Shown piece by piece: positions 1-64,000 of a stretch of DNA of 64,000 bases; position 1 is the stretch's first letter; every line of letters begins with the position of its first letter. Both the position numbers and the translations under genes were made by a program. Below the pieces are notes generated by a model. It saw only the letters and a program-made list of their open reading frames with translations, was not told the origin of the DNA and did no database searches. This DNA comes from an uncultured Methylomirabilota bacterium (GTDB lineage: Bacteria; Methylomirabilota; Methylomirabilia; Methylomirabilales; 2-02-FULL-66-22): NCBI GenBank assembly GCA_963705305.1, contig OY970067.1, positions 288,001 through 352,000 of the forward strand, given 5' to 3'.

Positions 1-7
1 ATGATGG

Positions 8-33
8 GGCCCTTCCGGGCAGCCCGGAGGGCC
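8..33. terminator. GC-rich near-perfect inverted repeat, possible terminator
   Basis: GGCCCTTCCGGGC-A-GCCCGGAGGGCC; no clear U-tract; context cut by window edge. Confidence 0.3.
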
Positions 34-575
34 GAATAACTGCTCCTTCCGATCGAGTATCCTCAACCCCCTCACTCGGCATGTCGCAATCGGTCCCGGC
101 GTTCGCGATGCGCCGGTCCAGCTCCTCCCCGGCCTCGCGTCGGTCCTCCCGCAAGACCGGCGCCACCTTGCAGGCGGAGCCGGGCAGGTTGCACACGGCA
201 GCTGCGGACGGTTTCCGGCTGCCTTCGCCCTACCAACGGCCGTTTCTTCAGGCTATTGAGCGGCTAATGAACCGGCAGGCGCACGACGCGGGCGCAAATG
301 ATGGAATCCGCCGACCAGAATTGACCGACCGAAGCCCTGAGGTGCTCCTTCTCCCAACCTCCCACCGCCGCCTCGGCGGGAACACAGGACCATCGTATCC
401 TTCCGCGCGGGCCGCCTCCTCGGGAGGTCCGCCTGAAAACCGGAAATCTCCGCCCGTAACGCTCCCTGGCGAATCTGCTGCACGCATAACATGCCGTGCT
501 AGCCGACTCATCGTCAAGAGGAATCTTCGAAAATCCGGCAATAGTATGGGCTATTTCCCAGCCCTTCTCGCCGCA

Positions 576-2000
576 CTATTCCTTGGCCCGATCGGCGGCA
601 TGCCAGTGCTGCTCCAGGTTTCGGATCAGGGCCGGGCTGAAGTGGCAGTCGGCTTGTGCCCGGCAGTACAGCGCCATGTACCGCCGAAAGAGGTCCCTGG
701 GTTCGTGGCCGAGGCGGATGGCCTTGCGGTTGGCCCCTGCCCCGACGACGCCGCCGCCGGTGACGATGGCCGCCGCACGCCGGACGGCTTCGTCCATCTG
801 ACCGGCAGGAACCACCTCGTTGACGAGCGCCCGCCCCTCCGCGGAATCCGCGGAAAACGTCTTGCCGAATAGGATTCCTTGGCGGGCCGCTCGCTCCCCC
901 ACGAAGCGCGGCAGCCGCAGGGGTGCCGCCCCGGGAATGATCCCCTCTTTCCGCGCCGGGAGGTTGAAGAAGGATCCCTCCTCGGCGATGACATAATCCA
1001 GGACCAGAAGCAGCTGGCAGCCTCCGCCGATGGCGAAGCCCTCCACAGCACCAATCCACGGTTTCTCCAGCGTGGTCTCGGGCCCGTCGCGGTCATCGGT
1101 ATCGCCCGCCAGCCCGCGGTAGAGCTTGCTGACGAGACCCAAGTCTCTCGTCGCATAGAACAGCAAGGGGAGCTTCCCCTGGTAGAGATGGGTCAGGTTG
1201 AGTCCGGAGGAAAAGATGCGCCGGCCGCGGTATTTGGGGTGCCGGACCGGGTTGCCCCGCAACAGGCCCGCCTGGGCGTCCGGGTCGAGCAGTACCAGAT
1301 CGATCGCCGTCTCCAGCGGGATCAGCGTGGTATCGTCCTCGGCATTCAAGAAGCGCGGGTTATTGAAGTAGACGCACCCCAGCGCGCCGCGACGCTCGAT
1401 CTGCACGGTCCCGAGATCCAGGGACCCTTCGACACGGAGCCGTGCCAGCAGCTCCTGCGCACGCGGGAGCGGCCGGAGCATGGCGTGCAGCAAATGACCC
1501 CCCGCCTCCTCGTGCGCCAGGACATGCGAGAGGAAATCGCTTTGCGGGATCTCCACCCCCTCTTTGGCGGCCAAGGGGAGCCCGCGCTCGGCCTCCACCG
1601 CCTCCCGGGTCGGGCACAGGCCGGGACAGATCTTGGCCACCGCGTGCACCAGCTCCTCGGCCCGGAGAAAGCGGCGATAGCCGTCGCTCACCTTCCGGTA
1701 GATGGGGGCGACGTAGACGCGCGCAAAGGCGTTGCGCACCGCCCGCAGCACACCCTTCACGGACTCTGCGGCGCCTGCCTGGACGGCATCCCGTTCGGCC
1801 TTGGGGCGCCAGGCCGCCAGGAGGGCCTCGCCGGTCCGATAGACGGCTTGGGCCTTCCGGGCATCCGCCGCCAGGCTCGTTGCGCTCGGCCTGCGCGACA
1901 GGCGCAGGGTTTCCAGGGCACGAGCAAATCGCCCGACCGCCGCCGGCGAAGCCCCTGCCGCGCGCAGTGCCTGCAGTTGATCCTGGTTCAGCCGCTCCAT
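576..2000 (-). CDS. dpgC: DpgC-like crotonase-fold enzyme ((3,5-dihydroxyphenyl)acetyl-CoA 1,2-dioxygenase family)
   Basis: 474 aa; motifs LNAED, HPKYRGRRIFSSGLNL, EKPWIGAVEGFAIGGGCQLLLVLD, LPARKEGIIPGAA, ANRKA..EPRDLFRRYMA are collinear with DpgC as I recall it. Confidence 0.8.
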   Translation of the reverse strand: MERLNQDQLQALRAAGASPAAVGRFARALETLRLSRRPSATSLAADARKAQAVYRTGEALLAAWRPKAERDAVQAGAAESVKGVLRAVRNAFARVYVAPIYRKVSDGYRRFLRAEELVHAVAKICPGLCPTREAVEAERGLPLAAKEGVEIPQSDFLSHVLAHEEAGGHLLHAMLRPLPRAQELLARLRVEGSLDLGTVQIERRGALGCVYFNNPRFLNAEDDTTLIPLETAIDLVLLDPDAQAGLLRGNPVRHPKYRGRRIFSSGLNLTHLYQGKLPLLFYATRDLGLVSKLYRGLAGDTDDRDGPETTLEKPWIGAVEGFAIGGGCQLLLVLDYVIAEEGSFFNLPARKEGIIPGAAPLRLPRFVGERAARQGILFGKTFSADSAEGRALVNEVVPAGQMDEAVRRAAAIVTGGGVVGAGANRKAIRLGHEPRDLFRRYMALYCRAQADCHFSPALIRNLEQHWHAADRAKE

Positions 2001-2433
2001 GACTCGATCGCTCCCGGCCTGGGTGGCCCCCGATGCATTGAATGGAATGGCCCGTCACCGCGTCCGGCCGGGGGGACGGGCCTCCGATTCCCTTCGGAAT
2101 CCGGCTCCGCCCGTGTCCGGCCCGAATCGAGCCCCCCGCACACAGGCCCCGGACGTGATCCCGGAGGACGCGGAACAGACTCCCCAGGGGAGGGCCATGC
2201 CGAATCTTACGGCAGCTTCCCCGACACGTCCAGCGGCCCTCGCACGGGCGAGAGGACACCTGGGTGTGCCCCCCGCCTGGCATCGGCGGGCCCCATCGAA
2301 TTCACCCGACACCCTGTCGCAATCGGACGTGCAGTTCCTGGTCCGCTTGTGGTAGGATTTCCGACAGAGAGCGGATCTCGGGGCGGAGCGAAGGTGGGTC
2401 GGGGCGTCCGGTCGCTCCGGCGGGGAGAGGATC

Positions 2434-2859
2434 ATGCCGGCCAAACGGATTCTGATCGTGGAGGACGACCAGTCGCTCCAGCAGGCGCTCCGGGAAATGC
2501 TCGGGCTGCTCGGCTACGAGGTCCTGGAGGCGGTCGACGGGGCCCAGGGGCTCGCCAGGGCGGCCACGCTCCAGCCCGACGTGATCCTGCTGGACGTGAG
2601 GATGCCGGGCATGGACGGCTACGAGGTCTGCCGGCGGCTCAAGGGCGACCTGGCCACCAGCGCCATCCCGGTCGTCTTCCTCACGGCCGTGGAGGATCGC
2701 GCGCTGAACCGCCTGGCCTACGAGGCCGGTGCGGTCGCCTGTGTCACCAAGCCGTTCCGCCGCGAGGCGTTGCTCGCGGTCATCGAGGCCGCCCTGGCCA
2801 GCGCGTGGCGGCAGGCCTCCCATTCGAGCGGCTCCGAGAGTCCCCCCGCCGTAGCATAG
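2434..2859 (+). CDS. Single-domain response regulator (CheY-like receiver)
   Basis: ILIVEDD, DVILLDVRMPGMDG, VFLTA, TKPF; RBS GGAGAGG. Confidence 0.9.
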   Translation: MPAKRILIVEDDQSLQQALREMLGLLGYEVLEAVDGAQGLARAATLQPDVILLDVRMPGMDGYEVCRRLKGDLATSAIPVVFLTAVEDRALNRLAYEAGAVACVTKPFRREALLAVIEAALASAWRQASHSSGSESPPAVA

Positions 2860-2890
2860 CCCCGCGGCCCTAGCGCATATGCGCCTGGCC

Positions 2891-4264
2891 TCACGGCCGC
2901 CCCGCAGGCCCTCCAAGCGCCGCGGCGGCCGCCGTGTCCAGCACCCGGTAATTGCGGTCCACCCACGCGTCGTGCTCCGGCTTCATGAGCACCGAACGCA
3001 GGCACAGAATCTGCTCCTGATCGGCCCGCAAATCCGGCCACCCGCGGCGGAAGAAAGACACCGGCAGCTGCACCAGCGCCAGGTGGAGCTGTCGCCGCGC
3101 CGCCTCATCGAAGATTCGCTGCGCCAGGGCGGACGCGGCGCCGGCGGAACCCGCGCGCACTGCCCACACGACGATATCGAGCTCGGGCGGGAACGGCACG
3201 ACAAACCGGTGATCGGCGGCCAGCCGGGCTGCCCAGGCCGCGGCGGCCGATCGGCACACCGCCAGGCTTTCGGCAAATTCTCCGCCGCGGGCCAGGGGCA
3301 GCAGGCGCTGCGTCGCCCAGAGGGCGACGGCCGACGCTCCCGCCCGCGAGCACTCCAGGCTGATCTCCCCCAGATGCAGTTCTTTGGACGAGAAGTAGGT
3401 GTACGGCGAGCTGTGCTTGTACAGAATGCCCACCTGCGGATCGCGGAACAGGACACAGCCGCAGCCGTACGGCTGCAGACCGTGCTTGTGCGGATCGACG
3501 ACGATCGAATCCGCCTCGCCGATCCGGTCGAACGCCGCGCGCGCCTCGGGCCCTAGATTGTCGGCAAGCGTGAAGTAGCCCCCGTAGGCCGCGTCCACAT
3601 GGACCCGGCATCCGCAGCGCCGGCTGAGGTCCAGGATGCCCGGAAGGGGGTCCACCGCGCCGGCCCCGGTGGTCCCCATGGTGGCGACCACGCACCCGAT
3701 ATCGTCCCGGCGCAGCACCTCTTCCAGCGCCGCGCAATCCATCCGCCCCCGCGCATCGGCCGGCACGGTCTCATACGGCAGCCGAAGCACACCGCTGATG
3801 CGCTCGTGCGTATAATGCGCCTGGGCCGAGGCGACGATCTTCTTGCCCGGCTGGAGCCTGCCCGCCACCCACAGGGCTTCGAGGTTCGCCAGCGTGCCGC
3901 CGCCTGTGAGGTGCCCGAGGTGCGTCTGCCATCCAAACAGCGAGGCGATCTCCGCCACGGCCTCTTTCTCCATGGCCGAGCTGGCTCGCCCCCCATCCAG
4001 CGCGTGATTGTTCGGATTGATCCATGTGGCCAGCGCGTATGCCGCACGTGCGACGGGGTGCGGGGGCTTCAGCATCTGGCCGGCATACCGGGGATGGAAG
4101 TATGGATAGTTGTCCCCCAGGCGGCGGGCAACCTCGCCCAGAACCTCCGCCATCCGATCCGCTCCGGGGATTGCGGCGTCGAACGGCGGCAGGTCGGCGA
4201 AGGCGTCCTCGAGCTGACGGACGGCCCCGGGGAGCGCGTCGAGCGTGGTTCGTTCGAGCAGCAT
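2891..4264 (-). CDS. Group II PLP-dependent amino-acid decarboxylase
   Basis: TGGGTLANLEAL, GTTGAGAVDP, HVDAAYGG, DPHK (PLP Lys); start placed at ATG 4264 (MLLERTT) behind AGGAGAG, not at the 728-aa ORF start. Confidence 0.88.
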   Translation of the reverse strand: MLLERTTLDALPGAVRQLEDAFADLPPFDAAIPGADRMAEVLGEVARRLGDNYPYFHPRYAGQMLKPPHPVARAAYALATWINPNNHALDGGRASSAMEKEAVAEIASLFGWQTHLGHLTGGGTLANLEALWVAGRLQPGKKIVASAQAHYTHERISGVLRLPYETVPADARGRMDCAALEEVLRRDDIGCVVATMGTTGAGAVDPLPGILDLSRRCGCRVHVDAAYGGYFTLADNLGPEARAAFDRIGEADSIVVDPHKHGLQPYGCGCVLFRDPQVGILYKHSSPYTYFSSKELHLGEISLECSRAGASAVALWATQRLLPLARGGEFAESLAVCRSAAAAWAARLAADHRFVVPFPPELDIVVWAVRAGSAGAASALAQRIFDEAARRQLHLALVQLPVSFFRRGWPDLRADQEQILCLRSVLMKPEHDAWVDRNYRVLDTAAAAALGGPAGRP

Positions 4265-4275
4265 GAACTCTCTCC

Positions 4276-5226
4276 TTACGGCATCGGGACGTCGCCGCTC
4301 CACAGCGCCCTGTCCGCGTCCGACAGCGGAAAGGCCATCCGCTCCTCGACGATGACGGGGGGGTCGCCCGCCACGCACAGGCGGGTCACCCCGAAGTGCT
4401 CGCCGCGCGAGGTCCGCGGGTCGATGCAGACACCCACCAGCCGCTCCGCGACGTGCCTCCGCTTCTGGAGGTAGCGGAGGGTATCGGCCTCGGCGATCGC
4501 GTGCATGGCTTCGACCATCCGCTCGGTCAACTGGAAGTGGGCCGGGTTCTGACTCTGGTGCTCGAGATTGGCCTGGCGGCGAAGCTCGGTGACCCGGGGG
4601 TCCGTGAAGAAGAGTACGAAGTTCTTGTCCGAGGGGGGCAGGATCGGAACATGGTTGGTCGGGTACTCCACCACGATCACCGGCCGGTACGCGGCCCCGG
4701 CGGTTCGGCGCTCCTGCTCCACCCGCAGGAGGAGCGACCGGAACACCATGGCCCGCATGTTGTAGTTGATCGCCTGGGCGGTGTCGGCCAGCGGCGGAAC
4801 GAGCACCATGGTGGGGCGCTCGGCCAGCACGAGCTGCGTCAGCCGATCCAGCTCGCCGGGGTCGATCTGCTGGCTGGCGTAGGTCTGGTCCGCCCGAAAA
4901 TTGATCAACTGGGATTCCGTGAACCCCAGCACCTCCGCCCAGCGCCTCGCTTCGCTCCACCGGACCTCGGCCTTCGCCTCCAGCGGAATGTCCTGATCGA
5001 CCCCCTGATATCCCGGTGACATGATGACGATGGCCATCCTGTTCCCCGGATTCAGCAGGTGCAGCGTGGCGCCGCAATACCGTCCGTCATCGGAATGCGG
5101 GAGGAACACGAGGATGCGGTGGTTGCGGGGAAGCTCCTTCTCCGTGGCGATGTACGGAACAGGGGCCGGCGTCACAAACCGGCTCACCGGGCGGAAGCCA
5201 TACGTCAATTCCACGACCGCACCCAC
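4276..5226 (-). CDS. PIG-L/LmbE-family deacetylase-like protein (divergent)
   Basis: ILVFLPHSDDGRYCGATL, RWSEARRWAEVLG, late HQSQ motif; start uncertain. Confidence 0.7.
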   Translation of the reverse strand: MGAVVELTYGFRPVSRFVTPAPVPYIATEKELPRNHRILVFLPHSDDGRYCGATLHLLNPGNRMAIVIMSPGYQGVDQDIPLEAKAEVRWSEARRWAEVLGFTESQLINFRADQTYASQQIDPGELDRLTQLVLAERPTMVLVPPLADTAQAINYNMRAMVFRSLLLRVEQERRTAGAAYRPVIVVEYPTNHVPILPPSDKNFVLFFTDPRVTELRRQANLEHQSQNPAHFQLTERMVEAMHAIAEADTLRYLQKRRHVAERLVGVCIDPRTSRGEHFGVTRLCVAGDPPVIVEERMAFPLSDADRALWSGDVPMP

Positions 5227-5451
5227 GATCCTCCGCGAGGAGGGCCTTCAGCAGCCCGGGGGATTCTACCCTGACCCGAGCCCTTCTCCAAGACCCTTTC
5301 ATGTGGGCCGGCCCGGCGGGCCTCAGAGAGGCCCTCGCGGCCGCGTAGGGTTGCGCGGAGTCGGTTGTGGGATTCGCGCGGGGGGGAGTCGAAGCCGCCG
5401 GGGATGCGGAAATTGTCCGGGTGCCGCTCCGGGCTCCGCGGCAAAGCGAAC

Positions 5452-5847
5452 CTATGTGGCGGGCTCGACCCAGGCAGGCGTCCCGCCGTTGCCGGGCGAC
5501 GCGCTCCGGGCCTTCAGAAACTCGTCCAGCACCCGCTGGGCATCCTGCGCCAGGGCCTCGAACTCGAGGCCGCTGTGGAAGAGGAGCTGGCCCCGGCTCT
5601 CTTCCCGGGACCGTGCGACCGCCGTCGACCAGACGATGCGGCATATGAGGGTGAGGGGCTGACCCCTCAAATGGTTGCGGAGATAACAGGTGTTCCCCGG
5701 CCGCAGGATGGCCGTGTGCTCGAGGCGCGCCCCGCTCAGACTGAGATCCGCGATGCGGACCTCATGCGTCGCGGTGACATCGCCGTTCACCGGCTCTCTG
5801 AAAACAAGGCGGCCGTGACGGCGGCCCATCGGAAGCCTTTCATCCAC
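5452..5847 (-). CDS. Stand-alone PilZ-domain protein
   Basis: RRHGR (RxxxR) and DLSLSG (DxSxxG), C-terminal HSGLEF; probable GTG start 5847 after AAGGGA. Confidence 0.75.
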   Translation of the reverse strand: MDERLPMGRRHGRLVFREPVNGDVTATHEVRIADLSLSGARLEHTAILRPGNTCYLRNHLRGQPLTLICRIVWSTAVARSREESRGQLLFHSGLEFEALAQDAQRVLDEFLKARSASPGNGGTPAWVEPAT

Positions 5848-5966
5848 GCGACATCCCTTGCGTGCGCTGGGGCGAGGCGCCCGATCTCTTCCCGCCGCCC
5901 TGGCTCCCTCCGGGGGGCTCATCCCGGCCGGCCAGGATTCGGCGCGTCTCCGCTGCAGGGTGGAAG

Positions 5967-6732
5967 TCAGCTCGTCCCGTCGCCGGGAGTCAACTTCCTC
6001 TGGCTGTTCACGTAGTGGGAGATTCTCTCGGCGACGCCCCTCTCGACCCCCACGAACTCCATCCCCGTCCGGTATACGATCCGTCGTTCGTCGCCCGGCA
6101 GCGCCGTGCGATGACTGGCAAAAGTCCGAATGGCGCGGGCCAGCACCCGCACCTCTCTCCCTTCGACTGGAAAGCTGAGGTGGTAGATCTCCCCCGGCTT
6201 CACCAATTCGGGATGTTCGACCAGCGCCCCCGAGAGACTGATGTCCATGAGGTAGACGTTCCTTGAATTGGAGCTGCGCCGACGATCTGAACTCCAACCG
6301 AACGCGGCGCGCACGGCGTCGCTCGCTGCCGGAGGGAGAGGGAAGCAGGGGCGGGCGCCTAGCGATCCGGCCTTTGCCGAGGACGCGGTCCACGCACAGC
6401 AGCAGGTCGTCCAGCTCCACCGGCTTGGTGCAGAAGTCGTTCGCCCCTTCACGCAGGGCAGTGATGGCGTTGTCAATCGAGGCGGACGCCGTCACCATGA
6501 TGACCGGGAGGGCGGGCCGCCGCGCCTTGATCCGGCGCAGGACTTCCAGGCCATCCATCCCGGGCATGAGGATGTCCAGGAAAACGAGGTCCACCTGCTC
6601 CCGCTCGAGCAGCGCCAGTGCCGCGTCTCCGTCCTCAGCCGTCAAGACACGCATGCCCAGCTCCTGACTGACGTAATCTCCCATGACCGTCAGGAAGAAC
6701 TGCTCGTCATCTACGATCAGGGCCGTCTCCAT
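5967..6732 (-). pseudogene. Response regulator REC-PilZ fusion, frameshifted near 6260 (mutation or sequencing error)
   Basis: ATG 6732 with AGGAGG; REC domain and ERRRARR in one frame, VYLMDISLSG...YRTGMEF in the frame ending at 5967; removing one base gives a 254-aa protein. Confidence 0.8.
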
Positions 6733-6880
6733 GTGTTGATCCTCCTGCAGGTCGGCCCCATGCCCGGTTCCTCGCGAGGGGATTCGTGAACTCTCCGGGA
6801 CCAATAACCCACACCCAATTGCCCAGGACGGAGCGGAGGCTTCCGCGCGCTCGTTCCGCCGGTGACAGATCGGGGCTGTG

Positions 6881-8461
6881 TCACTTCCGCACTACCCGCG
6901 AACCGGTTCGTGATTCGGGCGGGCTGGGATTCTCGGCTGGCAACCAGAACCGAATGCAGGTTCCCGCCCCGGGTGCGCTCTCCGCCACGATGCGCCCCCC
7001 GTGTTCTTCCACCAGGGCCTGACAGATGTAGAGCCCCAGCCCCGCCCCCTTCATGCCGCCCGCCTGGTAAAACTTCTCGAACACATGGGGAAGATGCTCG
7101 CTGGGGATTCCCGGCCCATCGTCCGCCACCGCCAGCTGCACCCCTGGAGAATCCGCCGATACCCCGGGCGGCGCCGGGCCGATTTCGCTGACGCGACCGG
7201 TGCGCGCGCTGAGCACGATGCGTCCGCCCGGTCCCACGGCTTTGATGGCATTGCTCAGAAGGTTTCCCAGAATCTGGTCGAGACGTCCCGGATCGGCCCA
7301 CACGAGGGGCAGCGTTCCGCGGAGTTCGACCTGAAGCTGCAGCGCCCGCTCCGCGGCGGCCGCCCGGAACCGCTCGACCGCCCGGCGAAGCGCCTCCTCT
7401 ACCTGCAGAGAGACCCGATGCAGGTCGAGCTTCCCTGCCTCGATGCGGGCCGAGTCCAGCAGGTCGCCCACCAGCTGGCCAAGCTGGTCGCTATCTTGGG
7501 CGGCGGCATGCAGGATGTCCTCGCGGCTCGCCGCCGGGAGACGCGGATCGGCCAGGAGATCCAGGTTGCAGCGGATCGAGGTGAGGGGGGTTTTCAGGTC
7601 ATGGCTGACCATGGCGAGGAAATCGGACTTGAGTTGGTCGAGGGCTTGCAGGCGCTGGTTCAGGACCGACAGCTCCTGGATTTTCTCCCGCAACTCCGTC
7701 TGATCCTGGAGGACGACCAGCCATCCCGCCTCGTGGCCCTCGCCGGCGAGCGGGCTGGCCCGCAGAACGAGCATCCGCCCGCCGGCCGCCAGGGTGAGAT
7801 CGAGCGGCTGCCCCTCCTGTGCCAGGGCGGCCTGCACCTTCTCAGCCGTGTCCGGCTCGAACAGGTCCGGCAGCTCCTGGCCGATCACTTCGCGCTCGCT
7901 GCGGACCAGAAGCTGCTGGGCGGCGGGGTTGATGTAGGTAACCTTGCCCGCCGCGTCCGCCTCGATGACTCCCTCAGCGATCTCTGCCAGGATGGCCTCG
8001 TGGTGCCGCTTCAACGCCAGAAGCTCCACGACCATCCCGCGCGGGTGCGCGCGTTCCACGCCAAAAACGCCGGGTCGCGGCGCGGCCAGGCGCTCGGCCC
8101 CGGCCAAACGATCGAGCGCCGCCTTCACATGGGCGCGCAGGGTGTCTACCTTCCCCTTTGCGATGTAGGCGTCGGCGCCCATTGCCATGACCCTGGCCTG
8201 ATCCTCCGCGACCGTGCCGGACAGGATGACGATCGGGATGCCCGACGTGGCCGGGTCGCTCTTCAGGTAGGCGCACACGCGGTCCCCGCCAATCTTGGGC
8301 ATCACCAGATCCAGGAAGATGAGGTCGGGCGGCTCGCGCACGACCGCCTCCAGCGCCTCCAGGCCATCGGCCGCAGTGGCCACGTCGTAGCCGAGATCGC
8401 TCAGGATCTCCTGCAGCAGCTCGCGGAAGAACCGGTCGTTATCGACCACCAGCACCGACAT
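6881..8461 (-). CDS. Hybrid sensor histidine kinase (REC-PAS-HisKA-HATPase), no transmembrane segment seen
   Basis: N-terminal REC (LIFLDLVMP), PAS (EGVIEAD..YINPAA), H-box SHDLKTPLTSI, N-box NLLSNAIK, DDGPGI, GAGLGL. Confidence 0.92.
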   Translation of the reverse strand: MSVLVVDNDRFFRELLQEILSDLGYDVATAADGLEALEAVVREPPDLIFLDLVMPKIGGDRVCAYLKSDPATSGIPIVILSGTVAEDQARVMAMGADAYIAKGKVDTLRAHVKAALDRLAGAERLAAPRPGVFGVERAHPRGMVVELLALKRHHEAILAEIAEGVIEADAAGKVTYINPAAQQLLVRSEREVIGQELPDLFEPDTAEKVQAALAQEGQPLDLTLAAGGRMLVLRASPLAGEGHEAGWLVVLQDQTELREKIQELSVLNQRLQALDQLKSDFLAMVSHDLKTPLTSIRCNLDLLADPRLPAASREDILHAAAQDSDQLGQLVGDLLDSARIEAGKLDLHRVSLQVEEALRRAVERFRAAAAERALQLQVELRGTLPLVWADPGRLDQILGNLLSNAIKAVGPGGRIVLSARTGRVSEIGPAPPGVSADSPGVQLAVADDGPGIPSEHLPHVFEKFYQAGGMKGAGLGLYICQALVEEHGGRIVAESAPGAGTCIRFWLPAENPSPPESRTGSRVVRK

Positions 8462-8569
8462 CGCTCTCTCACCCCCGGCCTATCCCGGCCAGGCACGCTG
8501 TTGGCCGTCCCCCGCGCCGTTCGTCCCGGAGCCGGTTCGTCGGCGACGCCCCGGGAAAGGCCCCGGCGG

Positions 8570-8989
8570 TCACGGCCCTCCTCCCGTCTCGAGGCGACAC
8601 GCCACCGTGCTCGTCCTCACGACGTAGATCCGGCGGTTGTTGCTTCGAGGGTCCATGGGCACGAGGAAGAAGCTGGCTCCATCGACCTTGTAGCTGGGTG
8701 ACGTGCCGCGCAGCACTTCGCCGTCGCGAAACCGTACGCTCACCGGCTGCCCCAGCAGCGAGGACCGGGCCGCATCCGCCCGCTCCCGGTAGCTCGGGTC
8801 CCCCTCGAAATCTTTGACGAAGAAGAGGGCCTTCAGCTCAACCAGCCGCACGCGGATGTTTGTCCCCAGATCACCCGCGCCGCGCGGTCTGAGCAGAAAA
8901 AAATGTTGCGACGGCCGAAAATCCAGAGCGAAGCCTTTGAGAATCTGACCATCCAGAAAATGGGCGACAACCATGGGGTGACTCCGCAT
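8570..8989 (-). CDS. Conserved hypothetical protein, DUF6982-like (two-repeat beta protein)
   Basis: VVAHFLDGQILKG...LKALFFVKDFEG...VRFRDGEVLRG...FFLVPMDPRSNNRRIYV; internally duplicated xF.DG..L.G motif; GGAGGAG upstream. Confidence 0.7.
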   Translation of the reverse strand: MRSHPMVVAHFLDGQILKGFALDFRPSQHFFLLRPRGAGDLGTNIRVRLVELKALFFVKDFEGDPSYRERADAARSSLLGQPVSVRFRDGEVLRGTSPSYKVDGASFFLVPMDPRSNNRRIYVVRTSTVACRLETGGGP

Positions 8990-9092
8990 CTCCTCCCGGA
9001 GATCGTCCCGGCGCCCAGTGGGTTCATGCAGCCGTCCGGCTGACGCACCTGGCGAGGTGCGCCGAAGACCTTGGAGGTCCACCGGAAATTCC

Positions 9093-9686
9093 TCAGGCGC
9101 GCGGGCGAACTCGCGGGATCGCCGCGGATCTCCCCTGCCGCGCCGTAATGCGGAACACCTCATCCACTTCGCGAGTGCCGAATGGTTTCCGCATGAGCAT
9201 GACCGGTCCGAGGGCCAGAGCCTCCGCCACCGCAGGGTGATCCGGGAAGCCGGTCATCAGCACCACCAGCGCTCCGGGGTTGGCGGCGCGGAGGGCGCGA
9301 AACACGTCGGCGCCGGAACCGTCCGGAAGGATGACATCGAGGAAGACGAGGTCGAAGGCGGTCTCCTTGAGAAGGATCCGAGCCTCCTGGACACTTCCCG
9401 CCAGCGCGGGCGGGTGGCCATGGAGGCTCAGGACCCGCTGGAGGGTCCGCTGGAGGGTCGGATCATCATCCACGACCAGTATCTGTCGGTCCCCGGCGGA
9501 GCCTCCGCCCTGGAACCACTCTTCGAGCAGGCCCCGGCTGAAGCGCCAGCTTCCCCCGACCTTCACAGCCGGGATCTTGCAGCGCTGGGCCAGGCGATAC
9601 ACCGTGATCTCCCCGAGGCGCAGGAACTGGGCCGCTTCCCGAACCGTCAGCAGCTTTTCTCTCTCTTCAGTTACGCCAGCTTTCAT
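9093..9686 (-). CDS. Excisionase/BldC-like HTH (HTH_17) fused to a receiver domain
   Basis: LLTVREAAQFLRLGEITVYRLAQRCKIPAVKVGGSWRF then ILVVDDD..LVFLDVILP..MTG..KPF; ATG 9686 with GGAGAG 8 nt upstream. Confidence 0.88.
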   Translation of the reverse strand: MKAGVTEEREKLLTVREAAQFLRLGEITVYRLAQRCKIPAVKVGGSWRFSRGLLEEWFQGGGSAGDRQILVVDDDPTLQRTLQRVLSLHGHPPALAGSVQEARILLKETAFDLVFLDVILPDGSGADVFRALRAANPGALVVLMTGFPDHPAVAEALALGPVMLMRKPFGTREVDEVFRITARQGRSAAIPRVRPRA

Positions 9687-9702
9687 TGCCAATTCTCTCC
9701 GC

Positions 9703-9762
9703 TATTTTAAAATATTTTAGTCTATTTTAGACTTTTATATCTAAATAAATCACACGTGTCAA
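9703..9762 (-). promoter_or_regulatory. Sigma70 promoter with three 10-bp-phased direct repeats at and after the start site
   Basis: Minus strand TTGACA (9762-9757), 17 nt, TATAAA (9739-9734); plus-strand TATTTTA at 9703, 9713, 9723. Confidence 0.75.
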
Positions 9763-9980
9763 CTCCTAAAAAACATCAAAGCGTATTTTGGGGGAGCGGG
9801 TCCAGATTAATGGATAGATGGGGTCAGGCCCGCGTCTGGGAAGCAGTGGTTTGGGAAGGGTTCTACGGTCGAAGGGCGATGGTTCCCCCGGCAACAACCA
9901 GGAGCGGCCGAGGAATATAAGCGCCCCTGCTAACTGTTCAATTTGCCGAGGGATTCTCCGGGGAGCGAATTTCCCGCGGG

Positions 9981-10700
9981 CTATTGACCCAGCGTCAGAA
10001 CTCCCTGCATGGGATCAAGCTGTACGTGGAACCGGGAGAGGAAGGTGTTGCCCAGCAAGCCCACCACCTGACCGACGCCCGGAAGGTCGAGCACCGCGAC
10101 CTGCACGTCCCGCGCCTCGGCCCCGCCCACCCGGATGGACCCCACGCTGGCAATGGGAGCGCGGATGATGCCCGAGGCGGTGGCGATGGTCACCGTCGGC
10201 GAGCCGGCGCCGACGGAGATCCCCAACTCCTGCGCCAGCGCCGTCGAGATGGTGGTGAAGCTGGCGCCGGTGTCCAGGACGAACAGCGCCTCACGACGCC
10301 CGTTCAGCAGGGCGCGCACGAGAAAGGCATTGCTCGCGCGGATGAGCGGCACGGCGACCGTCCCCCCCTGCGAACTGGGCAGCTCGGCAAAACCGCCCAG
10401 GGACACGTCCACTTGCGACGTGAGTCCGGCCCGCACGGCCACGGCCCGGCTGGAAGAGGTGAAGCCCTGCTTGGAGACGTTCAAGCGGTAGTTCCCGGGA
10501 GGCACGCGAGTGAAGGTGAACCGTCCCTGGCTGTCGCTCCGCACGTCGCCCACACCCTCCAGATCAACGTCCGCCCCTTCCAGGAGGACGTTATTCTGTG
10601 AGACCACGCTGCCCACCACCGCCCCCGAGGCCGAGTCCTGCGCCCGGGCCGGGGTCGCCAGGAACAGCAGAACTGCCGCAACTGCCACCAATGCCCGCAT
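9981..10700 (-). CDS. Secreted retropepsin-like (clan AA) aspartic protease with carboxypeptidase-regulatory-like beta domain
   Basis: Signal peptide MRALVAVAAVLLFLATPARA; SDSQGRFTF..VPPGNYRL; FVLDTGAS; GLLGNTFL. Confidence 0.85.
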   Translation of the reverse strand: MRALVAVAAVLLFLATPARAQDSASGAVVGSVVSQNNVLLEGADVDLEGVGDVRSDSQGRFTFTRVPPGNYRLNVSKQGFTSSSRAVAVRAGLTSQVDVSLGGFAELPSSQGGTVAVPLIRASNAFLVRALLNGRREALFVLDTGASFTTISTALAQELGISVGAGSPTVTIATASGIIRAPIASVGSIRVGGAEARDVQVAVLDLPGVGQVVGLLGNTFLSRFHVQLDPMQGVLTLGQ

Positions 10701-11061
10701 GAGGTCCTCCACCGCTCGGGAGCACACGCGGAAACCAGGTTAAAGCCGGTCTCGCCCCCCGCCGTCCGCAGCCGTTGTCGAGATCGTATACTGCAGTTCG
10801 ACGGCAAAACACGCAAGGGAAATTCGTGCGTTTCGATGAGCCGACGCCGGACATTTCGGAAGGGGCTCGGCGTCTGCCGCTCCGGCAGTTCGATAGGCCC
10901 GAGGCCGAGCGGCATTCCTTCGCGGTCATTGTCGCCTCGGCTCTTCCCCCGCGGTGGTTGCTCTGAGCCGGCCCGGCAGTGGTGCGCCCAGAAGACATCT
11001 CCCCATGCCGCTTGCCTCGAAGCCGGTTGATCCGGGTACCCCGACCCTTCCGCGGAGTTGA

Positions 11062-13527
11062 CTACACCCCTTCCCGCTCCCGCGCGAGACGCGCCTCCTG
11101 CGAACAGTCCCGCCCCGGCGTGTAGCCGCGCAGGGGAATCAAGCGGGTGTGGACGGCGTCCAGGAGCCATTCGGGCTGGGGAAAGAACAGCGCTTCCTGC
11201 TCCGCCGCCGGGGTGATCCAGTTCCGGGCCCCCACGGTCACGACGGGCGCGTCCAGGGCGTCGAAGGCCAGCTCCTGGACAGTGGCCGCCAAGGTGTGGG
11301 CGAAGCCGCCCCTGGCGCAGGCGTCGCCGGCCACGAGGAGCCGGCCCGTCTTCCGCACCGACGCCAGGACCGGCCGGTAGTCGAAGGGGACCAGACTGCG
11401 GGCGTCGATCACCTCGGCGGCCAGGCCGAACTCTTGCTCCAGCCGGTCGGCGGCCTCCAGGGCCCGGTAGAGCGCGGCCCCGATGGTCAGGACGGTGAGG
11501 TCGGCCCCGGATCGCTTCACCTCCGGCAGGCCGAGGGGAATGGCGTAGTCGCCGGCCGGGACCTCCTTCTGGAACCACTCCGTTACCCCGTACAGGCGCT
11601 GGCTCTCAAAGAAGACCACCGGATCGCTTCCCGCCAGGGCCGCGGCCAGGAGTCCCTTGGCGTCGTAGGGGGTGGCCGGAAACACCACCTGGAGGCCGGG
11701 GACGTGGGCGGTCATGGCGCTCCAGTCCTGGGAGTGCTGGGCGCCGTACTTGCTCCCCACGCTGATGCGTAGGACCACCGGCAGCTCGAGGACGCCCGCG
11801 GACAGGGCCTGCCACTTGGCGAGCTGGTTGAAGATCTCGTCCCCCGCCCGCCCCAGGAAGTCGCAGTACATGAGCTCGACCAGGGCCCGCCCGCCCTCCA
11901 GGGCGTAGCCTACCGCGCTCCCAACGATGGCGCCCTCGGAGATGGGGGCGTTGAAGAGCCGGTGGTACGGGAGGCTCTCGGTCAGTCCCCGGTACACCGC
12001 GAACGCCCCGTCCCAGTCCCGGTTCTCCTCCCCGTAGATGATCAGCCGATCGTCGTGGTAGGCGCGGTGGAGGACCGCCTCGAAGAGGGCGTCGCGGACG
12101 GACACCGCTTTCATCTCGGGGAGCCGCTCGCCGGTGTTCGGGTCGATCCCGGACCGGCGCTTCCGAGCGATCTGCCGGAGCCGGCTGTTTTCCGCCATCG
12201 GCTTACACACCGCGCCGCCGGCGACAAGCGGCCCGGGGGGCACGGTCCGGCGGGAGAACATGACCCGCGCGATCGCCTCCTCCCTCAGGCGGGGGGAGAC
12301 CGCCGGATCGGCGGCCAGGCGGACGGCCTGGCAGACCTTCCCCGCGGCAAAGGCGTGCAGCCCATCCAGCTCCGCCTCGGTCGCGGCCCGGTCGGCCAGA
12401 AGTTGGGCCCGGAACTCTTGGAGGGGATCCGCGTCCTTCCAGAGCTGGAGCTCTTCCCGGGTACGGTAGGAGCCGGCGTCGCTGGGGGAGTGGCCGCTCT
12501 GACGATAGGTGATGATGTCGAGCAGCACGGGGCCGTCCCCGGCGGCGAGCACGGCCCGCTTGCGCCGGAGGGCGTCAATGACGGCCAGCGGGTTGTTCCC
12601 GTCCACGGTCTCGGCGTGCAGGTTCCACCGGTTGAGGCCGGCACCGAGAGCCGCCAGGCGCTGGAATCCCATGGTTTCGCCCCGGGTCTGGCCCCCCATT
12701 CCGTAGAAGTTGTCCATGAAGGCGAACAGCACCGGGAGCCCCCCGCGGTAGTCCGGCTCCCACAGGCTCCAGAGCTGGCCCATGGTGGCGAAGTGCAGGG
12801 CCTCCCACACGGGGCCGCAGCCGGCGGAGGCGTCCCCGATGTTCGCGACGACGATCCCGGGCTGGCGTCGGACCCTCTTCCAGAGGGCCGCCCCGGCGGC
12901 GATGCCGGCGCTCCCCCCCACGATGGCGTTGTTGGGAAAGATCCCGAATGGAGGGAAGAAGGCGTGCATGGAGCCGCCCAGGCCCCGGTTGAAGCCGGTG
13001 GCCCGCCCCAGGATCTCGGCCAGCAGCCCGTAGAGCAGATAGCTGACGGCCAGATCCTTCACCCCCTCTGACGGCTCGCGCTCGACCGCCCGCAGGATGT
13101 CGCCGCCGAGGTAGCCGGCCATGATCCGGGTGAGCTCCCCCTCGGAAAGCCGGCGGATGGCGGAGAATCCCTTGGCGAGGATCTCGGCGTGGCTCCGGTG
13201 GCTGCCGTAGATATGGTCCTCCGGCCCGAGGAGGAACGCCTCCCCGACGGCCGCCGCCTCCTGCCCGATGGACAGGTGCGCGGGCCCCGCGTGGACGCAG
13301 GCAACATCCCGGTAGCGGCCCAGCCGCTTGATCTCGTCCAGCATGGTCTCGAACTCGCGGATGAGGGCCATGTCGCGGTACAGCCCCACGGCATCCGCCG
13401 CCGAGAGGCGCCCCTCGGCGATCTCCGCGGCCAGGCTCTTGGCGTACTGGTTGACCGGGATGGTTCCCAGGTCGAGGGTCTCCGACCGGCGGACTTCGGC
13501 GGGATCAACGATGAGCGATTTCACCAT
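11062..13527 (-). CDS. TPP-dependent 2-oxoacid dehydrogenase E1, fused alpha/beta subunits
   Basis: HLSIGQEA, SHRSH, GGSMH, GDA..N TPP motif, YRQSGHSPSD, NAPISE, GAQHSQ; start MVKSLIVDP. Confidence 0.9.
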   Translation of the reverse strand: MVKSLIVDPAEVRRSETLDLGTIPVNQYAKSLAAEIAEGRLSAADAVGLYRDMALIREFETMLDEIKRLGRYRDVACVHAGPAHLSIGQEAAAVGEAFLLGPEDHIYGSHRSHAEILAKGFSAIRRLSEGELTRIMAGYLGGDILRAVEREPSEGVKDLAVSYLLYGLLAEILGRATGFNRGLGGSMHAFFPPFGIFPNNAIVGGSAGIAAGAALWKRVRRQPGIVVANIGDASAGCGPVWEALHFATMGQLWSLWEPDYRGGLPVLFAFMDNFYGMGGQTRGETMGFQRLAALGAGLNRWNLHAETVDGNNPLAVIDALRRKRAVLAAGDGPVLLDIITYRQSGHSPSDAGSYRTREELQLWKDADPLQEFRAQLLADRAATEAELDGLHAFAAGKVCQAVRLAADPAVSPRLREEAIARVMFSRRTVPPGPLVAGGAVCKPMAENSRLRQIARKRRSGIDPNTGERLPEMKAVSVRDALFEAVLHRAYHDDRLIIYGEENRDWDGAFAVYRGLTESLPYHRLFNAPISEGAIVGSAVGYALEGGRALVELMYCDFLGRAGDEIFNQLAKWQALSAGVLELPVVLRISVGSKYGAQHSQDWSAMTAHVPGLQVVFPATPYDAKGLLAAALAGSDPVVFFESQRLYGVTEWFQKEVPAGDYAIPLGLPEVKRSGADLTVLTIGAALYRALEAADRLEQEFGLAAEVIDARSLVPFDYRPVLASVRKTGRLLVAGDACARGGFAHTLAATVQELAFDALDAPVVTVGARNWITPAAEQEALFFPQPEWLLDAVHTRLIPLRGYTPGRDCSQEARLAREREGV

Positions 13528-13891
13528 GAGTCGGGGGCTCCATCCCTTCGGCGGACGTCTCGGCCCGCCGAAAACATTCGTGCGGAGCGGCGGTCCCCTC
13601 GCCCCTGCTTCGCATGATTGCGGATATACTCGACGAATCCCCGGACATGTCAAGCCCGTAATTTATCCGCTGGCGGCGCATTGATGGGTGGAAGCGCGGT
13701 CTCTCCACCCCCACCAGCCCTGCCGGATCCCCATGCGACGCCACGGCGGAGATCGCCAGGCCGCGCGCCCAGGTGCGCCTCCAAACGGAGACGCGTTCCC
13801 GCCGGAAGATCTTCACGGGCCGCCGGCACTGGGCGCAGATCGCCCGCATCCCCCCTGGAGGGACGGGCACCTTGGTCCTACCCTCCCGGAT

Positions 13892-13920
13892 TTGACAGAC
13901 CGACCCTGGGGGAATAGCCT
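13892..13920 (+). promoter_or_regulatory. Sigma70-type promoter of the APC permease
   Basis: TTGACA, 17 nt, TAGCCT. Confidence 0.55.
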
Positions 13921-14052
13921 ACTAACTAGATCGTGTTTCACACCTATTTCAGTGACCCTGGATTGGGTCCAAGTCCGGATCACCCTTTCCGGCACTGGCG
14001 CCTGACGACAGCCGAGTTTCATCCGGCCGTTGACAGGCAGGGGGGATAGGCC

Positions 14053-15942
14053 ATGGCTGACCGGAAATTGAAGGTCGTCGATTTCGAATCTGCGGATCGT
14101 GAGTTGCGCAGGACGATGCCCCTGCAACACTTGCTGTTCCTCTCCCTCGGCGGCATCATTGGATCGGGCTGGCTGTTCGCCGTCCTGGATGCCGACTCCA
14201 CCGCGGGGCCCGCCTCGGTCCTTTCGTGGGTCCTGGGGGGCATATTTGTGCTGCTGATTGCCCTCACCTACGCGGAGATCTCGGGGATGCTGCCCCGCAG
14301 CGGCGCGATCGTGCGTTACCCGGCGCTCACCCACGGGGCCTACACCGGGTTCATCCTCGGGTGGGCGTACTTGCTGGCTGCCGTCTCCGTGGCGGCCATC
14401 GAGGCAGAGGCGGTCGTCACCTACCTGTCCTCGAAGTTCCAGGGCGCCAACTTCACCGCGACGGAGAACGGCGTCAAGGTGCTCACCTGGCCGAACGGCA
14501 TCGGCTTCGCCGTGGGCCTGATGGCCCTCTTCTTCGTCGTGAACTATGCGGGAGTCCGCTTCCTCTCCGAGTTCAACCGCTGGATCACCTGGTGGAAGCT
14601 GATCATCCCGACGCTCACCTTCCTGCTGCTCTTCCTGGCGTTCAAAGGATCCAATTTCACGGCGTACGGGGGCTTTGCCCCGCTCGGTACGGCGCCGGTC
14701 TTCCAGGCGCTGGCGACCTCCGGCATCGTGTTCGCCTATCTGGGCTTCCGCCAGGCGCTCGACTTCGGGGGCGAGGCCCGGAACCCGCAGCGCGACGTGC
14801 CCCTCGCGACGATCCTATCGGTGCTGATCGGCATGGCCCTCTACGTGCTGCTCCAAATCGCCTTCACCGGCGCGCTCGACTTCGGCAAGGCGGGCATTCC
14901 GGCCGGCGCCTGGGGACAGCTCAAGGGGAGCAGCTGGGCCAGCGGGCCGCTCTACTCCGCCCTGAATGCCGCCGGCATCGGGTTGCTGGGCGCGTTCGCC
15001 TCGATCCTGTTGATCGACGCGGCGATCTCGCCGTCGGGCACGGGCTGGATCTACCTCGGGACGGGCGCGCGCTCCTTCTACGGCCTGAGCGTGAACCGCT
15101 ACTTCCCGCGCACCCTGCAGGTCATGAACCGCTTCCGCATCCCGGTCGTCTCGCTGGCCGCGGCGGCCGTCGTGGGATGCCTCTTCTTCATTCCCCTGCC
15201 GAGCTGGTACACCCTGGTGGGGTTCATCACCTCGGCGACGGTGCTGACCTACATCATGGGCGGCATCGGGCTGCCGGTGCTCCGGCGGACCGCTCCCGGA
15301 CTGGCGCGGCCCTTCCGGCTCCCCGTCGCCAACCTCATCTCGCCGCTCAGCTTCCTGGCGGCGCTGATGGTGGTGTACTGGGCCGGCTTCACGACCCTCG
15401 TCAACGTGTTCGCGGCCGTCTTCGTCGGGCTCTGCCTCTTCGTCTGGTTCTATGCGCCGAACGAAGGGTGGATCGGGCGCGGCGCCGGCGCAGCACTGGG
15501 AATCGCCTTCCTGGTCGTCTGGGTCGCCGTCAACAAGCTGGGCGGCTGGATCCTCAACACGGGCTCCAGCGCGGCGCCGGGCTCCCTGAGCTTCCCGGCG
15601 TACTTCGCGCTGTTCGCCGCCACCCTGATCGTCTTCTCCGCGATCTTGTGGTGGCTCAGCAGCTCCACCGGACGGCAGCACGTCGCGCGCTCGACCTGGC
15701 TGCTGTTCATGCTGCTGGGGACATTCCTCCTCTCCTACTACGGCGAGTACGGCCCGCTCAAGCCCGCGCCGATCCCCTTCCCGGTGAGCGATCTGCTGGA
15801 GGTCACGTTGGGCCTGGTCGCGTACTACTGGGGGGTGGCCAGCGGGTTCGCAACGGATGAGCTCCAGGTAATCATCGGAGGCGAGCAGACGAAACCGGGC
15901 CAGCCCGGCCCGTCGCAGCGGGACCTCAGATCCGCGGCGTGA
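14053..15942 (+). CDS. APC-family amino acid permease
   Basis: GGIIGSGWLF, YAEISGMLPRSG, FAYLGFRQALDFGGEARNPQRDVP; many hydrophobic helices. Confidence 0.92.
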   Translation: MADRKLKVVDFESADRELRRTMPLQHLLFLSLGGIIGSGWLFAVLDADSTAGPASVLSWVLGGIFVLLIALTYAEISGMLPRSGAIVRYPALTHGAYTGFILGWAYLLAAVSVAAIEAEAVVTYLSSKFQGANFTATENGVKVLTWPNGIGFAVGLMALFFVVNYAGVRFLSEFNRWITWWKLIIPTLTFLLLFLAFKGSNFTAYGGFAPLGTAPVFQALATSGIVFAYLGFRQALDFGGEARNPQRDVPLATILSVLIGMALYVLLQIAFTGALDFGKAGIPAGAWGQLKGSSWASGPLYSALNAAGIGLLGAFASILLIDAAISPSGTGWIYLGTGARSFYGLSVNRYFPRTLQVMNRFRIPVVSLAAAAVVGCLFFIPLPSWYTLVGFITSATVLTYIMGGIGLPVLRRTAPGLARPFRLPVANLISPLSFLAALMVVYWAGFTTLVNVFAAVFVGLCLFVWFYAPNEGWIGRGAGAALGIAFLVVWVAVNKLGGWILNTGSSAAPGSLSFPAYFALFAATLIVFSAILWWLSSSTGRQHVARSTWLLFMLLGTFLLSYYGEYGPLKPAPIPFPVSDLLEVTLGLVAYYWGVASGFATDELQVIIGGEQTKPGQPGPSQRDLRSAA

Positions 15943-15956
15943 CCCCAATCCTGCGC

Positions 15957-15995
15957 GTTCAGGGGGGTGGCGGACCGGCCGCCACCCCCCTGAAC
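15957..15995. terminator. 17-bp perfect hairpin after the permease
   Basis: GTTCAGGGGGGTGGCGG-ACCGG-CCGCCACCCCCCTGAAC; no U-tract. Confidence 0.55.
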
Positions 15996-16332
15996 ATCAA
16001 GCGGGAGCCCGCGAGCCCGATCGGCCTCGAGCCCCACACCTCCCCCTCGAATCACGCGCACACTTCTCCCGCACGCGAGCAGTCGCGGCCTCCCGCCTCC
16101 CGGCCCCGTTCGCCCGCATGGGCGCCCATTCGCAAGATTCGTCTTGACCCCCGCCTCTCTGCGAAGGTAATAATGCCGCCACGCACGTTGGCCCGGAACG
16201 CCGCGCCTGCTGTTTTCTCCTGGATGCGCAGGAGAGTCCGCTTCCGATGGCGCTTCCGTTGCCGTTTCTCGCCTGGATCCCGGGAAACCGCCTTCGCGCC
16301 GGGTCGCCGACGCCTAAAGAGGAGATTGCACG

Positions 16333-17523
16333 ATGAAGCCGGTGCGCGTCGGTATGGTGGGCGCGGGGTTCTCCGCGGCGTTTCACCTGCGCTCCTACCG
16401 GCAGGTGCAGGGCGTCCCCGTACAGATCGCCGCCCTAGCGAGCCGGACCAGGTCCCGCGCCGAAGGCCTGGCGGGGCAGTTCGGCATCCCGACCGTGCAC
16501 GACGACTACCGCCGGCTCCTGGACGATCCTTCCATCGTCGTCATCGATCTCTGCGTGCCGAATGCCCTGCACCTTCCCTTGGTCTTGGAGGCCGCCAAGG
16601 CCGGCAAGCACGTCATCTGCGAAAAACCGCTCACGGGGTATTTCGGCCAGGGGGAGGCGAAGGTGGGCGCCACCTCCAAGCGGGTGATGCTCGAAAAGGT
16701 GCGCGCCGACCTTGCCGAGGTCACCCGCGTGACGACGGAGTACCCGGTAAAGTTTTGCTACGCGGAAAACTGGGTCTACGCGCCGGCCGTGCGAAAGGCC
16801 CTGGAGATCCTCGACCGCTTCGCGTCCACCGCATCCATTCTCGAGATCCGCGGCGAGGAGTCTCACAGCGGCTCCCACTCGGAGTACTCGAAGTGGTGGC
16901 GCCACGCGGGGGGCGGCTCGCTGGCGCGGCTGGCGGCCCACCCCATCGGGCTGGGCCTGTTCCTCAAACACGTCGAAGGGAGGAAGAAGACGGGGCGGCC
17001 GATTCTCCCGGTCGAGGTGCTGGCCGACGGCGTCGATCTCACGAAGACCCCCGCCTTCGCCTCGGCGCAGGGCTCCCCCCTGGTGACCGGCTGGGGAGAT
17101 GTGGAGACCTGGGCGCAGGCGACCGTCACCTTCTCCGATGGCAGCCGGGGCATCTTCCTCGGCGCCGACGATTTGCTGGGCGGCATGGAATCGACGGTGG
17201 ACATCCGCCTCAGCAACGCCCGGCTGAAGCTCGACTTCCTGCCGGTCCGCGTCTGCCAGCTCTTCACCGTGGATCCAACACCGGTGCAGGACGTTTACTT
17301 CAATGAGAAGCAGGAGACCAAGGCCGGCCTCTCCTTCCCCAATCCGGATGAGGAATGGATGCTGGGCTACCCGCAAGAAATCCAGGATTTCATGGAGGCC
17401 GTCGCGCATGACCGGGCGCCCGCGAGCGGGCTGGAGCTGGCCAAGCAGGTGGTCGAGGTGGTCTACGCCGGCTACGTGTCCATGGAGGAGCGGCGGAAGA
17501 TCGCCGTGTCCGCAACCGCGTAG
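16333..17523 (+). CDS. Gfo/Idh/MocA-family NAD(P)-dependent oxidoreductase
   Basis: VGMVGAGF, HVICEKP, YAENWVYAP, AGGGSL. Confidence 0.9.
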   Translation: MKPVRVGMVGAGFSAAFHLRSYRQVQGVPVQIAALASRTRSRAEGLAGQFGIPTVHDDYRRLLDDPSIVVIDLCVPNALHLPLVLEAAKAGKHVICEKPLTGYFGQGEAKVGATSKRVMLEKVRADLAEVTRVTTEYPVKFCYAENWVYAPAVRKALEILDRFASTASILEIRGEESHSGSHSEYSKWWRHAGGGSLARLAAHPIGLGLFLKHVEGRKKTGRPILPVEVLADGVDLTKTPAFASAQGSPLVTGWGDVETWAQATVTFSDGSRGIFLGADDLLGGMESTVDIRLSNARLKLDFLPVRVCQLFTVDPTPVQDVYFNEKQETKAGLSFPNPDEEWMLGYPQEIQDFMEAVAHDRAPASGLELAKQVVEVVYAGYVSMEERRKIAVSATA

Positions 17524-17548
17524 GCGTCGCGCCCGAGGGGGAATATAG

Positions 17549-18784
17549 ATGAAGGCCGATCTGTTCGATCTTCCCGTCAGCATCGGAAACGTCACGCTGC
17601 GGAACCCCTTTATCGTCGGCTCGGGGCCGACGGTGAAGAATCTGGAGCAGCTCAGGCTCATCGAGCAATGCGGCTGGGGCGCGGCCTCCACCAAGCAGAC
17701 ATACAACCCCCGGCCCTACATCAGCTACGACCCCCGCTACCGCTGGCTGAAGAAGGAGAAGCTTCACATCTTCACCGCCGAGCACCGGCTGGACATGGAG
17801 ACCGGCCTGCGGCTGGTCGAGGGGGCGCGCAAAGCCTGCCGCGACCTGGTGATCATCGCCAACTACTCCGACAGCGGCGACAACCTCGACAGCTGGGAGG
17901 AAGGGGCCCGACGCTTCGAGGCGGCGGGCGCGCAGATTCTGGAGCTCAATTTCTGCTGCCCCAACATGTCCTTCAGCGTGGATGTCTCGGATCCCGCGCA
18001 CAGGGAGCAGCGCGTCTCGTCGGGTGCCAGTATGGGCCAGGAGGAGGCGCAGGTGACGGCCGTCGTCGGGAGGCTCCGCAAGGCGCTCGGCATTCCCATC
18101 ATCGCCAAGTTGACCCCCGAGGGGGGGCGCATCGGCCAGGTGGCCAAGGCGGCCATCGATGCGGGCGCCGACGCCGTGAGCGGCGTGGCCAACCGGCTCG
18201 GCATCGCCCCCATCGACATCTGGAACTACCGGAAGCCCATCTACAACCTCCAGGGGGAAAACACCCTGGGATGCTTGTCCGGGCCCTGGATCCGGCCGCT
18301 GGCCATGCGGGATGTCTTCGAGATGCGCAAGCTCCTGGGCCCGGGCCCGCACATCAACGGCACCGGCGGCATTGCCTCGATGCCCGACGCGGTCCAGATG
18401 ATGATGTGCGGCGCCGACACCATCGGCGTCTGCACGGAGACCATGCTCCGGGGCTTCGCCTTCCTAGAGCATTGGATGAAGGCCCTCAAAGACTACATGC
18501 AGAAAATGGGCTTTCAGACGGCCCGGGACATCCGGGACCTCTTGCTGCCCGAGCTGAAGTCGGCCGCCGAGCTGACCCTGTGGGCCGGCTACGCCCGGGT
18601 GGACACGGCCAAATGCTCGGGCTGCGGCGAGTGCGTCGAGATCGGCCATTGCGACGCCATCACCATGATCGACGGCGTCGCCTACGTGGATCCCAAGCTG
18701 TGCAAGGGCTGCTCCACCTGCATCGACGTTTGCCCGAAGCAGTCCATCAGCATGGTGGAAGAGCGGGTGACACCGCAGTTGTAA
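17549..18784 (+). CDS. Dihydropyrimidine dehydrogenase PreA-like / DHOD-family FMN enzyme with 2x[4Fe-4S] domain
   Basis: LRNPFIVGSGP, ELNFCCPN, PIIAKLTP, LSGPWIRP, GTGGI; CSGCGECVEIGHC and CKGCSTCIDVCP. Confidence 0.8.
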   Translation: MKADLFDLPVSIGNVTLRNPFIVGSGPTVKNLEQLRLIEQCGWGAASTKQTYNPRPYISYDPRYRWLKKEKLHIFTAEHRLDMETGLRLVEGARKACRDLVIIANYSDSGDNLDSWEEGARRFEAAGAQILELNFCCPNMSFSVDVSDPAHREQRVSSGASMGQEEAQVTAVVGRLRKALGIPIIAKLTPEGGRIGQVAKAAIDAGADAVSGVANRLGIAPIDIWNYRKPIYNLQGENTLGCLSGPWIRPLAMRDVFEMRKLLGPGPHINGTGGIASMPDAVQMMMCGADTIGVCTETMLRGFAFLEHWMKALKDYMQKMGFQTARDIRDLLLPELKSAAELTLWAGYARVDTAKCSGCGECVEIGHCDAITMIDGVAYVDPKLCKGCSTCIDVCPKQSISMVEERVTPQL

Positions 18785-18925
18785 TCGTCCCGCCAGCATT
18801 CAAGCGCGCGCTGCGCATGGGGGGGCGAGAAGAAGCACCCCACGTTCAGGTGCTCATCCCGGAGCCGGCCGCTGAAAGACTCACTGTCGCCGATCTCCCG
18901 GGAATTCTCTGCCCCGATAAACAAG
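18770..18925 (-). mobile_element. Degraded IS3-family transposase remnant (integrase core C-terminus)
   Basis: FIGAENSREIGDSESFSGRLRDEHLNVGCFFSPPHAQRALECWRDDYN resembles the IS3 consensus N..IESFNGRLRDECLN..WF.SL..A...IE.WR.DYN. Confidence 0.75.
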
Positions 18926-19015
18926 GGGCGTGCATCAAACCAGGAGAGTCGCGCTCAGATCGCCCGGACGCAGAGGGCATGGGCGGACCACCTCACGGAC
19001 GAAAGGAGTCGTGCC

Positions 19016-19351
19016 ATGCGACGACTGCTGGGAGTGGCAGGCGGATGCATTCTGGCCCTGGCCGTGTGGACGCTGGCCGTGCAGGCGCAGCAGCCCCCGA
19101 GCGGGCAGTCGGCGCCGCCCCAGAAGCAGATGCTGCAGCGTGGCGAACGGCACCCCCAAATCCGGGCGGCGATGCAGGCCCTCATGAACGCCGAACGGCA
19201 CTTGCAGGAGGCGGCCCACGACTATGGCGGGCACCGGGTGAAGGCGATGGAGCTGATCAAACAGGCCGAGGAGGAACTGCGGGCCGGCCTGGCGTGGGAC
19301 CGGACCCACGAGCAGCAGGGGGGTCAGCGGGGGTCGCCGACCAAGCCGTAA
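19016..19351 (+). CDS. Small secreted helical His-containing hypothetical protein (GGHR motif)
   Basis: AAGGAG RBS, signal peptide ending VQA, HPQIRAAMQALMNAERHLQEAAHDYGGHRVKA. Confidence 0.75.
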   Translation: MRRLLGVAGGCILALAVWTLAVQAQQPPSGQSAPPQKQMLQRGERHPQIRAAMQALMNAERHLQEAAHDYGGHRVKAMELIKQAEEELRAGLAWDRTHEQQGGQRGSPTKP

Positions 19352-19812
19352 CTCGCGCCTCGATTCTGTCTCGCGACTCACGGCTTGCGTGATCTGTCCG
19401 CGGGGATAGCTCCGGTGGTAGAGAAGCAACGGACCTGTAAAGTAAGGGACGTTGCATCCGGACACTCCTAACGCCGGGCTCCCGAGTGCCCCGCCTCCGC
19501 GACCACGTCTCGATGCGTCAGGGATCCCGCGCTACGCGATGGTGCGCAGGTTCGGACGGCAAGCGGTCGGCCGCGAGGACATCGACGGATTTCGTCGCCC
19601 CCATCGCCACGCCGGTGGTCGGCATCCGCCAGGCTGCCGGCCTGCTCCGCGATTCTCTCCATCGCAGCACCCACGGGGCCGTGCGCTGGTCCGCCCCCCT
19701 GCCGAAAAGGCGCTAGGAGCGTCGCGCCAAGCCGGCCCCTCTCGTGAACGTGCCTGGAGCTCCGGAGGGTCTGCTGCCGCAGATCGGACGAGGCGCGTGC
19801 CGAGCGCGGTCC

Positions 19813-20694
19813 TCAGAGGTTCAGCAAGAACGCCGGATTATCCTGGATCATGGTCTTGATGTGCTCGGCCGGGATGCCTTTCTCCAAGAGCACCCGGACG
19901 AACATCCGCAATCCCTCTGCGGGCGGCGGATTGTGGACCTGTCCCAGGTCCGTGGCCAGAACCGTCCGCTCCGGCCCCACCGCCCTGATCATTTCGACCA
20001 CGCCGTCGATTCCGGCCTTCGTCGGCCACATGGGGAACATGAAGATGGCCAGGTGCTCGATGAAAGCCCCCAGCTTCGCCAGCTCCTTTTGCTCCTCGAT
20101 GGAACCGTTGATGATGTACTCCGGGTGGTTTACGTACAACCGCTTCACCCCCCGGTCCTTGGCCGCCCGGAGAACCGCGCGGGCCTCGGGAATCGACAGG
20201 TGACCCGTGGCGAGAACCACATCGGCGGCAGCGATCACGTCGATCACCTCATGGACCTCGGGTTTCAGGTGGCCCTCGTCGTCAAAGACCGTGATTGGCC
20301 TCTCCTTGAGGCGCACCGCGCCGGCCTGCTTCATGGATCCGCCAAAGTCCGGCGCCCCCATCTGCGTGAGATGGTTCTTCGCCGACAGGGTGGGAAACCA
20401 CACAAACTTGGCGCCCAGCTTGATGGCCGCATCGGCGGCAAAGGGGTTGATCCCTCCTACGGCATTGTTGAGGGCCACACCGCCAAACACCTCGATGCCG
20501 GAAACGAGCTTCCGGACGAAGTACATCCGGTCCGAGGTATAGCCGTGGTGCTCTTTGAGCACGACGGCGCGCATCCCCATGGCCCGAGCCCCCTCGGCGA
20601 CCTCGACATGATCGACGAGTCGCGGGAACAGGCTGGGTGCCGAATGGATGTGGACATCGATGGCCCCTTGCAGCAACGCCAAGTCTTCCCTCAT
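19813..20694 (-). CDS. Amidohydrolase-like metallo-hydrolase (DUF6282-like)
   Basis: AIDVHIHSAP, VVLKEH, GGVALN..VGGINP, VWFPT, LATGH, VNHP, LATDLGQ; start MREDL after AGGAGG. Confidence 0.8.
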   Translation of the reverse strand: MREDLALLQGAIDVHIHSAPSLFPRLVDHVEVAEGARAMGMRAVVLKEHHGYTSDRMYFVRKLVSGIEVFGGVALNNAVGGINPFAADAAIKLGAKFVWFPTLSAKNHLTQMGAPDFGGSMKQAGAVRLKERPITVFDDEGHLKPEVHEVIDVIAAADVVLATGHLSIPEARAVLRAAKDRGVKRLYVNHPEYIINGSIEEQKELAKLGAFIEHLAIFMFPMWPTKAGIDGVVEMIRAVGPERTVLATDLGQVHNPPPAEGLRMFVRVLLEKGIPAEHIKTMIQDNPAFLLNL

Positions 20695-20815
20695 GGCTCC
20701 CTCCTGAAATGCTGCCCCGGCTCGCCAGCGCGGATCCCCGGCAAGGCGGGCGTGCGATCTATGCGATTGGGTGTGCAACCGGCGCCGACCGGCGCCCGAT
20801 CACTGCTCTCGTGCG

Positions 20816-21610
20816 TCAAGGCTCGCAGCGCAGCTTACGAACTTCTGCGACCACGGCAACGAGGTACTCCACAACCTTTTCCAGCAGGAGGTCCCCCTTC
20901 TCCTTGGTGGCCCCCGCCGCATTGCCGACCACGCCGCTCTTGGTGATCTCGTCGAAGTCCAGCGCCGAGGTGATCTCGCCGGGCCTCGTCCCCAGGCGCA
21001 GGACGGTGGACTTCTTTGCGGCGATCCCGGTCCCCTGCAGACTCCCCAGGAACCCCGGCTCGTGCCGCTCCATGTGGACGAGATCGGGGTGGGCGGCCAG
21101 GAGGCCGGCGCACTCGACCTCGGAGGCGTGGCCCGGCGGGAGATCCTCGGGGCGCGAGCTCCACAGCTCCTTGGTGAGCTGGAAGCCCAGGTCCCACCAG
21201 TCCACGGAGGCGGTGAAGGCCTGGTGCCGCTTCTTCAGCTCCTCCATGGCGATCTTGATGGCCGGGCCGTTGTGCCCATGCCCGTTGATAAACAGAATCC
21301 TCCGCAGACCGTGCCGGCACAGGGAGTCGCCCACCTCGACGAGCACGCGGGCCAGGGTGTCCGGGCTGACCGTGATAGTGCCCGGGAAGGCCATGTGGCA
21401 CTCCGAAACCCCGTACGGGACGGCGGGGAGCACGACGGCCCCGGACCGCTCGGCCACCCGCTCGGCCACCGTGCTGGCGGACAGCGTATCCGATCCCAGA
21501 GGCATGTGATATCCGTGCTGCTCGAGGGCGCCCACGGGGATGAGGGCGACCTCCCCGGCCGCCAGCGCGTCTCGCGCCTGTTCCCACGTCATCTCTTGCA
21601 ATCTTGCCAT
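20816..21610 (-). CDS. Creatininase-family cyclic amide hydrolase
   Basis: PVGALEQHGYHMPLGSD, YGVSECHMAFPGT, INGHGHN, GHASEVE. Confidence 0.9.
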   Translation of the reverse strand: MARLQEMTWEQARDALAAGEVALIPVGALEQHGYHMPLGSDTLSASTVAERVAERSGAVVLPAVPYGVSECHMAFPGTITVSPDTLARVLVEVGDSLCRHGLRRILFINGHGHNGPAIKIAMEELKKRHQAFTASVDWWDLGFQLTKELWSSRPEDLPPGHASEVECAGLLAAHPDLVHMERHEPGFLGSLQGTGIAAKKSTVLRLGTRPGEITSALDFDEITKSGVVGNAAGATKEKGDLLLEKVVEYLVAVVAEVRKLRCEP

Positions 21611-21622
21611 GGCTAGCCTCCT

Positions 21623-22384
21623 TTAAGGTCGTCCGGATGCCTGCCCCTCCGGCGGCTCGCTCTTCGAGGGCCCGGAGCGGATCCCGCCGAGGAACGCCTG
21701 GAGGACCCGCGGGTCCCGGGCCAGGTCCGCTCCCGACCCGCTGGCGACGACCGTCCCGCGCTCCAGCACGAACCCCCAGGTGGCCAACACCAGGGCCATC
21801 CGGGCGTTCTGCTCTACCAGGAGAATGGCGATCCCCCGGTCCGCCAGGGTGCGGATGATCCGGGCCACGGCCTGGACGTTGACGGGCGACAGCCCCAGGA
21901 AGGGCTCGTCGAGGAGCAGCACTTTGGGCCGGGCCATGAGGCCGCGCCCGATGGCCAATAGCTGCTGCTCTCCGCCGCTCAAGGTCCCGCCCAGCTGCGC
22001 TTTTCGCTCGGCCAGGACCGGCAGGAGATCGTAGACACCGCGCAGGCGCCTGCCAATTTCCCCACGCTGGGTGACGGTGAATGCCGCGAGGAGGAGGTTT
22101 TCCTCCACGGTCATGTCCGGGAAGATCTTGCGCTCTTCGGGAACATGGGCGATCCCCAGGCGAACGATGCGATGCGGGGCAAGACCGACGAGAGAGGTCC
22201 CCTGGAAATGCATGGTTCCCTGGCCGGGCCGCACCAGCCCCGAGATGGCCTTCAGGGTGGTGGACTTCCCGGCGCCGTTGGAGCCGATGAGGGCCGTCAC
22301 CCCGTTGGGCGGCACACGGAAGGAGACCCCCTGGAGAGCCTCGACACGTCCGTACCGCACCGTGAGGGATTGCAACTCAAGCAA
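21623..22384 (-). CDS. Branched-chain-type ABC ATPase (LivF-like)
   Basis: GSNGAGKS, LSGGEQQ, LLLDEP. Confidence 0.9.
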   Translation of the reverse strand: MLELQSLTVRYGRVEALQGVSFRVPPNGVTALIGSNGAGKSTTLKAISGLVRPGQGTMHFQGTSLVGLAPHRIVRLGIAHVPEERKIFPDMTVEENLLLAAFTVTQRGEIGRRLRGVYDLLPVLAERKAQLGGTLSGGEQQLLAIGRGLMARPKVLLLDEPFLGLSPVNVQAVARIIRTLADRGIAILLVEQNARMALVLATWGFVLERGTVVASGSGADLARDPRVLQAFLGGIRSGPSKSEPPEGQASGRP

Positions 22385-23147
22385 GGGCCACGGCCTCCCC
22401 GAGATAGACCTTGACCACTTCCGGGTTCGCCTGGATCGCCGCCGGGGACCCCTCGGCGAGCTTCCGCCCGAAATGCAGGACCGCGAGGCGGTCGCACAGG
22501 TTCATGACGAGGTCCATGTTGTGCTCGACCAGAATCATCGTCACCCCCCGCTCGCGGACGCGGACGATGGCCTCCCGGAGCGTATGACTCTCGGTGGGAT
22601 TGAGTCCCGCGGCCGGCTCGTCGAGGCACAGGAGCGCGGGCTCCGCCATGAGGGCGATGGCCAGCTCGAGCTTGCGGAGGAGGCCGTAGGGCAGGGCGGC
22701 CGCCCGCCGGTCGCGCTCGGCATCGAGCTCCAAGAACGCGAGGGTCTCCCCCGCCAGGGCCAGGGTGGCGGCGGCCTCGCGGCGATGCCGGGACATTCGG
22801 AACAGCGCGTCGGCCAACCCGGCCGCCGTCCGGCGGTGCCTGCCGATAAGCAGATTCTCCAGCACGGTGAGCTGTGGGAACACGCTCGTCTTCTGGTAGG
22901 TCCGGATGATGCCGGCCTGCGCAACGCGGTGCGGCGGCAGCCCGGTGATGTCCCGGCCATTGAGGGCCACCCGGCCGGCGCTGGGGCGCTCGAACCCCGT
23001 GATGACGTTGAAGAGCGTGGTCTTCCCGGCGCCGTTCGGCCCGATGAGGCCGAGGATCTCCCCCGGCTCCACTGTGAGGTCGAAGCCGTCCAGGGCCGCC
23101 AGGCCCCCGAACCGCTTGCCGAGCGCTACTACTTCGAGGAGGGGCAT
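22377..23147 (-). CDS. Branched-chain-type ABC ATPase (LivG-like)
   Basis: GPNGAGKTT, LPYG, LDEPAAGLN. Confidence 0.9.
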   Translation of the reverse strand: MPLLEVVALGKRFGGLAALDGFDLTVEPGEILGLIGPNGAGKTTLFNVITGFERPSAGRVALNGRDITGLPPHRVAQAGIIRTYQKTSVFPQLTVLENLLIGRHRRTAAGLADALFRMSRHRREAAATLALAGETLAFLELDAERDRRAAALPYGLLRKLELAIALMAEPALLCLDEPAAGLNPTESHTLREAIVRVRERGVTMILVEHNMDLVMNLCDRLAVLHFGRKLAEGSPAAIQANPEVVKVYLGEAVALA

Positions 23148-24109
23148 TCACACCGCCGTGTAAGGAACCGGTCGCCAAGTGCCTCGAGCAGGCCGCCGAA
23201 GCCTCGCGGCATGAAGACGATGCCCGCCACCATGACGGCGCCGAGGAGCACCATACGGAGATCCTGGGCGGCCCGAAGGTACTCCGGGACCGCCGTGAAG
23301 AATACGACCCCCAGGATGGGGCCGAGGATGTAACCCATGCCCCCGATGATGGCCATGCTGAAGAGCAGCGTGATGTAGTAGAAGCTGAAGAGATCCGGGC
23401 TCACGATGCCCACATAGTGGGCAAACAGGGACCCGCCCATCCCCCCCAGGACCGCGCTGATGACGAAGGCCAGCAGCTTGAAGCGGAACGCATCCACGCC
23501 CAGCGCCTGGGCGAGCGCCTCGTTCTCGCGGATCGCGAGGAAGGCGCGGCCGACCCGCGAATCCCGGATCAGCTTGACCACCAGGGTGGCCAGCGCGGCA
23601 AAGGTGACCGCAAGGTAGTAGTAGGCAAGATCCGAGCGGAATTCAAAGTGAAAGAGACCGGGAATCCCGACCGCCGGGGAGGGAACCCCCGGGATGCCCA
23701 GCGGTCCCCTCGTGAACTCCACCCAGTTGCGGATGACGAGGGCCAGGATATCCTGGAAGGCCCAGGTGACCAGCGCGAAATAGGGTCCCCGGAGGTAGAG
23801 CGACGGATAGCCGATGAGGAGGCCGAATGCGGCGCTGACGGCGAATGAGGCCCCGAGCCCGCCCCAGAAGGACCACCCGTACAGCGTCGTGGCGATGCCG
23901 GAGGCGTAGGCTCCCAGCCCGAAAAAGGCGGTGTACCCGAAGGGGAGCTCGCCCACCAGGCCGAGGATCACGTTCAGGCCCATCACCACAACGAGGTAGA
24001 TGGCCGCCAGGTTCAGGATGGAGCGGTAGTAGCTGCTCCCGCTGAGCCAGGGGAGGATCCCCAGGAAGGCAACGAGGGCGACCGCGCAGAGGGGCCGGTT
24101 GGTCCTCAT
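23129..24109 (-). CDS. Branched-chain-type ABC permease (LivM-like)
   Basis: LRGPYFALVT, SRVGRAFLAIRENE; ATG 24109 overlaps the upstream stop. Confidence 0.88.
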   Translation of the reverse strand: MRTNRPLCAVALVAFLGILPWLSGSSYYRSILNLAAIYLVVVMGLNVILGLVGELPFGYTAFFGLGAYASGIATTLYGWSFWGGLGASFAVSAAFGLLIGYPSLYLRGPYFALVTWAFQDILALVIRNWVEFTRGPLGIPGVPSPAVGIPGLFHFEFRSDLAYYYLAVTFAALATLVVKLIRDSRVGRAFLAIRENEALAQALGVDAFRFKLLAFVISAVLGGMGGSLFAHYVGIVSPDLFSFYYITLLFSMAIIGGMGYILGPILGVVFFTAVPEYLRAAQDLRMVLLGAVMVAGIVFMPRGFGGLLEALGDRFLTRRCECPSSK

Positions 24110-24978
24110 GCGCGCCGCACCCGCTGGAAGATGCCTTCGGGCCGCCACAGGAGCACGAGGATCATGATGACCAACCCGAAGGAGTCCTTGTAGTCGATAC
24201 TGATGAACCCCCCGCCCAGGCTCTCCGCAACCCCCAGGAGGAGGCCGCCGCCGAAAGCCCCCACGATGTTCCCCATGCCGCCCATGACGATCACAACGAA
24301 CGCCTTGATCAGCATGAAATTCCCCATCAGCGGCTCAACGTCGTAGAGGGGGGCCAGCAGGGCGCCCGCCAGGGCGGCCAACGCCCCTCCCAGAGCGAAG
24401 ACCAGCGCGTAGGTGGCGTCCACGTTCACGCCCATGAGCGCCGCCGTCTCGTGGTCGCGCGCGACCGCGCGGATGGCGCGGCCCCAGCGGCCGTGACGGA
24501 TGAAGGCGGTCACCGCCAGGCTGAGACCGCAGGCCATCAGCAGCACCAGGAGCTTCTGCTGCGTGAGGAAGATGCCGCCGAGCACGACGGGCGCGTAGGC
24601 CATGGGGGTTCGGACTGTCTGGGGGTTCGGCCCGAACACGAGCTGGACGAGATTCTCGAGGACGACGGCCACCCCCGAGGTGGCCAGCAGGCTGACGACT
24701 TCGCCGCGCCCGCGAAGGGGCCGCACCGCCAGCCTTTCACAGAGGATCGCCACGGCGGCGACGACGACCACGGCGATGGGCAGCGTGGCCCCGTACCCCC
24801 AGCCGAGCCGTTTCAGCACGACGAAGGTGGTGAAGCCCCCCAGCATGTAGAAGGCGCCCTGGGCCACGTTGATGACCCGCATGATCCCGAAGATCAGGGT
24901 CAGTCCGATGGCGATCAGGGCATAGATCGCGCCCTGCACCAGCCCGTTCGCCACCTGCTGGAAAAAAAGCATGGCCAT
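24106..24978 (-). CDS. Branched-chain-type ABC permease (LivH-like)
   Basis: NGLVQGAIYALIAIGLTLIFG, GRAIRAV, LIKAF. Confidence 0.9.
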   Translation of the reverse strand: MAMLFFQQVANGLVQGAIYALIAIGLTLIFGIMRVINVAQGAFYMLGGFTTFVVLKRLGWGYGATLPIAVVVVAAVAILCERLAVRPLRGRGEVVSLLATSGVAVVLENLVQLVFGPNPQTVRTPMAYAPVVLGGIFLTQQKLLVLLMACGLSLAVTAFIRHGRWGRAIRAVARDHETAALMGVNVDATYALVFALGGALAALAGALLAPLYDVEPLMGNFMLIKAFVVIVMGGMGNIVGAFGGGLLLGVAESLGGGFISIDYKDSFGLVIMILVLLWRPEGIFQRVRRA

Positions 24979-25011
24979 CTTAAGGCCTCACGCTCGTGCA
25001 AGGAGTGCCGG

Positions 25012-26148
25012 CTATTTGATCGTGATGTAGCGTCCGCCCTTCACCTGAACGATGTGCGGTCGAACCTGCGCCTGGTGCTTCTCATCGAACTTCCAAGTCC
25101 CTCCGGGACCCTCCCAAACCAGGCTCTCGAGCGCCGTGCGGATCGCGTCGAGATTCGTGTCCGTTCCCGCCTTGTCGATTCCCAGGGCGGCCACCCACAT
25201 GCCGCAGTAGCCCGAGTGGGAGTAGGTCTGGGCCGGGTCCTTCCCGAACATCTTCCGGTACTCCTCCTTGAAGTGGATCGAGGCCGGGTCGGTGAGGTCC
25301 GGCGTCCAGGGCACGACCGCATAGGAGCCCTCGGCGTTTTGCCCGGCGCCCTTCAGGAAGCTCGGGCTGTAGTTGTTCTCCGAGCCGTAGAGGTGAATGC
25401 CCAGCATGCCAAGGGCGGCCATCTGGTTTACGATCTGCGAATTCTGCGGATCGCGGGCCACCATGTAGATCGCGGTGGGGTTCAGGGCCTTGATCTTCGT
25501 GAGGACGGTGGAGAAGTCGGTGTCCTGGAAGTTGAAGGTCCCGGTGAAGACGACCTTGGGATTCCCGAGCCGCTGGAACTCCTTCTCGAAGGCCGCCGCA
25601 TCCGAGCGCCCCCAGTCGTCATTCACGACCAGGATTGCGATGGTGCTCCCCGGCTTCTCGTTTCCGGCGATGAACTCGGCGAATCCCCGGGCGATGATCA
25701 GGCTGTTGCTGGAGGTCCGGAAGAAGTAGCGGGCCCCCTGCTCGGTCAATCCCGGCGCGTAGGACAGCGGGGCGATCTGCAGCACGTTCTCCTTCTTGGT
25801 CACTTCCAGCATGGCGTAGGTCGAGGAGCTGCACAGCTCGCCAAGGAGAATCCGGCGGCCCGCCGCGATCAGCTTCTTCGTGACCGCCGTAGTCTGGGCC
25901 GGGTTGCACGCGCCGTCTTCAACCGTAATCTCGATCTTCCGGCCGCCCAGGATCCCGCCCTTGGCGTTGATCTCGTCCACCGCCACCTTGATGCCGTCCA
26001 GGAGGTTGGTTCCCTGGTACGCGCCGTTGCCGGTCAAAGGCTGGACCACACCGATCTGGACCGGGGGGCCGGCCGCCAGAGCGGCTAACGGCAGAACCGG
26101 CAAGATCCCCAGGCACACGAGGAAAAACTTGAAGCTTCGGATCTGCAT
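25012..26148 (-). CDS. ABC substrate-binding protein (LivK/Peripla_BP_6 type)
   Basis: Signal peptide, IGVVQPLTG, EINAKGGILG, GELCSS. Confidence 0.9.
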   Translation of the reverse strand: MQIRSFKFFLVCLGILPVLPLAALAAGPPVQIGVVQPLTGNGAYQGTNLLDGIKVAVDEINAKGGILGGRKIEITVEDGACNPAQTTAVTKKLIAAGRRILLGELCSSSTYAMLEVTKKENVLQIAPLSYAPGLTEQGARYFFRTSSNSLIIARGFAEFIAGNEKPGSTIAILVVNDDWGRSDAAAFEKEFQRLGNPKVVFTGTFNFQDTDFSTVLTKIKALNPTAIYMVARDPQNSQIVNQMAALGMLGIHLYGSENNYSPSFLKGAGQNAEGSYAVVPWTPDLTDPASIHFKEEYRKMFGKDPAQTYSHSGYCGMWVAALGIDKAGTDTNLDAIRTALESLVWEGPGGTWKFDEKHQAQVRPHIVQVKGGRYITIK

Positions 26149-26196
26149 GGTTACTCCTCCTTCTTGACCGCCCCAGGATGACGTGCACCGCGCAGG

Positions 26197-27063
26197 CTAG
26201 CGATGAGATCGCGCGCCTCGAGCCGGCTTGGCGGCCCGAGCAGTGGCATGAATCCGATTCGCCGCGCCTCGAGCCGCCCAGGGTTGCCGGACCCCGTTAG
26301 GCGCGGCCACCCCTCCGGATGCATGCCTCAGCTCCCGCGCCGCCTCCATGAGGGTGCCCGCCAGGCGATGCGCCAGGGTCTCGGGGAGCCGCTCGGCGGG
26401 CGCGGCTATCGCGAGGCTCCCCACGGCTATGCCCTCGGCATCGAGGACAGGTGCGGCCACCGCCCGGACACCCGGATAGATTTCCTGGAGGCTGACTGCA
26501 TATCCAAGCTCTTGGGTCTTCTGAAGCTCCGCACGCAGCGCGCGCGGATCGGTGATCGTGTGCTCGGTGAATCGCTGCAGGGGGCGGCCGAGGAGCCTCC
26601 GCTGATCCTGGGCGCGGAGGAACGCCAGGATCGCCCGCATGGATGCCCCCGCGTGGAGCGGGATAGTCCGCCCGCGCTCCGGCCGTACGAGGAGAGGATG
26701 CGGGCTCTCGACCCGCTCGGCGCAGACCCCGAAGTCGCCGCTTCGGAGGACCAGCTGCACGGTCTCACCGGTCTGCTGGGCGAGGCGCTCCATGAGCGGG
26801 CGCGCCCGCCTGACCAGGCCCAGATCGGCGGCGAGGGCCTCCGACAGCTGCAGGAAGCGGGGGGAGAGGCGGTAGGTTCGGTGCTGGGGATCCTCTTCGA
26901 GGACCCCGCGATCCCGGAAGGTGACGAGATACCGGTACGTCGTGCTGAGCGGCAATCGCAGCGCGTCCGCGAGATCCGCCGGCGTCCACCGAGACCGGTC
27001 GGTGGAGAAGGCGAAAAGCAGGTCCACCGCCTTGGCGACCGATTTGATGGGCCGTTGAGACAT
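26197..27063 (-). CDS. IclR-family transcriptional regulator
   Basis: IKSVAKAVDLL, LPLSTTYRYL, TGETV, PLHAGAS, GVRAVAAP; start may be GTG 27087. Confidence 0.9.
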   Translation of the reverse strand: MSQRPIKSVAKAVDLLFAFSTDRSRWTPADLADALRLPLSTTYRYLVTFRDRGVLEEDPQHRTYRLSPRFLQLSEALAADLGLVRRARPLMERLAQQTGETVQLVLRSGDFGVCAERVESPHPLLVRPERGRTIPLHAGASMRAILAFLRAQDQRRLLGRPLQRFTEHTITDPRALRAELQKTQELGYAVSLQEIYPGVRAVAAPVLDAEGIAVGSLAIAAPAERLPETLAHRLAGTLMEAARELRHASGGVAAPNGVRQPWAARGAANRIHATARAAKPARGARSHR

Positions 27064-27087
27064 GCTGATCCGGTTTGGCCGCCCCAC

Positions 27088-27474
27088 TCACTCCGCGAGC
27101 GCGACAAGATCCATCTCCACGTCCACGCCTCGCGGCAGCTCCTTGACCCCGATGCAGGTCCGGGTGGGCGGCTCTGTCGGGAAGAACCGTCGGTAGACCT
27201 CGTTCATCGGCTCGAACCACGACATGTTGGTAAGGTAGACGCCGACGCGGATCGCACTGGAGAGGGACAGTCCCGCCGCCTCCACGATCGCCTTGAGGTT
27301 CTTGAGGACCTGCTCGGTTTGCGCTTGGATGTCCCCCCGAACGAACTCTCCCCGCTCGGGATCGTAGGGGAGCTGGCCGGACACGTAGAGGATGCCCCCC
27401 GCGCGGATGGCCTGGCTCAACGGGGACTTGGAGACGAAGGCTTTCGGCGTCGTGACGATTTCCCTCTTCCCCAT
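27088..27474 (-). CDS. RidA/YjgF-family reactive imine deaminase
   Basis: PLSQAI, LYVSGQ, MNEVY, PPTRTCIGV..LP..VDVE. Confidence 0.9.
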   Translation of the reverse strand: MGKREIVTTPKAFVSKSPLSQAIRAGGILYVSGQLPYDPERGEFVRGDIQAQTEQVLKNLKAIVEAAGLSLSSAIRVGVYLTNMSWFEPMNEVYRRFFPTEPPTRTCIGVKELPRGVDVEMDLVALAE

Positions 27475-27497
27475 GGCCGGCTTCCTCCACATAGCGG

Positions 27498-27563
27498 ATT
27501 CTTACATTGAAAGAATTATTTCTAACGAAGCAATAATGTACGCCTCACCTCAGGTGCTGTCAA
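27498..27563 (-). promoter_or_regulatory. Sigma70 promoter with downstream palindrome (candidate IclR operator)
   Basis: Minus strand TTGACA (27563-27558), 17 nt, TACATT (27540-27535); ATTCTT-N7-AAGAAT at 27498-27516. Confidence 0.65.
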
Positions 27564-27733
27564 GTGGAGTATCTCAGAGAGAAGGGCGGGGTTCCAGCAA
27601 TCTCCGCCCGATCGCGACACCAAGCTTCAAGCCGCCCCTATGCTGGAGCCAGCCGAGGATCGGTCGCCCGATGACCCGCATGCCCCGGGGGACATGACGC
27701 CAGGCGATCGATGCCGCATTGCCTGAAAATGCA

Positions 27734-27763
27734 TGACCCCCCGCGGGCGACCGCGGGGGGTCA
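27734..27763 (-). terminator. Intrinsic terminator-like hairpin after the orphan binding protein
   Basis: TGACCCCCCGCGG-GCGA-CCGCGGGGGGTCA, followed on the minus strand by TGCATTTT. Confidence 0.6.
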
Positions 27764-27801
27764 GTCGGAAGGAACCGTCAGTCCTTGGATTCGGCGAGGG
27801 T

Positions 27802-28950
27802 CTACTTCGCCCGGACGTTGACGACTTTGATCAGCTTGTGCTGGCCCTGCTCGATCCGCACGACGCTCACCTCGGACAGGCCGTCCCCGTTCGGCGTGAA
27901 GTTGAACGCGCCCAGCACCCCCTGGTAGCCCTGGGTGGCCAGGAGGGCCTCGCGGATCTTGGCGCGGTCCTCGCCGGCCTTCCGGATCGCGTTCACAAGG
28001 ATGTTCAGCCCGTCATAGGTCCAGGCCGAGGTCGGGTCGAAGGATTCGTGGTACTCCTCCTGGTAGGCCGCCGCGTACTGGCGCGTGGCCGGGCTGGAGC
28101 CGGGCACATAGTCGGTCACGCCGAGGATGCCCTCGGCAGCCTCCTTGGCCAGGTTCAGGCAGTCCCGCTCGACGCTGGAGGGCGTGCCGATGAACTGGTA
28201 CGGCGAGCCGAGCTGGCGGTACTGGCGCAGGACCACCGCCGCATCTTCGGGGTTCGTCACGTACAGGACGAGGATCTGGGCCCCGGCGTTCTTGATCGAC
28301 AGGAGTTGCGCCGTATAGTCCTTGTCCTTGGTCGTGTACCTCTCTCGCTTCACGACCGTGAGGCCCGCCTGCTTGGCCCCCGCCTCCACCAGATCGGCGC
28401 CTCCCGTCCCGAAGGCATCACTGTCGTGCAGGATGCCCACCTTGGTCAGCTTGGCGTCCTCCTTGATGTACTTCACGATCGCGGCGGCGGCGATGGAATC
28501 GTCCGGCCGCACCCGGAACAGCCAGGGATTGCCCTGCCGGGTGAGGGTCGCGTTCGTCCCGCCGATGATGGTGGGGACGCCGTAGCCCTTGATCGCATCC
28601 GAGATGGCGAGGATCTGCGTGCTTTTCACCGTACTGACCAGCGCGAGCACCTTGTCCTGCTCCACCGCCTTCTGGAGCGCCGCCAACGCCCCGGGGTTGG
28701 TGGACTGGTTGTCCTCGATCCGAAGGTCGATCTTCTTGCCGTGCACACCGCCCGCCTCATTGATCTGCTTGAGCGCCAGCTTGATGGCCTTGCTCTGGTA
28801 CGATCCCTGGGCTGCCGAGGCTCCCGTGAGCGGCGGCGTGAAGCCGAGCCTGATTTCCTGTGCGCTCGTCGGGGCCGGCGCGCCGAGGAGCCCGCAGACC
28901 GCGAAAAGGATGGTGCCGACCAACAACATACGCCCCAGATGCCGCATCAT
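27802..28950 (-). CDS. Orphan ABC substrate-binding protein (LivK type)
   Basis: Signal peptide, LGFTPPLTG, QINEAGGVHG, WLFRVRPDD; AAGGAGG RBS. Confidence 0.9.
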   Translation of the reverse strand: MMRHLGRMLLVGTILFAVCGLLGAPAPTSAQEIRLGFTPPLTGASAAQGSYQSKAIKLALKQINEAGGVHGKKIDLRIEDNQSTNPGALAALQKAVEQDKVLALVSTVKSTQILAISDAIKGYGVPTIIGGTNATLTRQGNPWLFRVRPDDSIAAAAIVKYIKEDAKLTKVGILHDSDAFGTGGADLVEAGAKQAGLTVVKRERYTTKDKDYTAQLLSIKNAGAQILVLYVTNPEDAAVVLRQYRQLGSPYQFIGTPSSVERDCLNLAKEAAEGILGVTDYVPGSSPATRQYAAAYQEEYHESFDPTSAWTYDGLNILVNAIRKAGEDRAKIREALLATQGYQGVLGAFNFTPNGDGLSEVSVVRIEQGQHKLIKVVNVRAK

Positions 28951-29528
28951 TTACGCCTCCTTGTCCCCCGCTCCCGTGTCCGGTTGTTGGCTCAGACCCC
29001 CTCCTATACTCACATGTGGGTCCTGTTCGCCCGGTGAGCGGCTGGTCCACCGGCCGAGCCGGAGCATCGATCTCAGCCGAGGTCTTGGCGATCAGGCCGC
29101 CGGGACGGCATGGCAGGATCCTGGCGGGTCTCCCGGGGGGCGGGAAAAGGTGCCAGGCTCCTTGTTGGCAGGAGCGCGGGGAGAAGGATGATGAGACAAG
29201 AGCGGGCGCGTCCGGCCATTGGCCTGGCTCGGGTCCGGAGCGCTGACCCTGCCCCACCGCATGGAATCTCCTTCGTCGATGATCTCAGCGACTGACAACA
29301 GTCCGCAGAGTACTCCCGGCCTCCTCGGCCTGTCAAGAAGAGCTAAAGGCAGCTTGGATCTAAGGTTGATCGAACGGTCCTCCTCAAAGCAGCCGGCCCC
29401 CCTGCTATCCCTGCCGGCTGTCAGGGTGACACGCGGGCCCTGCCCCGCGGACACGCCCGGCCGGACGTTCGAGCGATGGATGGGCCCATTTTTCCATGGG
29501 TTACCGCCTCGGGCGACAGTTTCCCCGG

Positions 29529-29544
29529 TGGCACAGAGCTTGCG
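29529..29544 (+). promoter_or_regulatory. Sigma54 (-24/-12) promoter
   Basis: TGGCACAGAGCTTGCG fits TGGCAC-N5-TTGC; palindrome TGTCA-GGG-TGACA about 100 bp upstream. Confidence 0.75.
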
Positions 29545-29651
29545 TCTCGGGGGATGGCGTGGAGCACATTCAACCTTTTCCCTTGAAAGGAATCCAATCT
29601 AGCAGAACAAACACACCATATCCTTCCACCACTCACACGGGAGGCCGTAAC

Positions 29652-30179
29652 ATGAAACCGAAGATGAGTTACGCGTTGGGATGCCTTGTGGGGCTGGCGC
29701 TTTGCGTGCCCCTGGCCCAAGCCCAGACCACCTCCTCCAGCACGTCGAGCAGCGCGACGACCCCCTCGACCTCGACTACGGTCGCGCCGGGCTCGCAAAC
29801 CACTCAGCAGGGCCAGCAGGCCCTCCAGCAGGCTCAGCAGGCGGTCCAACAAGACCGGCAGACCCTCAACCAGGCCCGGCAGAACCTCCGGCAGGACAAC
29901 CAGACCGTCCAGCAGGATCGCTCGGCCGTCCAGCAGGCCCGGCAGACGGTCCAGCAGGACTGGCAGAAGCTCCAGGCGGACCAGAAGGCCGGGAACCAGA
30001 GTGCCGTGACCGCCGACCGGGCGGCCCTCCAGCAGGCCCGGCAGACGGCCCAGCAGGACCGGCAGACCCTCAACCAGGCCCGGCAGACCCGGCACCAGGA
30101 CCGGAAGGACCTGCATGCCGACCGGCGGCACGCCCGGCACGAGCGGCATGAGGAGCACGCGGAGGAGAGCCACAAGTAA
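29652..30179 (+). CDS. Secreted Gln-rich heptad-repeat coiled-coil protein with His-rich tail
   Basis: GGAGG RBS, signal peptide ending AQA, Ser/Thr linker, QQARQTVQQD-type repeats, C-terminus HADRRHARHERHEEHAEESHK. Confidence 0.8.
   Translation: MKPKMSYALGCLVGLALCVPLAQAQTTSSSTSSSATTPSTSTTVAPGSQTTQQGQQALQQAQQAVQQDRQTLNQARQNLRQDNQTVQQDRSAVQQARQTVQQDWQKLQADQKAGNQSAVTADRAALQQARQTAQQDRQTLNQARQTRHQDRKDLHADRRHARHERHEEHAEESHK
29853..30087 (+). repeat. Intragenic 21-nt-period repeats including a 31-bp exact direct repeat
   Basis: GACCGGCAGACCCTCAACCAGGCCCGGCAGA at 29853-29883 and 30057-30087. Confidence 0.85.
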
Positions 30180-30204
30180 GCGGCATCGGACGACCGGCAA
30201 TCCA

Positions 30205-30248
30205 CCCCCGGGGGCCCCACCCGCCCAGGGCGGGCCCCCGGGGGCTTT
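30205..30248 (+). terminator. Hairpin between the two secreted-protein genes
   Basis: CCCCCGGGGGCCC...GGGCCCCCGGGGG then CTTT. Confidence 0.5.
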
Positions 30249-30266
30249 GTAAAGAGGCGAGCCGCG

Positions 30267-30644
30267 ATGAAGTATTTGACGGCACTCTGCGGGGTGCTGC
30301 TCGCCGGCGCCCTGCTCACCCCCGCGTCCCCGGCCTGGGCCGGCCCGGAGAAAGACCCGAAGTTTCAGAAGAACCACCCGCGCCAGACGCAGGTGCTGAA
30401 CCGCGTGGATCGGGAGCGGAACCGCGTCAACACTCTCTACAGGCAGGGGAAGATCACCGCCCAACAGCGGAACCAGCTGCGGGGACAGATCCGCAGCGAG
30501 CGCAAGGAAGACTACACGGACGCCCGGGCCAACAGCAAGAATGGCACGGTCCGCAGCGGCTACATCACCCGGGGGCAGCAGGGCGGGATGAACCAGCAGG
30601 AGAATCAGATCAGCCGCGAGATCCGGCAAGACGCCGGCAAGTAG
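30267..30644 (+). CDS. Small secreted helical hypothetical protein (HPR..QV..R family)
   Basis: Signal peptide ending AWA, NHPRQTQVLNR, GKIT, GYIT...MNQQENQISR. Confidence 0.75.
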   Translation: MKYLTALCGVLLAGALLTPASPAWAGPEKDPKFQKNHPRQTQVLNRVDRERNRVNTLYRQGKITAQQRNQLRGQIRSERKEDYTDARANSKNGTVRSGYITRGQQGGMNQQENQISREIRQDAGK

Positions 30645-30850
30645 GAACCCCCCAAATTGAGGCGCGATGATATGCAAGGAACTCCAAGCCGGTGGACTCG
30701 CTCATCTTGGACATGAACTCTCAGGCGCTGTCTCTCGCCCACAGCAACCACCTGTTCACCGAACGGTGAATGGGGGATGGAGAATACGGCTTGAATTTCT
30801 CAACTAGCGATAACCCGTCATAACCCAAACTTCGATCAAGACACGAAATC

Positions 30851-31483
30851 ATGAAAACGCGAACGATGGTCCTCGCGCTTATCCCGAGTTTGTGGGCATG
30901 GGCCGCGATGGCGCAGGAACAGCCGCTGCGAATCCCGCCGCCGGGTGGCCAGGGGCCGCCGCCTCAAGCCTATGAGGATTGCAGGGGCAAGCAGGCTGGC
31001 GATGCGGTGCAACATATGACGAGGGAAGGCGCGGTGGCCGCCACCTGCGTGGACTCGCCCGGAGGTTTAGTGGCGCGGCCCAACCAGCCACCGAACAGCG
31101 GCGCAACGGATGATGCATCCCTGGAAGTGGCTGCTCGGGATGCCGAGACGGCCTTTCGCGCCTTCATGGAGGCGTGGGCCTATGACCAGCACTGGCGGAT
31201 GTGGGAGATGGGGACCGAGGCCAGCCGCAAGGGCATCGGACAAAATGAGTTTGCGGACCGCCTGCGGGCCTCGAAGATCAAACCTGCTGCCGGGAAGCAG
31301 GTGGAGGCCCTGGAGGCCGACCCGCATTCCGCTCGCTACGTCGAGCTCGATGTGCGGTTCAGCCTCGAGAACTCGTGGGACGCCACCAGCAATTCCTTCA
31401 GCGAGACGATCGAGGCTCGGAAGGAAGGTGCTGAGTGGAAGTTCGACCTCGGAGACTTCTTGCAGCTGCTCGCCAACTGGTAA
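30851..31483 (+). CDS. Secreted hypothetical protein (small two-Cys module plus NTF2-like domain)
   Basis: Signal peptide, GPPPQAYEDC...ATC...LVARP, then AFRAFMEAW...EGAEWKF. Confidence 0.6.
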   Translation: MKTRTMVLALIPSLWAWAAMAQEQPLRIPPPGGQGPPPQAYEDCRGKQAGDAVQHMTREGAVAATCVDSPGGLVARPNQPPNSGATDDASLEVAARDAETAFRAFMEAWAYDQHWRMWEMGTEASRKGIGQNEFADRLRASKIKPAAGKQVEALEADPHSARYVELDVRFSLENSWDATSNSFSETIEARKEGAEWKFDLGDFLQLLANW

Positions 31484-31782
31484 GGCCTTTCTCTCCCTGC
31501 GCCTCGCCGGAGCGGGTTTCTCCGCCCTTTTTCATTGGAATTCTCTCGGACGATCCCGGGCCTCTGCACGCGGATGGCACCACAGCCCCCTCAGGGTGCC
31601 GGGGGACCGGACCGCCAATTGAGCATGAGAAACCTCCGGACCGAATGGACATTGAGCCAACCCAAAAACTGCTCCACCTTGAGGTTGAGCTTTCGACCGT
31701 CGCGTGGTTCTCTTGCAGCAAAGAGGAGGACGCGAGGATGCCACCGTGGTCTCCTCAGGCTTGATGGCTCATTTTCCTGCTC

Positions 31783-32376
31783 ATGCCGAGACGCTCACCC
31801 TGCAAGCGGTCGGACAACCGCGACCCTTGCAGGGCCCCGTTCTGGGCCCGCGCGGCCGCCAATATCGCCCGGGGCATGCCCCCCGGGGTTATGCTGGAGC
31901 GGTATGCCGCGCTGTCTCGGGCGATCGGCGCGCAGGTGATCCTGATGCCAAACCTGGAATCCTCGAGCCTCGCCGAGCAGGTGGCATGGTTCAAACGCCT
32001 CGCCGCGGAACGGATCGTGCCGCAGCGCATCGAGCGGGGGAACGAGTTCTGGGTCGCGATGGGCAATGACCCGGCCAGCCTGGCGCGCTGGCCCGATGCG
32101 CCCACCAGCATGCGGATCATGCAGCAATACCTGGATGCGGTGACGGTGCATCTCTATCCCCGGCTTCGCGATGTGCTGGGCGATCCCCAGGCCGGGAGAA
32201 CGCCCCCCACGCCAGCGAATGCCATGATGCGGCTCACGGCGATGCTGGCTCGGGTCGACGCCGGCACGGAGGGGCTCTTGCACGACCTCGAACGCCGCCT
32301 GCCGGGCAAGGAGATCTGGATCACCGAGTGGAATGCCCGCGGCGCGAATCCCGCTGCCCCGCCGGCGGCCCACTGA
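31783..32376 (+). pseudogene. Fragment of a clan GH-A glycoside hydrolase
   Basis: IERGNEF (acid/base-like), DAVTVHLYP, EIWITEWN (nucleophile-like); too short for a full TIM barrel, ends truncated. Confidence 0.55.
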
Positions 32377-32450
32377 AATACCCTCTCTTCCCTGGTCGTA
32401 CGAAGGTGCCGGGGGGCTGGCCGTCATGCTGGCTCAAGAGGTCTTTCGGC

Positions 32451-33782
32451 TCACGGTGAGGAGGAGGGGTTCTCCAGGCTGAACATTTCGGTCTCGTCGT
32501 CATAGGAGAACAGTTCGGCGTAGCGCCCCCAGGTTATTACCGCCCGCAGCGTCTCCTGTGCGGCGCCCTCCGTGAGGGAGTCCTCCAGTTCTGGCTCAAA
32601 CCGCACGAGGGGCGCTCGGTGGCCGGGCCGCTCATCAAGGATATGTCGGATATGGGCTGCCAAGGGCACATTGCTTCGCAGACGCTCCACGAAGATGCGC
32701 TTTCGGTTCTCCAGTTCGGACTCGGCGAAGATATGCCCGGTGGGGGTCAGGTGGATGTCCCCGACTGCGAGTTCCGCAAGACCCAACAATTGCAGGGCCT
32801 CTGCGATGGGGAACAAATCGTCGACCTCGAGCTGCAGCCTGCTGGCGATCTCCGGGAGGTCTGCCCGCCCATGGTAGGCCGGGGATGCCAGGAGCTCGAC
32901 CAAGCCCGACATGCTGTTCGTCGAGACCAGTGGAATCCGATCGCCAATCGAGGGACCGACCGGTTTGCCCTTTTCTTCATGCGCAGGGACTTTTCGCGCG
33001 GTCATGCGGGCGTAGATGTCGTCGACCATGCTGCGGAAGCCCGGGCCGAAGCGGTCGCGCGGCTGGGGCAGCGCGACCTGGATCTCCCCGACGACCCGCC
33101 CGGGATTGGAGGAAAACACCAGAATACGGTGGCACATCAGCACCGCTTCCTCGATATTGTGGGTCACCATCAGCACGGATTGGATGGGAAGCTTTCCGCC
33201 ATTCCATAGATCCAGGAACTCGGTCCGGAGGGTTTCCGCCGTCAACACATCCAGGGCCGAGAAGGGCTCATCCATGAGCAGGATGGCGGGATCGACCACG
33301 AGCGCCCGGGCGAAGCCCACGCGCTGCCGCATGCCCCCGGATAACTCACGCGGGTAGGCTGACTCGAAGCCGTCCAGGCCGATCAGGTCGATGGCCTCCA
33401 GCGCGCGGCGGCGCATTTCTTTCTCCGGCACCCCGAGCGCTTCCAGCCCGACTTCGACGTTTTCGAGCACCGTCAGCCACGGAAACAGCGCGAACGTCTG
33501 GAAGACCATCGCGACGCCCTCGCAAGGCCCCACGATCGGCCGCCCCTGATACGCGACCATTCCGCCGGTCGGCTTGATGAGCCCCGCCACGATGCGCAAC
33601 AGGGTCGACTTGCCCGAGCCCGAGCGACCGAGCAACCCCACGATCTCGCCCGCACGAAGGGCCAGGTCGACATCGGCGAGCACGACAATTTCGCCGGTCG
33701 ACGGCTTGGGAAAGGATTGGCGCACCTTCTCCACGGTGAGGAGCGTTCCGGCGAGCGCCCCGGTCTTCTCGATGATGGGCAT
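32451..33782 (-). CDS. NitT/TauT-family ABC ATPase with C-terminal AAA-associated domain
   Basis: GRSGSGKS, LSGGMRQRVG, MDEPFSALD; tail ITWGRYAELFSYD. Confidence 0.9.
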   Translation of the reverse strand: MPIIEKTGALAGTLLTVEKVRQSFPKPSTGEIVVLADVDLALRAGEIVGLLGRSGSGKSTLLRIVAGLIKPTGGMVAYQGRPIVGPCEGVAMVFQTFALFPWLTVLENVEVGLEALGVPEKEMRRRALEAIDLIGLDGFESAYPRELSGGMRQRVGFARALVVDPAILLMDEPFSALDVLTAETLRTEFLDLWNGGKLPIQSVLMVTHNIEEAVLMCHRILVFSSNPGRVVGEIQVALPQPRDRFGPGFRSMVDDIYARMTARKVPAHEEKGKPVGPSIGDRIPLVSTNSMSGLVELLASPAYHGRADLPEIASRLQLEVDDLFPIAEALQLLGLAELAVGDIHLTPTGHIFAESELENRKRIFVERLRSNVPLAAHIRHILDERPGHRAPLVRFEPELEDSLTEGAAQETLRAVITWGRYAELFSYDDETEMFSLENPSSSP

Positions 33783-33801
33783 GCTGAAAGCCCCCCTCGG
33801 A

Positions 33802-35529
33802 TCAATCCAGGCGCAGGCGGCGCTCGGAGAGACGGTACAGCGGCCGCCACACCACGCAGTTGAACAGCATCACGAAGATGGCCAGCACGACAATGCCGAG
33901 GGCGATGCGCGGATAGTCGCCCGCTTCGGTCATTTGCGCAATGAAGGCCCCCACGCCGTGCGCCGTGAGGGTGGTGTCCCCCCACTTGACATATTCGGAC
34001 ACGATACTCGCGTTCCAGGCCCCGCCGGAGGCTGTGATCGCGCCCGTGACGAAATACGGGAAGATGCCGGGCAGGATGACCGCGCGCCACCACTGCCAGC
34101 CCCGCATGCGGAAGTTGCTGGCCGCCTCCTTCAGATCGGTGGGGAACGCTGAGGCGCCGGCGATGACATTGAAGAGAATGTACCACTGCGTCCCCAGGAT
34201 CATCAGCGGGCTGACCCAGACATCGACATTCAGCCGGAAGTGGACAATCAGCACCACGGCGACCGGAAACAGCAGATTGGCGGGAAAGGCCGCCAGGAAC
34301 TGGGCCAGCGGCTGGATCTTCTCCGCCCACCGGGGACGCAGGCCGATCAGCACCCCCAGCGGCACCCAGACCAGGCTGGCCAAGAGGATCAGGATCGCTA
34401 CTCGCAGCATGGTGATCGCGCTGAGCAGGAGCACTTTGCCCAGGTCGGCCCCGGACAATGTGGTGCTGAGGTATGCCGCCACGCTCCACGCGCAGTAGGC
34501 CGCCCCGGCCGCCACGATCGCGTACCACACCGTGTCGATCAAGCGCGTCGGCACCGGCATGGCGATCCGCATTCCCTTGACCGGCAGACGGAACCGCAGC
34601 GAGAAGCGGAAGGCCCTGCGAATGGGGGCAGCCGCCAGCCGCAGGACCCTGGCGCGCCGGATCACGTCGAGGGCCCACGACTCGGGGACCGATTGCGCCC
34701 CGGTCTGCTCGACCCGAAATTTATCGGACCAGGCCACCAGCGGACGGAACATCGCCTGATCGTAGAGCACGATCACCCCCGTCATGGCCAGGATGGCCCA
34801 ACCGACCGCCCCGAGGTCCTTCTCCTGGATGGCCCGAGCGACGTAGGAGCCGATGCCGGGCAGGGTGATCTGCTTGTCCCCGACGGTAATGGCCTCCGAC
34901 GCGACGACAAAAAACCAGGCGCCAGACATCGACATCATCATATTCCACACGAGGCCCGGCAGGGAGAACGGCACCTCCAGGCGCCAGAACCGCTGCCAGG
35001 TCGAGACCTGAAACCCGCGACACGCTTCATCCAGGTCGTGGGGCATGGTGCGGAGGGACTGATAGAAGCTGAATGCCATGTTCCACGCCTGGCTCGTGAA
35101 GATGGCGAAGACTGCCGCGAGTTCCGCCCCCAGCACTTTGCCGGGGAAAAGGGACATGAAGAACACGACGGTGAAGGAAATGTAGCCGAGGATCGGCACC
35201 GACTGGAGGACATCGAGGATCGGAATCAGCACCAGCTCGGCCCGGCGGCTCTTGGCTGCCACGGTCGCATAGCTGAACGTGAAGACCAGCGACGCGACCA
35301 ATCCCGCCAGCATGCGCAACACGGTCCGCAGCGCGTATCCGGGCAGGTTGCTTGGGCCCAGGGAGACGGCTGCTTCTTGCACGACCTCCAGGGGGGCTGC
35401 CATTTGCCGGACCCCGATGAACGCCAGGGCCAAGCTTCCGAGAACCAGTGGCACCGCCACCATGTCCCATCGATTCGGCCACAGCGCCCGCGTCCTGCCC
35501 CCGAGGGAAAGATGGGCATGATCGCTCAT
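33802..35529 (-). CDS. NitT/TauT-family ABC permease with two TM modules
   Basis: DVLQSVPILG, FTSQAWNMAFSFYQSL, GTQWYILFNVIAGA; start MSDHAH inferred. Confidence 0.88.
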   Translation of the reverse strand: MSDHAHLSLGGRTRALWPNRWDMVAVPLVLGSLALAFIGVRQMAAPLEVVQEAAVSLGPSNLPGYALRTVLRMLAGLVASLVFTFSYATVAAKSRRAELVLIPILDVLQSVPILGYISFTVVFFMSLFPGKVLGAELAAVFAIFTSQAWNMAFSFYQSLRTMPHDLDEACRGFQVSTWQRFWRLEVPFSLPGLVWNMMMSMSGAWFFVVASEAITVGDKQITLPGIGSYVARAIQEKDLGAVGWAILAMTGVIVLYDQAMFRPLVAWSDKFRVEQTGAQSVPESWALDVIRRARVLRLAAAPIRRAFRFSLRFRLPVKGMRIAMPVPTRLIDTVWYAIVAAGAAYCAWSVAAYLSTTLSGADLGKVLLLSAITMLRVAILILLASLVWVPLGVLIGLRPRWAEKIQPLAQFLAAFPANLLFPVAVVLIVHFRLNVDVWVSPLMILGTQWYILFNVIAGASAFPTDLKEAASNFRMRGWQWWRAVILPGIFPYFVTGAITASGGAWNASIVSEYVKWGDTTLTAHGVGAFIAQMTEAGDYPRIALGIVVLAIFVMLFNCVVWRPLYRLSERRLRLD

Positions 35530-35737
35530 TTCACAACGTCCAGCCCCCGAACCCGCCTCGTGAATTCGGGTGACATTACGGTACCCCACGGCCGTTCATC
35601 CATGGAACCGCGGCCTGTCATCGATGTTCCTTTCGCGGCCGCGTTCACCGGCCCTCGCGAGCGTAGCGGCTGTGACGCGCGCGCGGGTCCGGTGCAACGC
35701 TTGGTCGGAGGCCCATTTTGCAGCATTCCTAGCGGGC

Positions 35738-36907
35738 TCACCCCACCATCGACCCAAAGATCAGGCCCAACACGTACGTGATGAGGGCCTCCCCCAAGCC
35801 GACGAGGGTCATCTCGGCGCCGCTGCGCCACGGACTCAAGCCGGTCACCACCGTCTTGGCCGCGCCGATCACGAAGTGGGCCACGGTGCTGATCACAAAC
35901 GAGGCAATGATCGCGCGATACCCGTAGGTGAAGAAGAACGGCACGATCGGGATGAAGGCGCCCACCGCCGTCGAGAGCGACGCCGACCAGGCGGCCGTCC
36001 ACGGATTGGGATAGGATTGCGCCGACAGGCCCAGCTCTTCACTCGCCAGCGTCTTGAGCGCGGAGTCCGGCTGCGTCATCAAGCGCGCGGCCAGCGTCTT
36101 CGCCTCATCCGGCGGCACCCCTTTGAGCTGGTAGAACAGCGCGAGCTCTTCCTGCTCCTCTTCCGGGTGCTGCTCCAGCTCCTGTCGCTCCCGACGCAGT
36201 TCCGCCTCGTTCACTTCGCGCTCGGCTTTGGTGGCGAGATACGCCCCGGATCCCATCGACAACGCGGAGGCCAGCATCCCGGCGAGTCCGGCGAGCAGCA
36301 CCGCGGGGCCGCCCGCGGTGGCACCCGCCACGCCCGAGACAATGCCAAACACCGAGCCGAGCCCATCGTTCGCCCCGTAGATGGCCTGCCCGATCCAGCC
36401 GCCGCCCCGCCGGTGCCAGCTCTCGCGATGCAGGATCGCATCCAGCATCGCCTGGGGCCCAAGCGGGACGCTCGAGGCTGGGGCGCTGATCTTTTGCATC
36501 GTGCCGCTATGTACCTTCTCGTCGTGCACGACGGCCTGAATTGCCGCGCGATCGGCGTCGCTCGGGGCCACTTGCGCCAGAGATTCGTACATCTGCGTAT
36601 CATCGTCCTCGTTGCTCTCGATACGCTTCAGGGCGTTGTCGGTGCCACTCTGCACCACCGCCCACCGCCACACCCGCTCGCGCAGCGACTCCCGATCGCG
36701 CGGCAGCGGCGCGCCGAGCTCGCGCAGACGCACGGCCCACCGCTCGCCATGGCGCTGCTCGGTTTCAGCCAAGGCCAGCAACACATTGCGCCGGACCTCA
36801 TTCGATTCGCGTCGGGCTAGCGCCCGGTATATGCGCTGGCTGCCCTGCTCTTTCTGCCAGGCGCGTTGGAGGCCCCGGATGAATGTTGCTTGATCAGTGG
36901 CAGCCAT
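35738..36907 (-). CDS. Rubrerythrin/ferritin-like domain fused to VIT1/CCC1 metal transporter
   Basis: ETEQRH and DEKVH ExxH motifs; IYGANDGL, ALSMGSGAYL, EELGL. Confidence 0.88.
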   Translation of the reverse strand: MAATDQATFIRGLQRAWQKEQGSQRIYRALARRESNEVRRNVLLALAETEQRHGERWAVRLRELGAPLPRDRESLRERVWRWAVVQSGTDNALKRIESNEDDDTQMYESLAQVAPSDADRAAIQAVVHDEKVHSGTMQKISAPASSVPLGPQAMLDAILHRESWHRRGGGWIGQAIYGANDGLGSVFGIVSGVAGATAGGPAVLLAGLAGMLASALSMGSGAYLATKAEREVNEAELRRERQELEQHPEEEQEELALFYQLKGVPPDEAKTLAARLMTQPDSALKTLASEELGLSAQSYPNPWTAAWSASLSTAVGAFIPIVPFFFTYGYRAIIASFVISTVAHFVIGAAKTVVTGLSPWRSGAEMTLVGLGEALITYVLGLIFGSMVG

Positions 36908-37119
36908 CGTAGTTTCCCCCTGTAGGTGCCTGCGCAATGGTTGCTATCACAACACAGGGCGGCATCGCCGGCCAGGTCGATTCATGCCATGCCCGGGTCC
37001 GACATCTATGAAACAGCCTTCGGGTCCCCACCTCCTTGGGAGAGTGCACATTGCCGCAGAGATTCGCGTATCCTTTCGCGGGCCGGTTTTGAAAAAATCC
37101 ACCCAGCGAATAAACCCTT

Positions 37120-37400
37120 CCGGCCGATCACGCGCAGGAGAGGCCAACGGTGGCGGAACCAAACCCGCAAGGGAAGCCGTCTTGAACCAGAGCGCTGGCC
37201 TACCGGCAAGCGGGATTGTATCCAAACCCTGGGGCCAAGGGAAGGGCCTTGCGGTCATACGTGACCCGGAGGCCAACGGGTCACTGGGGTGAGCCGGGAG
37301 ACGGCAGGGGCGACCCGAGCGACCGGAGTGCCGGGGGAGCGGACCCTCACTGGAGCGAAACACCCGTCCTCACCAGGCAGACGGCAGCAAACTGCCTGGC
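37120..37400 (+). ncRNA. Putative unannotated structured RNA or element
   Basis: Serial hairpins (CCC-GCAA-GGG, CCAG-AGCG-CTGG, GTGACCCG-N8-CGGGTCAC, GCCG-GGAGA-CGGC, GGG-GCGA-CCC, CCAGGCAG-N11-CTGCCTGG) and internal repeats; family not recognised. Confidence 0.45.
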
Positions 37401-38110
37401 CGTCCTCGTAGGGGCGGGCGTCGTCCAGTACTGGCACGTGGCCCTCCTGGCGACCTGCTACGGCCTGGCCTTCACCCTCGATATGCCCACGCGGCAGGCG
37501 TTCGTCGTGGAGATGGCGAGCAAGGCGGACCTCCCGAACGCCATCGCCCTCAACTCCAGCATGGTGAGCGGCGCCCGGATGGTGGGCCCCGCCATCGCCG
37601 GCCTGCGCTACGCGGTCCACACCCCCCTCGTGGCCCTGCCCCTGAGCCTCCTCCTGACCCTGGGGCTCTTCGTCACCAACCACAACGTCCTGGTGCCCCT
37701 GCTGGCCCGGGACGTGCTCCACGCGGGGGCCCACGGCTTCGGCCCCCTCATGGCCGCCGTGGGCACGGGGGCCATCCTCGGGGCGCTGGCCCTGGCGACG
37801 CTGCTGACGGGCCGCCCGCCCTTCGCCCTGCTCCTGGGCACGGCCGGCGCTGCCGCGGGCCTCACGCTGGCGCTCGCGGGGATCCGCTCCTTCGGGGCGG
37901 CCCTGCTCGCCTTGACCGGGGTGGGGCTGGCGCAGATGGTGTTCGTGGCGGCCTGCAACACCACGCTCCAGCTGGTGGTCCCGGACCGCATGCGGGGCCG
38001 GGTCATGAGCCTCTACGCCTTCGTGTTCGTCGGCAGCACGCCCCTCGGGGCGCTCTTCGTGGGCACGACCGCGGACTGGGTCGGGGTCTCGGCCTGCTGG
38101 GGCGGCGGGG
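37396..38110 (+). pseudogene. MFS transporter (MFS_3/DHA3-like) remnant, 5' truncated with internal deletion
   Basis: DMPTRQAFVVEM..DLPNAIALNS..ARMVGPAIAG joined directly to LRYA; NTTLQLVVPDRMRGRVMSLY; no N-terminal helices or start. Confidence 0.75.
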
Positions 38111-38318
38111 GTGGGCCGCGTCACCTGATCCCCTCGCCGAGCCGCCGTCGGGGGCCTGAGTGCTCGAGGGGAGTGCGATGCCCGGAGCCACGCGACTCGT
38201 GTGGGACACGCGAGCCGGGTGGGCCCCCATGGGCCGACCCGTCCATGGCAAATTCAGGGCTCAGACGGGCTGGTGTGACTGCCCGGAGGAGATCCGACGC
38301 CTTCTCGATTTGGCCGGG

Positions 38319-39041
38319 CTACGCACCGGAGGGCGCATCGATGCCGAGGTAGGCCGCCCGCACCTGCTGGTTGTTGACCAACTCGGCGCTCGTGCCGTCC
38401 ATGACCACCTTGCCGCTCTCGAGGACGTAGGCGCGCCGGACCAGGGTCAGCGCGCGGCTGGCGTTCTGCTCGACGAGCAGGATGGCCGTGCCCATGGAGT
38501 GGATCTTCTGGATCGCATCGAAGGTGGCATCGGTCACGACCGGGGCGAGCCCCAACGACGGCTCATCCAGCATCAGCAGCCGCGGCTTCAGCATGAGGCC
38601 GCGCCCGATCGCGAGCATCTGCTGCTCTCCGCCGCTCATCGTGCCCGCGACCTGGCTTCGGCGCTCGGCCAGCACGGGAAAGACGGAGAAGACCAGGTCC
38701 AGAGTGCGGCGCCGTTCCGCTTTGGCCCGCGGCGTGTACGCCCCCATCTCCAGATTCTCCTGGACGGTCATCTCGGTGAACACCTGGCGGCCCTCGGGCA
38801 CGTGGGCGATCCCCAGCTCGGGGACCTTGTAGGCCGGCAGGGAGTCGATACTCGCCCCCTCAAACGTGATGCGCCCCGACCGGAGGCGTATCAGCCCCGA
38901 GATTGCCCGCAGCGTGGTGCTCTTGCCGGCCCCGTTGGCGCCCAGCAGGCCGACCGCTTCCCCCTCGCCGATCGTGATGCTGATGTCGGCGAGCGCCGTC
39001 ACCGACCCGTAGCTCGCACTCACTCCAGACAGCGCTAGCAC
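38319..39041 (-). CDS. ABC ATPase (LivF-like)
   Basis: GANGAGKS, MSGGEQQM, LDEPSLGLAP. Confidence 0.9.
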   Translation of the reverse strand: MLALSGVSASYGSVTALADISITIGEGEAVGLLGANGAGKSTTLRAISGLIRLRSGRITFEGASIDSLPAYKVPELGIAHVPEGRQVFTEMTVQENLEMGAYTPRAKAERRRTLDLVFSVFPVLAERRSQVAGTMSGGEQQMLAIGRGLMLKPRLLMLDEPSLGLAPVVTDATFDAIQKIHSMGTAILLVEQNASRALTLVRRAYVLESGKVVMDGTSAELVNNQQVRAAYLGIDAPSGA

Positions 39042-39122
39042 CTGCGGCCTCCGGAAGCGACGCCACCCTGACGAAGGAGCGCGAGAGCGGCTCCGCCACG
39101 GCAGCCGCCCCGCCGCTCACAC

Positions 39123-39851
39123 TCAGGCATGCGAGTAATGGCTCCCCAGATAGGCGCTGATCACCGCGGGATCCGCGGCGATATCCCTGGGGCCGCCCTC
39201 GGCGATCTTCCGTCCGTGATCCAGGACGACGATATGCTGGGCGACGGCCATGACGGCGCGCATGACGTGCTCGACGATCACGATGGTCAGTCCCCGCCTC
39301 GAGAGCTGCCCCACCAGCGCGACAGCTTGGTCGGTCTCGGCCGGGTTCAGCCCGGCGATGACCTCGTCCAGCAGAAGGAGGCGGGGCTCTGTCGCCAGCG
39401 CCCGGGCCAGCTCCAGCCGCCGTTGGTCGATGGCGTTCAAGTCGCACGCCAGGCGGTCTTCCATGGCCGACAGCCCCACGAACTTGATCGCCTCGCGGGC
39501 CCGCCTGCGGGCCGCCTGCAGGTTCTTGTCGCGGAGCAGCGCGCCGGTGATCACGTTCGCCAGCACCGTCATCTTGCCGAACGGCCGGGCCACTTGGAAG
39601 GTGCGGGCGAGGCCGCGCACACACACGTCATACGGCCGCAGGCCCACCAGCTCGTGGCCAAAGGCCAGGATCGACCCCGCATCGGGGCGATAGTAGCCGG
39701 TAATGAGGTTGAAGCACGTGGTCTTGCCGGCCCCATTCGGCCCGATGAGGGCGACGGTTTGCCCTTCCCCCACCGAAAAGGAGAGGTCCTGGACGGCGCG
39801 CAAGCCGCCAAACCGCTTGCTGAGCCCATGAACCGCCAGCACCTCACCCAT
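39123..39851 (-). CDS. ABC ATPase (LivG-like)
   Basis: GPNGAGKTT, LDEVIAGLN, IVEH. Confidence 0.9.
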   Translation of the reverse strand: MGEVLAVHGLSKRFGGLRAVQDLSFSVGEGQTVALIGPNGAGKTTCFNLITGYYRPDAGSILAFGHELVGLRPYDVCVRGLARTFQVARPFGKMTVLANVITGALLRDKNLQAARRRAREAIKFVGLSAMEDRLACDLNAIDQRRLELARALATEPRLLLLDEVIAGLNPAETDQAVALVGQLSRRGLTIVIVEHVMRAVMAVAQHIVVLDHGRKIAEGGPRDIAADPAVISAYLGSHYSHA

Positions 39852-40878
39852 CCAGCGGAGCCCCTTTCTGCGCGGCGGCCGTCGCGGCCCGGCTGCCGCC
39901 TGGGGCGGCCCCGACCAGGCGATCGTAGGCGCCGGTCAGGACTCCCAACAGCCCGGTGGGCCGCCACAGGATGACGGCCATCAGGATGATCGCGTAGAGC
40001 GTCAACTGCACGCCGCCATGAGCCCCGCCAAGCCAGCTCTGCATCAGAGCGGAGGTCGGCTCCAGCAGCACGGTGCCGATGACCGGCCCCCACAGCGTGC
40101 CAATCCCCCCGACGATCGCGACCAGCGCCGCCTCCACCGAGACGTTGAAGTTGAAGACGGTGTTCGGGTCGATGAAATAGATGTACTGCACGTAGAAGGT
40201 CCCGGCCAGGCCGGTGAGGAACGCGCTGATCAGGAAGATGTTCCGCTTGATCCGCGGGACGTTTACCCCCACGGCCTCCGCCGCATCCTGATCCTCCCCC
40301 AGGGCGACCAGGTAATAGCCCATCCAGGATCGCTCGACCCAGTGGGTGGTCCCCAGGGCCATCGCCAGCAGGGCAAGGGCAATGTAGTAATAGGCGGCCT
40401 TGGCGTCGAACTGCATCATCAAGGGGGAGTTGCCCAGGTTGGGAATGGTGGTGCCCTCGGCGCCCCAGGCGAAATCGCGGAATTTCAGGAACAGCAGCAT
40501 CAAGACTTCGGCCACCCCGATCGTGGCGATGGCGAAATAGGCGCCCCGCAGCCGGAAGCAGAGGATGCCGATCGGCAGGCTGGCCAGCATCGCCACCACG
40601 CCGCCGGCCACGATGCCGATCCAGGGGGACACGCCGTACCGGATGAGCAGGATGGTGGAGGTGTAGGCTCCGAGGCCGAAGAACGCCGCGTGCCCCAGGG
40701 ACAGCTGCTTGGCGTAACCGCCCAGCAGGTTCCAGGCCACCCCGATGAAGGAGAAGAGCAGCACCCGGATGAAGATGTCGACGGCGAAGGGGCTCGACAC
40801 GATCTGGGGCAGGAGGACGAGACCCAGCGCCGCCGCCGCGAGCCCCATCCCGGCCGCAGGACGCAGCCGACGCTTCAT
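39844..40878 (-). CDS. ABC permease (LivM-like)
   Basis: WNLLGGYAKQLSLGHAAFFG, RLRGAYFAIAT; start MKRRL overlaps the upstream stop. Confidence 0.88.
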   Translation of the reverse strand: MKRRLRPAAGMGLAAAALGLVLLPQIVSSPFAVDIFIRVLLFSFIGVAWNLLGGYAKQLSLGHAAFFGLGAYTSTILLIRYGVSPWIGIVAGGVVAMLASLPIGILCFRLRGAYFAIATIGVAEVLMLLFLKFRDFAWGAEGTTIPNLGNSPLMMQFDAKAAYYYIALALLAMALGTTHWVERSWMGYYLVALGEDQDAAEAVGVNVPRIKRNIFLISAFLTGLAGTFYVQYIYFIDPNTVFNFNVSVEAALVAIVGGIGTLWGPVIGTVLLEPTSALMQSWLGGAHGGVQLTLYAIILMAVILWRPTGLLGVLTGAYDRLVGAAPGGSRAATAAAQKGAPLDG

Positions 40879-41744
40879 GTGGTCCGTCCCTTGTAGAGGC
40901 CGCTGGGCCGGATGGCCAGGGTCAGGAGCAGCACCGCGAACACCACGATCAGCCCCGAGTCCGCCCCGACGAACTGAATGCCCAGCGACTCCGCCATCCC
41001 CATCATCAGGCTGGCGATCAGCGCGCCCTTGACGTTGCCCATCGTCCCCAGCACGACGGCCACGAACGCCAGGAGCACGAACACCTGCCCCACCGAGGGA
41101 TACACGGAGTAGAAGGGCATGATCAGCGAGCCGGCGGCGCCCGCCAATGCCAGCGACAGGCCCACGGCGATCTCGAACACATGATACGGATTGACGCCCA
41201 TCAGCATGGCCACGTCCGGGTTCTGTGCCGCGGCCCGCATGGCCTTCCCCAGATCGGTGGCGCGCAGGAAAACTTCCAGGGCGCCGCTCAGCAGCATGGC
41301 CAGCCCGAAGGCGATCAGCCGGGCCACCCCCACGTACACGGGTCCGATGCGTATGGCGGACTCCGTGAAGCTCGTGGTGACAGTCCGATAATCGGCGGTG
41401 AACAGCAGCAGCGCAAGGTTGATGAGCAGCAGCGACAGCGCAAAGGTGAGGAAGATCTGCGGCATGTCGCCGAGCCCCAGGACCCTCCGGATCAGGAATC
41501 GCTGCAGCAGCACGCCGACGACGAACAGCATCGGCATCGAGACCACCAACGACGCGATCGGGTCCAGCCCGATGCGGGAGGCCAGCCAGTAGCTGATGTA
41601 CATGCCGATCATCACGAACTCGCCCTGGGCGAAGTTGACGATCTTCACCACGCCGAAGATCAGCGTCACGCCGATGCTCACGAGGGCGTAGATCCCCCCG
41701 ATGAGCAGGCCGTTCACCAGGGCCTGAGCGACGACAGTTGCCAC
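40875..41744 (-). CDS. ABC permease (LivH-like)
   Basis: NGLLIGGIYALVSIGVTLIFG, GKAMRAAAQN. Confidence 0.9.
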   Translation of the reverse strand: MATVVAQALVNGLLIGGIYALVSIGVTLIFGVVKIVNFAQGEFVMIGMYISYWLASRIGLDPIASLVVSMPMLFVVGVLLQRFLIRRVLGLGDMPQIFLTFALSLLLINLALLLFTADYRTVTTSFTESAIRIGPVYVGVARLIAFGLAMLLSGALEVFLRATDLGKAMRAAAQNPDVAMLMGVNPYHVFEIAVGLSLALAGAAGSLIMPFYSVYPSVGQVFVLLAFVAVVLGTMGNVKGALIASLMMGMAESLGIQFVGADSGLIVVFAVLLLTLAIRPSGLYKGRTT

Positions 41745-41765
41745 GTACGATCCCTGTGCTAGCCG

Positions 41766-42998
41766 CTACGGTTTTATCAACTGGGCTCGGGCGTCCTCTT
41801 TGGGGAAGACGCTCACCAGGTCGCCCTTCTGCCACTGGACGCCTACCGGATGGCCGTAGATATTCTTGCCGGTCTGGTCGAACTTCACCTTCCCGCCCGG
41901 ACACATCGCGGCGTAGCCCTTGGAAACGTCGAGGGCGGCCAACGCATCCCGCACCTTCTGCGGATCGGGTGACGCCGCCCGCTCGAGCGCATCGGCGATC
42001 ATGAACGTCTGGGCCACCAAGCCGCCCGCATACTCGAAAATGAACTTCCCGTACATCTTCTGGTACACCGCATTCACGGCCTTCGCATCGGCCGTAACAT
42101 CGTGGTTCCAGTGGGCCACACCCAGCAGCCCCTCCGCGTCCTTGCCCGCATTCTTGTAGAAGTCGGGGTGCACGAAGCCTCCCGAGCCGCCGTTGACGGG
42201 GATGTTGACCCCCATCTGCTTCATCGTGCGGACGATGAGGACCAGGTCATTCAGATACGACACGGCGAACAGCATGCTGGCGCCGGAGGCCTTGACCTTG
42301 TTGATGAGCGGGGCGGCATCGGCGAAGCCAGCCGAGTACGGCTCGAACATGACGATCTCCACGCCCTCGCCGGGCGCCTGTTGCTGGAGACCGTTGGAGG
42401 TCGAAGTTCCGAAGGCGGTATTTTCGAACACCACCGCCACCCTGGGCTTGTCGCTGATCAGCTTGGCCATCTGCAGTTGCGCCTTGGCAAACTGGGAGGC
42501 CCGGGCGAAGGGGGTGAAGGTATACTTGCGGCCTCCCTGATTGAGCTGGTCCGAGCTCGAGCCGGTGAGGAGCGGCACCCTGTGCCGCTCGGCCACCTCG
42601 CTGGTAATCAGCGTCAGGGCGCTGGCGTAGGAGCCGTGAACGGCGGAGAGCTTGTAGCTGGTGATCAGCCGCTCCGTCTCTGTGCGCGTCACCGTGGTAT
42701 CGCTCTGCACGTCGGAGAGGATCAGGTTCAGCTTGGCGCCTCCCAGCGATTTGATCCCGCCGCGGTCGTTGACCATCTGGACGGCCAGCTTGGCGGCGTT
42801 GACGCAGTCCTGCCCGATCTGTCCGAAGCTTCCGGTGACCGGATACAGTCCGGCGATGTTGACTGCGGGCGGTGCGGCCCCGGCGATGCGCGGGGCGAGC
42901 ACCCCTGTGGCGAAGGCGCCCCCGACTGCGGTGGCCAGAAAGTCTCTCCGAGTATACTGTCGCGCTGATGACTTGCCTCGGGACTTTGACGCTGTCAT
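41766..42998 (-). CDS. Tat-exported ABC substrate-binding protein (LivK type)
   Basis: TRRDFL twin-arginine signal, LYPVTG, VNDRGGIKSLGG. Confidence 0.9.
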   Translation of the reverse strand: MTASKSRGKSSARQYTRRDFLATAVGGAFATGVLAPRIAGAAPPAVNIAGLYPVTGSFGQIGQDCVNAAKLAVQMVNDRGGIKSLGGAKLNLILSDVQSDTTVTRTETERLITSYKLSAVHGSYASALTLITSEVAERHRVPLLTGSSSDQLNQGGRKYTFTPFARASQFAKAQLQMAKLISDKPRVAVVFENTAFGTSTSNGLQQQAPGEGVEIVMFEPYSAGFADAAPLINKVKASGASMLFAVSYLNDLVLIVRTMKQMGVNIPVNGGSGGFVHPDFYKNAGKDAEGLLGVAHWNHDVTADAKAVNAVYQKMYGKFIFEYAGGLVAQTFMIADALERAASPDPQKVRDALAALDVSKGYAAMCPGGKVKFDQTGKNIYGHPVGVQWQKGDLVSVFPKEDARAQLIKP

Positions 42999-43228
42999 CT
43001 CTTCCCTCCTTGCAATCAGGACCTAGGGCCTGTTCTCGGCCCCCGCCGGCCCTGCGGGGGCGTTCCGGTACCTCGAATCAAAGCCGGTGGGCTTCGTGGA
43101 CTGTGGAGTCTTAACCCCTTGCCAGCTCGAGGGGTGTGTCGGCTCAAGATTGGTGTCGCATCATACGGGATGTTAGCGATTATGACAAGCGTTACTGTCT
43201 GCAATTCCCCCGGGGGCCGCCGGCCTCG

Positions 43229-44683
43229 TCACTTCCCCTCGGGTCCAGCCGCCGAGGAGATGGCGGACGCGTTCCAGCCCCCGCCCAGCGCTTCGATTAA
43301 GAGGACACTGGCCACCATCCGGCGACCTTGGATGGCAACGGCGGTGCTCTCGTTCGCCAGGGCCGCCGTCTGGGCCACGATGACGTTGAGGTAGCTGACG
43401 GTCCCCGCCTTGTATTGGTTCGTGGTCAACACCACCGACTCCCGGGCCGCCTTCACCGCCTCATCCTGGACCCGCGCCTCGTCCTCCAGGATGCGAAGAG
43501 CGGCGAGATTGTCTTCGACCGCCTGGAAGGCGGCAAGCACGGCCTGACGATAGGACGCCACCGTGGCGTCATAGGCCGCCCGCGCCTGCATGACCTCGGC
43601 CCGGCGCAACCCCCCGTCGAAGACGGTCTCCGAGATCGCCGGCCCGATCGCCCAGAGCCGGCTGGGCCAGGAAAGCCAATCCGAGAATCGTGAGCTCTCG
43701 AACCCTCCGGATGCGCCCAAGGTGAGGGTTGGGTAGAAGGCCGCCTGGGCCACCCCGATCTGGGCGTTGGCTGCCGCGATCTGCCGCTCTGCGGCGGCGA
43801 TGTCCGGCCGGCGCTCGAGGAGCTCGGAGGGGACGCCGACAGGGATCGGCGGCGGCACGGCCGCGAGGGGCGCCACCGGGAGGGAGAAGGTGGATGCGGA
43901 CGTTCCGATCAGGGCCGCGATGGCATGCTCGAGCTGCGTCCGCTGCACGCCGACATCGATGGCCTGGGCCTGGACGGTCTTGAGCTGCGTCTCTGCCTGG
44001 ACGACATCCGCCCTGGAGGCCACCCCGCTCGCGTATTGATTCTGCGTGAGCTGGAGCGCCTTCTGGTCGGCCGCGACGGTTGCATCCAAGAGCTGGCGCT
44101 GAGCGTCGAGTTCCCGCAGGGTGAAGTAGCTCTGGGCCAGGGTAGCCTGGGCGCTCAGGCGGGCGGATTCGAGGTCGGCCGCACTCGCCTGGGCGGTCGC
44201 CTGCTGGGACTCGACTGTGCGCCGAATCCGCCCCCAGAGATCGGGTTCCCACGACGCGTCGAGGGGCAAGGAGTATTCCGTGAGAGTCTGGGCGGTCGAT
44301 AATCCCTGGCCGCCGATGGTCAGCTGGCGCAAGCGCGTGACCCCGATTCCGACGGAAAGGGACGGGAAGTAGCTCGCCCGTGCCGCCTGGACCGCCGCGC
44401 GAGCCTGCCGGACCTGGGCCTCCGCCGCGGCCAGGGTCTGGTTGGAGAGGCTGACTTGGACCTCGAGGGTGCTCAACAACGGATCGTGGAAGATCTCCCA
44501 CCATGCCCCCCGGAGGGTCGCGTCCTGCGGTGTCGCCACCTTCCAGTCTTTCAACTCCTTGTAGGCAGGAGGAGACGCGACCGGCGGCCGCATGTATTTG
44601 GGGCCGACCGTGCAGGCGGCACACAGGGTGAGTACCCCGCTGATTGTTAGGAGTGCGATCCACCGGACGTTCATGCGAAGCAT
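43229..44683 (-). CDS. Outer-membrane efflux lipoprotein (NodT/OprM family)
   Basis: Lipobox CAAC-TVGPKY, WWEIFHDP, SWEPDLWG, PSELLERRPDI, ALGGGW. Confidence 0.92.
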   Translation of the reverse strand: MLRMNVRWIALLTISGVLTLCAACTVGPKYMRPPVASPPAYKELKDWKVATPQDATLRGAWWEIFHDPLLSTLEVQVSLSNQTLAAAEAQVRQARAAVQAARASYFPSLSVGIGVTRLRQLTIGGQGLSTAQTLTEYSLPLDASWEPDLWGRIRRTVESQQATAQASAADLESARLSAQATLAQSYFTLRELDAQRQLLDATVAADQKALQLTQNQYASGVASRADVVQAETQLKTVQAQAIDVGVQRTQLEHAIAALIGTSASTFSLPVAPLAAVPPPIPVGVPSELLERRPDIAAAERQIAAANAQIGVAQAAFYPTLTLGASGGFESSRFSDWLSWPSRLWAIGPAISETVFDGGLRRAEVMQARAAYDATVASYRQAVLAAFQAVEDNLAALRILEDEARVQDEAVKAARESVVLTTNQYKAGTVSYLNVIVAQTAALANESTAVAIQGRRMVASVLLIEALGGGWNASAISSAAGPEGK

Positions 44684-44782
44684 TAGACCGTCACCTCACT
44701 CCCCGGGTCCCGCTGCCCGGCCTGCTTCAGGCCGAGCTCGCCCGGGGGATGGACCAGCGTCCCGAGCGGCTCCTCCGGCACC

Positions 44783-47700
44783 TCACAGGCCGGCCGGACG
44801 GGGAGCCGTATCGCGAGTAACCTGCGGTCTCTGCCTGCCCCGCAGCCGCTCGACCCACAGCCGGAACCGGTCCAGGTACAGATACACCACCGGCGTCGTG
44901 TACAGCGTGAGCAGCTGGCTGATCAGCAGCCCCCCGACGATGGAGATGCCCAGCGGGCGGCGCAGCTCCGACCCGACCCCCGTCCCGAGGGCCAGGGGCA
45001 GCGCCCCCAGGAGCGCGGCCATGGTCGTCATCATGATGGGCCGGAAGCGCAGCAGGCAGGCCTCGTAGATCGCCTCGAGGGGGGGCTTCCCCCCTTTCCG
45101 CTCCGCCTCCAGAGCGAAGTCGATCATCATGATGGCGTTCTTCTTCACGATCCCGATCAGAAGGATGATGCCGATGAGGGCGATGACGCTGAGATCAGTC
45201 CGGCAGAGGAGCAGCGCCAGGATGGCGCCCACCCCCGCCGAGGGGAGCGTGGACAGGATCGTGATCGGGTGGATGTAGCTTTCGTACAGCACCCCCAGGA
45301 CGATGTAGACGGCCACCAGCGCCGCCAGGATCAGGATGGGCTCGTTCGCCAGCGAGGCCTCAAAGGCCTGGGCGGTGCCCTGGAAGCTCCCCCGGACGCT
45401 CGCCGGGATGCCCAGCTGCCGCGTGGCCTGCTGGACCGCCGTCACGGCCTGCCCGAGGGCCACCCCCGGGGCCAGATTGAACGAGAGGGTCACCGCCGGG
45501 AACTGGCCCTGGTGGTTGACCGAAAGCGCCGTCGTGGTGGGCTGGTAATGCGTGAAGGCGCTGAGCGGCACGGGGGACCCTGTCGGCGGCCGGACATAGA
45601 TGTCCCGCAGGGTCTCCGGGCGCTGCCAGTACTCCGGGGCAACCTCCATCACGACGTGGTACTGGTTGAGCTGGGTGTACATGATGGAGACCTGCTCCTG
45701 GCCGAAAGCGTCGTAGAGAGTGTTGTCGATGAGCTGCGAGCTGATGCCGAGCCGGGACGCCGTGCTGCGGTCGATTGCCAGTGTCGCCTGCAGCCCCCGG
45801 TCCTGCTGATCGCTGCTCACGTCGCGCAACTCGGGCAGCGCGCGCAGCCGCTGCTCGACCCGCGGGGCCCAGGCGGTGAGGTCCGCCACTCGATCGCTCT
45901 CGAGCGTGTATTGGTATTGGGCATTGCTCAGCCGGCCCCCGACCCGAAGGTCTTGGACCGCCTGGAGGAACGCCGGGGCACCCGGCACGGCGGCGAGCCT
46001 TTGCCGCAGCCGGCCGATCACCTGATCGGCACTCACCGACCGCTGCCCCTGGGGTTTCAGAGCGATGAACATGCGGCCGGTGTTGGTCGTGGCCCCTCCG
46101 CCCCCGGTCCCCCCCGTGAAACCGGCCACCTGGTCCACCGCCGGATCGCTCTGGATGATCTTCACCACCTCCGTCAGCTTGTCCCGCATGGCCTGGAACG
46201 AGATGTCCTGGGCCGCCTGGATGCTCCCGCCCAGGCGCCCTGTATCCTGCTGTGGGAAGAATCCCTTCGGGATAACGACGAAGAGGTAAATGTTCACCCC
46301 CACGGTCAGCAGGGTGAGGGCGAGCATGAAACGCGCGTGGTGAAGCGCCCACGACACCGTGATGTCGTAGCGCCGGTGCATCCAGTCGAATACCCGCTCG
46401 CTGGCGCGGTGGATCGGGCCATGGCCGCGGGCGCTTTGGGGCTGCAGAAGCCGCGCGCACATCATGGGGGTCGTGGTCAGGGAAACCAGCAGGGACACCG
46501 CGATGGCCACCGAGAGCACCACGGCGAATTCCCGGAACAGGCGGCCCACGATCCCTCCCATCAGAAGGATTGGGGTGAACACCGCCACCAGGGAGAGGCT
46601 CATCGACAGGACGGTGAAGGAGATTTCTCGCGCCCCCCGGAGCGCGGCCTGATGGGGGGTCATGCCTTGCTCGATGTACCGGGTGATGTTCTCGAGGACG
46701 ACTATGGCGTCATCCACAACAAAGCCGGTGGCGATGGTAAGCGCCATGAGCGAGAGATTATCCAGGCTGTACCCCCAGAGATACATCACCCCGAAGGTGC
46801 TGACGAGCGACACCGGAACCGCGATGCCCGGGATGAGGGTCGACCGGACGTTCCGCAGGAAGGCGAATACCACCAGAATCACGAGCCCGATGGCGATCAG
46901 GAGCGTGCGCTCGACATCGCGCAGAGAGGCGCGAATCGGCGGCGTGCGATCCAGGGTGACCGACAGGCTGACGTTGCCGGGCACGGTGGCTTCCAGTTGC
47001 GGCAGCAGGCTCCGGACGCGATCCACCGTCTCGATGATGTTGGCGCCGGGCTGCCGGAATACGATGATCATCACAGCCGGCTTGCCATTCACCAGCCCCA
47101 TCGTGCGCACATCCTCCACCGAATCCCGGACCTCGGCCACATCCGACAGTCGAACAGCGCTTCCGCCATTGTAGGCGACGATCAGGGGCCGATACTGCTC
47201 GGCGAGATGCAGTTGATCGTTCGTCCAGATTTGCCAGACCTTGGCACCGTCCGTCAGCTGCCCCTTGGGCCGATTCACGTTGGTGCCGGCCAACATGGTA
47301 CGCACATCCGCGAGGCCGAGCCCGTACTTGCTGAGCGCGGTGGGGTTCAGCTCCACGCGGACGGACGGCAGCGCCCCGCCCCCTACGAACACCTGCCCGA
47401 CCCCCTCGACCTGCGAGAGCTTCTGCGACAAGATAGTCGAGGCCGCGTCGTACATCTGCCCACGACTGACCGTGTCGGAAGTGAGCGACAGGATGAGGAT
47501 GGGCGCGTCCGCCGGATTCACCTTCCGGTAGGTCGGCTCGCTCGGCAAGTTCGAAGGCAGGTACCCGCGCGCGGCGTTGATCGCCGCCTGGACGTCCCGG
47601 GCTGCGCCGTCGATATTGCGGCTCAGGTCGAATTGCAGGACGATCCCGGTGGAGCCCCGATAACTCGTGGAGGTCATCTCGGTCACGCCCGCGATGCGAC

Positions 47701-47914
47701 TGAACTGGCGCTCGAGCGGCGTGGCCACCGATGTCGCCATGGTCTCGGGATCTGCCCCCGGCAGCGACGCCGATACCTGGATGGTCGGAAAATCCACCTC
47801 CGGGAGGGCGGACACGGGAAGCAGGCGGAACGCGATCGCACCGGCCAGCAACAGCCCTGCCGTCAAGAGCGTCGTCGCAACCGGCCGGCCGATGAAGATG
47901 CGCGAGATGTTCAT
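44783..47914 (-). CDS. mdtC: RND efflux permease MdtC/MuxC-like
   Basis: 1043 aa; [35 protein letters not shown]; third gene of an MFP-RND-RND-OMF operon. Confidence 0.88.
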
Positions 47915-50900
47915 GCCGGCCTCATCCCCGCATCGCCGCCGCTTGGCTCCCCGCCTTTCGACCCGCGGAGGCGCCTGGCCAGCCGGTCGAAGGCGAGATA
48001 AATGACGGGCGTCGTGTACAGTGTGAGCAGCTGGCTAATCAGCAGCCCCCCGACGATGGAGATGCCCAGCGGGCGGCGCAGCTCCGATCCGACCCCCCTC
48101 CCGAGGGCCAGGGGCAACGCGCCCAGGAGCGCGGCCATGGTCGTCATCATGATGGGCCGGAAGCGCAGCAGGCAGGCCTGGTAGATCGCTTCGCGAGGAG
48201 ACTTGCCCTCCTTGCGCTCCGCCTCCAGGGCGAAGTCGACCATCATGATTCCGTTCTTCTTGACGATCCCGATCAGGAGGATGATGCCGATGAGGGCGAT
48301 GACGTTGAGTTCCGCCCGGCAGAGGAGGAGGGCCAGAATGGCGCCCACCCCCGCCGAGGGGAGCGTGGACAGGATCGTGATCGGGTGGATGTAGCTCTCG
48401 TACAGCACCCCCAGGACGATGTAGACGACCACCAGCGCCGCCAGGATGAGGAGGGGCTCGTTCGCCAGCGAGGCCCGGAACGCTTCGGCAGTGCCCTGGA
48501 AGCTACCCCGGATGCTGGCCGGCAGGCCCAGCTGCCGGGTGGCCCCCTCGACCGCCGACACCGCCTGCCCGAGGGCCACCCCCGGGGCCAGGTTGAACGA
48601 GAGGGTCACCGCCGGGAACTGGCCCTGGTGGCTCACGGCGAGAGGCGTCGTCGACTCGCTGATGCTCGCCACTGCCCTCAACGGCACTTGCCCGCCGCCC
48701 GCGCTGCGGAGATACACGGCCTGCAGCCCGCTCGGGTGTTGCCGAAAGGGAGGCTTGACCTCGAGCACGACGTGATACTGGTTCAATTGCGTGAAGATCG
48801 TGGAGACCTGCCGCTGGCCGAAGGCATCGTAGAGGGTGTCGTCGATGAGCTGCGTGTTGATGCCGAGCCGGGATGCCGTGCTGCGGTCGATTTGGAGGGA
48901 CGCCTGCAGCCCCTTGTCCTGCTGATCGCTGCTCACGTCGACCACCCCCGGCAGCGCGCGCAAGGCGTCGACCAGCTTCGGCGCCCAGTGGTTCAGCTCG
49001 TCCGCATTCGGGTCCTCGAGGCTGTACTGGTATTGCGTACGGCTCACCCGATCCTCGACGGTCAGGTCCTGCACCGGCTGGAGGTACAGCGTGATTCCCT
49101 CCACCCTCGCCAGCCTGGGCTGCAGGCGGCGAATGACCTCGCTCGCGCTCACCTTTCGCTCAGCCAGCGGTTTCAGGTTGATCTGGATGCGCCCGCTGTT
49201 GAGGGTCGTGTTCGTCCCGTCCACGCCGATGAACGACGACAGACTTTCCACGGCCGGATCCTGCACGATCGCCCTGCCCAGAGCCTGCTGCCGCTCGGCC
49301 ATGGCCGCGAACGAAATCGTCTGGGGGGCCTCCGAGATGCCCAGGATGACCCCGGTGTCCTGGACGGGGAAGAAGCCCTTTGGGGCGACATTGTACAGGT
49401 AGACGGTGAGTACGAGGGTGCCGATCGCCACCAGGAGGGTCGCCCCCTCCCGGCCCAGGACCCAGCGCAGCGTCGTTCCATAGAACGCGATGATCCGGTC
49501 GAACCAGCGCTGCGATACCCGATAGAACCACCCTTGCTCCTCCTCGGGCGTGCGTTGGAGCAGCCGCGCGCACATCATCGGCGTCAGGGTGAGCGACACC
49601 ACCGCCGAGATCAGGATGGTGGCCCCCAGGGTAATGGCGAACTCGCGGAACAGCCGGCCGACCACATCACCCATGAAAAGCAGGGGGATGAGCACGGCGA
49701 TGAGCGAGACGGTCAGGGACAGGATGGTGAATCCGATCTGCTCGGCGCCCTTGAGGGCGGCCTGCAGCGGAGGCTCCCCCTGCTCGATGAATCGATCGAT
49801 GTTCTCGATCATGACGATCGCGTCGTCCACTACGAAGCCGGTGGAAATCGTGAGGGCCATCAGGGACAGGTTGTTCAGGCTGAAGCCCAGCAGATACATG
49901 ATGCCGAACGTCCCGATCAGCGACAGGGGGGCGGCCACAGCCGGAATGGCCGTGGCGGAGGCGACGCGGAGAAAGAGAAAGATCACCATGATGACCAGCG
50001 CCACGGCCAGCATGAGCTCGAATTGCACGTCCTGGACCGAGGCCCGAATGGTCGTGGTCCGGTCGGTCAGTACGGACACCTTCACGGAGGCGGGCAATGT
50101 GCTCTCGATCTGTGGGAGCAGGCGCTTGATGCGGTCGACCACCTCGATGACGTTGGCGCCCGGCTGCCGCTGGATGTTGACGATCACCGCCGGGGTCTCG
50201 TTCATCCATGCCGCCTGGTTCACGTTCTCCGCGTCGTCGACCACGTCGGCCACGTCGGACAAATGGACCGGCGCCCCGTTGCGGTACGCGACGATCAGGG
50301 GCCGGTACTCGCCGCTGGTCAGCAGTTGGTCGTTCGCGCCGATGACATAGGCCTGGTGGGGGCCGTCAAAACTGCCCTTGGCCTGATTGACGTTTGCGGC
50401 CGCCACCGCCGCGCGCAGGTCCTCAAGGGTGAGGCCGTATGCCGCCAGGGCAGTCGGGTTGGCCTGGATGCGGACGGCCGGTCGCTGCCCCCCGCTGATG
50501 CTGACGAGGCCCACCCCCGAGAGCTGGGAGATCTTTTGCGCAAAGCGAGTATCCGCGAGGTCTTCAACCTGCGGCAGCGGCATGGCGTTCGACGCCAGGG
50601 CCAGGATCAGGATCGGCGCATCCGCCGGGTTCACCTTATTGTAGACGGGAGGATTGGGGAGATCCGCTGGCAGAAAGGTGTAGGCGGCATTGATGGCGGC
50701 CTGCACCTCCTGCTCGGCGACATCCAGGCTGAGGTCCAGGCTGAACTGGAGCGTGATCACCGAGCTGCCGCCGGAGCTGGTCGACATCATCTGGTTCAAT
50801 CCGGGCATTTGTCCGAACTGGCGCTCCAATGGAGCGGTGACCGACGAGGCCATGACGTCCGGACTGGCACCAGGGTAGAAGGTGAGGACTTGGATCGTCG

Positions 50901-51027
50901 GGTAATCGACCTGCGGCAAGGCCGAGACAGGCAGTTCCCGGTACGCCACGGCCCCCGCCAGCAGAATGGCGACCATCAGCAGCGTGGTGGCGACAGGCCG
51001 TAGGATGAAGAGCCGGGAGAAATTCAT
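47911..51027 (-). CDS. mdtB: RND efflux permease MdtB/MuxB-like
   Basis: 1038 aa; [37 protein letters not shown]. Confidence 0.9.
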
Positions 51028-52253
51028 CAGTTGCTCTTTCGTGCGCTATTGCCCGACGGCGCCTGCAGCTCCACCTTTGCGCCTTCTCGGAGTCTCTCCG
51101 CGCCATCGGTCACAACGACATCCCCCGAGACCAGCCCGGCGCTGACCGATGTCTCGCCCCCCTGACTGACCTCGACCGTAACGGGGCGCATCGACACCGT
51201 CTGGTCTGCCTTCACCACGTACACGAAGGCGCCTTGGGAGCCATGCTGGATAGCGGCGTTCGGCACCAAGATCGCACCGCGCTTCACCTCGATGAGGAGA
51301 TGGGCGTTGACGAATTGATTGGGGAACAGCACGTGATCGGCGTTGGGGAACTCGGCTTTGAGACGGACCGTTCCGGTGGTTGGATCGATCTGGTTGTCGA
51401 CCGTCAGCAACGATCCCGTGGCCAGCTTTCGTTGTTGTGCGCGATCGTAGGCCTCAACGGGCAAGCGGTCGCCGGCCCTGAGCTTGGCAAGCACTTGGGG
51501 AAGATTGTCCTCCGGGATGGAGAAAATCACGGCAATCGGTTCGAGCTGCGTGATCACAACCAGGCCGTTGGCATCGGCCGCGTGCACGATGTTACCGGGA
51601 TCCACCAGGCGGAGACCCACGCGCCCGCTGATGGGCGAGGTGATGTGGCAGTAGGCAAGCTGGACCTTGGTATAATCGATCTGGCCCTGATCGTTCTTCA
51701 CTGCCCCCTCGTACTGCCGGACCAGCGATTCCTGGGTATCCAGCTGCTGCTTGGGAATGGAATCCTGTCCCCAAAGCACCCGGTACCGCTCCAGGTCAAT
51801 CCGCGCGTTCGCCAGCAGGGCCTGATCGCGCGCCAGTTGCCCCTCATACTGAATCAACTGGGCCTCGAATGGGCGCGAGTCGAGCTCGGCCAGCAGGTCT
51901 CCCTTGACGACAAGCTGGCCTTCCCGGAATCCGACGCTCATCAGTTGTCCGTCGACGCGGGTATGGACGGTCACCGTGTTGAGCGGGGTGACCGACCCGA
52001 TTCCGGTGAGGTAGATGGGAAGGTCTCCCTGCTTGACGGCCGCGGCCGTCACAGCAACTGGGCGGGCGGCAGGGGTCGCAGGCGGGACCGCACGCGGTTG
52101 GGCCCGGCCTCTCGTGCTCCAGAGGGCGTACGCCCCGACGGCCAGAAGACAGAGCACCAGCAACCAGAGCCACCAGCGCCTGCGCGTGGGAGCGAGACGA
52201 GGCTCTTCCGGTGCGTGGTTCTTTGGGGTTTCCTCCATGGACGCCATGATCAT
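51027..52253 (-). CDS. mdtA: RND membrane-fusion protein MdtA/MuxA-like
   Basis: [41 protein letters not shown]. Confidence 0.88.
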
Positions 52254-52667
52254 TGCCTCACAATGGATGAGTCCGCCAAATGCCCGGCCTATGCCGTTGT
52301 CAAGCGTTCGTGTCGTCTCGTCACGGTCGTGGCAGTCTGCTCCGAAAAGCGGCCAACACGCCGGCCATTTTCATTTCGGGCAATACGCCCCATCTCCCTG
52401 CGGTGATCCTCTTCCTTTATACGGATGGCGAGAGGAGGAGGTTTCATGAAGACTTACAGCAAGGGCTGCCGTTGCTCTGTACAAACACCGCCCATCCTTC
52501 ACGATGTCGAGAATGCCTTGGTTCCCTCGGCCAAATACGGCAAAGCCGGCGGGTACTCCGGGTACCCGAGGATGCCGTAGCCGGGCATTATAAGCCCGTG
52601 GAACTCTCGTTTCAACCGTACACAACTGCAAGATGCAGGCAGGCCCCGGCAGACCGTAGCTGTGGCG

Positions 52668-55600
52668 TTATGCCGGGTGTCCTCCTCCGGGCGTCTCCGC
52701 GCGCTCCTCCGGCTCTCCCCTCCAGCGCTTCGCCAAACGCTCGACCAAGACGTACAGTGCCGGAATGATGAAGATAGCAATCGCAGTCGCGGCTGCCATG
52801 CCGCCGATGACGGTCGTGCCCATGATCTGACGGGCCACCGAGCCCGCGCCCGTTGCTATCCACAACGGCACACAACCCAGAATGAACGCGAAAGAGGTCA
52901 TAAGGATGGGGCGCAGCCGAAGCCTGGCTCCTGCCAACGCAGCGTCAGCCAGGGACTTTCCCTGTTCGTATTCATGCTTTGCGAATTCCACGATCAAGAT
53001 CGCGTTCTTTGCCGCCAAGCCGATCAGCATCACCAAACCGATCTGAGAATACACGTTGTTCTCGATTTGCACCATGTACGCGGGATAGAATGCGCCGAGC
53101 ACCGCCCGGCGCAGCCACAACACTCCAAAGGCGCCGAATACCGCGACCGGTGTGCTCAGCAGGACGCTGAACGGGAGCGACCAGCTTTCATAGAGGGCAG
53201 CCAAAATGAGGAACACGAACAGCAGCGAGAAGCCGAAGATGACCGACGCCGGGACCCCTTGCCGTGCCCTCTGCTCTTGATAAGACATGCCCATGTAATC
53301 AAAGCCCATTTCGCCGGGCATTGTCTGCTTGAAGACGTCCTCCAGGGCCGCCGTCGCTTGGTCTGCGCTGTAGCCTGGCGCCGCGCTGCCGTTGATCTGC
53401 GTTGACCTGTACTCGTTGTAGTGCATCGTAAATTCGGGGCCCTCACGCGACTCGAGCTTCGTCAGCGTGGAAAGCGGCACCATTGCCCCCTTGTTGTTGC
53501 GCACGTAGAAATGCTCGATGTTCGCCACGTCCGACCGGTACGGAGCTTCCGCTTCCACGTACACCTGCCAGGTACGGCCGAAGTTGTTGAAGTAGTTGAT
53601 GAACAACCCGCCCATGAAAGCCTGAATGGTCTGGTACACATCGCCGATGGCCACGCCTTGCTTCAGCACCTTTTCCCGATCCACGCGTACGAACTGTTGC
53701 GGCACGCTCGGGAGAAACGTCGTGCTGATCGTGCCAATTTCGGGACGCTTGCGAGCCGCCGCCATGAATTCGTTCAGGTTTCGCCCCAAAAACTGAATGT
53801 CCCGTCCTGCCCGGTCTTCCAGCACGAACTGAAATCCGCCGGACGTGCCGACCCCAGGGATGGCTGCCGGCGAGAAGCTGAAGGCGATCCCTTGCGGAAG
53901 CTTGCTGAGCTGCTCGTTCAAGCGCGCCTTGATTTCCTGATACTGCTCCGCTCGTGTTTCGCGGCTACTCCATGGCTTCAGAGCGACAAAATAGAAGGCG
54001 TTGTAGCTGGTCCGGACAAGGCTGAGCAGGCTGAAGCCAATGACGCTGCTGTAGTACTGAACCCCAGGCGTGGCGCTCAGAATTTTCTCGACGTCTCTCG
54101 ATGCTGCGGCCGTCCTCTCCAGCGAAGCCGAATTCGGAAGCTGCATGTTGATGAAGACATAGCCCTGGTCTTCGTCGGGCAGGAAGCTCGACGGCAGGAG
54201 CTGGCCGAAGACAATACCGGCAAGGCCGAACGCCGCGAGCACCACCAGCGCCAACACACCTTTCCGGATCAGCGCGCCGGACAACCGAAGATAGAGTTCC
54301 CTCCCGCTCCCGAACATGCGATTGAACCACCCGAAGAATATTGCGAGTGGTCCGCGGCTCTCCCTCTTTGGCCGGAGCAGGAGCGCGCCCAGCGCCGGGC
54401 TCAGTGTGAGGGCGTTAAACGCCGAGAGGACCACCGAGACCGCGATGGTCAGGGCAAATTGCTGGTAGAGCCGGCCGGTGATCCCCGGGATGAAGGCTGT
54501 CGGCACGAAGACCGCCGAGAGGACCATGGCAATGCCGACGACCGGCCCGGAAAGCTCTTCCATGGCTCGTCGAGCCGCATCCTTGGGCGCCAGCCCTTCC
54601 TCGATGTGGCGCTGGACGCCTTCCACGACGACGATAGCGTCGTCTACCACCAAGCCGATGGCCAGCACCAGTCCGAACATTGAAAGGGTATTGATGGAAA
54701 AGCCGAACAGGGGGAAGAGAACAAACGTGCCCACCAGCGAGACGGGCACGGCCAGCATCGGGATCAGGGTGGCGCGCCAGTCTTGCAGGAACAGATAGAC
54801 CACGAGGAGCACCAGCGCGATGGCGATCAACAGGGTTTTAATAATCTCGTTCATGCCTTCCGTCACGGCGCGCGTCTGGTCAAGCGATACGGCGTAATCC
54901 ATGTCTTGTGGGAAGCGCGGCTTCATCTCGGCCATCAGCTTTCGGACGCCTGCGGCCGCTTGGACCGCATTGGAGCCGGGCAACTGATAAATGGCGATGA
55001 TCGCGGCGGGCTCGCCGTTCAGGCGACTGACAATGCTGTAATCATTTGCGCCCAGTTCGACCCGGGCGACGTCTTTCACGCGGACGATTCCGCCATCCGG
55101 CGCTTCACGGACGACGACGTCCTCAAATTGGTCGGGCGATGTCAGGCGGCCTTGCGCGAGGACGGAATAGGTGAATTGCTGGCCCGCGGGAGCCGGCTCG
55201 CCGCCGACTTGACCAGCCGGATTCACCGTGTTCTGCGCTTGGATCGCGTTGACGATATCCGTGACGGTGATGCCCAGTTTCGCCAGTTGGTCAGGTTTTA
55301 CCCACAGCCGCATGGCATACTGCCCCGCGCCGAACACCTGCGTCTGGCCGACACCGTACAAGCGTGCGACGGGGTCATTGAGGTTGATGTAAGCATAGTT
55401 GGCCAGGAACTTCGCATCGTGAGTGCCGTGCGGCGAGAAGAAGGCGACCAGCATGAGCGGCGCGCTCGTTGACTTTTTGATGGTGACCCCATAGTTGTTC
55501 ACTTCGGGTGGAAGCTGCGTGGCGGCGAGATTCTCGCGTGATTGGGTGAGAATCAGGTCGATGTTGGGGTCCGTCTTGAGGTCAAAATCAACCCCCATGG

Positions 55601-55868
55601 TCGTCTGCGAGTTGGCCGTGGCGTTTAACGAATACATATAGCTCATGTCGTCCACGCCATTGATCTGCTGCTCGATCGGCGTGGCCACGGCCTGCTCGAG
55701 GGTCTGCGCGTCCGCACCCACGTACGTGGCCTGCAATCTGATCTCAGGCGGGACGATGTTGGGAAACTGGGCGACGGGCAGGCTCGCGATGGTGACCGCG
55801 CCCACAATCACCGTAAGGATGGCGATCACCATCGCCACGATCGGACGGTTGATGAAGAACTTGGACAT
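52668..55868 (-). CDS. HAE1-family RND efflux permease (AcrB/MexF-like)
   Basis: [53 protein letters not shown]. Confidence 0.92.
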   Translation of the reverse strand: MSKFFINRPIVAMVIAILTVIVGAVTIASLPVAQFPNIVPPEIRLQATYVGADAQTLEQAVATPIEQQINGVDDMSYMYSLNATANSQTTMGVDFDLKTDPNIDLILTQSRENLAATQLPPEVNNYGVTIKKSTSAPLMLVAFFSPHGTHDAKFLANYAYINLNDPVARLYGVGQTQVFGAGQYAMRLWVKPDQLAKLGITVTDIVNAIQAQNTVNPAGQVGGEPAPAGQQFTYSVLAQGRLTSPDQFEDVVVREAPDGGIVRVKDVARVELGANDYSIVSRLNGEPAAIIAIYQLPGSNAVQAAAGVRKLMAEMKPRFPQDMDYAVSLDQTRAVTEGMNEIIKTLLIAIALVLLVVYLFLQDWRATLIPMLAVPVSLVGTFVLFPLFGFSINTLSMFGLVLAIGLVVDDAIVVVEGVQRHIEEGLAPKDAARRAMEELSGPVVGIAMVLSAVFVPTAFIPGITGRLYQQFALTIAVSVVLSAFNALTLSPALGALLLRPKRESRGPLAIFFGWFNRMFGSGRELYLRLSGALIRKGVLALVVLAAFGLAGIVFGQLLPSSFLPDEDQGYVFINMQLPNSASLERTAAASRDVEKILSATPGVQYYSSVIGFSLLSLVRTSYNAFYFVALKPWSSRETRAEQYQEIKARLNEQLSKLPQGIAFSFSPAAIPGVGTSGGFQFVLEDRAGRDIQFLGRNLNEFMAAARKRPEIGTISTTFLPSVPQQFVRVDREKVLKQGVAIGDVYQTIQAFMGGLFINYFNNFGRTWQVYVEAEAPYRSDVANIEHFYVRNNKGAMVPLSTLTKLESREGPEFTMHYNEYRSTQINGSAAPGYSADQATAALEDVFKQTMPGEMGFDYMGMSYQEQRARQGVPASVIFGFSLLFVFLILAALYESWSLPFSVLLSTPVAVFGAFGVLWLRRAVLGAFYPAYMVQIENNVYSQIGLVMLIGLAAKNAILIVEFAKHEYEQGKSLADAALAGARLRLRPILMTSFAFILGCVPLWIATGAGSVARQIMGTTVIGGMAAATAIAIFIIPALYVLVERLAKRWRGEPEERAETPGGGHPA

Positions 55869-55910
55869 GGTGCGATCTGCCTCTGCTCGGCCTCAGCCGG
55901 CCTTCGAATG

Positions 55911-57218
55911 TCAGCGGGCCTTGCCGGGCGCTGAGGGTTCCTCGACCGCGGCCTGAGGCGGGCTCAGATACGACTTCGGATTCACGATCGTGCCCGGTCG
56001 GACCTTCTGGATCCCTTCCACGACGACCCGCTCCCCGGGCTTCAGCCCCTCGTCGATCACCCAGAGGCTGCCGACGCGCTCGCCCACCTGGACCGGCCGG
56101 ATGTCTATCGTGTTGTTTGTGCCAACGACAGCTACTTGATAGACACCCTGCAGCTCCGCGACCGCACGCTGCGGGACCAGCAGGGCGCCGCGCTTGATCT
56201 CGCGCTGCGCCCGCACCCGAGCAAACTGTCCCGGTCGGAGAAGATTGCCTGGATTGGGGAAGAGGGCGGCCACCTTGATCGTCCCAGTTTGGACATCCAC
56301 CTGCCGATCGAAGAACACCAGCTTTCCCGGGTGGGGGTAGACACCGCCGTCGGCCAGGATGAGCTGGACCGAGGTGTACCGCATGGCGCCGTCGCCCTGC
56401 TTTGCCTGGGCAAGATACCCTTGTTCGCTCATGGGGATATAGACCTTGATTGGGTTGACGGTCGACACGGTGGTGAGCTCCTGCGTGGAGCCTGGGCCCA
56501 CGAGGTCTCCGATCTGCGCCTTCGCGATGCCCGCGATGCCGTCAATGGGGCAGACGATCTTGGTGAAGCCCAGGTCCAGTCGAGCTTTTTCCATGGCTGC
56601 CTGACCAGCAGCGACCGCCGCCTGATTGGCGCCTACGTTGGCCTGAGCGGAACCGACGGCGGCCTTGGCGGCCGCCACCGCGGCGCGACTGGACTGCTCG
56701 GCCCCGGTCGCATTGTCCAGATCCTGTCGGCTGACCGCCCCCTCTTCTGTGAGTTGTTTGATCCGGAAATAGGTGGCCCGGTCGTTGACCCACAGCGCCT
56801 CCTGCCGCACCACCTCGGCCCTGGCCTGCTCCAAGGTAGCCCGGGACTGCGCCAGGGCGGCCTGAGCCTGGCTCAGCGCCGCAGCGGCCTGATCGAGGGT
56901 CGCCTGGAAGGGTCGCGGGTCGATCTCGAAGAGCACCTGCCCCTTCTCGACCAGGTCCCCCTCTTTGTAGTTCTGCTTGACGAGGTAGCCCTGGACCTGG
57001 GCGCGGATCGTCGCATTCACCATGCCATCCGTCGAGGCGATCCATTCTGCATAGACCGGAACGTCCCGCTGGATGACCTCCGCAACTTCGACGATGGGCG
57101 GCGGCGGGGCCGACTCGCCCTGCTCTCCCTTGCATCCCGAGAGCAGCAGGAGGGGCATGCCGGCGAGCAGGAGTATTCCTGCGCGGCAGAAGGCCCCCCG
57201 TCTCTGTCTCCATGCCAT
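55911..57218 (-). CDS. RND periplasmic adaptor lipoprotein
   Basis: Lipobox LSGC, IRAQVQG, LFEIDPRPF, TGTI, LRPGQF; start MAWRQ after GGAGG. Confidence 0.88.
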   Translation of the reverse strand: MAWRQRRGAFCRAGILLLAGMPLLLLSGCKGEQGESAPPPPIVEVAEVIQRDVPVYAEWIASTDGMVNATIRAQVQGYLVKQNYKEGDLVEKGQVLFEIDPRPFQATLDQAAAALSQAQAALAQSRATLEQARAEVVRQEALWVNDRATYFRIKQLTEEGAVSRQDLDNATGAEQSSRAAVAAAKAAVGSAQANVGANQAAVAAGQAAMEKARLDLGFTKIVCPIDGIAGIAKAQIGDLVGPGSTQELTTVSTVNPIKVYIPMSEQGYLAQAKQGDGAMRYTSVQLILADGGVYPHPGKLVFFDRQVDVQTGTIKVAALFPNPGNLLRPGQFARVRAQREIKRGALLVPQRAVAELQGVYQVAVVGTNNTIDIRPVQVGERVGSLWVIDEGLKPGERVVVEGIQKVRPGTIVNPKSYLSPPQAAVEEPSAPGKAR

Positions 57219-57344
57219 TCCCGAATCCTCCTCCTCTTCGGATCTGCCCTCCCGGGGCCGAGGCCAACCGGACGAGACCCACACTGGTCCCAGGCCGCAC
57301 AGCATTCGCCGCAGAGCTCGCGGCGCATCGAGAAGCGGTACAAT

Positions 57345-58019
57345 CTACTGGGAAGGTTTGGCTGAGGCTCGCGCGCCCTCCAGGAACAGGCTGACCATGT
57401 CGTCGATGACCTGATCGACGGTACGGCGGGACGGGGGCTTTTGCCCGAACAGCTCATGCAGCAGAATGTACTGCGTCACCATGCCGATGAAGTTCCAGGC
57501 GGCCTGGGCGTGGTCCACCACCCGGAAGGCTCCGGCGGCCACGCGGGCAGCGATGTACCGGCTGAGGTAATCGTCGATCCGCTGCACCCGCGAGCGGAAG
57601 AACAGGTCCGAAAGGGAGTGGCCCTCCAGGGCGCTGAAGAGGAGCAGGCGCATGAGGGTCGGGTCCCGCTGCATGCGGGCGATCATCTCCCGGGCAAGCT
57701 CCCGCAGGACACCCGCATCATCCTGCCGGCCGGCAACGGGCGCGACACGATCCAGGATCTCCTCCGTGCCGATCTTGGCCTCGAGAATGGCGGCGTAGAG
57801 TTCATCCTTGCTGGTGAAGTGTTTGAAGATGGTCGTCTCGCTCACGCCGATGGCCTGGGCCACCTGCTTCGTGGTCGTTCTCCCGAAGCCCTTCCGCGAG
57901 AAGAGGTCCGCCGCGACCTCGATGATCTGTCGACGGCGGGCAGCCCCGGAGAGCCGCGTCCTCTTGCCGCCGGATCCTCCCGGTCTGCGGGGGAGCCGAG
58001 ATTTCCCGATCCGCTCCAC
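57345..58019 (-). CDS. TetR/AcrR-family regulator
   Basis: RRRQIIEVAADLFSRKGFGRTTTKQVA..GVSETTIFKHF.SKDEL. Confidence 0.9.
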   Translation of the reverse strand: MERIGKSRLPRRPGGSGGKRTRLSGAARRRQIIEVAADLFSRKGFGRTTTKQVAQAIGVSETTIFKHFTSKDELYAAILEAKIGTEEILDRVAPVAGRQDDAGVLRELAREMIARMQRDPTLMRLLLFSALEGHSLSDLFFRSRVQRIDDYLSRYIAARVAAGAFRVVDHAQAAWNFIGMVTQYILLHELFGQKPPSRRTVDQVIDDMVSLFLEGARASAKPSQ

Positions 58020-58113
58020 GGCAGCTCACCCCCTGTATGGCCGGATCCCCGACCTGCCGATGATGCAGGGCGGCCGGAGATCCTCCCGCGATCCAGCGCG
58101 ACGGAGACAGGTA

Positions 58114-58160
58114 GTTTGTCCTTCCTAACAAACCTTACGTGCGATCCTGTTCCAGGTCAA
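58114..58160 (-). promoter_or_regulatory. Sigma70 promoter of tetR-MFP-RND with overlapping palindrome (candidate TetR operator)
   Basis: Minus strand TTGACC (58160-58155), 17 nt, TAAGGT (58137-58132); GTTTGT-N8-ACAAAC at 58114-58133. Confidence 0.6.
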
Positions 58161-58391
58161 CCTGAAACTGCAATCTGTCCGGTGCGCCGTCTACCCCAGC
58201 CGGGACAAACCTCTGGCTCTTTGCTCCAAAAGACCCTACGGTGACAGTTTGTCTGCTATACTACTCTATCTCCTGATCTCGATGACGGCAGCCCCCTGCC
58301 GCAGGCGGCGGCTCTGTTGCGGTGGCCGAGCGCTTCGTGGACGGGGGTGGCCATGCCGGCTACCGATCCCCAAGGGAGGAGAGCTCTCTCG

Positions 58392-60550
<2,159 letters not shown>

Positions 60551-60551
<1 letters not shown>

Positions 60552-60699
60552 GTGTCCAGCCATGGACACTTTCGTCCAAAATTGATCAGGCGTTGTCCGA
60601 CAGCACACCCACGTCCCTCCATCGCTTGTTTCCATGCTGCTGAGAACAAAATAATTTCCGACAGTTACCCATCGAAAGACAGTTGGCCGCAATCTTGCT
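60551..60699 (+). promoter_or_regulatory. Sigma54 promoter with upstream palindromic activator site
   Basis: TTGGCCGCAATCTTGCT (GG-N10-GC) at 60683-60699; AGTGTCCA-GCCA-TGGACACT at 60551-60570; AT-rich tract between them. Confidence 0.75.
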
Positions 60700-60745
60700 C
60701 TCTTCCATTCCGGCCCTGATGGAAGGTCTCGGAGGGAGGAGCGAT

Positions 60746-60991
60746 ATGAGTCAGCACGCCGTGGAACGTGCCATCGGCAAGCTCGTTACGGACGCGACAT
60801 TTCGCGGGCGGTTCTTCGAGGACCCGGCAGGCGCCACCCTCTGCGCCGGGCTCGACCTCTCCTCCACCGAGCTCGATGCCCTCTCGCAGATTTCCCCTCG
60901 CCTCCTGGCGCGATTCAGCGCCAGCCTGGATGATCGTATCCGCCGTCTCACGGTCGAGGGCATTCCGGGATCCGCTGAGGGCCGCCGATGA
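60746..60991 (+). CDS. 81-aa NHLP-clan leader-like protein (Os1348/Franean1_4349-like)
   Basis: GGAGGAG RBS; MSQHAVERAIGKLVTDATFRGRFFEDP...GLDLSSTELDAL...LDDRI; stop overlaps the next ATG. Confidence 0.75.
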   Translation: MSQHAVERAIGKLVTDATFRGRFFEDPAGATLCAGLDLSSTELDALSQISPRLLARFSASLDDRIRRLTVEGIPGSAEGRR

Positions 60992-62499
60992 TGGGCGATC
61001 CCGCATCGGTAGGTGGCTGCCGAGCGCACCCTGGGGGCCCACCCTCCCGGGCCACGAGCCGTCCGGGCCGCTTTTGGCGCGCATGCGCCTCCGGGCTGCT
61101 CGCCCTTGCACTCGTGACGGGGTGCACGGTGGGGCCGGATTATCGGCGACCCCAGGTTGCCGTGCCGACGACGTGGCGCACCGCGGCCGAAGGGGCCGGG
61201 TCGCTGGCCGACCTTGCCTGGTGGGACCTTTTCCAGGATCCGGCCCTTCAAGGACTCATCCGGACGGCCCTTGCCGAAAACCAGAACCTCCAGACGGCCG
61301 TGGAGAGGGTGGTGGAGGCGCGCGCCGCGCTGGGGGTGACCCGGGCCGCCCAATTCCCCGAGGTGGACGCTGGCGTGGGCTACACCAGCGAGCGCTACTC
61401 CGCCTACAACTTTCCCGCCATCCCGCCCGGCGAAAACCTCGCGCACAACTACTATCAGCCCCAGGTGAGCCTCCTCTCTTTCGAGCTCGATCTCTGGGGG
61501 AAGCTGCGCCGGACCACGGAGGCCGCGCGGGCCGATCTGCTGGCCAGCGAGGAGAATCGGCAGACGGTGGTCATGACCCTCGTGGGCGACGTGGCCCAGG
61601 CCTATTTCGATTTGCTGGAGCTGGACCGTCAGGCGCAGATCGACCGGCAGACGCTGGCCTCTCGCCAAGCCTCGCTCGACCTGGTGACCCATCGCTTCCA
61701 GGAAGGGCTCACAGGGGAACTGGACGTTGATCGGGCGAAGGCGGAGGCGGCCGCCGCCGCCGCCAGCGTCCCGGACGTCCAGCGCCGGATCGCCCAGACG
61801 GAAAACCGCCTCAGCCTCCTCCTGGGCCGGAATCCCGGCCCGATCCCCCGCGGGGCGGCGCTCGACCACCAGCAGGCACCGCCGGAGATTCCCCCCGGCC
61901 TCCCCTCGGCGCTCCTGGAGCGCCGGCCGGATATCCGGGCCGCCGAGGCGCGGCTGGCGGCGGCCACGGCCCGGATCGGGGAGGCCAAGGCGGCCTTCTT
62001 CCCCCAGATCGTGCTCACCGGCCTCTTCGGGGTACAGAGCGGCGAACTCGGAAATCTCTTCACGGGGCCCTCGCGCATCTGGCAGGCCGGCCCGGCGGTC
62101 ACCCTGCCGCTCTTTACGGCGGGCCGGCTCCGCTCCAACCTGGAGGCGACCGAGGCGCGCCAAGCCGAGGCACTGAGTCAGTACCGGCAGACGATCCAGG
62201 AGGCCTTCCGGGAAGTGGAGGACGCCCTGGTGTTCCACGCGAAGGTGCGCGAGATCCGCCTCCAGCGGGAGCAGCGTGTACAGGCCGAGCGGCAGGCTCT
62301 GACGCTGGCCGAACTACGGTACACCAACGGCGTCTCCTCCTACCTGGATGTCCTCGACGCGCAACGCCAACTCTACGTCGCGGAGACGGACCTGAGCGCC
62401 GCCCTCCGGGACCAGCTCGTCTCGGTGGTGCAGGTCTACAAGACCCTCGGGGGCGGGTGGCAGATGCCCTCGCCCGATGGAAAGGATAGGCAGCCATGA
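60988..62499 (+). CDS. Outer-membrane efflux lipoprotein (NodT/OprM family)
   Basis: LVTGC-TVGPDY, WWDLFQDP, FELDLWG, PSALLERRPDI, LGGGW. Confidence 0.92.
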   Translation: MMGDPASVGGCRAHPGGPPSRATSRPGRFWRACASGLLALALVTGCTVGPDYRRPQVAVPTTWRTAAEGAGSLADLAWWDLFQDPALQGLIRTALAENQNLQTAVERVVEARAALGVTRAAQFPEVDAGVGYTSERYSAYNFPAIPPGENLAHNYYQPQVSLLSFELDLWGKLRRTTEAARADLLASEENRQTVVMTLVGDVAQAYFDLLELDRQAQIDRQTLASRQASLDLVTHRFQEGLTGELDVDRAKAEAAAAAASVPDVQRRIAQTENRLSLLLGRNPGPIPRGAALDHQQAPPEIPPGLPSALLERRPDIRAAEARLAAATARIGEAKAAFFPQIVLTGLFGVQSGELGNLFTGPSRIWQAGPAVTLPLFTAGRLRSNLEATEARQAEALSQYRQTIQEAFREVEDALVFHAKVREIRLQREQRVQAERQALTLAELRYTNGVSSYLDVLDAQRQLYVAETDLSAALRDQLVSVVQVYKTLGGGWQMPSPDGKDRQP

Positions 62500-63773
62500 G
62501 CGAGCAACCCCCCCCGGACTCCCCGGAGGTGCTGGAGCCATTCCCGGCGGCGCCGAACGGAGAGGAGGCAGCCGATGTCACGGCCCTGCGGGGCGCCGGC
62601 CGGCGGTGGATGCAGCATCCGCTCCGGGTGGCCCTGCTGGCGGTGGCGATCCTGATCGTCGGGCTGGTCGTGGCGCACTACTATATCTACAGCCTCTCGC
62701 ATGAGTCGACCGATGACGCCTTCATCGCCGGGGATGTCGTGGTGGTCAGCCCGCGCGTGGCCAGCAGCGTGGCCACGGTGTTCGTGGACGACAACCAGCA
62801 CGTGAAGCAGGGGGAACCCCTGGTGGGGCTGGACCCGCGCGACTTCGAGGCCAGGCTCGCCCAAGCTCAGGCGAACCTCGAGGCGGCCAGAGCCCGGCAT
62901 GGGAGCGCCCAGATCAACGTGCGCGTGATCGACACGACGGCAGGCGCCGGGGTCGAGCAGGCCGCAGCGGGGGTCCAGGCGGCACAGCGGCAGGTGGACG
63001 CCGCGCAGAGCCGCCTGGCCCAGGCGCGGGCGCAAGTGGCGGTCGCGCAGGCAGAGGCCACCCGCGCGGAGGCCGACGCGCAGCGGTACGAGCGGCTGCT
63101 CCAGTATCACGCCGTCTCGACGCAGGAGCGTGACAACACCGCGACGCTGAGCACGAGCACCGCCGCCACCCTCGAGGCGGCCCAGAAGGCCCAGCAGGCG
63201 GCCAGCGACAGCTTCCGGCAGGCCGAATCCCAGCTCGGGGAGGCGAAGGCCCGCCTCGCCAGCGCCAACGCGGCGCCGAGCCAGATCGCCTACAGCCGCT
63301 CGCAGGTGCAGACCGCGGCAGCGGAGATCGACCAGGCGGACGCGGCTGTCCGCCAGGCCCAACTGGCGCTTTCCTACACCAAGATCGTGGCGCCCGTGGC
63401 CGGGTGGGTCACCCAGAAAAGCGTGCAGGCAGGCGACTATGTGCAGGTCGGGCAGGCGCTGCTGTCGATCGTTCCAGACCGGCTCTGGGTGATCGCCAAC
63501 TTCAAGGAGACGCAGCTCCGCTATATGCGGCCGGGGCAGCCGGTCGCGATCACGGTGGATGCCTACCCGAACCGGACGTTCCGGGGACACGTGGACAGCA
63601 TCCAGGCGGGCTCGGGTGCGGCGTTCAGCCTCCTGCCCCCGGAGAATGCCACGGGAAACTACGTGAAGGTGGTCCAGCGGGTGCCCGTGAAGATCGTGTT
63701 CGACGACCCGCCGGATCCGCAACATGTCCTCGGCCCCGGGATGTCGGTGGTGCCCACCGTGACGGTGCGGTGA
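62496..63773 (+). CDS. HlyD/EmrA-family membrane fusion protein
   Basis: ESTDDAFI, ANFKETQL, FSLLPPENATGNYVKVVQRVPV. Confidence 0.92.
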   Translation: MSEQPPPDSPEVLEPFPAAPNGEEAADVTALRGAGRRWMQHPLRVALLAVAILIVGLVVAHYYIYSLSHESTDDAFIAGDVVVVSPRVASSVATVFVDDNQHVKQGEPLVGLDPRDFEARLAQAQANLEAARARHGSAQINVRVIDTTAGAGVEQAAAGVQAAQRQVDAAQSRLAQARAQVAVAQAEATRAEADAQRYERLLQYHAVSTQERDNTATLSTSTAATLEAAQKAQQAASDSFRQAESQLGEAKARLASANAAPSQIAYSRSQVQTAAAEIDQADAAVRQAQLALSYTKIVAPVAGWVTQKSVQAGDYVQVGQALLSIVPDRLWVIANFKETQLRYMRPGQPVAITVDAYPNRTFRGHVDSIQAGSGAAFSLLPPENATGNYVKVVQRVPVKIVFDDPPDPQHVLGPGMSVVPTVTVR

Positions 63774-63852
63774 GGGGGACAACCCATGCGCCGACGAGGG
63801 GCCCCCTCCTGCGGTCGGAGGGGCGGCCGGCCCCGCGCGACCGGGGGCTAAG

Positions 63853-64000
63853 ATGACCGTGCCCCCGCGGAACCCCTGGCCGGTGGCCATCGCGGTCATG
63901 TCCAGCGCCGTCATGGAGGTGCTGGACACGACGGTGGTGAACGTGAGTCTCCCGCATATCGCCGGCAGCCTGTCCGCGACGGTGGACGAGGCGACGTGGG
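63853..64000 (+). CDS. DHA2-family (EmrB/QacA) MFS exporter, partial (runs off window)
   Basis: MTVPPRNPWPVAIAVMSSAVMEVLDTTVVNVSLPHIAGSLSATVDEATW. Confidence 0.88.
   Translation, partial: MTVPPRNPWPVAIAVMSSAVMEVLDTTVVNVSLPHIAGSLSATVDEATW

Follow-up and report, generated by a model that had tools for sequence, protein, structure and literature searches.

The window analyzed here is a stretch of 64,000 nucleotides from an uncultured Methylomirabilota bacterium, in which the segment of interest, 37120-37400, is found between a VIT1/rubrerythrin gene and the remains of a transporter gene. In the following, G000 denotes the window's own genome, labels of the type G001 denote compared genomes and L-numbers denote individual loci. 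The VIT1/rubrerythrin gene is located to the left, on the minus strand (35738-36937; Pfam VIT1, E 2.3e-65). To the right, on the plus strand at 37395-38165, is a 5'-truncated MFS gene (MFS_3-type), identified by blastn against a paralog and by Pfam (MFS_3, E 2.8e-27); in the long open reading frame at 37216-38352, the match to MFS_3 does not begin before residue 128. The closest paralog, found from G000:C1:2147908 onward, is intact and spans 432 codons. Relative to this gene, the fragment in the window begins at about codon 111 and is missing two internal segments, of 138 bp and 46 bp, with blastn identities of 98% over 210 nt, 94.6% over 501 nt and 89.7% over 78 nt. From the start at about codon 111 and the internal deletions it follows that the MFS gene is a pseudogene and that the sequence between the two genes, i.e., 36938-37394, is non-coding.

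The MFS homology starts at 37395 in comparisons with two paralogs and four relatives, and at 37412 in the comparison with a fifth relative. Position 37395 is found inside the last arm (37392-37399) of a hairpin, in agreement with a preliminary description of this DNA in which a 3' hairpin was reported to meet the decapitated MFS gene. Contigs from one DNA read run left 35928-37295 without cover and one 477-nt contig begins at 37395, an observation that has no bearing on the junction or on expression.

On the left-hand side, the orthologous region of G020 is 88.5% identical over 1378 nt, covering the VIT1 gene and its upstream region. The similarity ends at 37108, i.e., G020 shares 35734-37108 only, and at the breakpoint the window reads ...CCCAGC|GAATAAA and G020 reads ...CCCAAC|GTTGCG, with a boundary that is ambiguous by one base. 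Right of the breakpoint the sequences of G020 and the window are unrelated, and G020 therefore cannot serve as a clean empty site. The right flank of G020 was not found in G000, and the copy of the repeat (see below) that G020 itself harbors is without an orthologous filled or empty partner in G000.

Stems and the RNA interpretation

The preliminary description read 37120-37400 as an undescribed RNA or the RNA part of a mobile element. All stems and duplicated motifs on which it was based were found in place when the sequence was reread from 36600 to 37900. These are the hairpins CCCGCAAGGG (CCC-GCAA-GGG, 37164-73), GGGGCGACCC (37307-16), CCAGAGCGCTGG (37187-98), GGATTGTATCC (GGAT-TGT-ATCC, 37213-23) and GCCGGGAGACGGC (37293-305), the stem arms GTGACCCG/CGGGTCAC (37261-68 and 37277-84), the closing hairpin with arms CCAGGCAG/CTGCCTGG (37373-80 and 37392-99), and the duplicated motifs GAGGCCAACGG (37140 and 37269), CCAAACCC (37159 and 37222) and AAGGGAAG (37169 and 37237), together with GTGAG at 37289 and its two CTCAC partners at 37346 and 37369.

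The density of stems, which had been taken as a signal of structure, does not exceed that expected by chance for this G+C-rich composition. The RNA minimum free energy of 37120-37400 is -120.4 kcal/mol on either strand, to be compared with dinucleotide shuffles (n = 200 per strand) at -118.6 +/- 5.4 kcal/mol for the plus strand (z -0.33; 66/200 shuffles fold as well or better) and -118.0 +/- 4.9 kcal/mol for the minus strand (z -0.49; 64/200). A search against Rfam, suggested in the preliminary description, matched no known family in the window, the local region or an intact copy. Specifically, Rfam 15 gave 0 matches at the gathering score over the whole 64-kb window and 0 matches at E <= 1 for an intact copy from a relative, while 36800-37600 at E <= 10 gave two sub-threshold chance matches with E 3-5 (15.9 bits vs a gathering score of 104, and 15.2 vs 50). 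No tRNA or tmRNA was detected by ARAGORN in 36000-39000, including at 37328-37345, which faintly resembles the 3' end of a tRNA.

For an alignment of 35 homologous copies, RNAalifold yielded no RNA-like consensus, i.e., only 7 pairs at -2.66 kcal/mol with a covariation term of -0.05; covariation is limited to one subterminal palindrome. Among the stems listed above, GGATTGTATCC alone is retained in the homologous copies, without any covariation. The GNRA hairpins are not conserved in the family; one of them, CCCGCAAGGG, corresponds to the 3' arm, here mutated, of a longer palindrome that relatives have preserved intact. The closing hairpin bridges the junction of two unrelated sequences, with one side in the insertion-sequence (IS) relic described below and the other in the MFS fragment. 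An RNA-gene identity for 37120-37400 is not supported by any of the tests run. The stems in the window are in part leftover DNA palindromes of a mobile element and in part chance pairing typical of DNA with ~70% G+C. Thus, of the original proposal the mobile element stands, as the non-coding end of an IS91-family member, and the RNA is not supported by Rfam, folding energy or the RNAalifold consensus.

Three other identities were considered and set aside. A riboswitch or leader was rejected because the copies have no common downstream gene and their orientations vary; more generally, neither a recurrent neighboring gene nor a constant orientation to genes was found among the copies. A small open reading frame starting at a conserved ATG (MGIVSEPWG...) recurs in several copies, but the region after the ATG is variable and holds frame-breaking indels, so that it is not regarded as a gene. 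A guide RNA of the IS200/IS605 or IS110 type was dropped once the neighboring gene proved to encode an IS91-type transposase.

Distribution and copy structure of the repeat

A search for further copies, also proposed in the preliminary description, showed that the sequence is a multicopy repeat in genomes of the same genus. With the window as the query, matches at E <= 0.01 were found in 14 of 20 same-genus genomes, and 20 genomes from other families of the order gave only two short matches of ~27 nt. A better-preserved copy used as the query matched 16/20 same-genus genomes, with 23 matches in G007, 11 in G010, 7 in G008, 5 in G019 and 3 in G000, the window included; the window copy is the least similar (68%) of these three. 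A second long copy of the stretch was not found in G000. Alignment of 19 such places with the window revealed a sharp shared start, (C)GAATAAG, equivalent to window position 37108, followed by a well-conserved block of ~150 nt. When 185,579 species genomes were scanned for an exact pattern, 60 loci were obtained, the majority being chance matches in unrelated low-G+C taxa. A profile confirmed 16 of these loci, 14 of which are in records titled Candidatus Methylomirabilis, Methylomirabilales or Methylomirabilota, while one is on an Omnitrophota-binned contig and one is a partial copy in an Acidobacteriota bin.

Copies were counted in a profile search of the collected loci and of the whole of G000, which gave 53 matches, from which one doubly represented locus was removed. 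The outer end is kept at 37 distinct places, where the inner ends are found at profile positions ranging from 104 to 567, i.e., one end is fixed and the other is variable. Seventeen of these inner ends are located between 149 and 203 and eight at position 523 or beyond; the remaining 12 are scattered over 104-445 and include the window at 242 and one other that is cut by a contig end. A further 11 places, three of them in G000, hold the inner core only. No transposase remnant was detected beside the short copies in the available flanks. A solo copy in G010 is a discrete unit of 165 nt between flanks that are common to G005, where a 5.1-kb block is found instead. For a solo copy in G013, the search for an empty site returned only other repeats.

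Association with an IS91-family transposase

Elements of the IS91 family move by rolling-circle transposition, catalyzed by a Y2 HUH transposase, and oriIS is the end at which the DNA is nicked and replication starts. As described in PMC13181058, the two ends of these elements, terIS and oriIS, differ, and oriIS is found at the right end, after tnpA.

The preliminary description had advised looking for transposases beside homologs, and in relatives an IS91-family transposase gene does adjoin the repeat. At L018 the repeat is antisense to two overlapping open reading frames, with its outer end ~310 nt beyond them. The pair represents one IS91-family transposase with a single frameshift: the two parts score 264.8 and 157.9 bits on NF033538, "IS91 family transposase" (cut-off 125), and match the Pfam families Zn_Tnp_IS91 (E 1.4e-32) and Y2_Tnp (E 6.7e-39). 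C-terminal transposase fragments are contiguous with the repeat at five further loci (L017/L035, L040, L030/L036, L019/L039 and L041). In the seven long copies the alignment extends without interruption from the terminus across the 3' non-coding region and past the stop codon into the gene, and each of the seven stops at a different inner point. The C-terminal half of the transposase, used as a query, matched in 9/21 genomes of the genus and not in G000.

A second IS91 lineage (L032, L033) has a transposase with ~55% amino-acid identity to the first; L032/L139 harbors an integrase gene followed by a transposase gene and L033/L140 is truncated on the ter side. Approximately 400 nt after the stop codon this lineage displays a palindrome, then TTGGAC..AAACCGC and then GCTATGGGGATTG, a diverged counterpart of the repeat as compared by eye. 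On these grounds, the repeat is identified as the transposase-distal end of an IS91-family element. Judged from the sequences, the homologous end occupies the oriIS position of IS91 elements, 3' of the transposase, and a function as the origin in this lineage would follow from this position and from the analogy with IS91, IS801 and IS1294.

A gene for a tyrosine recombinase precedes that of the transposase where the upstream region is available. At L018 this is an open reading frame matching Phage_integrase, and the order integrase then transposase is found at L018, L032/L139 and L034. The recombinase of the second lineage scores best on the integron-integrase model TIGR02249, with 183 bits, below the cut-off of 265.

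Flank preference and palindrome in the relatives

The four bases that precede GAATAAG are GAAC in 10 and TAAC in 9 of 35 copies, and NAAC of any kind in 21. On the transposase strand this flank corresponds to GTTC or GTTA, within a fuller preference for GTTMGGC. Over seven positions the flank reads GCCKAAC (G22, C20, C28, T17/G11, A27, A26 and C32 of 35), with no conservation further out. The AAC bases belong to the flank and not to the element in both comparisons available, i.e., the window with G020 and G010 with G005 (...CTCAATC|GAATAAG in G010 vs ...CTCTATC|CTGTAG in G005).

Alignment columns 24-33 and 71-80 form the palindrome mentioned above, in which 91.1% of 350 cells are paired, as compared with 30-52% after a shift of the partner by 1-3 columns. 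Compensatory changes are present in five cells, and the covariation score was reached by 0/500 shuffles; a competing inner helix is less well kept (66%). Folded as single-stranded DNA, five intact copies each form a stem of ~16 bp with energies of -20 to -28 kcal/mol, at z -3.0 to -4.8 in four and -0.85 in the fifth. Four of these stems are paired throughout, contain one G-T wobble and lack bulged bases; the fifth has a small internal loop. This structure corresponds to the DNA palindromes that published elements carry in subterminal position at oriIS, and it is destroyed in the copy found in the window.

The copy in the window

An nhmmer profile built from the 7 long copies matches window positions 37104-37340 at profile positions 4-242 (E 1.4e-30), with an envelope to 37360, and the transposase stop codon is expected near profile position 318. 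The aligned relic of the oriIS-side (transposase-distal) end, delimited by nhmmer, blastn and the break in synteny, is thus located at 37108-37340 on the minus strand, which is the sense strand of the element, and has its outer terminus, GAATAAA, at 37108. By blastn it is 67-68% identical to L018, L017 and L019, and it is 75% identical to the family consensus (the range among copies being 62-96%). Beside the terminus, at 37104-37107, is the tetranucleotide CAGC (GCTG on the transposase-sense strand); the same position in the orthologous G020 site is occupied by CAAC (GTTG on the transposase strand). That the flank in the window is GCTG rather than GTTC counts against the assignment. The flanks are compatible with a target tetranucleotide beside oriIS, but the motif preferred in the family is longer and reads GTTC in only 10/35 copies.

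The two palindrome arms, at 37120-37129 (alignment columns 24-33) and 37162-37171 (columns 71-80), are decayed. The 5' arm reads CCGGCCGATC where the consensus is CCGGCGGGCC, and the 3' arm, which holds CCC-GCAA-GGG, reads AACCCGCAAG where the consensus is GGCCCGCCGG. Five of the ten positions pair, vs 91.1% of cells over the 35 copies, and the single-stranded DNA fold of 37108-37190 reaches -11.4 kcal/mol (z -0.28), to be set against the -20 to -28 kcal/mol of the intact copies. The most conserved core of the family (consensus TTGAACTGAACCGCTGGCCTACAGGCTATGGGGATTGTATCCGAACCCTGGGGCCGAGGGAAGGGCC), in which the nearly invariant columns of the alignment are found, spans 37176-37252; it is matched in relatives at 84-93% identity and includes GGAT-TGT-ATCC.

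Between the aligned relic and the MFS fragment there are 54 nt (37341-37394), outside the significant alignment, which are probably a further decayed part of the 3' region of the IS. Judged by eye in the alignment, the resemblance to the long copies runs on past 37340, and the last 35-54 nt (37341/61-37394) have no significant alignment to the family. The segment 37328-37359 has short matches elsewhere in G000, and 37341-37394 is partly like a short repeat that is dispersed in the genome. Overall, the relic covers 235-290 nt, counted from the outer terminus, of the ~310 nt of non-coding DNA that follow the transposase gene in intact relatives. Because it is inverted, the missing transposase gene would have stood to the right, on the minus strand.

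A tblastn search of G000 with both halves of the L018 transposase gave no match at E <= 0.01. A search of G000 for the family PF04986 also gave 0 matches, but control genomes were equally silent. With neither a transposase, an integrase nor a ter end at the locus or in G000, the assignment of the window copy rests on the homology of its non-coding end to copies found elsewhere, and that of the intact relatives on curated protein models together with end features that match published descriptions. On this basis, 37108 to about 37360-37394 is very probably what is left, in an inert state, of the non-coding ori-side end of an insertion sequence of the IS91 family. The window holds a relic rather than an element because it contains no genes of the element and no intact palindrome, and no transposase is found at the locus or in G000. 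Given the decayed palindrome and the lack of a cognate transposase in the genome, the copy probably does nothing at present.

Relation to known elements

ISCR elements are defined by the lack of terIS and by a transposase clade of their own, while Helitrons are eukaryotic and encode a Rep-helicase. ISfinder lists members of the IS91 family that carry a gene for a tyrosine recombinase, and attC hairpins of integrons carry extrahelical bases. According to PMC13181058, the IS91 family has subterminal palindromes at oriIS and generates no target duplication, the target tetranucleotide adjoining oriIS is CTTG for IS91 and 5'-GTTC for IS801 and IS1294, and 82 bp of the right end are sufficient for IS91. 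The preprint bioRxiv 10.1101/542381 places the tyrosine recombinases of IS91 and IS3 transposons in an integron-like subgroup.

The relatives resemble IS91, IS801 and IS1294 in several respects. Their end is located 3' of a transposase that passes the NF033538 cut-off and matches Zn_Tnp_IS91 and Y2_Tnp; it carries a subterminal palindrome and adjoins GTTC or GTTA, of which GTTC is the target of IS801 and IS1294; and, to the extent that the available copies reveal it, there is no inverted-repeat relationship between the two element ends. Outside ISfinder, nucleotide similarity to a described IS was not detected. In contrast to IS91, IS801 and IS1294, the 3' non-coding region is ~310-400 nt in this lineage, vs the 82 bp that suffice in IS91; the flank preference extends to ~7 nt (GCCKAAC), unlike that of IS801 and IS1294, with GTTC in only 10/35 copies; and a tyrosine recombinase gene is found before the transposase gene. 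The integrase-then-transposase order at L018, L032/L139 and L034 is shared with the recombinase-carrying IS91 members. The window copy differs from the IS91, IS801 and IS1294 elements in that it has neither coding parts nor the palindrome.

The likeness to ISCR elements and Helitrons is mechanistic only: one end is common to the copies while the other varies, and fragments of adjacent genes may be captured. Like MITEs, the copies are short, non-coding, dispersed and derived from an IS end. Unlike MITEs, they have one IS end only, and no terminal inverted repeat is evident by eye (in the 165-nt solo copy of G010).

History of the locus

The simplest history that we infer would involve a single deletion. 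Insertion of the element, or of an already truncated copy, beside a GTTG-like target at ~170 nt upstream of the VIT1 gene would have come first. A single subsequent deletion, starting from ~290 nt inside the element, would have taken away what remained of it, along with the promoter and the first ~110 codons of the neighboring MFS gene, leaving two truncated pieces fused at 37394/37395. The copy has since decayed, with loss of pairing in the subterminal palindrome.

A variant of this history, which is unlikely, involves capture instead of deletion. The ter-less IS fragment and the MFS piece could have arrived as one unit by one-ended transposition, as in ISCR-type capture. In this case, replication from the ori end of a truncated element inside an MFS gene would have run on into that gene, and the composite would have been inserted here. 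Capture is consistent with the position of the MFS fragment on the ter side of the relic, as the model requires, and with failed termination of IS91 and IS1294, which according to PMC13181058 occurs in 1-14% of events and results in carriage of adjacent DNA. A recent partial copy would also suit the 95-98% identity of the fragment to the 2147908 paralog, as compared with 83-90% to the second MFS paralog. Against these points, the 2147908 paralog is intact, with no IS relic at the equivalent position, and past the MFS stop codon ~22 nt of the window resemble the region downstream of the other paralog, a hint of an old resident copy. Furthermore, no right-hand limit of a captured unit could be drawn, and the right flank of G020 was not found in G000.

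Alternative roles of the terminal module

It is conceivable, though distinctly unlikely, that the terminal module in the intact relatives doubles as a folded single-strand, attC-like site for the integron-like tyrosine recombinase of the element. According to PMC3053210, attC is a palindrome between RYYYAAC and GTTRRRY that spans 57-141 bp. The module likewise has a variable palindrome between a motif ending in AAC and an inward GTTGAAC, which fits GTTRRRY (in 23/35 copies), its span is within these limits, and the element encodes an integron-like recombinase. The 16-bp hairpin, the GCCKAAC flank, the inward GTTGAAC and the discrete solo units of ~165 nt scattered in genomes are compatible with such a site. 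Unlike attC, only 4/35 flanks fit RYYYAAC strictly, the AAC motif belongs to the flank and not to the element in the two comparisons, and extrahelical bases of the attC type are not seen in the folded intact copies. If such a site does exist, single-stranded circles made by the HUH enzyme would be coupled to insertion by the tyrosine recombinase, cassette-like mini-elements would be spawned and the window copy would be a dead example of these.

Because the terminal module of 150-200 nt is also found alone, it could in principle be a target of the IS rather than its end, i.e., an independent short repeat (a non-autonomous mini-element or a REP-like host repeat) next to which IS91 elements insert. 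The clustering of 17 out of 37 inner ends at 149-203 with no transposase remnant in the available flanks, the 11 core-only places (three in G000), the discrete unit in G010 and the fact that the module ends near ...GGGCCTTG would all be in line with such a repeat. Nevertheless, the alignment of the copy in the window continues past the module into the 3' region that is specific to the IS, as far as profile position 242, and the homology of the long copies is unbroken from the terminus into the transposase gene. In addition, the lineage with the ~55%-identical transposase has its own diverged module at the same place, a co-divergence that is expected of a part of the element and not of a target. 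The similarity past position ~150 fades gradually because the region is variable in all copies, so that the cluster of ends is partly an effect of the alignment. Taken together, these observations make an independent repeat very improbable.

That the stretch or its family encodes a structured non-coding RNA, i.e., a small RNA or the RNA part of a mobile element's mechanism, is hardly credible, in spite of a strongly conserved core of ~100 nt, one covarying hairpin and GNRA-like loops on the plus strand of the window, when weighed against the Rfam, fold and consensus results given above, the GNRA hairpins that are unconserved in the family, the lack of a common neighboring gene or orientation and the location of the covarying hairpin where IS91-type elements carry DNA palindromes (PMC13181058).

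Implications

With the stretch read as one end of an IS91-family element, a candidate "novel RNA" is eliminated and the truncated transporter gene can be understood as a scar left by an insertion sequence. For the window itself this matters little: the stretch is ordinary genomic debris, an IS tail against a broken transporter gene. The lineage to which the tail belongs, with a tyrosine recombinase and found in genomes labeled Methylomirabilota, may be undescribed, as set beside published descriptions of IS91 members. What sets it apart is the long conserved end on the ori side, the flank preference of 7 nt and the many copies that are truncated on the ter side or consist of a solo end, and it could serve the study of initiation, termination and fragment formation in rolling-circle insertion sequences.

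MFS pseudogene beside the IS relic

On the inner side of the IS relic, i.e., the window's remnant of the non-coding, oriIS-side end of an IS91-family element, lies an MFS gene (37395-38165, + strand) that is a pseudogene. About 110 N-terminal codons are missing, and two further losses are found within the remaining sequence: a 138-bp deletion bracketed by the 12-nt near-repeats CATCGCCGGCCT and CACCGCCGGCCT, and a second, frame-shifting deletion of 46 bp. The genome of the window (G000) harbors MFS paralogs at C1:2147577-2148875 and at about 4770512-4771900, and the identity of the pseudogene to one intact paralog is still 95-98%.

A short REP-like motif, composed of GTGCCGGGGGAGCGGACC followed by a CACAATTGAGC-like sequence, is repeated at intergenic places of the same genome (C1, around 353642, 376435, 1591519, 946510(-), 365673(-) and 3823091), often accompanied by CAATTG-type inverted flanks; window positions 37328-37359 are a partial match to this motif. 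In the relative G020, at L043:9933-13574 (contig C6), close to the ortholog of the VIT1 gene that lies on the outer side of the relic, an unrelated MFS-like ORF is apparently interrupted by two ORFs, which by eye look like IS21-type istA and istB.

Flanks and variants of the IS end

In the alignment (A1) of 35 copies of the IS end from relatives, a 7-nt flank preference, GCCKAAC, was identified (examples are L024:5004-5011 and L054:704-711). This motif exceeds in length the tetranucleotide that PMC13181058 gives for IS91, IS801 and IS1294. The flank bears a loose likeness to integron core sites, and the recombinase of the relatives' element is integron-like. Five of these copies (L019, L055, L058, L061 and L068) carry a palindromic insertion of ~30-45 nt (CCTGCCTGTGCGTGC..GCACGCAGACAGG; A1 columns 106-148), which in every case follows CCGC at a single site within the module and resembles a very small palindromic element nested in the IS end.

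Distribution of solo modules, fragments and copies binned outside Methylomirabilota

A solo module of 165 nt is found in the relative G010 (L025:4980-5144, contig C7), where another relative, G005, harbors between identical flanks a 5.1-kb block (L138, C1:345242-350336) with a higher A+T content and large ORFs. This site reflects either two hits at the same point or replacement of one insertion by the other. Elsewhere in G010, five partial copies reside within ~12 kb of a single contig (L020, C61:29900-41100), three of which have lost the same internal segment, profile positions ~184-307, counted from the outer terminus inward; this cluster is a local pile-up of IS-end fragments.

Among contigs binned outside Methylomirabilota, a near full-length copy (profile 2-500, E 1.8e-134) is present on a contig in a record titled Candidatus Omnitrophota (L085), and a partial core is found in an Acidobacteriota bin (L079). 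These two copies reflect either mis-binning or horizontal spread of the IS end.
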